38,684 bases of DNA from Candidatus Rokuibacteriota bacterium (GTDB lineage Bacteria > Methylomirabilota > Methylomirabilia > Rokubacteriales > CSP1-6), in the NCBI GenBank assembly GCA_016184305.1, contig JACPCX010000121.1, positions 1 through 38,684 on the forward strand, in the 5' to 3' direction. How positions within the stretch are numbered: position 1 is the stretch's first letter; every line of letters starts with the position of its first letter. Of this stretch, positions 1-38,684 are shown piece after piece. The position numbers and the translations under genes were made by a program. The notes below the pieces were generated by a model. That model had not been told where the DNA came from. It made no database searches and saw only the letters and a program-made list of their open reading frames with translations.

Positions 1-2
1 GC

Positions 3-1373
3 CGGCTGAGTGCGGCAGCGACCTATCTCTACCCGGAAGGCGGCCGCTACTGGTACTCGACCCAGCCTACGGTGACCAAGCTGGCGGAGGACCGCGCCGA
101 GCAGTTCAAGCGCGCCCCGGACAAGGTCGCCCAGGAGATCGACAAACGGCTGCGCGCCGACCTGCGGAAGATCGGCGACTTCAGCCGGATCCACCCGCTG
201 CCGCAGTCGGGCCAGGACGTGCCCGACGACATGGACGCGCGGCTGGTGGTGTTGGGAATCGACCACCCCTACGGCAAGGGAGGGGGCAGTGCCGCCGAGG
301 CGGCGGCCAAGGCCATCTTCGAGTCCCGTGGCAGTGCGCCCCGCCTCTTCCGCAACACGCTGGTCTTCCTCGCGGTGGACCAGACGCGGCTCCAGGACCT
401 GGACGAGGCGGCGCGCCGCTTTCTCGCCTGGGAGTCGATCGTCACCGAGAAGGACAAGCTCGACCTCTCGCCGCACCAGGTGCGGCAGGCCGAGGCGCAG
501 AAGGACGCCGCGGACGGGGCGGTGACGGCCCGGCTGCCCGAAGCCTACCAGTGGCTGCTGGTGCCGGTGCAGACCTCGCCCCAGGCCAGCGTCGAGTGGC
601 AAGCCTTTCGCCTCACCGGGCAGGACGCGCTGGCGGTGCGGGCCAGCAAGAAGCTGAAGAACGACGAGCTGCTGGTGACCGCGCTGGCCGGCACCCGCCT
701 CCGCATGGAGCTCGACCGCGTCCCGCTGTGGCGCGGGGATCACGTCGCCATCAAGCAGCTCGCCGAGGACTTCGCCCGGTATGTCTACCTGCCGCGCCTC
801 AAGGACACGGCCGTGCTGCTGGCGGCCGTCCGGGACGGTCTCGGCCTGCTCCTGTGGCAGCAGGAGTCCTTCGGCTACGCCGATAGCTTCGATAAGGCCG
901 CCACGCGGTACCGGGGGCTGCGGGTCGGGCAGCACCGGGTGATCGCTAACAGCGAGGCGGCAGGGCTTCTCGTGCGGCCCGAGGTCGCGCAGAGACAGCT
1001 CGAGATGGAGGCGGCGGGAAAGGCCGCAGCCGGTGAAGGGGCGGCCGGCGAGCCGCCGGGAGGCGGCCAGGGAGGGCGTCCCGGAGGGACAGGTCAGGCA
1101 CCGTCCGGACCGGGCTCAGGGCCGACGGTAGCCCCCAAACCGAAACGGTTCCACGGGAGTGTCGCCCTGGACCCCACACGCGTGGGCCGCGACGCCAGCC
1201 GTGTCGGCGACGAAGTGATCGCGCACCTCGCCGGGCTGCTCGGTGCCACGATGAAGGTCACGCTCGAGATCGAGGCCGACATTCCCGGCGGGGTCCCGGA
1301 CACCGTGGTGAGGACGGTGACGGAGAACAGCAAGACGCTCAAGTTCTCGAATCAGGGGTTCGAGACGGAGTGA
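3..1373 (+). CDS. C-terminal part of a DUF499-family AAA+ ATPase (5' truncated by window edge); family usually found in helicase/methylase defence loci
   Basis: Frame is open from base 3 (RLSAAATYLYPEGGRYWYSTQPTVTKLAEDRAEQ). It continues through PRLFRNTLVFLA, a Gly-rich linker and the typical terminal domain PKRFHGSVALDPTRVGRDA...VRTVTENSKTLKF. Confidence 0.75.
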   Translation, partial: RLSAAATYLYPEGGRYWYSTQPTVTKLAEDRAEQFKRAPDKVAQEIDKRLRADLRKIGDFSRIHPLPQSGQDVPDDMDARLVVLGIDHPYGKGGGSAAEAAAKAIFESRGSAPRLFRNTLVFLAVDQTRLQDLDEAARRFLAWESIVTEKDKLDLSPHQVRQAEAQKDAADGAVTARLPEAYQWLLVPVQTSPQASVEWQAFRLTGQDALAVRASKKLKNDELLVTALAGTRLRMELDRVPLWRGDHVAIKQLAEDFARYVYLPRLKDTAVLLAAVRDGLGLLLWQQESFGYADSFDKAATRYRGLRVGQHRVIANSEAAGLLVRPEVAQRQLEMEAAGKAAAGEGAAGEPPGGGQGGRPGGTGQAPSGPGSGPTVAPKPKRFHGSVALDPTRVGRDASRVGDEVIAHLAGLLGATMKVTLEIEADIPGGVPDTVVRTVTENSKTLKFSNQGFETE

Positions 1374-1579
1374 AGCCCAGCCATGGTGTCGGCTCACCCC
1401 AAGGCCTTCGATTCCCGGTAGGATGCCAGCCGAGTCCCTGCCGCGAGATCGTCAACCACCAGCAGGGGGGGCAGGGCCCAGAGGACGCAGCACCCGTCCG
1501 GCGGGAGGACTCACCGAAGTAGAGGCCGGGGGTCGGATCGACCATCGATCCCGAGCCTGGTGCCCATAGGTTCGAGCAC

Positions 1580-1625
1580 CCAGAGCCCAGAATCCACGGC
1601 GTGAGCCGTGGATTCTGGGCTCTGG
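1580..1625. repeat. Perfect 21-bp-stem palindrome with GTGA loop (REP/IS200-IS605-end-like hairpin)
   Basis: CCAGAGCCCAGAATCCACGGC-GTGA-GCCGTGGATTCTGGGCTCTGG. No U-tract on either side. Confidence 0.8.
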
Positions 1626-1761
1626 TGTTCTTCCCCGGGGAGGGAGCCAGATGGTCGTGGCCGAAGGGCCGACGGGTCCGGGGCATAGACGCGGCTCAGG
1701 AGCACGAGCCCGATCACGACGCAGGCGGCGAGGGCGTTGCTCGGCGTCGACCAGATCCGCA

Positions 1762-1845
1762 GTAGGCCTCGATCCACAGCTCGAGCGTCTCGTCGAGCCG
1801 TCGTGGAGCGCCGATGGCGATCGGGCGAAGTTCCTGCTCGTACCG
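1762..1845 (-). pseudogene. Relic C-terminus of a DUF6036-like nucleotidyltransferase
   Basis: Minus frame reads RYEQELRPIAIGAPRRLDETLELWIEAY just after the XRE gene stop and has no start codon. It resembles the RYxxELR...TLxLWIE tail I recall for DUF6036 proteins. Confidence 0.55.
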
Positions 1846-1861
1846 CCAGGGCGAGGGGGGC

Positions 1862-2548
1862 TCAGGCGGGGTGCCGGAGGGCATCGGCCGTCCAGTCGGT
1901 CAAGAGGTTCCAGCGCCTGGCGTCCTCGGACGGGTGGGCCGCGAGCCGGCGCCGCTCCGCCGGGGGGAGATCAGTCCGGCACAGGGTGTCCTCGCGCGCG
2001 AGCCGGCTGCGCTCGAGCGCGGCTTCCAGTTCGCCCAGGGCCCGCGCCTTGGGCGCGTCTCCGCCGCGCTCGGCAAGCCGGCGCGCGAGGGTCGCGACGA
2101 AGCCGAGGCGATTCTGCAGGTCCTGGAGCTTGGCTTCCCGCACGAGCCAGTCCCGGTCCAGGGGCCAGAACCGCCAGAGGAGCCATGGCAGGGCCTCGAC
2201 GAGACGGGCTTCCAGATTGTCCTGTGCCAGCGCGGCGAGGAGGACCTCGCCGGGGTTCCTGGGGGTCCAGCGTCGCGGCCGGAGATGGGCGAGGCCGGGG
2301 TAGCCGAGGGCGGCGAGATCGCGGGCCAGGGCCCCGGCGGCGAGCGGCCGGCGAGGCGACGCCGGCGCCACGGGCGGGAGCAGGCTGGGGGACAGGCCGT
2401 AGAGGCGCATCGCCCGGCGGGCGAGATCGGGGGTCAGGCGGCGCCGGCCGCTCTCGATCATGGCCAGATAGGGTTGTGACAGGCCCAGGCGGACCGCGGC
2501 CTGCACCTGGGTGAGGCCCTTGGCCAGCCGCGCCGTCCGGAGGTCCAT
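1862..2548 (-). CDS. XRE-family helix-turn-helix protein with C-terminal domain (putative antitoxin/regulator)
   Basis: MDLRTARLAKGLTQVQAAVRLGLSQPYLAMIESGRRRL is a classic HTH_3 pattern. ATG at 2548 preferred over 2617. Confidence 0.85.
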   Translation of the reverse strand: MDLRTARLAKGLTQVQAAVRLGLSQPYLAMIESGRRRLTPDLARRAMRLYGLSPSLLPPVAPASPRRPLAAGALARDLAALGYPGLAHLRPRRWTPRNPGEVLLAALAQDNLEARLVEALPWLLWRFWPLDRDWLVREAKLQDLQNRLGFVATLARRLAERGGDAPKARALGELEAALERSRLAREDTLCRTDLPPAERRRLAAHPSEDARRWNLLTDWTADALRHPA

Positions 2549-2740
2549 GGCAGCCGCGAGTCTATCACAGATTGTGTAATAATCGCCCGGCGCCAACCGC
2601 AGCGTCCCCGCGCTCACGATGCGCGCTCTGCAGCCGCCCGCCCCGTCGGCCCTCCGCCCTCGGCCCGGCCCAGGAGCCCGAGCCCGATCACAGGGAACAT
2701 CGCGGAAGGCGCAGGGAGACTGGAATTCATCTCTTGGATC

Positions 2741-2833
2741 TAACTTTCACGTATCTGAAGCATGCGAAAGTACGGCTTGTCCAAAGGGGGCCTACGATGC
2801 TAACTTTCTAGTATCTGATATACGCGAAAGTTA
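2741..2833 (+). promoter_or_regulatory. Two palindromic operators, 60 bp apart, overlapping a sigma70-like promoter of the HipA-fusion gene
   Basis: TAACTTTC-N17-GAAAGTAC (2741-2773) and TAACTTTC-N17-GAAAGTTA (2801-2833); both spacers contain GTATCTGA. Candidate -35 TTGTCC 2777-2782 and extended -10 TGC-TAACTT 2798-2806. AT-rich island in GC-rich DNA. Confidence 0.75.
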
Positions 2834-2837
2834 AGAG

Positions 2838-4676
2838 ATGGGGCTCTACCTCGTCGGCGAGACGATCGACAAGACCCGCGGCCACTCCCAGGCCGAGGCA
2901 GGAAAGCTTGTCCAGCTGAGGCGGGGCATCTATGCGGACGCGGGCGATGATGTTGACGCAACCGTCCTCAAGCATGCCATCCGCATCGCGAAATACCTCT
3001 ATCCCCGAGCCTACCTGTCCGCCGCCGGCGCCGCCCTCCTGGGGCCAACCCGGGAAGGCCGGCTCTTCCTGAGTGGCCGGCGCATCCAGCGCACCCGCAT
3101 CCGCGCGCTGGAGATCATCCAGAACCAAGCCCCGCCCCATCCTTCTCTCGGCGAGGCGGTCGTGGACGACGGCATGGGCGAGTTCCGGGTCGACGTCTCC
3201 TCGATCCGCCAGCGCTTCCTCGAGGCCTTCCGCCTGCGCAGCGAGCACGCGGCCTCGCTCGACGAGGCGATGCGCGAGGCGATCGCCGCCCGCCTGATCG
3301 AGGAGTACGGCAGCCCGTCGAGCGCCGCCGACGCGGTGTGGACGCTCGCCCGCCAGAACGAATGGTACCGGGAAGGGGAGCGTGCCGAGCGGTTCCTGCT
3401 GCGCCGCCCGGCCGCGGCGCCGGCGCGCAACGAAGCGGCGCTCGATCTGATCGTCGCGTGGCACGGTGTCCCGATCGGACACCTCGTTCACGACGGCTTC
3501 GAATGGCGGTGGACGGAAGCCGAGCGCAGTGGACCGCCCGTGGTTCGCCAGACCACGCCCGGCAAGCTGCCGCCGTTCATCGGCTCGCTGCTGCCCGAAG
3601 GCTGGCTCGAGGCTGTCCTGAGGGATCGCGACGATCGGGCGACGTTGCGGTCCGGCAAGCGCTACCTGTCGAGTATCACGATCGTGGAACGGCAGAGCGA
3701 GCTGGCGGCGCTTCCACCCGATGTCCTGCTCACGCCCCTGGACCGGTACGCGGCGAATGGCATCTTTACCGGCACGTATGCCGGGCCGGGCCGGGGAGAC
3801 ATCGAGGAAGGCTTCGAGAAGAATCTGGCGAAGCTCTACGAGCGCGCCGATACGCCGCGGCTCTCCGGCATCCAGATCAAGGCGCCGATGTCCCTCGACG
3901 CTGACGGCACGCTGTCGCCTGCCATTGGCAGGCCCTTCACCCATATCCTGAAACCTGCCGGCCCGAGCGGCTTCGAGGCGCTCCCGGTCATCGAGTGGAT
4001 GGCCCTCGCCCTTGGCCGCGCCGTCGGGTTCGCGCCGCCGCCGGCGGCACTCGTCGCGATGCCCGACCACATGCCGCCCGCTCTGCTCGTCGAGCGCTTC
4101 GACCTCCGCGAGAGCCCCGAGGACAGGCGGCTGATCGCGCTGGAGGACTTCTGCTCGGTCCTCGGCCTGCCAACCCCGGCGAAATACGACGGCACCATCG
4201 AGCGGGTCGCCAAGGCGGTCCGCCAGCTCTCGACTGCGCCGGACGAAGATGTCCTGATCGTGATCAAGCGGGCGCTCTTCGCCTGGCTGATCGCCGACGG
4301 CGACATGCATCTGAAGAACATCGCGCTGCTGAAGATCGGCGACCCGGGAGACGCACACTTCCGTTCGGTGCGCATCGCGCCGCTCTATGACACGGTGACC
4401 ACGCGCATCTTTCCGCGGCTTGCGCAAGACCGCATGGCCCTGAAGCTCAACGGCCGGGATGACTGGCTCCGGCGCGCGGATTTCCGCGCGCTGGCCACAA
4501 CCGCCGGAGCGACGGCCGCGGACGGCGACGCCGCGATCACGGAAATGATTCAGAGGATGGGAGAGGCTGCCGGAGCGATTGCGCTGCCCGAGCTGCCAGA
4601 GCCTGGCCCGGACGCCGCGGCCATGGCGGCGAAGATGATCGAGATCACCCGGGCACGGATAGAGTCGTTTGAGTGA
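2838..4676 (+). CDS. HipA-family Ser/Thr kinase toxin with ~190-aa N-terminal AbiEi-like extension
   Basis: HipA motifs LSGIQIK, HILKP, LLVERFD, EDFCSVL, DGDMHLKN and IAPLYD, plus the HipA N-subdomain (LIVAWHGVPIGHL...LPPFIGSLLPEGW). The N-terminus GKLVQLRRGIY...AYLSAAGAALLG resembles AbiEi antitoxins. Confidence 0.85.
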   Translation: MGLYLVGETIDKTRGHSQAEAGKLVQLRRGIYADAGDDVDATVLKHAIRIAKYLYPRAYLSAAGAALLGPTREGRLFLSGRRIQRTRIRALEIIQNQAPPHPSLGEAVVDDGMGEFRVDVSSIRQRFLEAFRLRSEHAASLDEAMREAIAARLIEEYGSPSSAADAVWTLARQNEWYREGERAERFLLRRPAAAPARNEAALDLIVAWHGVPIGHLVHDGFEWRWTEAERSGPPVVRQTTPGKLPPFIGSLLPEGWLEAVLRDRDDRATLRSGKRYLSSITIVERQSELAALPPDVLLTPLDRYAANGIFTGTYAGPGRGDIEEGFEKNLAKLYERADTPRLSGIQIKAPMSLDADGTLSPAIGRPFTHILKPAGPSGFEALPVIEWMALALGRAVGFAPPPAALVAMPDHMPPALLVERFDLRESPEDRRLIALEDFCSVLGLPTPAKYDGTIERVAKAVRQLSTAPDEDVLIVIKRALFAWLIADGDMHLKNIALLKIGDPGDAHFRSVRIAPLYDTVTTRIFPRLAQDRMALKLNGRDDWLRRADFRALATTAGATAADGDAAITEMIQRMGEAAGAIALPELPEPGPDAAAMAAKMIEITRARIESFE

Positions 4677-4789
4677 AGCCAAGTTTGGCGGCCCCTCAGG
4701 GCCTCTCGGCGACCTCCTCGCCAGGCGCGAACCGGGCAGCAGCCGCGCCAGCTCGGCAAGCTCCTGGAGGATCCGGTCCCGGCGGGCCT

Positions 4790-4910
4790 CGAGCCGCCGG
4801 GTGATCCACGGCCCCCGTGAAGGCGCCCTTGCGGTGGCCGAACAGCTCCGACTCGATCAGCGTCGCGGGGAGCGCCGAGAGGTTCAGCCCATAGAAGGAC
4901 CCGCGGAAGT
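4790..4910 (-). pseudogene. Fragment of a sigma-54 activator AAA+ domain
   Basis: Minus frame reads FRGSFYGLNLSALPATLIESELFGHRKGAFTGAVDH (ESELFGH/GAFTGA motif). No Walker A precedes it and no FLDEIG follows. Boundaries approximate. Confidence 0.75.
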
Positions 4911-5178
4911 CCTCCTCCCTACACGTGCAGATCACGGACCTCCTCGACGACTGGTTCGCCCATCCAGCCCCGCCGGCTCTCAGCCGCTGGCGAAGGGACC
5001 GAGACGCGCCGCCGCATGCTCGGGAACGGATCCTGCGCCCGCCCGGTGGACATGGACTGCCACTTTTGCTCCGTCGAGTCTCGGCCACGCCCCGCCCCGT
5101 ATGCGCTAAGATGCGTCCTGGCGCGATGTTCCGGTCATGCTCAGCCCGAGACGCGGCTGAGGGCCACAGGAGGCTGAC

Positions 5179-7122
5179 ATGGTGGAAGCGATGGTTCGTC
5201 CGCGGCTCTTCTCGTCCGGAAAGATGGGGCCGATGCAGCTCCGCAACCGGGTGGTGATGGCGCCCATGGTGGTGCAGCTCGCCTCCGAGAGCGGGGCGGT
5301 CACCCAGCGCACCATCGACTACTACGTGCGCCGGGCCGCGGGCGGCGCGGGGCTCGTCATCGTGGAGGCCAGCTACATCGCGCCGGAGGCCAAGGCCTTT
5401 GCCTGCCAGCTCGGGATAGATCGCGACGGCCTTGTCCCCGGCCACTTCGAGCTGGTCGAGGCCATCCACCGCCACGGCGCGAAGGTTGCCCTCCAGATCC
5501 ATCATGGCGGCGGCCGCGCCGACCCGGCGCTGACGGGTGGCGTTCTCGTGACCCCGTCGCCTGTCGCTCAGGACGCCCATGCCGTCGTCCCCCGCGAGGC
5601 GACCCCGCGGGAGATCGAGACGTGGGCGGAAAGCTACGCCCGCGCCGCCGGGCGGGCGCAGCGCGCGGGCTACGATGCCGTGGAAATCCACGGCGCCCAC
5701 GGCTACCTCATTCACGAGTTCCTTTCGCCCGCCTCCAACCGCCGCTCCGATGCCTACGGGGGGAGCCCGGAGAACCGCCGCCGCTTCGCCGGGCTGGTGA
5801 TCCGGCAGGTCCGCGAGGCGGTGGGCGCGCGTTTTCCGATCCTCTTCCGCATGAGCGCCGAGGGCGGCTACGGGATCGAGGAGGCCGTGGAGATCGCGCA
5901 GGCCCTGGAGGCGTGGGGTGTGGACGCCATCCATGTCTCGGTCGGCGGAACTGCCCCGATTACCCTGGTCCCGCCGGACACCAGCCCCATGGCCCGTCCC
6001 GAGGGCTGGCTCACCGGCCACGCCGCGACCATCAAGAAGCGCGTCTCCGTGCCGATCATCGTCGTGGGGGAGATCCGTCACCCTGTCTTCGCGGAAGAGG
6101 TTCTGGCTCAGGGCAAGGCCGACTTCATCGCCCTCGGGCGGCAACTCCTGGCCGACCCGGACTGGCCCGCCAAGGCCGAGGCCGGCAGGGACGACGAGAT
6201 CCGCCTGTGCATCTCCTGCGACCATTGCCGGCTGGCCCTGCTGTTGACACGGCCGATCCGCTGCCTGGTGAACCCCGAGGTGGGCCGAGAGCGGGAGTTC
6301 TCCGCCTTCGGGCCAGCGGCCGCGCCCAAGCGCGTCATCGTTGTGGGCGGAGGCCCCGCCGGCCTGGAGGCGGCGCGGGCCGCGGCCGCGCGGGGCCACC
6401 ACGTCACGCTGTCCGAGCGCAGCGCCGAGCTCGGGGGTCAGCTGCATCTCGCCGCGCTCCCTCCCCACAAGGAGAAGATCGAGTGGCTGAGGCGATGCCT
6501 CGTCACCCAGGCGCGGAAGGCCGGGGTGGAGCTGTCTCCCTCGACGATCTTCCGGCCCGAAGGGCTGGCCGAGGGAGAGGCCGACGCCGTGGTGGTGGCA
6601 ACCGGCGCCCGCCCGGTCGAGGAGCAGGTGCGGGGCGCCCGTGCGGGCCAGGTGTTCTCGGCCTGGGAGGTGCTGGAGGGCCGTCCGCCCGCGACGGACC
6701 TGGCGGTGGTCGTGCTGGGCGGAAGGCAGATGGGCTGCGAGACGGCGGAGTTCCTGGCCGAGCGCGGCAACCGGGTGACCCTGGTCTCCCGCTCGCGGAC
6801 AGAGGAGCTGGCCGGCGATGTGGTGGCGAGCTACCGGGGGCCCCTCCTGGCCCGGTTGCGAAGGCTGGGAGTGGCGCTCCGCACGCGCTGCGATGTCCGC
6901 GAGGTGAGGGATGGCCAGGCCATCGTCGTGGAGGCGGGCGGCCGCGAAGAGGCCGTGGACGCCGACCTTGTGATCCTTGCCCGCGGGTCAATGCCCGAGC
7001 CCACCTGGCTGGAACTGCTCCGGACGAAGGTGCCCGAGGTCTACGTGGTGGGGGACTGCGTCGAGCCGCGCATGATCGCCGACGCGCTCTACGAAGGCGC
7101 CTGGGCCGGGAGCCAGATCTAG
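5179..7122 (+). CDS. NADH:flavin oxidoreductase (OYE TIM barrel + Fe-S + FAD/NAD domains; 2,4-dienoyl-CoA/enoate reductase-like)
   Basis: LRNRVVMAPM, EIHGAHGYLI, Cys cluster CISCDHC-X11-C and VVGGGPAGLEAA. AGGAGG RBS precedes the ATG. Confidence 0.92.
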   Translation: MVEAMVRPRLFSSGKMGPMQLRNRVVMAPMVVQLASESGAVTQRTIDYYVRRAAGGAGLVIVEASYIAPEAKAFACQLGIDRDGLVPGHFELVEAIHRHGAKVALQIHHGGGRADPALTGGVLVTPSPVAQDAHAVVPREATPREIETWAESYARAAGRAQRAGYDAVEIHGAHGYLIHEFLSPASNRRSDAYGGSPENRRRFAGLVIRQVREAVGARFPILFRMSAEGGYGIEEAVEIAQALEAWGVDAIHVSVGGTAPITLVPPDTSPMARPEGWLTGHAATIKKRVSVPIIVVGEIRHPVFAEEVLAQGKADFIALGRQLLADPDWPAKAEAGRDDEIRLCISCDHCRLALLLTRPIRCLVNPEVGREREFSAFGPAAAPKRVIVVGGGPAGLEAARAAAARGHHVTLSERSAELGGQLHLAALPPHKEKIEWLRRCLVTQARKAGVELSPSTIFRPEGLAEGEADAVVVATGARPVEEQVRGARAGQVFSAWEVLEGRPPATDLAVVVLGGRQMGCETAEFLAERGNRVTLVSRSRTEELAGDVVASYRGPLLARLRRLGVALRTRCDVREVRDGQAIVVEAGGREEAVDADLVILARGSMPEPTWLELLRTKVPEVYVVGDCVEPRMIADALYEGAWAGSQI

Positions 7123-7250
7123 CGTCACTCGTGGGGGCTCGGACGGGGTCTCCGCTGGGTTCCTGGAATCGCGTTATACTCACCCGGAACCCCGGTCGCT
7201 GACTCACGCAGATGTCAGCCTCGATCAGAATCGATGAGGGAGGATCGCGC

Positions 7251-8438
7251 ATGAGGGAAGCCGTGGTGGTCGCCAGCTCTCGCACCCCGCTCGCCAAGTC
7301 GTTCCGCGGGTCGTTCAACCTCACGCGGCCTGACGACCTCGCCGCCCATTGCATCAAGGACGTGCTGGGCAAGGCGCCCCAGCTCGCCCCGGCCGAGATC
7401 GAGGACGTGGTTCTCGGCTGCGGCCAGCCGCACGGGTCCCAGGGACACAACATCGCCCGCGTGGCCGCGCTGCGCGCCGGGCTGCCGGCATCCATCCCCG
7501 GCACGACGGTGAACCGCTTCTGCTCGTCGGGACTGCAGGCCATCGCGATGGCGGCGCACCACATCATGAACGACGGGGCCGAGGCCGCGATCGGGGGCGG
7601 TGTCGAGAGCATCACCATGCTCCAGCGCGACAGCAGCCCCAACCCCTGGGTGAAGGAGCACTTCCCCGGCCTCTACATGGTCATGGGCGAGACGGCGGAG
7701 GTCGTGGCCAAGCGCTACAAGATCAGCCGCCAGGCCCAGGACGAGTACTCGCTCGGGAGCCAGCAGCGCACGGCGCGCGCCCAGCAGGACGGCCTGTTCA
7801 AGGAGGAGCTGGCGCCCATGCACGTGACGCGCGGCATCCTCGACAAGAAGACGGGCGAGGTGGTCGGCACGGAGGAGTACTACGTCGACAAGGACGAGTG
7901 CAACCGGGCGGACACCACGCTCGAGGGGCTCCTGAAACTGCCGCCCCACTTCGACAAGGAGAGCGGCCAGGGCACGGTGACTGCCGGCAACTCCTCCCAG
8001 CTCTCCGACGGCGCCTCGGCGACGCTCCTGATGTCGCGCGAGCGGGCCGACACGCTCGGCATCCGGCCCAAGCTCGTCTTCCGCGGCTTCGCGGTGGCCG
8101 GCTGCGAGCCGGACGAGATGGGGATCGGGCCCGTGTTCGCGGTGCCGAAGCTCCTCAAGCGGCACGGGCTCACGGTGGACGATATCGGCGTGTGGGAGCT
8201 GAACGAGGCGTTCGCGGTGCAGGTGGTCTACTGCCGCGACCGGCTCGGTCTCGATCCCGATACCCTCAACGTCAACGGGGGCTCGGTCTCCATCGGCCAT
8301 CCCTTCGGCATGACGGGCTCGCGGCTGGTGGGCACCATCGCCAACGAGATGCTCCGGCGCCGGGCGCGCTACGGCGTCGTGACGATGTGCATCGGGGGCG
8401 GCCAGGGCGCAGCCGGCCTCTTCGAGGCCTGCCTGTAG
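7251..8438 (+). CDS. Acetyl-CoA C-acyltransferase (thiolase)
   Basis: NRFCSSGLQA, NEAFA, GHPFGMTG and TMCIGGGQG motifs. GGGAGG RBS. Confidence 0.95.
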   Translation: MREAVVVASSRTPLAKSFRGSFNLTRPDDLAAHCIKDVLGKAPQLAPAEIEDVVLGCGQPHGSQGHNIARVAALRAGLPASIPGTTVNRFCSSGLQAIAMAAHHIMNDGAEAAIGGGVESITMLQRDSSPNPWVKEHFPGLYMVMGETAEVVAKRYKISRQAQDEYSLGSQQRTARAQQDGLFKEELAPMHVTRGILDKKTGEVVGTEEYYVDKDECNRADTTLEGLLKLPPHFDKESGQGTVTAGNSSQLSDGASATLLMSRERADTLGIRPKLVFRGFAVAGCEPDEMGIGPVFAVPKLLKRHGLTVDDIGVWELNEAFAVQVVYCRDRLGLDPDTLNVNGGSVSIGHPFGMTGSRLVGTIANEMLRRRARYGVVTMCIGGGQGAAGLFEACL

Positions 8439-8460
8439 AGGCCAAGGGCGCAGGGGGCGG

Positions 8461-8489
8461 TTGTCACGGGTGCCCCCGTTTGCTATGAT
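8461..8489 (+). promoter_or_regulatory. Sigma70-type promoter for tRNA-Glu (and possibly the downstream cluster)
   Basis: TTGTCA-17 nt-TATGAT with TG extension. Confidence 0.7.
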
Positions 8490-8522
8490 GCGCGTGCTTT
8501 CGCCCGCAGGGATGAGCGTTTC

Positions 8523-8601
8523 GACCCCGTCGTCTAGTCTGGCCAAGGACGCGACCCTTTCAAGGTCGAGATCGCGGGTTCGAATCCCGCCGGGGTCACC
8601 A
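8523..8601 (+). tRNA. tRNA-Glu(TTC)
   Basis: Acceptor stem GACCCCG/CGGGGTC, anticodon arm CGACC-CTTTCAA-GGTCG, T arm GCGGG-TTCGAAT-CCCGC, encoded CCA. Confidence 0.97.
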
Positions 8602-8625
8602 CTCTCCTCGTGGTTGGGGGGTTGC

Positions 8626-8847
8626 ATGGAAAGGCCGGGCATCCGTGAGCTGGTCGGGCGGGCGATGCTCGACAAGGAGTTCCTGGCCGAGCTCGTGCGC
8701 GATCCGGCGGCCGTGCTTGCCGGCTATGGCCTCGAGGCCGAGGAGCGTGCGGCGGTGATGAAGGCCGTGGCCCGCACCGGCAAGACGTCGGACGCGGAGC
8801 GGACTCGGGCCCTGCAGACCATCATGATGAAGCGCTGGGCGACGTAG
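8626..8847 (+). CDS. Small NHLP-clan protein (Franean1_4349/Os1348-like RiPP leader-like), 73 aa
   Basis: IRELVGRAMLDKEFLAELVRDPAAVLAGYGLEAEE fits the 'GRA..D..F...L..DP...L..Y.L..EE' pattern. Confidence 0.75.
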   Translation: MERPGIRELVGRAMLDKEFLAELVRDPAAVLAGYGLEAEERAAVMKAVARTGKTSDAERTRALQTIMMKRWAT

Positions 8848-8887
8848 CCGCGTGCGCTCCCTTCCTTCGATCAGTGGACATCGCTGA

Positions 8888-9394
8888 GTGGCCAAGCCGG
8901 CCGACCCCGCCTTCCTGCGGCAGGTGCTCCTGTTCAAGGACATCGCCGACCCGGAGCTCCTGGCCCTGTGGCCCTGGCTCCACGAGCGGCGGCTGCGCGC
9001 GGGAGAGGTCCTCTTCCGGGAAGGCGATCTTGGGAGCGAGCTGTTCCTGATCCGGTCCGGGAGTGTGGTGATCTCCAAGCGTGTCACGGGGCGGGTCGAG
9101 CAGGTGCTGGCCCGGCTCGAGCCGGCTGACTTCTTCGGGGAGATGAGCCTCTTCGACCGGCGGCCGCGCTCGGCCACCGTGCAGGCCGACGTCAACACCG
9201 TGCTCCTCGGCCTCACCGGCGAGAACCTCGACCGGTTCATCGAGAGCAGCCCCCGCGCGGCCACCGCGTTCTTCTTCCAGCTCGTCCAGGTGTTCATCAA
9301 GCGGCTCCGCGACTCGGGCGACCTCGTGGCGGAGGTCACGCGCTGGGGGCTCGAGGCCACGGGGCTCGACATCGAGCATACCTCGCCCGGATGA
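8888..9394 (+). CDS. Stand-alone cyclic-nucleotide-binding domain protein
   Basis: GEVLFREGD, FFGEMSLFDRRPRSATV phosphate-binding cassette and C-helix. No HTH. Confidence 0.9.
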   Translation: MAKPADPAFLRQVLLFKDIADPELLALWPWLHERRLRAGEVLFREGDLGSELFLIRSGSVVISKRVTGRVEQVLARLEPADFFGEMSLFDRRPRSATVQADVNTVLLGLTGENLDRFIESSPRAATAFFFQLVQVFIKRLRDSGDLVAEVTRWGLEATGLDIEHTSPG

Positions 9395-9398
9395 TGCG

Positions 9399-10622
9399 GT
9401 GACCGCCCGCAAGTCCAAGATCGAGCTCCTCGTCCGGGACGAGGCCGGTGACAGGTTCCGGATCCAGCGTGTCGAGAGCGGGCTCGCCTACCTCCAGCAT
9501 CGGCCCCAGCGGATTCCCCTCGCGGAGTGCGAGCTCGCCGAGATGCGTTCCGGGGTGCGCAAGGCCACGTCCTACGTGCTGAAGAACCGCAAGACCGAGC
9601 ACTACATCCAGCTGACCGAGCCGGAGAAGTTCCTGTGGGAGCAGATGGACGGGCACGCCTCGCTCCAGGAGATGGCCACCGCCTACGTGCTGCGCTATGG
9701 CGCCTTCGACTTCGACATCATCCCGGGCCTCATCTCCAAGCTCCGCCGCGCCGAGCTCCTGACGATGCGCCCGGCGTCACGCCTGAGGGAGGTGCTGTCC
9801 CGCCACCGGCGCAACCCGGCGGTGCGGGCGGCCGAGGCCGCCTTCAAGGCCCTCGAGAAGCTCACCGTGACGAGCCGGCGGGCGCACACCCTCTTCGAGC
9901 GCGTGTACCGCTACGGCGCCTTTGTCCTCTTCACGCCGTTCATGGTGGCGGGGCTCGTCCTCATCACGGGGCTTGGCGTCCGCGGGGCCGTCCTGCTCTG
10001 GGGGGACCGGAGCGAGGTGACCGCCGCGCTGGCGGCCCACCCCATCGCGGCGATCCTGCTCGTCAAGCTCTTCTTCTGGCTCACGGTGATCAGCCACCAG
10101 ATGGTGCACGCGCTGGCCCTCGTGCATTACGGGCGGCGAGTCCGCGAGTTCGGCTTCACCATGCTCCACGGCTTCATCCCGACCTTCTACGCCGACGTGA
10201 CCGACATCTTCATGGGCACGCGCCGCGCCCGGCTCGTGGCGGCGCTGGCCGGGCCGCTGGTGCACCTGTTCCTCGCGGCCTTCTACCTCTGGATCGCGAG
10301 CCTGCTGGGGCCCGGGCTGCTCAAGGGCTTCCTCGCCGTCTCGGCCATCCTGCAGCTGCAGTCGCTGTTCGTGAGCCTCTACCCGTTCTGCTTCCTCGAG
10401 ATGGACGGCTATCACGTCCTGGTGGATCTGCTGGGCATGCCCACCCTCAACCACGAGTCCGTGAGTTTCGTCCGCCACTCGCTCTGGCGGCGGCTCGTGA
10501 AGGGGGTCGGGCTCAACCGCCAGGAAGTCGTCTACGTCTCCTACGTGTTCCTCTCGACCGCCTCCATCGTGGCCTTCGTCGGGATGAACGTGTGGCTGCT
10601 GTTCCGCGCGGGCGCCTCCTGA
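9399..10622 (+). CDS. PqqD/RRE-like domain fused to M50 (site-2 protease-like) membrane domain with HQxxH variant motif
   Basis: YVLKNRKTEHYIQLTEPEKFLWEQMDGHASLQEM...LISKLRRAELL (RRE-like), followed by TM helices, SHQMVHALA, FYADVTD, AGPLVH and EMDGY. Confidence 0.75.
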   Translation: MTARKSKIELLVRDEAGDRFRIQRVESGLAYLQHRPQRIPLAECELAEMRSGVRKATSYVLKNRKTEHYIQLTEPEKFLWEQMDGHASLQEMATAYVLRYGAFDFDIIPGLISKLRRAELLTMRPASRLREVLSRHRRNPAVRAAEAAFKALEKLTVTSRRAHTLFERVYRYGAFVLFTPFMVAGLVLITGLGVRGAVLLWGDRSEVTAALAAHPIAAILLVKLFFWLTVISHQMVHALALVHYGRRVREFGFTMLHGFIPTFYADVTDIFMGTRRARLVAALAGPLVHLFLAAFYLWIASLLGPGLLKGFLAVSAILQLQSLFVSLYPFCFLEMDGYHVLVDLLGMPTLNHESVSFVRHSLWRRLVKGVGLNRQEVVYVSYVFLSTASIVAFVGMNVWLLFRAGAS

Positions 10623-11281
10623 AGCCCGCGATCGGGGTGATGGCGAAGGTCCCGGGGCTCGAGCCCGTGAAGTCGCGGCTCCATCCGGCGCTCACTCCGG
10701 AGATGGCCACGGTTCTCTACCGCTGCTTCCTCCTGGACCGGCTCGACGCGCTTGCGACGCTACCCGGGATCGATGCGCTGGTGGCCTTCACGCCGCCCAC
10801 CGGCCGGGCGCGCATGGTGGCGCTCGCCCCGGAGGGTTTCCGGCTCGTGGCCCAGCAGGGGAGAGATCTGGGAGAGCGGCTGTCGAATCTTCTTGCGGGC
10901 CTCCTCGCCAGCGGGCACCCCGGCGCCATGGCCATCGACAGCGATAGCCCGACACTGCCGATGGCGCATGTCCGTGAGGCGGCGGAGGTCCTGGCGCGGG
11001 GCGCGGCCGATCTGGTGCTGGGCCCGTCAGACGACGGCGGCTACTATCTCGTCGGGCTCCGCCGGGGAGCCCCTGGCCTCTTCGCGGGAATTCCCTGGAG
11101 CACGGATCGTGTCCTGCCCCTGACGATCGAGAAGGCCGGCCGGCTCGGGCTCAGGACGCACCTCCTGCCCGAGTGGTTCGACGTGGACACGGAGGCGGAC
11201 CTGCGGCGCCTCCACGCCGCGCTTCTCGCGGGCGCAGGTCCGCGGCGCACGAGCCGTTGCCTCGAGGCGATCTACGGGTGA
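10619..11281 (+). CDS. DUF2064/TIGR04282-like glycosyltransferase-A fold protein
   Basis: MAKVP...VKSRL, QQGRDLGERL, IDSDSPTLP, VLGPSDDGGYYLVG, IPWST and WFDVDT. Start uncertain (CTG 10619, GTG 10637 or ATG 10640). Confidence 0.85.
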   Translation: MKPAIGVMAKVPGLEPVKSRLHPALTPEMATVLYRCFLLDRLDALATLPGIDALVAFTPPTGRARMVALAPEGFRLVAQQGRDLGERLSNLLAGLLASGHPGAMAIDSDSPTLPMAHVREAAEVLARGAADLVLGPSDDGGYYLVGLRRGAPGLFAGIPWSTDRVLPLTIEKAGRLGLRTHLLPEWFDVDTEADLRRLHAALLAGAGPRRTSRCLEAIYG

Positions 11282-11311
11282 GCCTCTGGGGGTGACCGTC
11301 CGGGGCGGGTC

Positions 11312-12652
11312 TCATGAGCCGCCGCCGGCGACGAGCGCCACGAGTCGCGCGACCGAGTCATCGAGTGGCGTGTCGGCGGCGCCCGCGCTTCCCTCCCATA
11401 GCCTCAGCTGCTCGTCCTCGGGGAGCGCCTCGAGCGCCATCTGAGCCCGGCGCCTCACCTCCGGGGCGAGCAGTCGCGCCACGTCCACCACGAGCCTCAC
11501 CGCGGGCGCCGCACGCTCTGCGCCGGGGGAGATGGCGCGCACCCGGGCGGCGCCCGCGTCGAGGAGGAGGCGGCTGACCCGGATCACCTCGCCATCCACG
11601 CGCAGCAGATCGCCGGGCACAGGCCCCCACTCGAGCCTGAGGCTTGCCATGACCTGACGGATGGACGCGCCGAGCGGCGGCGCGCTCTCGCGCGCGACGA
11701 GCGAGGCCAGGGCGGCGCGCCAGATCGGCGAGGCCGGCGCGGGAGGGCGCGGATCGTCCACGGGCGAGCGCCGCTCGACGATCTCGCCCGTCGCGTCGAG
11801 GACGAGCCGGTCCTCGAGCGGCTGGCCCAGTGCCCAGAGGGAGCAGACCACGCGGTCGCCCTCCCCGCGGACGACCCGCGGCTCGCGCCTCAGGACTTCC
11901 TGGGAGGCCACCCGGTAGAAGGCCGTGGTGCCCAGCACGACCTTCTCCACCTCCTCGCGCATCTGGACGCATACGTCGCGGCTCACGTGGTGGCGCTCGT
12001 GAGGTGCCGGCAGCCAGTCGAGCGGCTCGCCGGCGAGAAAGCGCTCGAGCGGCCTGTGCACGGCGGGATCGTAGCGAAAGGCCTCGAGCAGCGAGGTGAA
12101 GAGATGCTCCGACGGGTAGGGGCCGCGGTAGCGGGCCCGCGCGACGCCCTGGTCTTGCATCAGGCCCGCCAGCACGTTCAGGAGCGCCGTGCCTGCGCCG
12201 GGAGGGAGGCGTCGCGGCTCCGCCAGCGGGGGGATCACGTCCAGCCGCGCGTAGTCGAGGGCCTGATAGACGGTGATGGGCGCGGCCGGCCTCCAGGGCG
12301 CGTGCTCGTTCATGGCCCAGACGCGGTCCGAGGGGCCCCAGGCCGGATGCGTCGCGCTGTCGGGCTCGACGCCGATCCACCGACCGTCGGCCATGCGGCA
12401 CGTGACCCACGCGAGTCCGCCACTCTCGCCCCAGCGGTACGCCGCCACCAGGTGGCCCCGCCGGTCGATCTCGACGAGGCGGAGCCGCGTGCCGGGGCGG
12501 TAGCCGATGACGCTCCCGTGGCGCCGGACCGACACGGGAGGCGCAGGCCCGTCGAGAGCCCGGCGCAGCGCCGCCACGCCCGCCGGGTCGTGGGCGGCGA
12601 TCTCGGCTCGGGCGAGAGAGGCGGAGAGACGCGGCAGGTGTGCGCGGTCCAT
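11312..12652 (-). CDS. Hypothetical protein (~446 aa)
   Basis: Long ORF with protein-like composition that fills the gap between genes. No family recognised. Confidence 0.7.
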   Translation of the reverse strand: MDRAHLPRLSASLARAEIAAHDPAGVAALRRALDGPAPPVSVRRHGSVIGYRPGTRLRLVEIDRRGHLVAAYRWGESGGLAWVTCRMADGRWIGVEPDSATHPAWGPSDRVWAMNEHAPWRPAAPITVYQALDYARLDVIPPLAEPRRLPPGAGTALLNVLAGLMQDQGVARARYRGPYPSEHLFTSLLEAFRYDPAVHRPLERFLAGEPLDWLPAPHERHHVSRDVCVQMREEVEKVVLGTTAFYRVASQEVLRREPRVVRGEGDRVVCSLWALGQPLEDRLVLDATGEIVERRSPVDDPRPPAPASPIWRAALASLVARESAPPLGASIRQVMASLRLEWGPVPGDLLRVDGEVIRVSRLLLDAGAARVRAISPGAERAAPAVRLVVDVARLLAPEVRRRAQMALEALPEDEQLRLWEGSAGAADTPLDDSVARLVALVAGGGS

Positions 12653-12663
12653 CCCGAGCGTTG

Positions 12664-12673
12664 ATGGTACAAT
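12664..12673. promoter_or_regulatory. Overlapping divergent -10 elements (bidirectional promoter)
   Basis: ATGGTACAAT reads TG-G-TACAAT on the plus strand and TACCAT on the minus strand, between divergent genes less than 30 bp apart. Confidence 0.55.
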
Positions 12674-12680
12674 GCGACTC

Positions 12681-13076
12681 GTGCGAGCCCTCCTGGTTGT
12701 GTGCGGCCTCCTGCTCGGCGCCTGCGCGTCCACGGGCGGTTTGCCGGCTCAGCCCTTCACTGACGTTCCCGTCGGCGCGCAGTGGCAGCCGTACTCGCGC
12801 GACTGGGTCGTGATCGAGACGCCCGGAGTCACGGCCGCCAAGCTGATCTACTTCGCCAAGACCGGCGTGGATGCGACCCTCGCCGAGGTGCGCCGGCTCA
12901 TGCCCCAGAGCGGGTGGAGGGAGAGGGCCACCGAGCGCTTCGTGAACCCCGAGGGCTTCAAGGGCCAGTGGGCGGAGTACGTGAAGGGCGCGGATGTCTG
13001 CCGCGTGACCGTCATCGAGGGGGCGAGCGCCACCCACGTGGACCTGACCCTGGCCCGGCACCCGGCCACACGCTGA
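12681..13076 (+). CDS. Putative lipoprotein
   Basis: Signal peptide with lipobox LGAC. GTG 12681 preferred because ATG 12672 overlaps the -10 box. Confidence 0.75.
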   Translation: MRALLVVCGLLLGACASTGGLPAQPFTDVPVGAQWQPYSRDWVVIETPGVTAAKLIYFAKTGVDATLAEVRRLMPQSGWRERATERFVNPEGFKGQWAEYVKGADVCRVTVIEGASATHVDLTLARHPATR

Positions 13077-14515
13077 TGGCGGGCGCCGACCTGGCCTGGC
13101 GCTCGGCCATGGAGCTGGCCGGGCTCATTCGCGACAAGCAGGTCTCCCCGGTCGAGGTGATGGACGCCGTCCAGGCCCGGATCACCGCGCTGAACCCCGG
13201 GATCAACGCCTTCTGCACCGTCGCGGAGGAGGAGGCGCGGGACGCGGCCCTGGCCGCGGAGGTGGCCGTGCTCTCCGGCGAGCCGCTCCCGCCGCTCCAT
13301 GGCGTGCCGGTCTCGGTGAAGGACCTGATCTTCACCCGCCGCATCCGGACCACGGGCGGCTCCCGCCTCTTCGCCGACCACCATCCGGAGGAGGACGCGG
13401 TCAGCGTGGAGCGGCTCAGGGCGGCGGGCGCGGTCATCGTCGGCAAGACCACCACGCCGGAGTTCGGCCACAAGGGCATGACCGACAGCCCGCTCTGCGG
13501 CGTCACGCGCAATCCCTGGAACCTGGAGATGACCCCGGGCGGGTCGAGCGGCGGCGCCGCCGCGGCCGTGGCGGCCGGGCTGGCCCCGCTGGCTCTGGGG
13601 ACGGACGGCGGCGGCTCCATCCGCCTCCCCGCCTCGTTCTGCGGGATCTACGGGCTCAAGCCCTCATTCGGGCGCGTGCCCTCCGGGCCCGGCTTCCCCG
13701 GGTGGGAGACCTTCTCCCACACCGGGCCCATGACGAGGACCGTCCGGGACGCCGCGCTCATGCTCGACGCCCTCGCGGGTCCCGACGACCGAGACCGCCA
13801 TTCGCTGCCGGCCGATCCGGGCGGCTCCTTCCTCGAGGCCTGTGATGCGGGCATCGCCGGCCTGAGCGTCGCCTGGTCCCCCGATCTCGGCCGCGCGCGG
13901 GTGGACCCCGAGGTGGCGGAGCTGTGCGAGCGGGCCGCCGTGCAGCTCGAGTCGCTCGGCTGCCACGTGGAAGTGGTTATGCCCACCTGGGATGATCCCG
14001 AGGAGATCTTCCGCGTGATGGCGGCGGCCGAGATGTTCGCCGCCTGGGGCGACCGGCTGGCCGACGCTTCGCAGGAGCTCGACGGGACGCTCGTTGCGCT
14101 GCTGCGCTTCGGCCGTACCGTCACGGCGGAGCAGTACCTCACGGCCGCGCGCCGGCGGCGCGAGCTCTGGGGCGAGGCGCAGCGCTTCCTGGCGCGTTTC
14201 GATCTCCTCATCACGCCGACGATGCCGGTGCCGGCCTTCGCGGCGGCAGGGCTCCCGCCCAGGCAGATCAACGGCCGGGAGATCTCGCCGCTGGGCTGGT
14301 TGCCATTCACGTTCCCCTTCAATCTCACCGGGCAGCCCGCGGCCACGGTCCCCGCGGGCTTCACGGCGGCGGGGCTGCCGGTCGGGCTCCAGATCGTCGG
14401 ACGGCGGCACGCGGACCGCACCGTGCTCGCCGCCTCCGCCGCGTTCGAGGCCGCCGCGCCGTGGAGCCATCACCGGCCGGGTCCCGATCCCCGCCCGCCG
14501 CGCGGTTGCGGCTGA
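13076..14515 (+). CDS. Amidase-signature family protein
   Basis: [32 protein letters not shown] and [18 protein letters not shown] overlap with the upstream gene. Confidence 0.93.
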
Positions 14516-14730
14516 TCCTCATCTGTCTCGGCGGGGCGCTCGGCACGGCCGCCCGCTACCTGGCGGGCGGGGTCGTGGCGCGCTGGGTGGGGTCCGACTT
14601 CCCCTACGGCACGCTCCTCGTCAACGTCCTGGGATCCTTCCTGATCGGCCTGATCCAGCACGCGCAATTGACATCGCCCGATGCTTGTCGGAGTATCCCT
14701 CTGGCGCCCCGCAACCCGTGGGGTGGGTGA
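14506..14730 (+). pseudogene. crcB: Truncated fluoride channel CrcB/Fluc
   Basis: [14 protein letters not shown]...[18 protein letters not shown], then similarity is lost near 14660. The GFxGxxTTFS helix is absent. Confidence 0.8.
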
Positions 14731-14753
14731 GTCAGGGAGGCCTCGGAAGACAG

Positions 14754-15815
14754 ATGCCGGCGCGGGGTTACGATGCCATCGTGGTCGGAGCCAGCTTCGC
14801 GGGCCTCGGCGTGGCCCGTCAGCTTCGCGGCGACGTCTTGCTCCTCGACCGCCACGAGGTGGGCGCCGTCCAGACCTCCGCGTGCGGCACCCCGCTCTGG
14901 GTCCCCCAGACGCTCGGAGTGGCGGACAGCGTCCTCCAGGTTCACGAGCGCCTGACGGTTCGCACCCCGGGGCGGAGCGTGACCTACGACCTGTCGGCCG
15001 TGCCCTTCTGCACCTTCGACTACAAGGCATTCTGCCAGGGGCTGCTCGGCCAATGCCGCGCCCGCTTTCTCCGGACGAGGGTGACCGGGGTCGAGGAGGG
15101 GGCCGTGATCACCGGCGAGGGGCGGTTCAGCGCGCCGGTGGTGATCGACTGCTCCGGGTGGCGTCGCGCCGTGGTCAACGGCGGCGAGGCGGCGCGCCCC
15201 CGCGGCGGGGCCTACTCCTTCGGCCTCGAGGCGCGGGCCGATTTCACGGGGGAGGGGCTCTCCTTCTGGCTCGACAAGGGGCTGATCCACCGCGGGCTGG
15301 GCTGGATCTTCCCGGCCGGGGCGCAGAGCCTCGTCGGCCTGGGCTCCTACGTGGGCGCCTCCAAGCTCAGGCCCGCCCTCGAGCGCTTCCTGTCCGACCG
15401 CGGCGTGGCCGCCACCAGCTTCCACGGCACCTACTTCCCGAACCGGCTCCTGCGGCCCACCGTCGGGCGCCTGTTCGCCGTGGGGGACGCCGCCGGGCAG
15501 TGCATGCCGTTCACCGCCGAGGGTATCCGCCCGGCGCTCTACTTCGGTGGAGAGTGCGGCAAGATCGTGCAGGAGGTGATCGAGGGCCGGCTGAGCCTGG
15601 CCGACGGCCTCGAGCGCTACCGCCGGCTCGTGGGACGCTACCGGCGCGCGTACCGCGTCCTCTGGCTGGCGCAGCTGTTCGCGATGCACGCCCCGACGCG
15701 CTGGTTCGGGGCCTTCACGAGCCTGGCCGCGCGGCATCCGGTCCTTCCCCGCTGGTGGCCCCGCTACGCGTGGTTCGGCCGCATGGACCCCGCGCCCGTG
15801 GCCATCGTGACATGA
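14754..15815 (+). CDS. NAD(P)/FAD-dependent oxidoreductase (geranylgeranyl reductase-like)
   Basis: YDAIVVGASFAGL, GWIFP and VGDAAGQCMPFTAEGIRPA. Confidence 0.85.
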   Translation: MPARGYDAIVVGASFAGLGVARQLRGDVLLLDRHEVGAVQTSACGTPLWVPQTLGVADSVLQVHERLTVRTPGRSVTYDLSAVPFCTFDYKAFCQGLLGQCRARFLRTRVTGVEEGAVITGEGRFSAPVVIDCSGWRRAVVNGGEAARPRGGAYSFGLEARADFTGEGLSFWLDKGLIHRGLGWIFPAGAQSLVGLGSYVGASKLRPALERFLSDRGVAATSFHGTYFPNRLLRPTVGRLFAVGDAAGQCMPFTAEGIRPALYFGGECGKIVQEVIEGRLSLADGLERYRRLVGRYRRAYRVLWLAQLFAMHAPTRWFGAFTSLAARHPVLPRWWPRYAWFGRMDPAPVAIVT

Positions 15816-15851
15816 GCACCCGCCCACGGGTCCTGCGCGGGCCATGAGGGA

Positions 15852-16580
15852 ATGCACGGCCTGATCTCGCGCTACCGCTGGGCGCTTGTCGTCGGCAGCT
15901 CTGTTCTCTTCACGGCGGCCAGCCTCTGGTTCCTCCTCGCCGACGACCTCGCGGGCTACCACTTCCTGCTCCGCCTCTACCAGGACAAGCACTTCCTCAA
16001 GCGGACGCTCCGGGAGTGGGGAATCCTGGCGCCCGTGATCTTCATGATCATCCAGGCGCTGCAGGTGATCATCTCTCCCATCCCCGGCGAGGCCACCGGC
16101 TTCCTCGGGGGCTACCTCTTCGGGGTGTGGCTCGGCTTCATCTACTCCACCATCGGGCTGACGGCGGGCTCGGTGGCGGCCTTCGGCGTGGGCCGCTGGC
16201 TCGGCGCGCACTTCGTCCGGAACCTGGTGAGCAAGCAGACCTGGGACCGGCTCGGCTTCATCGTGGAGGCCGAGGGGACGATCCTCTGCTTCATCATCTA
16301 CCTCATTCCCGGCCTGCCGAAGGACATGGTCTCTTACCTCTTCGGGATCAGCCCGATGCCGCTGTGGGTGTTCGCCCTGGTCTCGGGGCTCGGCCGGATG
16401 CCCGGCACCTGGGTCCTGTCGGCCCAGGGCTCCCAGACGGCGGCCGGCCAGTACGTCCGGGTGGTGCTCATCTCCGCCATCGCGGTGGCCGTGGCCCTGC
16501 CCCTCTACTACTACCGCCACCGCATCGTCCGGTGGTTGGAGTCGCGCAACGGTCAGGGGTCGGGCGACGGGGGGGCTTGA
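15852..16580 (+). CDS. TVP38/TMEM64 (DedA/VTT domain) membrane protein
   Basis: QALQVIISPIPGE...GGYLFG...LIPGLPKD...GRMPG, with multiple TM segments. Confidence 0.9.
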   Translation: MHGLISRYRWALVVGSSVLFTAASLWFLLADDLAGYHFLLRLYQDKHFLKRTLREWGILAPVIFMIIQALQVIISPIPGEATGFLGGYLFGVWLGFIYSTIGLTAGSVAAFGVGRWLGAHFVRNLVSKQTWDRLGFIVEAEGTILCFIIYLIPGLPKDMVSYLFGISPMPLWVFALVSGLGRMPGTWVLSAQGSQTAAGQYVRVVLISAIAVAVALPLYYYRHRIVRWLESRNGQGSGDGGA

Positions 16581-16605
16581 CAGGCCCCACGTCGGTTCGT
16601 AGACT
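16577..16605 (+). promoter_or_regulatory. Sigma70 promoter of the DAHP synthase leader
   Basis: TTGACA (16577-82)-17 nt-TAGACT (16600-05). Confidence 0.8.
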
Positions 16606-16636
16606 GGCAGCCACGCTTCACACAGGAGGCAGGCCA

Positions 16637-16726
16637 GTGGCACGGAAGGGGAACGGGATCGCGCAGGGCTGGCGGTTCTACTTTTATTACTTTCCCTCCG
16701 TCCGCCTACTGGCTTCCCTGAGCTAG
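16637..16726 (+). CDS. Attenuator leader peptide MARKGNGIAQGWRFYFYYFPSVRLLASLS
   Basis: AGGAGG at 16624-29 and GTG start. Seven aromatic codons within eight positions (W R F Y F Y Y F). Lies between the promoter and a terminator upstream of DAHP synthase. Confidence 0.85.
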   Translation: MARKGNGIAQGWRFYFYYFPSVRLLASLS

Positions 16727-16781
16727 CACCCAGGAGCCACGGGCGGACGAGCCGCCGGCCCGTGGCGATCGAGATCGAGCC

Positions 16782-16818
16782 AACGCCGCGGGCAACACAC
16801 CCGCGGCGTTTTTCTTTT
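16782..16818 (+). terminator. Intrinsic terminator of the attenuator
   Basis: AACGCCGCGGG-CAACACA-CCCGCGGCGTT followed by TTTCTTTT. Confidence 0.88.
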
Positions 16819-16883
16819 CCACGGGCCGAGGGCGGCGGCCGGGGATGACAACCGGATAGGCATAGGTCAAAGAAAGGCACAGC

Positions 16884-17900
16884 ATGATCATCATCATGAA
16901 ACCGGGATCGACCGAGGCGGATAGCGACGACGTCTGTCGCCGGGTGGCAGACTTCGGGTTCAGGACCCATCTCTCCCGGGGCGAGGTGCGGACCATCATC
17001 GGCGTGGTGGGCGACGATCGCGCGAAGGAACAGCTCCTCGCGCTGCAGTCGCTGGACGCCGTCGAAGGCGTGGTCCGGATCCTCCAGCCCTTCAAGCTCG
17101 CGAGCCGCGAGGCGCATCCCGAGAGCACCCAGTTCAAGATCCGCGACGTGCCGGTCGGCGGCAAGCAGATCGTCGTCATGGCGGGCCCCTGCGCCGTGGA
17201 GTCCCGGCCGCAGCTCCTGGCGGTGGCCGAGGGGGTCAAGGCGTGCGGGGCCCACATCCTCCGCGGCGGGGCCTTCAAGCCGCGCACCTCGCCGTACGCC
17301 TTCCAGGGCCTCGAGGAGGAGGGGCTCGCGCTGTTGTCCGAGGCGAGCCGCAAGACGGGGCTGCCGGTCGTGACGGAGGTGATGGAGCCCGACAAGGTGG
17401 AGGTGGTCGCCGCGCACGCCGACGTGCTGCAGATCGGCGCGCGCAACGTCCAGAACTTCTCGCTCCTCAAGCGCGTGGCCGAGTGCGGCAAGCCCGTGCT
17501 CCTCAAGCGCGGCATGTCCACCTCCATCCAGGAGTGGCTCCTCTCCGCCGAGTACGTGCTGGCGGGGGGCAACCCCAACGTGATCCTCTGCGAGCGGGGC
17601 ATCCGCACCTTCGAGACTGCGACGCGTTACACCCTCGACCTGAACGCCATCCCTGTCGTCAAGCAGCTCTCTCACCTGCCGGTGTTCGTGGACCCGAGCC
17701 ACGGGACGGGGCACTGGGAGTACGTGGCCGCCATGGCCCGGGCGGGGCTCGCCGCTGGCGCCGACGGGCTCATCATCGAGGTGCACAACAAGCCGGAGGA
17801 GGCGCTCTCGGACGGGCCGCAGTCCCTCAAGCCCGACCGCTTCGCTGCGCTCATGCGCGAGCTTCGCCCCCTGGCCGAAGTGCTTGAGCGAAGCCTGTAG
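16884..17900 (+). CDS. aroF: DAHP synthase type I-beta with N-terminal ACT-like regulatory domain (paralog 1)
   Basis: [46 protein letters not shown] and DPSHGTG. Confidence 0.95.
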
Positions 17901-18004
17901 TGACGACGGCGGAGATCGGGCGAATGAAGACGGGGAGCGCGAACATCCGTCGGGGATGGGCGGGCGACAGCCCGGGCGCCCGTGCCAGGTGAAGGAGAGT
18001 CTCT

Positions 18005-19021
18005 ATGATCATCGTGTTGAAATCGGGAGTCTCCGAGGCGGATGTCCAGCACGTGTGCGAGCGCGTGGTCGAGCTCGGCTACCAGCCCCACACCATCCGC
18101 GGCGAGTTCAAGACCATCGTCGCCGCGGTGGGGGAGGAGCGTGGCAAGCCCGATCTCCGGCTGCTCGAAGCGCTGGAGACGGTGGAAGCCGTCATGCCGG
18201 TGCAGCAGCCGTTCAAGCTCGCGAGCCGGGAGATCAGGCCGGAGCCGACCGAGGTGCCCGTCAACGGCGTCAGCGTGGGCGGCCAGCGCGTGATCGTGAT
18301 GGCGGGGCCCTGCTCGGTGGAGTCGGAGCCGCAGATCCTCGAGGTGGCCGAGGCCGTCAAGCAGGCCGGCGCCAGCATCCTCCGGGGCGGCGCCTACAAG
18401 CCCCGCAGCTCGCCCTACGCCTTCCAGGGGCTGAAGGAGCAGGGGCTCAGGTACCTCAAGGAGGCGAAGACGCGCACGGGGCTCCCCGTCGTCACCGAGG
18501 TGCTGGAGACGGAGAGCGTGGAGCTCGTGGCGGAGTACGCCGACATCCTGCAGATCGGCGCGCGCAACATCCAGAACTTCACCCTCCTGCGGCGCGTGGG
18601 AGAGATGGGCAAGCCCGTGCTCCTCAAGCGCGGCATGGCGACGAGCATCCAGGAGTTCCTGCTCTCGGCCGAGTACATCCTGTCGGCCGGCAACCCCAAC
18701 GTGATCCTCTGCGAGCGGGGCATCCGCACGTTCGAGACCGCGACGCGCTTCACCCTCGATCTCAACGCCGTGCCGGTGCTCAAGAAGCTCTCCCACCTGC
18801 CGGTGGTCGTGGACCCGTCCCATGGCACGGGCCACTGGGACCTGGTGGCGCCCATGGCGAAGGGGGCGGTGGCCTGTGGGGCCGACGGGCTCATCATCGA
18901 GGTACACCCGCGACCGGAGGAGGCGCTGTCGGACGGTCCGCAGTCCCTCAAGCCGTCCAAGTTCGCCCAGCTCATGCGTGAACTGCGCCCGGTGGCGGAG
19001 GCCGTCGGCCGAACCCTGTAG
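18005..19021 (+). CDS. aroF: DAHP synthase type I-beta (paralog 2)
   Basis: Same motifs ([30 protein letters not shown]) and same 338-aa length. AAGGAG RBS. Confidence 0.95.
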
Positions 19022-19210
19022 CAGGCTGCTGACAAAGGCCCATCTGCGGAGGCGCGGCGCCCTCGGCCGCAACCTCGACGTGGCTCGCCCACGCCCGCCC
19101 GGATCTCCGGATCCGCTCGCCTCGCCTCCGGCTCGGCTCGCCAAGCGGAGTACGCCTCGGTTGCGGCCGTCGGGCGCCGCCTCGCATCTGGACCTTCTTG
19201 ATCAGCATGC
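19021..19210. mobile_element. MITE/REP-like element A with imperfect terminal inverted repeats
   Basis: GCAGGCTGCTGACAAAGGCCCATCTGC ... GCATCTGGACCTTCTTGATCAGCATGC, with inner IR GGCGCCCTCGGCCGCAACC / GGTTGCGGCCGTCGGGCGCC. Confidence 0.7.
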
Positions 19211-19240
19211 GCGTCTTCCAGCGGCCTGCCGGGCCGTGGT

Positions 19241-19436
19241 GGGTCGTGGGTCAATTCGGCCCTCGGTACTGGGGCAAGTTGCGAGCCAGACGAGGCACGA
19301 GGGAGCCAGCGACACGAGGCGTACTCCCTGTACGTTGAGCGTCGCTGGCGACCGAGTAACGAAGTATGGCGAAGTACGTTGAGCGTCGCTGGCGACCGAG
19401 TAACGAAGTATGGCGAAGCGAATTGACCCAGGACCC
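19241..19436. mobile_element. MITE-like element B with 18-bp TIRs and internal 44-bp tandem duplication
   Basis: GGGTCGTGGGTCAATTCG (19241-58) / CGAATTGACCCAGGACCC (19419-36) match at 17 of 18 positions. 19331-19374 is identical to 19375-19418. Confidence 0.7.
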
Positions 19437-19488
19437 CGTGGTGGGGGGAGTCGGGTCCTGGGGGCGGGCCGTGGCATAATCGCTGTGT

Positions 19489-20478
19489 ATGAAGATCTGG
19501 CTGCCGGCGGATCCCTCGCGGCGGGCCTTGCTCGTCGCGATCGTGTGCTCGGTGCTCCTCCACGGGCTGGTGGCCGCCTCGGTGTACCTGGCAGGCGCCT
19601 TCGCGCCCAAGATCGTCGCCAAGCGCGGTGAGCCGCTCTTCGTCGACATCACCCCCGACCGGCCCGAGGAGCGTGCGCCGCGCGGCAACCCCGCGCGTCC
19701 GCCCGGTCCGGGAACGCCCGCGCCCGAGCGCCGCGCTCCCGAGCCTCCGGCTCCCAAGATGGCGGAAGTGAAACCCAAGGCCGCCGAGGTTCCCAGGAGC
19801 GCTCCACCCAAGGCGCCGGCCCCGTCACAGGTAGCGAAGGCCTCCCCGCCCCCCGCGCCAGAGACTCCGGAGCCGCGCACCCAGGAGCCGGCGCCCGCTC
19901 CCGGGCCTCAGGCCCGCGCTCCCGAGCGCGAGACTGTCCCCTCCCAGCCTCAGCCCGCCGAGCCGTCCAGGACCGAGGGTGCCGCCAGCCCTTCGCGCCC
20001 CGCGGCACCGTCGGAGCCGGCGGGGCAAGTGCTCGCGCGGACCAAGTCGGGGCTCGACCTGCCGGCCGCCATGCTGAGAAGTCCCGGGGGGGGCGGAGGG
20101 CTCAAGGACGGACGCGGTGGCGTCGAGGGCGAGCCCATTCCGCTGGACACCCAGGAACCGAAGTACGTCGACTACTTCGGCCAGCTTCGCGAGCGGATCA
20201 AGTCCAAGTGGAGCTACCCGCGCGAGGCGGGCGAGCGCGGCATCGGCGGGCAGCTCCTCATCGAGTTCCACATCGCCAAGGACGGGCGCGTGCAGCTCCT
20301 GGAGCTCCGGCGCTCCTCAGGGGTGGAGATCCTCGACGACTACGCGATGAACGCGGTCCGCCTGGCCCAGCCCTTCCCGCCCGTGCCCGACAACCTCGCC
20401 AAGCAGGTCCTCGCCGTCAACGGCCTCTTCAACTACCAGATCGTCGGCAATAGCTTCGTCAATCAGTTCCTCCGGTAG
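19489..20478 (+). CDS. tonB: TonB-family energy transducer
   Basis: N-terminal TM with SVLLH, Pro-rich spacer and C-terminal domain KWSYPREA...[26 protein letters not shown]. Confidence 0.85.
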
Positions 20479-20603
20479 TCTGCGGGGCTCCCGGTGCGCC
20501 TCTCCCCCCTCCGGATAAAGGAGTTCGGGCTTCCCGTGAGCCCCGAGGAGGGCCCCGGGCCGATCGACACGGTCCTGGAGGCACCCGGCCGCGGGCGCTT
20601 CCC

Positions 20604-20633
20604 TTGACAGGCGCGTCGCGTATCCTGTAGGAT
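20604..20633 (+). promoter_or_regulatory. Sigma70 promoter of tRNA-Val/thrS
   Basis: TTGACA-18 nt-TAGGAT. Confidence 0.7.
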
Positions 20634-20658
20634 GTTCAGTGTTTTTTCCAGGGGAGGC

Positions 20659-20733
20659 AGGCTCGTAGCTCAGTGGGAGAGCGCTTGCTTGACACGCAAG
20701 AGGTCGGCGGTTCGAAACCGCCCGAGCCTACCA
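20659..20733 (+). tRNA. tRNA-Val(GAC)
   Basis: Acceptor stem AGGCTCG/CGAGCCT, anticodon arm CTTGC-TTGACAC-GCAAG, T arm GGCGG-TTCGAAA-CCGCC, encoded CCA. Confidence 0.97.
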
Positions 20734-20800
20734 TCCGATCTCGTTGACCGAGGGGTGCCCATCGCGAGGCAGCAGCGGGTGCACGACTAGGGCAGTCGAG

Positions 20801-20835
20801 AGCATCACCGGGCGCCGTCCGTGTGGTGTTTTTTT
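20801..20835 (+). terminator. Terminator-like hairpin + T7 between tRNA-Val and thrS
   Basis: AGCATCAC-CGGGC-GCC-GTCCG-T-GTGGTGTT, running into a T7 tract. Confidence 0.55.
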
Positions 20836-20859
20836 GTCTCTGCACCACGAAAGGACCTG

Positions 20860-22656
20860 ATGGCTGAGCAGGAAGAAGACCGACATCTGAAGTTCGCCGG
20901 GGAGCTCGACTGCGTCCCGGAGCCCCTGCCGACCCTTCGCCACTCCACCTCGCACGTGATGGCCCAGGCGGTGAAGCAGCTCTTTCCCGAGGTGCGCGTC
21001 GCCATCGGCCCGGCCATCGAGGACGGCTTCTACTACGACTTCCGCAGGGCCACGCCCTTCACCCCCGAGGACCTCGCGCGCATCGAGGCGCGGATGCGGG
21101 AGCTCGTCAAGGCGGACCTGCCCTTCGTCAGGGAGGAGTGGGCACGCGCGGAGGCCATCCGCCACTTCAAGGAACAGGACGAGCCGTTCAAGGTGGAGAT
21201 CCTCGAGGGGCTCGACGTGCCTGCGGTGTCCGTGTACCGCCAGGGCGACTTCCTCGACCTTTGCCGCGGTCCCCACGTGCGCTCCACCCGGGGCATCAAG
21301 GCCTTCAAGCTCCTCTCCTCCTCGGGCGCCTACTGGCGCGGCGACGAGCGGAACCCGATGCTCCAGCGGATCTACGGGACCGCCTGGCTCACGCAGGAGG
21401 ATCTGGACAAGTACCTGTGGCGCCTCGAGGAGGCGAAGAAGCGCGACCACCGCAAGCTCGGGCGGGAGCTCGACCTCTTCGACTTCCACGACGTCGCCCC
21501 CGGGGCGCCCTTCTGGCTGCCCAACGGGATGATCCTCGTCCGCGAGCTGGAGAAGTTCGCGCGCGAGCACCTCGATGCCCGGGGCTACCAGGAGATCTCC
21601 ACGCCGCTGCTCATCCACAAGCGGCTCTGGGAGGAGTCGGGGCACTGGGAGCACTACAGCGAGCACATGTTCAAGGTGGAGGTGGAAGAGGAGATCTTCA
21701 CGCTGAAGCCGATGAACTGTCCGCCGTCGACCTTCGTCTACCGGCGGGCGCTGCGCTCCTACCGGGATCTGCCGTTGCGCTTCTCCGAGATGGGGCGCTG
21801 CCACCGCAACGAGCGCTCGGGCACGCTGACCGGTCTTGTCCGCGTCCGCCAGTTCACGCAGGACGATGCCCACATCTACTGCCGGCCGGATCAGCTCCAG
21901 GCCGAGATCGTCGGGATCCTCGATCTGGTCCGGGAGTGGTACAAGACCTTCAAGCTCCAGCCGACCTTCAAGCTCTCCACACGGCCCGAGAAGAAGCTCG
22001 GGGCCGAGGAGCAGTGGGACGCGGCCGAGCACGCGCTCGCCGAGGCGCTCAAGGTCAATGGGCTCGCCTACGACCTGAACCCGGGTGACGGCGCCTTCTA
22101 CGGGCCCAAGGTCGACATCTACGTCGAGGACGTCCTGGGGCGGAGCTGGCAGATCGCCACGGTCCAGGTGGACCTCGTCATGCTGCCGGAGCGCTTCAAG
22201 CTCGAGTACATCGACAGTGACGGCCAGCCGAAGCGACCGGTGGCCATCCACCGGGCGATCTTCGGGTCCTACGAGCGGTTCATCGGCATCCTGACGGAGC
22301 ACTTCGCCGGGGCGTTCCCCACGTGGCTCGCGCCCGTCCAGGCCCGCGTCCTGCCCGTGAGCGAGAAGCACCTCGAGTACGCACGCGTCGTCTTCGCCCG
22401 ACTGCGAGAAGCGCGGATCCGGGCGGAGCTGGACGACCGGAACGAGAAGCTGGGGTACCGGATCCGCGAGGCCCAGGTGCGAAAGGTTCCCTACATGCTC
22501 GTCGTGGGGGAGCGCGAAGCGCAGAACGGCACGGCGAGCGTGCGCCGGCGCACCGGCGAGGACGCCGGGGCCCTGCCCGTGGAGCGCATCGTGTCGGACC
22601 TCGCGGCCGAGATCGGCAGTCGTTCCGCCACCCTCACCGTGGGGCGATCGGCCTGA
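20860..22656 (+). CDS. thrS: Threonine--tRNA ligase (no N-terminal TGS domain)
   Basis: LRHSTSHVMAQAV, DLCRGPH, RDHRKLG, LKPMNCP, RVRQFTQDDAH and AFYGPK. Confidence 0.97.
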   Translation: MAEQEEDRHLKFAGELDCVPEPLPTLRHSTSHVMAQAVKQLFPEVRVAIGPAIEDGFYYDFRRATPFTPEDLARIEARMRELVKADLPFVREEWARAEAIRHFKEQDEPFKVEILEGLDVPAVSVYRQGDFLDLCRGPHVRSTRGIKAFKLLSSSGAYWRGDERNPMLQRIYGTAWLTQEDLDKYLWRLEEAKKRDHRKLGRELDLFDFHDVAPGAPFWLPNGMILVRELEKFAREHLDARGYQEISTPLLIHKRLWEESGHWEHYSEHMFKVEVEEEIFTLKPMNCPPSTFVYRRALRSYRDLPLRFSEMGRCHRNERSGTLTGLVRVRQFTQDDAHIYCRPDQLQAEIVGILDLVREWYKTFKLQPTFKLSTRPEKKLGAEEQWDAAEHALAEALKVNGLAYDLNPGDGAFYGPKVDIYVEDVLGRSWQIATVQVDLVMLPERFKLEYIDSDGQPKRPVAIHRAIFGSYERFIGILTEHFAGAFPTWLAPVQARVLPVSEKHLEYARVVFARLREARIRAELDDRNEKLGYRIREAQVRKVPYMLVVGEREAQNGTASVRRRTGEDAGALPVERIVSDLAAEIGSRSATLTVGRSA

Positions 22657-22682
22657 GCCCCGCACAGTAAGGAGTCACGGCG

Positions 22683-23198
22683 ATACAGCCCAAGGACATC
22701 CGGGTCAACGAAGGCATTCGCGTCCGGGAAGTGCGGGTGGTGAGCGCCGACGGCGAGCAGCTGGGGATCCTCCCCATCGCCCAGGCGCTGGATCTGGCGA
22801 AGCAGCGGGACATGGACCTCGTCGAAGTGGCCGCCGAGGCGGCGCCGCCGGTGTGCCGGATCATGGACTTCGGCAAGTACAAGTACACGCAGGCCCGCCG
22901 GCAGAAGGAAGCGCGGAAGAAGCAGACCACCATCGTGGTCAAGGAAGTCAAGCTGGGGCCGAAGACGGATACGCACGACTTCGACTTCAAGGCCAAGCAC
23001 GTGCGGCGCTTCCTCGGGGAAGGCAACAAGGCGAAGGTGACGGTGCGATTCAAGGGACGCGAGATGGCGCACACCGAGCTGGGCTGGAAGATGCTGAACA
23101 AGATGACCGAGATCATGAGCGACATGGCGGTGGTGGAGAGCCACCCGCGAATGGAGGGGCGCATGCTGAGCATGATCCTTTCCCCGAAAGCCCACTAG
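22683..23198 (+). CDS. infC: Translation initiation factor IF-3, non-canonical ATA start
   Basis: TAAGGAG-8 nt-ATA CAG CCC AAG GAC ATC CGG GTC AAC GAA (IRVNE). Also PPVCRIMDFGKYKY. Confidence 0.95.
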   Translation: MQPKDIRVNEGIRVREVRVVSADGEQLGILPIAQALDLAKQRDMDLVEVAAEAAPPVCRIMDFGKYKYTQARRQKEARKKQTTIVVKEVKLGPKTDTHDFDFKAKHVRRFLGEGNKAKVTVRFKGREMAHTELGWKMLNKMTEIMSDMAVVESHPRMEGRMLSMILSPKAH

Positions 23199-23207
23199 GA
23201 GACCGAG

Positions 23208-23405
23208 ATGCCGAAGATGAGGACCAAGCGGGCCGCGGCCAAGCGGCTGAAAGCCACCGCGTCCGGCAAGCTCAAGCGGCACAGCGGGTGGAAGAGTCAC
23301 CTCCTGGAGGCCAAGTCCCCCAGGCGCCGGCGGCGCCTCCGCCAGGCCTCGCTCATCTCCGCGGCCGACCAGCCGCGGCTCAAGAAGCTCGTCCCATACC
23401 TGTAG
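23208..23405 (+). CDS. rpmI: 50S ribosomal protein L35
   Basis: MPKMRTKRAAAKRLKATASGK; canonical gene order. Confidence 0.97.
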   Translation: MPKMRTKRAAAKRLKATASGKLKRHSGWKSHLLEAKSPRRRRRLRQASLISAADQPRLKKLVPYL

Positions 23406-23425
23406 CGTAAGAGGAGAGGCGAACC

Positions 23426-23785
23426 ATGCCACGGGCCAAGGGCGGGGCCAAGACCCGCCAGCGCAGGAACAAGGTACTGAAGCGGGCGAAGGGCTACTTC
23501 GGCGGCCGGCGGAAGCTCTACCGCACCGCGGCCGAGACGGTGCTTCGCGCGGGCGCCTTCGCCTACAAGGGGCGCAAGCAGAAGAAGCGGCGCGCGCGCT
23601 CGCTGTGGATCATCCGCGTCAATGCGGCGTGCCGGCAGCTGGGCCTCTCCTACTCCGTCTTTGTGGCGGGGCTGAAGAAGGCAGGCATCGGGCTCGACCG
23701 CAAGATCCTCGCGGAGCTGGCCGTTCAGGACCCGACCGCCTTCGCGAAGCTGGCGGAGACGGCGCGAGCGGCGAGCCGCGCCTGA
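23426..23785 (+). CDS. rplT: 50S ribosomal protein L20
   Basis: [19 protein letters not shown] and [11 protein letters not shown]. Confidence 0.97.
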
Positions 23786-23787
23786 GC

Positions 23788-24855
23788 GTGGCGCCGGACC
23801 CGCGGGTCCAGCAGATCCGCGATCGGGCCCTGGGGGACATCGCCGCCGCCCGGTCCACGGCTGACCTCGAGCAGATCCGCATCCGGGTGCTCGGCCGCTC
23901 CGGGGAGCTCACCGCCCGGCTCCGCTCCCTGGGGGCCATTCCGGCGGCGGAGCGCCCGCAGGTCGGGCAGGCGGCCAACCGCGCCAAGGCCGAGATCGAG
24001 GAGCAGATCCAGGCCCGCCTCCAGGGGCTACGCGTCGAGGAGCTCAGCCGGCAGCGGGAGGCGGGGCGGGTGGACCTCACCCTTCCCGGGCGCTTCACGC
24101 CCGCGGGGGCCGTCCACCCGATCACCCGCGTGCAGGACGAGATCATCGCCATCTTCGAGGGGCTCGGCTTCTCCGTCGCCGAGGGCCCCGAGGTGGAGTC
24201 GGACTACTACAACTTCGCCGCGCTCAACTTCCCCGACGATCACCCTGCGCGGGACATGCAGGACACCTTCCACCTCGCAGCCGACACGCTGCTCCGCACC
24301 CACACGTCCCCGGTCCAGATCCGGACCATGAAGGCGCAGCCGCCGCCGGTCCGCATCATCTGCCCCGGCAAGGCGTACCGGCGCGACGCCGACATCACGC
24401 ATTCGCCCATGTTCCACCAAGTCGAGGGCCTGGCCGTGGACCGCCACATCACCATGGGCGATCTGCGCGGCACCCTCGATCTCTTCGCGCGGGAGATGTT
24501 CGGCAGTCGCTCGCGCATCCGCTTCCGCCCCTCGTTCTTCCCGTTCACGGAGCCCTCCGCCGAGGTGGACGTGCTCTGCTTCCTCTGCGGAGGCGAGGGC
24601 TGCCGCGTCTGCAAGCAGGATGGGTGGATCGAGATCCTGGGCTCGGGCATGGTGCATCCCAACGTGCTCCGCAATGTGGGCTATGACCCCGAGGAGGTGA
24701 CGGGCTGGGCCTTCGGCATGGGCGTCGAGCGCGTCGCCATGCTCAAGTACGGCATCGACGATATCCGGCTCTTCTTCGAGAACGACCTGCGCTTCCTCGG
24801 CCAGTTCGGCCCGCTCACCCGTCCCTCTCCCCCGCGGGGAGAGGGACACGGATGA
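23788..24855 (+). CDS. pheS: Phenylalanine--tRNA ligase alpha subunit
   Basis: HPARDMQDTF, LLRTHTSPVQ, FRPSFFPFTEPSAE and AFGMGVER. Start approximate (GTG). Confidence 0.96.
   Translation: MAPDPRVQQIRDRALGDIAAARSTADLEQIRIRVLGRSGELTARLRSLGAIPAAERPQVGQAANRAKAEIEEQIQARLQGLRVEELSRQREAGRVDLTLPGRFTPAGAVHPITRVQDEIIAIFEGLGFSVAEGPEVESDYYNFAALNFPDDHPARDMQDTFHLAADTLLRTHTSPVQIRTMKAQPPPVRIICPGKAYRRDADITHSPMFHQVEGLAVDRHITMGDLRGTLDLFAREMFGSRSRIRFRPSFFPFTEPSAEVDVLCFLCGGEGCRVCKQDGWIEILGSGMVHPNVLRNVGYDPEEVTGWAFGMGVERVAMLKYGIDDIRLFFENDLRFLGQFGPLTRPSPPRGEGHG
24814..24847. repeat. REP-like palindrome inside pheS 3' end
   Basis: CTCACCC-GTCCCTCTCCCC-CGC-GGGGAGAGGGAC. Same family as 37414-37485, in the opposite orientation. 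Confidence 0.75.
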
Positions 24856-24862
24856 GGCGCCG

Positions 24863-27295
24863 GTGAAGATCTCCTACCGGTGGCTCAAGGAGTTCGTCGA
24901 GACCGACGTCGGTCCCGCCGAGATCAAGGAGCGGCTGGTCCACGCCGGGATCGAGGTCGCGTCGGCGAGCCCGGTGGTCGAGGGGCTGTCCGGCGTGGTG
25001 GTGGGCGAGATCGAGGCCATCGAGAAGGATCTCGGTCCGACGCCGGCCGGCCACCACAATCGCCTCTGCCGCGTTGCCCTGCCCGACCGGAAGTTCTCCG
25101 TGATCTGCGGCGCGCCCAATGCCGCGCCGGGGCTGCGGACCGCCTTTGCGCCCCCCGGGGCGACGCTGCCCGGGGGGCGCGCGATCAACGCGACCAGGAT
25201 CCGCGGCGTGGTCTCCGAGGGGATGCTCTGCTCGGAGAAGGAGCTCGGGATCGGCGAGGACGCGAGCGGCATCCTCGCGCTGCCCGCCGACGCCCCCGTG
25301 GGAGCGGATCTGTCGACCTATCTCGGGCTCGACGACACGATCCTCGAGATCGAGATCACGCCGAACCGACCGGATGCGCTCTCCGTGGTGGGCGTGGCGC
25401 GCGAGCTGTCCGCGCTGACGGGCGCCCCGTTCCGCTTCCCGCAGGTGGCCGTGCGGGACGGGGGGCAGGCGGTGGCGGCGCTGGCCGCTGTCGAGATCAC
25501 CGATCCGGACCTGTGCCCGCGCTACGCCGCCCGCGTCATCACGGGGCTCACCGTGCGCCCCTCGCCGCCCTGGCTCGCCCAGCGGCTGCGGGCCGTCGGG
25601 CTGCGCCCCATCAACAACCTGGTGGACGTGACGAACTACGTCCTGTGGGAGCTCGGGCACCCGCTGCACGCCTTCGATCACGCGACACTCCCCGGCGGAC
25701 GCATCGTCGTGCGGCGCGCGCGGGCGGGCGAGCGGATGACCACGCTCGACGGGCGTGAGCGCGCGCTCGAGCCCGACATGCTGATGATCTGCGACGCCGA
25801 GCGCGCCGTCGCGGTGGGCGGCGTCATGGGCGGCGCCGCCACCGAGGTGACGCCGCGGACCACCACGGTGCTCCTCGAGGCGGCCTGCTTCAACCCGGGC
25901 TCGATCCGGCGAACCTCCCGGGCGCTCGGGCTGAGCACCGACGCCTCCTACCGCTTCGAGCGGGGAGCCGACATCGAGGGCCTGCGGGCGGCGCTGGACC
26001 GAGCGGCCCAGCTCATGGCCGATCTCGGCGGCGGCACCGTGGCGCGCGGAGTCGTGGACGTGTACCCGGCGCCGCGACCCCACTCCCGCATCGCGCTCCG
26101 GCTCGAGCGCGTCGAGCGGCTCATCGGTGCCTGTCCCCCGCGCCCCGAGGCGGTGCGCATCCTCCAGGCCCTGGGCTTCGGCGTGGACGATTCGGCGCCC
26201 GCGCTCCAGGTCGTGGTGCCGAGCTTCCGGCGCGACATCGCCCAGGAGGACGACCTCGTCGAGGAGATCATCCGTGTGTGGGGCTACGAGCGGATTCCCT
26301 TGACGCTGGGCGCCGGGGCCCAGGCCCTCGTCAAGCGGCCGCCGCAACTCGGGCTGGCGCGCGAGATGAGCCGCATGCTCAACGCCGCCGGGCTCTGCGA
26401 GGTCATCACCTACGCCTTCGTGGATCCCGACCGGCTGAAGGCGATGGGCTGGGCGGGGGAGCAGGGGCTCATCGCGCTCCAGAACCCGATCTCGCGCGAG
26501 CGATCGGTGCTGCGGCCGATGCTCGCGCCGGGATTGCTCGAGGTGCTGGCGTTGAATGCCAGCCGCCAGCTGCCCGACGCGCGCGTCTTCGAGGTGGGAC
26601 ACGTCTTCTCGCCGCACGTCGAGTCGGACGGTGATCGGCCGGCCCACGAAGCGCTGTGGCTCGGCATCGCGCTGACGGGCCTCCGCCAGCCGCGCGCCTG
26701 GCATGCGGGGCGGGAGCGAGTGGACATCTACGATGTCAAGGGCGCGGCGACCCTGCTGCTCGCCGCGGCGGGGATCTCGGCCTTCGACGTCGTGGCAGAG
26801 CCCGCCGGCGGACTGCCGGGGTATCTGGAGCGCGCCTGCGCCGCGGCCCTCTCGGTGGGTGAGACCGAGGTGGGTTGGTTCGGCGAGGTCACTCATGAGA
26901 CGCGCGAGGCCTTCGACCTGCCCGCCCCGGTCTTCCTCGCCGAGCTGTCGCTGACGGCGCTGTGCGCGCTGCCCGCCGTCACGCCCCGCTACCAGCCGCT
27001 GCCGCGCTTCCCCTCCGTCCAGCGCGACCTGGCCCTCGTGGTTTCCGCCGACGTGACGGCGGGGGAGATCGAGGCGGCGATCCGCGCCCTGGATGTCCCG
27101 TGGCTCGCGCGGCTGCAGGTGTTCGATGTCTACGCGGGCGGTCAGGTGGGGAGCGGCCGTCGGAGCCTCGCCTGGAGCCTCACGTTCCAGGCGCCCGACC
27201 GCACCCTCACGGACGCCGAGGTCAACGACATTCACGCCAGGATCGTGAAGGAGCTCACCGAGCGTTTCCGGGGCGAGGTGAGAGGGACGACATGA
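24863..27295 (+). CDS. pheT: Phenylalanine--tRNA ligase beta subunit
   Basis: MKISYRWLKEFV, ICGAPN, ITPNRPDALS, NNLVDVTNY, ASYRFERG and RTLTDAEV. Confidence 0.97.
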   Translation: MKISYRWLKEFVETDVGPAEIKERLVHAGIEVASASPVVEGLSGVVVGEIEAIEKDLGPTPAGHHNRLCRVALPDRKFSVICGAPNAAPGLRTAFAPPGATLPGGRAINATRIRGVVSEGMLCSEKELGIGEDASGILALPADAPVGADLSTYLGLDDTILEIEITPNRPDALSVVGVARELSALTGAPFRFPQVAVRDGGQAVAALAAVEITDPDLCPRYAARVITGLTVRPSPPWLAQRLRAVGLRPINNLVDVTNYVLWELGHPLHAFDHATLPGGRIVVRRARAGERMTTLDGRERALEPDMLMICDAERAVAVGGVMGGAATEVTPRTTTVLLEAACFNPGSIRRTSRALGLSTDASYRFERGADIEGLRAALDRAAQLMADLGGGTVARGVVDVYPAPRPHSRIALRLERVERLIGACPPRPEAVRILQALGFGVDDSAPALQVVVPSFRRDIAQEDDLVEEIIRVWGYERIPLTLGAGAQALVKRPPQLGLAREMSRMLNAAGLCEVITYAFVDPDRLKAMGWAGEQGLIALQNPISRERSVLRPMLAPGLLEVLALNASRQLPDARVFEVGHVFSPHVESDGDRPAHEALWLGIALTGLRQPRAWHAGRERVDIYDVKGAATLLLAAAGISAFDVVAEPAGGLPGYLERACAAALSVGETEVGWFGEVTHETREAFDLPAPVFLAELSLTALCALPAVTPRYQPLPRFPSVQRDLALVVSADVTAGEIEAAIRALDVPWLARLQVFDVYAGGQVGSGRRSLAWSLTFQAPDRTLTDAEVNDIHARIVKELTERFRGEVRGTT

Positions 27296-27513
27296 CAGAG
27301 AATCTGATGGAACGGCTCGAGCAGCTCGAGCAATCGGTGAAACGGGCCGCGGAGACCATCGCCAAGGTCCGGGCGGAGCGCGACGGCCTCCACGCGCGGA
27401 TCGAGGCGCTGGAGAGCGAGCGCGCGGAGCTCCGGGCCCTGCGGCAGGAGCGCAAGGAGGTGCTGGCCCAGGTGGACGGCATCCTCAAGGAGCTGGACAA
27501 GCTGGACCTGTAG
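27292..27513 (+). CDS. zapB: ZapB-like coiled-coil cell division protein
   Basis: 73-aa heptad coiled coil between pheT (ATGA overlap) and zapA. Confidence 0.65.
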   Translation: MTENLMERLEQLEQSVKRAAETIAKVRAERDGLHARIEALESERAELRALRQERKEVLAQVDGILKELDKLDL

Positions 27514-27612
27514 GGCGAGCCGAAGGACGCCCTGCGGCCTGAGGCGAGCGGAGACGGGAGTCCGGCGAGCGGAGCGAGGATCGCGTGTGAGCAAGCCGGG
27601 AGGCATGCCGCC

Positions 27613-27906
27613 ATGACCGAGCCGAAGCGCGTGGATGTGGAGATCCTCGGACAGCGCTACGCCATCCGCAGCGCCGCCCCGCCCGACTACGTGCGGCAGC
27701 TCGTCGACTACCTCGAGAGCCGCGTGAAGGAGATCCGTGGCGAGGCGGCAGGGCAGGATCCGGGGAAGTTTCTCGTGCTCGCGGCCCTCGACATCACCGA
27801 CGAGCTGTTCCGGCTACGCGACGATCGCACCCGGAGCGACGGCGACGCGAGCGCGCGCGTCGGCGCCCTGCTGAGGCTCCTGGAGTCGGTGGTCCCGCCG
27901 CGTTGA
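27613..27906 (+). CDS. zapA: Cell division protein ZapA
   Basis: VDVEILGQRYAIRS...VLAALDITDELF. Confidence 0.9.
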   Translation: MTEPKRVDVEILGQRYAIRSAAPPDYVRQLVDYLESRVKEIRGEAAGQDPGKFLVLAALDITDELFRLRDDRTRSDGDASARVGALLRLLESVVPPR

Positions 27907-27971
27907 CGCTCTGCGCGAGCGCCCGGCCACAATCCCCTTGACGGGATCGCGTCAGGGGAGGTACACAGAAG

Positions 27972-28147
27972 TTGCCCTGCGCTGTGCGTGATGTCGGGGG
28001 GAAGTTTCAACCTCGTTTCTACGCAGGACGCCGTACAGAGGGTGGTGCGCATGCCCCTTCGACAAGGGGAAGCCTGAAGCCCTCCTTTTGGCGCCCACCT
28101 GGTCATACCAGGTTCGAAACACCGTCGGCACACGGCAGAGGCGGGGC
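27972..28147 (+). ncRNA. ssrS: 6S RNA
   Basis: About 175-nt rod: 5' GCCCTGCGCTGTG pairs with 3' CACGGC...GCGGGGC, with an internal TTCAACC/GGTTCGAA pairing and a central bubble. Canonical zapA-ssrS-rny synteny. Ends approximate. Confidence 0.85.
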
Positions 28148-28204
28148 TGATGTGTTCACCCGGCACGGGTCCCCGGCCTGTCGGCCGCCCGGTCTCTCAC
28201 CAGG

Positions 28205-28456
28205 GGCGGGCACCCGGGCTGACGCCCGCCCGCCCCCGCCGGAATCACCCGGCAGGTTGATCTCCTAGGGCGATCTGAGCCGCCGTCAACCCAGGCGGGC
28301 ACCCGGGCTGACGCCCGCCCGCCCCCGCCGGAATCACCCGGCAGCTTGATCTCCTAGGGCGATCTGAGCCGCCGTCAACCCAGGCGGGCACCCGGGCTGA
28401 CACCCGCCCGCCCCCGCCGGAACCTCCCGCGCGGTCGATCTATTCCCCGATCTGAG
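28205..28456. repeat. 89-bp tandem repeat (two near-identical copies plus a degenerating third)
   Basis: Units start at 28205, 28294 and 28383. Copies 1 and 2 differ at one base. Each carries the hairpin GGCGGGC-N12-(G/A)CCCGCC. Confidence 0.9.
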
Positions 28457-28491
28457 TTGTGGTCTTCCCTGGGTTCTCTGCGGCCGTTTCG

Positions 28492-28570
28492 TTGACTTTT
28501 GCGGGGGCGCGCCCTATACTTTGGCAAATTTCGCGGCTATTTGCCGCGCGTTCCGAAGAGTGCACATAAT
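28492..28570 (+). promoter_or_regulatory. Tandem sigma70 promoters of the rny operon
   Basis: TTGACT-17-TATACT (28492-28520) and TTGCCG-18-CATAAT (28541-28570). Confidence 0.7.
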
Positions 28571-28603
28571 CCGTCCGGGGTGCCTCCCGGGGTGGAGAGA
28601 CAG

Positions 28604-30202
28604 ATGGATTTGATGCTCCTGCTGCTCCCCCTCGTTGCCATCCTCGCCTTTCTCGTCGGTTACCTGGGTCAGAAGATCACCACGGTCCGGACCATGGGCG
28701 ATGCCGAGACCCGCGCCCGGCGCATCATCGACGACGCCAAGCGCCACGTGGAGCAGGCCGCGCGCGAGGCCGAGGCCAAGGGCCGTGAGGTCGAGGCCAG
28801 GATCCGCGGCTCCGAGCTCGAGGCCAAGGAGGCCGCCCTCCGGGCGCGCTCCGAGTTCGAGCAGGAGACGCGCACCCGCCAGAAGGAGCTCCAGGAAGTC
28901 GAGCGCCGCGTCCTCCAGCAGGAGGAACAGCTGGGCCGCCGGCTTGACCAGATCGACCGGCGCGAGTCGGACGTCCAGGCGCGCGACCGCGCCCTGGCCG
29001 AGCGCGAGCGGCGCCTGGGCGAGACCGAAGCCCGCCTGGCCAACGCGCTGGAGGAGCACCGGCGGAAGCTCGAGGCCATCGCCGGACTCACGGCCGAGGA
29101 GGCCAGGCGCCAGCTCATGGCGCAGGTCGAGGTGGAGGCCCGCCGCGAGGCGCAGCTCCTCGTCATGCGGCTCGAGGAGGAGGCGCGCGAGACGGCCAAC
29201 ATGAAGGCCAAGGAGGTGCTGGCCACGACGATCCAGCGCCTCGCCCCCGACTACACGGTCGAGACCGCGGTCTCCATCGTGGATCTGCCCTCCGACGACA
29301 TGAAGGGGCGCATCATCGGCCGCGAGGGACGGAACATCCGCGCGCTCGAGCTGCACACCGGCGTCGACCTGATCGTGGACGACACGCCCGAGGCCGTGCT
29401 CATCTCCGCCTTCGACCCGTACCGCCGCGAGATCGCGCGCCTGGCGCTCCAGCGCCTGGTCGCGGATGGACGGATCCACCCGGCGCGCATCGAGGAAGTG
29501 GTGGAGAAGGTCAAGAAGGAGATGGAGGAGCACATCAAGGAGGAGGGCGAGAAGGCCTGCTTCGAGGTCGGGTTGCACGCGCTGCATCCCGAGCTGGTGA
29601 AGCTGGTCGGGCGCATGAAGTACCGGACCTCCTACGGCCAGAACTGTCTCCAGCACTCCAAGGAAGTGGCGTGGCTGGCGGGGATGATGGCCGCCGAGAT
29701 CAAGGTCGACGTCAAGCTCGCCAAGCGCATGGGGCTGCTGCACGACATCGGCAAGGCGCTCACCCACGAGCAGGAGGGGAGCCATCCGGAGCTGTCGCTC
29801 CAGGTGCTGACCAAGTACGGCGAGTCGGCGCAGGTCATCAACGCCGCCCTCTGCGGGCACGAGAACGTGGAGCCCGAGACCATCGAGGCTGTCCTCGTGG
29901 AGGCGGCCGACGGCATCTCGGCGGCGCGGCCCGGCGCGCGCCGGGACGTGCTCGAGAGCTACATCAAGCGGCTCGCCAAGCTCGAGGAGATCGCCATGTC
30001 CTACCGGGGCGTGGAGATGTGCTACGCGATCCAGGCCGGGCGCGAGCTGCGCATCATGACCAAGGCGGAGATGATCTCCGACCTCGACGCGCACCAGCTC
30101 GCCAAGGACATCTCCAAGCGCATCGAGGCCGAGATGCAGTACCCGGGGCACATCAAGGTCGTCGTGATCCGCGAGACGCGCGCGGTGGAGGTGGCCAAGT
30201 AA
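28604..30202 (+). CDS. rny: Ribonuclease Y
   Basis: N-terminal TM, coiled coil, KH domain ([14 protein letters not shown]) and HD domain ([17 protein letters not shown]). Confidence 0.97.
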
Positions 30203-30204
30203 CC

Positions 30205-30999
30205 ATGTCGCGTCCCGTGACCGTCCTCTGTGTGGGCGACGTCTTCGGCGAGCCCGGGCGCAGGGCCGTCCAGACGCTCCTGCCCCGGCTCCGCAAGCAG
30301 TACGAGGTGGACCTGGCGATGGTGAATGTCGAGAACGCGGCGGCCGGCTTCGGCGTCACGCCGCTCATCGCCCGCACCTTCCTCGACCAGGGCGTGGATG
30401 TGATGACCTCCGGCAACCACATCTGGGATCGCAAGGAGGTCATCGGGTACATCGTCAAGGAGAACCTCCTGCTGCGCCCGGCGAACTACCCGCCGGGGAC
30501 GCCCGGCACGGGCTCCGTCGTCGTCAAGGCGGGGCCCCACAAGGTGGCCGTCCTCAACCTGATGGGCCGCGTGTTCCTGCCGCACCTCGATTGCCCGTTC
30601 CGGAAGGCGGACGAGGAGATCCCGCGGCTGCGCCAGGACACGCCGATCATCGTCGTGGACATGCACTCCGAGGCGACCTCCGAGTCGCAGGCCATGGGAT
30701 GGTACCTCGACGGGCGGGTGAGCGCGGTGGTCGGGACCCACCGGCACGTGCAGACGGCCGACGAGCGCTTGCTCCCCCAGGGGACCGCGTTCATCACCGA
30801 CCTCGGCATGACGGGCCCGGTGGACTCCGTGATCGGCGTCGAGCCCGAGCTGGCCATCAGCCGCTTCCTCACTCAGATGCCGAACAAGTTCGAGCCCGCC
30901 AAGGGGCCCGCCGCGCTCCACGGCGCGGTGATCCGCATCGATCCGGACACCGGCCGGGCCCTGTCCATCGAACGCCTCCGTGTTCCGCTCCCCGCCTGA
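30205..30999 (+). CDS. ymdB: YmdB/TIGR00282 metallophosphoesterase
   Basis: GDVFG, NVENAAAG, SGNHIWD, DMHSEATSE, GTHRHVQTAD and TDLGMTGP; follows rny. Confidence 0.93.
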   Translation: MSRPVTVLCVGDVFGEPGRRAVQTLLPRLRKQYEVDLAMVNVENAAAGFGVTPLIARTFLDQGVDVMTSGNHIWDRKEVIGYIVKENLLLRPANYPPGTPGTGSVVVKAGPHKVAVLNLMGRVFLPHLDCPFRKADEEIPRLRQDTPIIVVDMHSEATSESQAMGWYLDGRVSAVVGTHRHVQTADERLLPQGTAFITDLGMTGPVDSVIGVEPELAISRFLTQMPNKFEPAKGPAALHGAVIRIDPDTGRALSIERLRVPLPA

Positions 31000-31010
31000 C
31001 CCCCCGCCCC

Positions 31011-31865
31011 GTGCAGATCCTGGACGGCAAGGCGGTTGCGGCGACGGTGTTGGCCGGAGTCAAGGCCGGCGTCGCCGATCTCGTGGGGCGCACGGGCGTC
31101 ACGCCGACGCTGGCCGTGATCCTGGTGGGCGACTTCGCCCCGTCGAAGATCTACGTGCGCAACAAGAAGAAGGCGGCGGGCGAGGTCGGCATCGCCTCGC
31201 GCGACTTCCTCTACCCCGAGGGGTGCTCGCGCGAGACGCTGCTCGAGACGATCGCCGCCATCAACCGCGACCCGGCCGTCCACGGCATCCTGCTCCAGCT
31301 CCCGCTGCCTGCGGGTCTCGACGAGGACGAGGCCATCACCGCCATCGCGCCCGAGAAGGACGCCGACGGCCTGCACCCCATGAACCTCGGCCGGCTCCTG
31401 GCGGGCGCCCCCGGCATGGTGCCGTGCACGCCGGCCGGCTGCCTCGAGATCCTCGACCGGCACGGCGTGGAGCTCAAGGGCGCCGACGCCGTCGTCGTGG
31501 GCCGCTCGCGCCTCGTGGGCAAGCCGCTCGCCCAGCTCCTCCTCGCCCGGCATGCCACCGTGACCATGTGCCACACGCGGACCCGCGATCTCGCGGCCCA
31601 CTGCCGCCGCGCCGACGTGCTCTGCGTGGCGGCCGGGCGAGCGGGGGTCATCACCGGCGACATGATCAAGGAGGGCGTCGTCATCATCGACGTCGGCATC
31701 AACCGCCTCGAGTCCGGCACGCTGGTGGGTGACGTGGACTTCGCCTCCGCGAGCCACAAGGCGCGCGCCATCACGCCCGTGCCCGGCGGCGTCGGGCCCA
31801 CGACCGTCGCCATGCTCATGCGCAACACGCTCCTCGCCGCCCAACGCCAGACGTCGTCCCGGTGA
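31011..31865 (+). CDS. folD: Methylenetetrahydrofolate dehydrogenase/cyclohydrolase
   Basis: ILDGKAVA, YVRNK, GILLQLPLP, PCTPAG and ITPVPGGVGPTT. Confidence 0.96.
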   Translation: MQILDGKAVAATVLAGVKAGVADLVGRTGVTPTLAVILVGDFAPSKIYVRNKKKAAGEVGIASRDFLYPEGCSRETLLETIAAINRDPAVHGILLQLPLPAGLDEDEAITAIAPEKDADGLHPMNLGRLLAGAPGMVPCTPAGCLEILDRHGVELKGADAVVVGRSRLVGKPLAQLLLARHATVTMCHTRTRDLAAHCRRADVLCVAAGRAGVITGDMIKEGVVIIDVGINRLESGTLVGDVDFASASHKARAITPVPGGVGPTTVAMLMRNTLLAAQRQTSSR

Positions 31866-31874
31866 GCGCGGGCC

Positions 31875-33230
31875 GTGAGTGAGCGGGCGGTCTTCACCGT
31901 CTCCGAGCTGACCGCGCGGATCAAGACGCAGCTCGAGGAGGGCTTCCCCGCCGTCTGGGTGGAGGGGGAGATCTCCAACTTGCGCCTCCCGGCCTCGGGC
32001 CACGCCTACTTCACGCTGAAGGACGAGGGCGCCCAGCTCCGCGCCGTGCTCTTCAGGGGTCGCGGGCGGCGGGTGCGCTTCGACCTCGAGGACGGGCTCC
32101 AGGTGCTGGCCTTCGGAGGGCTCGATGTCTACGCCGCCCGCGGGGAGTACCAGCTGGTGGTGGAGCTGATGGAGCCCAAGGGCCTCGGGGCGCTTCAGCT
32201 CGCCTTCGAGCAGCTCAAGCGCAAGCTCGAGGCCGAGGGACTCTTCGATCCCGCGCGCAAGCGCCCGTTGCCGCCCTTCCCGCGCACCATCGGCATCGTC
32301 ACCTCGCCCAGCGGCGCCGCCATCCGCGACATGCTCAACATCATCGGCCGCCGCTTCGCCGATGTGCACATCCTCGTGGCCCCCGTGCGCGTGCAGGGGG
32401 ACGAGGCGCCCGGGGAAATCGTGGCGGCCTTGCGGATGCTCGCCGAGGTGCCGGGGCTCGACGTGGTGATCGTCGGTCGCGGCGGCGGCTCGATCGAGGA
32501 CCTGTGGGCGTTCAACGACGAGCGCGTCGCCCGCGCCATCGCCGCCTGCCCGGTCCCGGTCATCTCCGCCGTGGGGCACGAGACGGATGTCACCATCGCC
32601 GACTTCGTGGCCGATCTCCGGGCGCCCACGCCCTCGGGCGCGGCCGAGCTCGTGGTGCGGGAGAAGCTCGAGGTGGTCCGCTCCGTCACGGACGGCTACG
32701 CCCGGCTCAAGGCGGCCATGGCGGGACAGATGGAGCGTCGCCGCGAGCGCGTGGAGTTCCTCGCGCGCCGGCGGGTCCTCACCGATCCCACGCGCCCGCT
32801 CCGCGACCTCAACCGCCGCGTGGACGACCTCGGGTTGCGCCTGCGCGCCGCCGCGCGGGCGAGCCACCGGCACGTTGCGCACCGGGTGGAGCTGGCGACA
32901 AACGCCTTGAGTTCGCTGCACCCATTGGCTAGGATTTCTCACGGCGCCGCCGTGCTCGCCCAGCTCCGCGGGCGGCTTGCCTCGTCCGCGTCTCACCGGG
33001 CGGAGGTCTCGCGGCACCGCCTCGCCACGGCGGTGGGGCGGCTCGGGAGCCTCTCGCCGCTGGCCGTGCTCGGCCGGGGCTACAGCCTGACGCGGCTCCA
33101 CTCCGGGATGGTGGTGCGGAGTGCCGGGCAGGTCCACCCGGGCGATGCCGTCGAGATCCTGCTGGCCCAGGGCGCGCTCGGCGCGCGCGTCACGGAGGTG
33201 AAGGAGCGAGATGAGCGACATCAAGTTTGA
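31875..33230 (+). CDS. xseA: Exodeoxyribonuclease VII large subunit
   Basis: WVEGEISN, GRGGGSIEDLWAFNDE, SAVGHETD and RAPTPS. Confidence 0.97.
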   Translation: MSERAVFTVSELTARIKTQLEEGFPAVWVEGEISNLRLPASGHAYFTLKDEGAQLRAVLFRGRGRRVRFDLEDGLQVLAFGGLDVYAARGEYQLVVELMEPKGLGALQLAFEQLKRKLEAEGLFDPARKRPLPPFPRTIGIVTSPSGAAIRDMLNIIGRRFADVHILVAPVRVQGDEAPGEIVAALRMLAEVPGLDVVIVGRGGGSIEDLWAFNDERVARAIAACPVPVISAVGHETDVTIADFVADLRAPTPSGAAELVVREKLEVVRSVTDGYARLKAAMAGQMERRRERVEFLARRRVLTDPTRPLRDLNRRVDDLGLRLRAAARASHRHVAHRVELATNALSSLHPLARISHGAAVLAQLRGRLASSASHRAEVSRHRLATAVGRLGSLSPLAVLGRGYSLTRLHSGMVVRSAGQVHPGDAVEILLAQGALGARVTEVKERDERHQV

Positions 33231-33450
33231 GGAAGCGCTCCAGCGGCTCGAGCAGATCGTGGACACGCTCGAGGCGGGGGACCTGCCGCTGGAGGAGTCG
33301 CTCAAGGCCTTCGAGGACGGGGTGGGGCTCGCCCGTCGCTGCGCGAAGTACCTCGAGGAAGCCGAGAAGCGCATCGAGCTCTTGACCCGGGACGAGTCCG
33401 GGCTGCTCAAGACCGAGCCCCTCGCCTGGGACGAGGGCGCGTCGCAGTGA
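33211..33450 (+). CDS. xseB: Exodeoxyribonuclease VII small subunit
   Basis: FEEALQRLEQIVDTLEAGDLPLEESL. Confidence 0.95.
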   Translation: MSDIKFEEALQRLEQIVDTLEAGDLPLEESLKAFEDGVGLARRCAKYLEEAEKRIELLTRDESGLLKTEPLAWDEGASQ

Positions 33451-34340
33451 GCCTCGACGTCCACGCCTACATGAAGGAGCGAACCCGCGCCGTGGACGAG
33501 GCCCTGGAGCGCTCCCTGGCGCCTGAGACGGCGCCGCCCGAGACGGTTCACAGGGCCATGCGCTACAGTGTCTTCGCGGGGGGCAAGCGGCTGCGTCCGG
33601 TGCTCGTCATCGCCGGTGCGGAGGCGGTGGGCGGCGCCATGGACGACGTGATGCCCACCGCCTGTGCCATGGAGCTGATCCATACCTACTCGCTCGTGCA
33701 CGACGATCTCCCTGCCATGGATGATGACGACTTCCGCCGGGGCCGCCCCACCAGTCACAAGGTGTTCGGCGACGCCATGGCCATCCTGGCGGGTGACGGT
33801 CTCCTGACCCTGGCCTTCCGCCTGCTCGCCGAGAATCTCAGGCCCGGCATGGACGGCCGCGTGCTGCGGGACGTGCTCGTCGAGGTCGCCGAGGCCGCCG
33901 GCACGGGCGGCATGGTGGGCGGCCAGGTGGCCGATCTCGAGGCCGAGGGCCGGCAAGTGACACCCGAGGCGCTCGACTACATCCACCTCCACAAGACGGC
34001 GGCCCTGATCCGCGCCTCGATCCGGTCGGGCGCCGCGCTGTGCGGCGCCAACCCGGCCCAGCTGCAGGCCCTCGCGGTGGCGGGGACGAGCCTCGGGCTC
34101 GCGTTCCAGATCGTGGACGACATCCTGGATGTGACCGGCACCACCGAGCAGCTCGGCAAGACGGCGGGAAAGGACCAGGTCCAGCAGAAGGCGACCTACC
34201 CGGCGATCCACGGCCTCACGGCCTCGCGCGCGCGCGCCGAAGCGCTGATGGCCGAGGCCCTCGGCGCGCTTCAGCCCTTCGGCCCGCCGGCCGAGCCCCT
34301 CCGGGCGCTGGGCCGGTTCATCCTCGACAGAAAGGCCTGA
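33447..34340 (+). CDS. ispA: Polyprenyl (farnesyl/geranylgeranyl) diphosphate synthase
   Basis: GGKRLRP, HDDLPAMDDDDFRRG, FQIVDDILD and GKTAGKD. Confidence 0.93.
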   Translation: MSLDVHAYMKERTRAVDEALERSLAPETAPPETVHRAMRYSVFAGGKRLRPVLVIAGAEAVGGAMDDVMPTACAMELIHTYSLVHDDLPAMDDDDFRRGRPTSHKVFGDAMAILAGDGLLTLAFRLLAENLRPGMDGRVLRDVLVEVAEAAGTGGMVGGQVADLEAEGRQVTPEALDYIHLHKTAALIRASIRSGAALCGANPAQLQALAVAGTSLGLAFQIVDDILDVTGTTEQLGKTAGKDQVQQKATYPAIHGLTASRARAEALMAEALGALQPFGPPAEPLRALGRFILDRKA

Positions 34341-35905
<1,565 letters not shown>

Positions 35906-35914
35906 GTCCACGTC

Positions 35915-37444
35915 ATGGAGCTCCTGATCCCCGCGTTCTTCCTCATCGCGCTCGGCTTCAACATCCGGGCGGCGTTCAAGCTCTCGCTGGACTGGAGGGG
36001 CATGCTCACCACGGTGGGCTTCGTGCGCGAGGCGTATGCCCGACTCGGCGACCTGCCCAGCGAGGAGTCGCTCGAGCGCCACCCCGCGGCTCCTGTGTTC
36101 CTGCACGTCGTGCCTGCCTACCAGGAGCCCGACATCGCGGGCACCGTGGGCGCGCTCGTCGCCTCCCGCTACCCTCACGGGCGCCTGCATGTGGTGGTCG
36201 TCACCAAGGACGAGGAAGAGCGGAACCCGCACCCGGCCATGGGGGTGAGCACCGGCGAGCTGGTGCGGCGGTTCCGCGACACCCTGCCGCCCTATCAGCA
36301 AAAGTGCCTCTGGCATCTGGCCATGCCCGGGGCCGGGCGCAAGGCGCATCAGCTCAACTGGGCGCTGCGCACGGAGGCGCTGCGGGAGATCCTCGGCGAG
36401 GACATGGCTCCGGAGCGGGTCTTCGTGGGCGTGAGCGACGCCGACTCCATCCCGGATCCGGACACCTACCGGTGGATCGCGCAGCACGAGCGATGCTCGG
36501 CGGGGGCGCTGGCCTATCAGGGCGTGACGCTCTCCCTCGCCAATTACGACCGGCTCGGCATCCGCGGGAAGATCTGCGCCATCCAGCAGTCGTCGATCTT
36601 CATCCGCGTCTCCATCGCGCGGCTCATCAACGAGGTCAAGCGCGTGCGCCTCTTCGCCCGGCTCAGCGCGCGGTTCCCGCGGCTCGGCGGCGTCCTGCGC
36701 CCGGGCTTCGAGCTCTGCTTCCGCCGCTCGCAGATCTGCCTCGGCCACAACCAGTTCGTCCGCCTCGACGTTCTCCAGTCTCTCGGCGGCTTCCCGACCG
36801 CCGGCGCCACCGAGGATTCCACCCTCGGCTATGCCCTCGGCCGGCGCGGCATCCTGATCCAGGCCCTGCCCATGGTGGAGCTGACCGACCTGCCCGAGAC
36901 CTCCGAGAAGGTGATTCGCCAGAACGCCCGCTGGTACCTCGGCGTGCTGGACGACATCCCGTTCCTGCGCCGCGCCTGGCGCGAGGAGCCGACCCCGTTC
37001 AACCTGGCCCAGCTCGTGCGCCACGTGGGCAACAAGGTCATCGAATGGCCCATCGCGGCCCTGGTCTATCCCGTGACCGGCTGGCTCGGCTGGTACCTGG
37101 CCTACTGGTACCGCGACGAGTACCCGGTGCTCTTCTATGTGGCCGTCGGCGCGCCGACGCTGTCGCTGCTGCTGACCATCTGGGTGGGCGGGATCGTGAC
37201 GCAGACCCTGATCGAGGAGCTGCACCCCTACCTGCCACGGCGCGTGGACCTCCACCGGAAGAGCCTCAAGGAGAAGTTCCTCGGCACCTTCCGCTGCCAG
37301 ACCTACTGGCTCCTCGCGACGCGCGCGGCCTGGCGCGTCCTCTGGGCGCTCTGGCGGACGGGGCGCTACAAGGCCGCCAAGACCGACCGCGTGTCGCGAC
37401 GGGCGCCAGGTCCCCCTGTCCCCTCGGGGGAGAGGGCAAGGTGA
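35915..37444 (+). CDS. Membrane GT2 glycosyltransferase (processive-type motifs)
   Basis: VVPAYQE, KAHQLN, DADS, TED and QNARW (QxxRW), with flanking TM helices. Confidence 0.85.
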   Translation: MELLIPAFFLIALGFNIRAAFKLSLDWRGMLTTVGFVREAYARLGDLPSEESLERHPAAPVFLHVVPAYQEPDIAGTVGALVASRYPHGRLHVVVVTKDEEERNPHPAMGVSTGELVRRFRDTLPPYQQKCLWHLAMPGAGRKAHQLNWALRTEALREILGEDMAPERVFVGVSDADSIPDPDTYRWIAQHERCSAGALAYQGVTLSLANYDRLGIRGKICAIQQSSIFIRVSIARLINEVKRVRLFARLSARFPRLGGVLRPGFELCFRRSQICLGHNQFVRLDVLQSLGGFPTAGATEDSTLGYALGRRGILIQALPMVELTDLPETSEKVIRQNARWYLGVLDDIPFLRRAWREEPTPFNLAQLVRHVGNKVIEWPIAALVYPVTGWLGWYLAYWYRDEYPVLFYVAVGAPTLSLLLTIWVGGIVTQTLIEELHPYLPRRVDLHRKSLKEKFLGTFRCQTYWLLATRAAWRVLWALWRTGRYKAAKTDRVSRRAPGPPVPSGERAR

Positions 37445-37485
37445 GCCGGGAATCCCTCTCCCCCTTGGGGAGAGGGCAGGGTGAG
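37414..37485. repeat. Two tandem REP-like palindromes
   Basis: CCCTGTCCCCTCGGGGGAGAGGGCAAGGTGAG and CCCTCTCCCCCTTGGGGAGAGGGCAGGGTGAG, 40 bp apart. Confidence 0.8.
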
Positions 37486-37501
37486 GGGCCCTGGGCCGAA
37501 A

Positions 37502-37531
37502 TTGACACGCCGGGAACTCGGCGACTATAGT
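37502..37531 (+). promoter_or_regulatory. Sigma70 promoter of MNT-HEPN
   Basis: TTGACA-18 nt-TATAGT. Confidence 0.7.
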
Positions 37532-37544
37532 TGGCCGTAACCCG

Positions 37545-37889
37545 GTGGATGCGACGACGATGCGCGCGACTCTCAGCCACGATGCGGTCCTCACCGATTT
37601 CCTCCGGGCAATCGCCCCTGTCCGGTCCCGCATTGTGCAGCTGATCCTGTTCGGCTCGCGCGCCAGGCGGGACCATCGGACCGACTCGGACTACGATCTC
37701 CTGGTCGTGGTTCCCGGGAAGGATCCCGCCCTTCTCGACGTCCTGTACGACGCTGTGATGGACGTCCTGCTGGCTCACGGGCGCGTGGTATCGCTCAAGG
37801 TGCTCGAGGAGCGCGAGTACGAGCGCTTGCGCGCGCTGGGAACCCCCTTCATGAAGCGCGTTGCCGAGGAGGGGGTGGCCGTTGGATAG
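37545..37889 (+). CDS. Minimal nucleotidyltransferase (MNT) antitoxin
   Basis: LFGSRARRDHRTDSDYDLLVV (GS-X10-DxD). Start is either GTG 37545 or ATG 37560. Confidence 0.9.
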   Translation: MDATTMRATLSHDAVLTDFLRAIAPVRSRIVQLILFGSRARRDHRTDSDYDLLVVVPGKDPALLDVLYDAVMDVLLAHGRVVSLKVLEEREYERLRALGTPFMKRVAEEGVAVG

Positions 37890-38295
37890 GGCGCAGCGCG
37901 AGCTGGCGCACGGCTACCTGACCAAGGCGCGGGACAAGGCGCGCGTGGCGCGAGAGCTGTTCGGGAAGGACCACTGGGAGGATGCAGTGTCGCGGGCGTA
38001 CTATGCGGCGTACCATGCCGCCCAGGCCGCGCTGCTGACCGAAGGGCAGCGAGGGGAGACGCACCGGGGTGTGGTCCTGCTGTTCGGCTTGCTGCTCGTC
38101 AAGACCGGGAAGCTCGACAGGCGCTGGGGCAAGCTCCTCGCCAACCTCAAGGACGATCGCGAGGCGAGCGATTACGACGCCCTGTCGTTCATCGACGAGG
38201 CCACCGCCCGGCGGGCCCTCGAGGAGGCCGAGGAGTTCGTGGCCCATGTGGGGAGCTACGTCACCGGGTTGATGCGGGAAGAGCCAGCCGGCTGA
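37882..38295 (+). CDS. HEPN-domain protein (partner of MNT)
   Basis: AVSRAYYAAYHAAQAALL...THRGV...REASDY. TTG start overlaps the MNT stop, after GAGGAGG. Confidence 0.88.
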   Translation: MDRAQRELAHGYLTKARDKARVARELFGKDHWEDAVSRAYYAAYHAAQAALLTEGQRGETHRGVVLLFGLLLVKTGKLDRRWGKLLANLKDDREASDYDALSFIDEATARRALEEAEEFVAHVGSYVTGLMREEPAG

Positions 38296-38440
38296 GTCCG
38301 CCCGCCCCGCGTCCCGGAGGAGACCGACCCCAGACCGGGCTCTCGGGCGCGTTCGATCGTCACCGCCGGAGGTGCATGTCGCCGTGGTCACCGCCGCCAC
38401 GCGGGTCGCTCGTTCGAAGTAGGCCGCGAAAGGAGAATCG

Positions 38441-38684
38441 TTGCGAATGCGCCGACTGCTCGTTGTCACCGGCCTGGTCGCCGCGACGCTGGCGGTCGCC
38501 ACCCCGGGCCATGCGGCCAGTCCGATGCAGCAGCTGCAGCAGTACACGGACCGCCTCATCGCGATCCTGGAGGACCCCCGGCTCACCGGCCCGGACCAGC
38601 GACTCGCCCGCCGGGCGGCCGCCCGCAACGCCGCCGAGGAGATGTTCGATGCCGCGGAGGCTGGCCGGCGGGCGCTCGGGATCC
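38441..38684 (+). CDS. MlaC/Ttg2D-like periplasmic lipid-binding protein (3' truncated by window edge)
   Basis: AAGGAG RBS, start TTG 38441 or ATG 38447. Signal peptide, then SPMQQLQQYTDRLIAILEDP...AEEMFDAAEAGRRALG. Confidence 0.7.
   Translation, partial: MRMRRLLVVTGLVAATLAVATPGHAASPMQQLQQYTDRLIAILEDPRLTGPDQRLARRAAARNAAEEMFDAAEAGRRALGI

Follow-up and report, generated by a model that had tools for sequence, protein, structure and literature searches.

Among described leaders, those closest to the one analysed here are the aroR–aroF attenuator, said to have been described by Neshat et al. in 2014, and the his leader, in which helix C:D joins A:B and E:F in the state that holds these two. Two reports describe, for Corynebacterium glutamicum, a leader peptide with Phe and Tyr codons before the DAHP synthase gene, stalling on which raises transcription (PMC11802643, PMC4046766); the response reported there is to Phe and not to Tyr, the Tyr codon having given no Tyr response (PMC11802643). 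For the Salmonella his leader, with segments A–F, the source sets A:B and E:F against B:C and D:E and gives termination as the untranslated default (PMC4046918). The third point of comparison is the 1-2-3-4 scheme of E. coli trpL and pheL (PMC4615214, PMC3082878). Both a DAHP synthase attenuator (aroR) and six segments (his) are already known (PMC4046766, PMC11802643).

We analysed a window of 38,684 nucleotides from a Candidatus Rokuibacteriota bacterium (phylum Methylomirabilota), which carries a comparable leader (Table 1). The promoter, Shine-Dalgarno (SD) sequence, 29-codon upstream open reading frame (uORF), helices and terminator that an earlier note had read from the DNA all lie where it placed them, ahead of two DAHP synthases; it had missed an upstream segment, 16631–16653, that pairs with segment A (hereafter segment 0). 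The resemblance to aroR is functional, a leader peptide with Phe and Tyr codons ahead of a DAHP synthase. Unlike aroR, with its three control codons (FYF), the window leader has seven, belongs to a different phylum, and combines an intrinsic terminator and an optional Trp codon with a DAHP synthase bearing a ferredoxin-like regulatory domain. With the Salmonella and E. coli his leader it shares a six-segment chain and seven control codons and, in folding models of the window, a predicted default of termination when untranslated; its control codons, however, are mixed aromatic rather than His, and its last two hairpins are near-repeats, either of which can carry the U-tract. The logic is that of trpL and pheL, and segments 0, A, B and C of relatives with a single terminator map directly onto segments 1–4. 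Here the loop separating segments 0 and A carries the control codons, which in trpL and pheL are part of segment 1; the target is the entry enzyme of the common pathway, and the window form has two extra segments.

The attenuation mechanism is classical, working like trpL, pheL and hisL. All the hallmarks of the class that sequence can test are present: a short ORF with a run of codons for the pathway product, an intrinsic terminator, cognate genes downstream and, in computed folds, a mutually exclusive antiterminator chosen by ribosome position. Taken as a whole, the locus is very likely best explained by a ribosome-mediated attenuator that controls both DAHP synthase genes. Leader translation, termination in vivo, the amino acids sensed, the kinetics and the direction of evolution are what we infer from these data. 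By sequence comparison, what appears new is the set of one-terminator, two-terminator and relay forms, the likeness of D:E to B:C, and the swapping of sensing codons across two phyla.

Table 1. The leader, its segments, the genes behind it and their neighbours, in window coordinates
Feature	Positions	Strand	Remarks
VTT-domain membrane protein	15852–16580		stop codon overlaps the −35 box
Sigma-70-type promoter, TTGACA-17-TAGACT	16577–16605	+	matching promoter pattern in 81/89 related leaders
−35 TTGACA; −10 TAGACT	16577–16582; 16600–16605	+	17-nt spacer
Shine-Dalgarno AGGAGG of leader ORF	16624–16629	+	
Leader-peptide ORF	16637–16726	+	GTG start, TAG stop, 29 codons
Control codons W R F Y F Y Y F	16670–16693	+	last one ends 6 nt before A core
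Segment 0	16631–16653	+	start codon and first codons; pairs with 16691–16715 if leader untranslated; candidate protector or pause hairpin (folding model)
Segment A	16699–16720	+	within leader ORF; partner B when ribosome stalled on control codons
Segment B	16731–16749	+	partner A or C
Segment C	16758–16767	+	B:C without U-tract here; C:D antiterminator
Segment D	16782–16793	+	near-repeat of B core
Segment E and U-tract	16800–16818	+	E 16800–16810; D:E intrinsic terminator
DAHP synthase copy 1	16884–17900	+	338 aa; PRK08673 subfamily; N-terminal ferredoxin-like domain
DAHP synthase copy 2	18005–19021	+	338 aa; 67% identical to copy 1; no own leader
TonB C-terminal-domain protein	19489–20478		
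tRNA gene	20659–20730		
Threonyl-tRNA synthetase	20821–22656		

Promoter-like sites number 2 in 5 kb, against 0.2 in shuffled sequence, and transcription would start near 16611–16612. The window helices comprise 18 bp (A:B), nine pairs of nine (B:C), 10 bp (C:D) and 11 bp plus the U-tract (D:E), with isolated energies of −29.8, −23.3, −22.4 and −22.2 kcal/mol, respectively. The leader fold is not a product of chance, because its z-score is −5.7 and none of 200 shuffles folded as low. Across the 3.2 Mb of the genome, this site alone came up in a scan for short ORFs that are led by an SD sequence and combined with a run of regulatory codons and a terminator; a terminator scan on its own fell short of significance, with one terminator found where 1.6 were expected. 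Searched at E ≤ 5, window positions 16400–21000 matched no Rfam riboswitch, T-box or leader family (Trp_leader, Phe_leader and His_leader among them), and seven related loci likewise matched none at E ≤ 1. The literature searched, mostly open-access main texts, yielded no account of this leader family, of a ppdK leader or of a single uORF in control of two linked terminators. A comparative attenuation survey by Lopatovskaya et al. (2010) reportedly covered delta-proteobacteria and may have predicted some members.

To follow the switch, we folded growing transcripts under a mask reaching 7, 9 or 12 nt beyond the first base of the A site. At the 7- and 9-nt offsets, A:B and then C:D form while the A site holds any codon of the control run (Trp 16670 to Phe 16691), and an A site at Pro 16694 or later gives B:C and D:E. 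The 12-nt mask moves the flip one codon earlier; otherwise it coincides with the end of the control run. This constrained folding, which the earlier note had proposed as a check, places the change of state at the last Phe codon. The note's two states, A:B with C:D when stalled and B:C with D:E after translation to the stop, are borne out by these folds, by 89 relatives and by covariation.

In the complete transcript at equilibrium, D:E is preferred even in the stalled state (C:D 4–10%), and with a ribosome at the stop codon C:D is transiently favoured over B:C. The switch must therefore depend on folding order, that is, on kinetic control. Findpath estimates put the barriers between alternative folds at 12–20 kcal/mol, which in such models is consistent with the first-formed helix winning. 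In the mechanism we propose, RNA polymerase would start near 16612 with a ribosome trailing on the 29-codon leader. Scarcity of Phe- or Tyr-tRNA, and probably also of Trp-tRNA, would stall the ribosome at 16670–16693, where it would cover segment 0 and leave A free to form A:B; C would then pair with D, D:E would be blocked and transcription would go on. A ribosome beyond the last Phe codon would cover A, so that B:C would form first, D would stay free and D:E with its U-tract would terminate transcription. In an untranslated leader, segment 0 would capture A and termination would again follow.

Conservation was assessed at 95 loci that lie ahead of DAHP synthase genes of the class, from which 89 leaders were parsed, one genome giving two; five parses were corrected by hand (L018, L029, L065, L073 and L086). 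Of the six unparsed loci, two lie at contig ends (L019, L089), two are copies that follow an unrelated gene (L081, L085), and the others are L087 and L095. Since relatives are not independent samples, the counts overstate significance. The short ORF is conserved in 89 of the 95 loci tried, and in 69 of 89 relatives a gap of 6 nt separates the end of its last control codon from the A core. The A core itself is read in three ORF frames (69, 14 and 6 leaders), so what is kept is the RNA and its position, not the peptide.

Helix pairing follows the same pattern. Among the window-type leaders (64 of 65), pairing in the terminator state reaches 98.5%, and double-change cells number 54 where shuffles give 15.3 (0/500); for the antiterminator state the corresponding values are 89.9%, 45 and 28.1. 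The C:D core shows almost no double changes, its columns being nearly invariant. In the outer A:B helix, compared across families in 60 of the 89 leaders, six of nine pairs show double changes (0/500 shuffles). The uORF conservation and helix covariation that the earlier note wanted examined upstream of DAHP synthases were thus both found, with A:B, B:C and D:E covarying. In footprint folding, B:C forms in 88 of 89 relatives with the ribosome at the stop; with the ribosome on the last control codon it is blocked in 69 and still forms in 20. A covariance model of the leader matches 137 of 151 genomes of the phylum, training genomes included; seven of ten f6 genomes have no model match. In 45 of 89 leaders (for example, L008–L018), the uORF has an ATG ≤8 nt from the inferred start and no SD sequence, a near-leaderless arrangement.

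These data bear on two other readings of the locus. The upstream VTT-domain gene shares the strand and has its end at 16580, and the hairpin could be no more than its terminator, or else part of an RNA switch that binds a ligand or a protein. The ORF would then be a by-product of a pyrimidine tract; U-rich tracts do yield chance Phe codons (TTT, 137 in frame and 105 out). Against a by-product, the remaining Phe and Tyr codons keep to the frame (TTC 158 in and 11 out, TAC 119 and 3, TAT 32 and 2). The upstream gene varies by lineage while promoter, ORF and helices persist, the codon-to-helix spacing is fixed, paralogs with Leu/Ile/Val codons precede an ilv–leu operon, and Rfam searches of the window region and of seven related loci gave no riboswitch or T-box match, all of which makes this reading extremely improbable. 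Hardly more credible is a TnaC-like arrest, in which stalling would result from free aromatic amino acid bound by the leader peptide inside the ribosome tunnel, not from codons short of charged tRNA. Peptide motifs (GWR and YF-x-x-VCP) do recur in many leaders, but a conserved peptide up to an arrest site, the mark of TnaC-type leaders, was not found: downstream of the control codons three reading frames are used, and the N-terminus is constrained in neither length nor sequence. Arrest caused by the product would, moreover, induce at plenty, the wrong sign for a biosynthetic gene, and the scaffold accepts Leu/Ile/Val codons.

Phe codons occur in 89 of 89 leaders, Tyr in 85 and Trp in 45, and TGG is found 53 times in frame against 19 in the two other frames together. 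Sensing of Phe and Tyr, as the earlier note had it, is highly probable; its claim that Trp is sensed together with them is only partly supported, Trp being optional and represented by a single codon in the window. Three of the four genomes from one genus (L004, L059 and L060, compared with L062) lack an in-frame 24-nt block that carries the Trp codon and lies between short direct repeats. We lean slightly towards Trp being sensed as well, although one Trp codon among eight would be expected to give a weaker signal. The fraction of regulatory codons is stressed as important in an earlier study (PMC1183508).

The earlier note had counted five segments and expected read-through from an untranslated leader. 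In the window, folding without a ribosome does not bear this out: 16631–16653, including the start codon, pairs with 16691–16715 over 22 bp before B is made (fold energy of 16637–16710, −28.5 kcal/mol). A barrier of 16 kcal/mol (findpath estimate) separates 0:A from A:B, the combination 0:A, B:C and D:E lies 7 kcal/mol below A:B and C:D, and C:D reaches ≤0.3 expected pairs at every untranslated transcript length tested. In these folds segment 0 sequesters A, and C:D never forms in the untranslated window transcript. A five-segment switch, with A:B as first helix, read-through when untranslated and Trp, Phe and Tyr sensed alike, is accordingly unlikely here. At equilibrium A:B does slightly beat 0:A once B is complete (−54.1 versus −52.6), and B:C is absent from the untranslated fold in 38 of 89 relatives, many of them with short 5′ UTRs and weak segment 0. 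However, in the window 0:A forms before B and is held by the barrier, and equal sensing sits poorly with 44 of 89 leaders that lack Trp, including all 12 in family f4. On the folding models, the window leader is a six-segment, his-like chain for which termination when untranslated is the probable outcome.

Across the family this property varies. The his-type first helix appears by folding in the window and in SD-led relatives and is variable over the family as a whole, and B:C forms in the untranslated fold of 51 of 89 relatives, a mixed outcome. Segment 0 is 87.7% paired in 19 hand-picked SD-led relatives, with a covariation score matched by 3 of 500 shuffles; in 13 f3/f4 leaders it is conserved and 86.5% paired, but its covariation is not significant. 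Taken individually, segment 0 beats shuffles (p ≤ 0.05) in 20 of 89 leaders, the window (z 0.3) not among them.

The 89 leaders fall into three architectures. In type I (17 leaders; families f3, f4, f11 and f13), B:C is followed by a U-tract and nothing more. Type II (7 leaders; f6, f7, f8, f9, f10 and f12) has B:C with a U-tract followed by D:E with a U-tract, and C can invade the second hairpin; a truncated f2 locus looks like type II. Type III, the window form (65 leaders; f1, f5 and one f7), has B:C without a U-tract and then D:E with one. All three share their output, read-through when A:B is intact. Because B:C is itself the U-tract terminator in 17 relatives, the same stalled and translated logic must hold there, and type I leaders serve as a natural experiment that directly tests the B:C step of the earlier note. 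Its overall claim, ribosome-mediated transcription attenuation of DAHP synthase, is upheld by these relatives together with the footprint scan, the 89 leaders and covariation.

Segment D resembles B and E resembles C, the cores being exact repeats in Leu/Ile/Val paralogs, so that by sequence D:E appears to repeat B:C. In a quickly built tree of 102 DAHP synthase proteins (midpoint-rooted, key branches under 95), the architectures are interleaved, with type II and type III as sisters in f7 and type II together with type I in f2–f4. Type II occurs in all main branches and is therefore the simplest ancestor on this quick, midpoint-rooted tree. It seems reasonably likely that the long chain derives from two linked terminators, B:C with its U-tract and the repeat D:E with its own, of which the first lost its U-tract and is now a relay. 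More than one termination-related element per leader is also described for the Gammaproteobacteria rimP leader (PMC2965389) and Salmonella mgtCBR (PMC3641672); unlike these, a single uORF here would drive both terminators through the C:D link, and the hairpins are sequence repeats.

In Methylomirabilota, the distance from uORF stop to B is 8–18 nt in type III (median 11) versus 18–28 nt in type I (medians 21–24 with a B:C U-tract), and 12–14 nt in the Leu/Ile/Val paralogs. Ribosomes near a terminator repress that terminator, according to one study, and the Methylomirabilota distances fit such repression (PMC4824070). A rule of short distance whenever B:C lacks a U-tract was rejected: it fails in a second phylum (14, 19, 23 and 24) and so is not general.

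Weaker second matches of the covariance model proved to be paralogs. Those of family f1 have the same A-B-C-D-E chain with Leu/Ile/Val codons; a strict pattern occurs in 42 of 139 f1 genomes, one match being a DAHP leader, and in none of 81 genomes outside f1; its reversed control matches nothing. The pyruvate phosphate dikinase (PPDK) gene ppdK comes next in 28 of 30 loci fetched, and ilvB, ilvC, leuA and leuB were confirmed downstream of it in one locus, three more showing the same order by eye. The gene string behind this leader in f1 reads ppdK–ilvB–ilvH–ilvC–psd–pssA–leuA–leuB (ilvH, psd and pssA by eye). These loci (L263–L268, L270–L274 and L324–L353; for example, L284:545–11840) have a near-leaderless uORF. 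The window genome has the ppdK–ilv–leu operon, and no Leu/Ile/Val leader was found before it.

One f7 genome, in addition to the leader ahead of its DAHP synthase, has one on the same scaffold with the codons FWYYYY (L269:400–1354); the genes behind this second leader, for ADH synthase and dehydroquinate synthase II, form a non-homologous entry to the aromatic pathway. The covariance model also matches 62 of 151 genomes of a second phylum, judged from the name Desulfarculaceae to be Desulfobacterota. Among its top 30 loci there, 29 have a downstream ORF: 13 DAHP synthases, 11 DeoC-fold aldolases resembling ADH synthase, 2 periplasmic binding proteins, and 1 each of shikimate kinase, aminotransferase and another ORF. 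Copies before periplasmic binding proteins, aminotransferase, shikimate kinase and the other ORF are L302, L311, L321, L316 and L313; for the periplasmic binding proteins, aromatic amino-acid transport is a possible role. With L308 dropped for typing, its automatic frame choice having failed, the other 29 of these 30 loci comprise 8 of type I, 17 of type II and 4 of type III. The last control codon lies 6 nt from the A core in 21 of 29, and B:C forms even when stalled in 11 of 29.

In these sequences, leader codons track the downstream pathway: aromatic codons before DAHP- or ADH-type synthase and shikimate kinase, Leu/Ile/Val codons before ppdK. We tentatively suggest, with somewhat less than even confidence, a portable chassis common to Methylomirabilota and Desulfobacterota, in which codon cassettes are swapped, Trp forms an in-frame module, hairpin duplication lengthened the cascade so that one stalled ribosome disables two terminators, the relay form arose more than once, and the window leader reads all three aromatic amino acids. 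A pattern scan of all species genomes returned 116 stretches, many by chance, and was too strict for mapping the limits of the leader family.

The findings extend leader-peptide attenuation to Methylomirabilota, where our literature search found no report, and attenuation there implies coupled transcription and translation. The natural series of one terminator, two linked terminators and relay plus terminator offers a model for interconversion of four- and six-segment leaders and for the effect of extra segments on dynamic range. The Leu/Ile/Val paralog before ppdK–ilv–leu suggests joint regulation of branched-chain synthesis and the PPDK reaction that supplies pyruvate, and cultured Desulfobacterota should make the leader family testable. 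In the window genome, trpE, trpC and pheA lie inside housekeeping gene strings, and inspection by eye revealed no leader upstream of them or of ppdK; the DAHP leader may be the main transcriptional feedback point of the pathway there.

Some loci appear to hold decayed forms. L087:1640–1850 has a promoter followed by one terminator hairpin and no uORF, which could also reflect assembly collapse; L095 has degenerate control codons; and L262, before an unrelated ORF, has Cys/Val in place of Tyr/Phe. In L081 and L085 (f6), no leader precedes the best DAHP synthase copy, which lies behind a gene that by eye resembles ATP synthase epsilon. Weak DNA matches in L046, L048, L049, L052 and L053 were rejected as chance matches or an unrelated terminator; in one of these relatives (L048:1400–1750), a hairpin resembling a terminator lies in the 5′ leader of a gene that by eye is cold-shock-like.

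Members of the protein cluster of DAHP synthase copy 1 are mostly named Ca. Rokubacteria. In seven f1 genomes (L036, L037, L090–L092, L110 and L111), the leader lies directly before the paralog that corresponds to the window's leaderless copy 2, which suggests loss or gain of copy 1. The spacer between the synthases (17900–18004) contains GC-rich hairpins (−41 kcal/mol over 90 nt) without a U-tract, and its length in relatives ranges from 0 to about 250 nt. After copy 2, a direct repeat of roughly 45 nt lies at 19330–19420 within a long GC-rich intergenic stretch.
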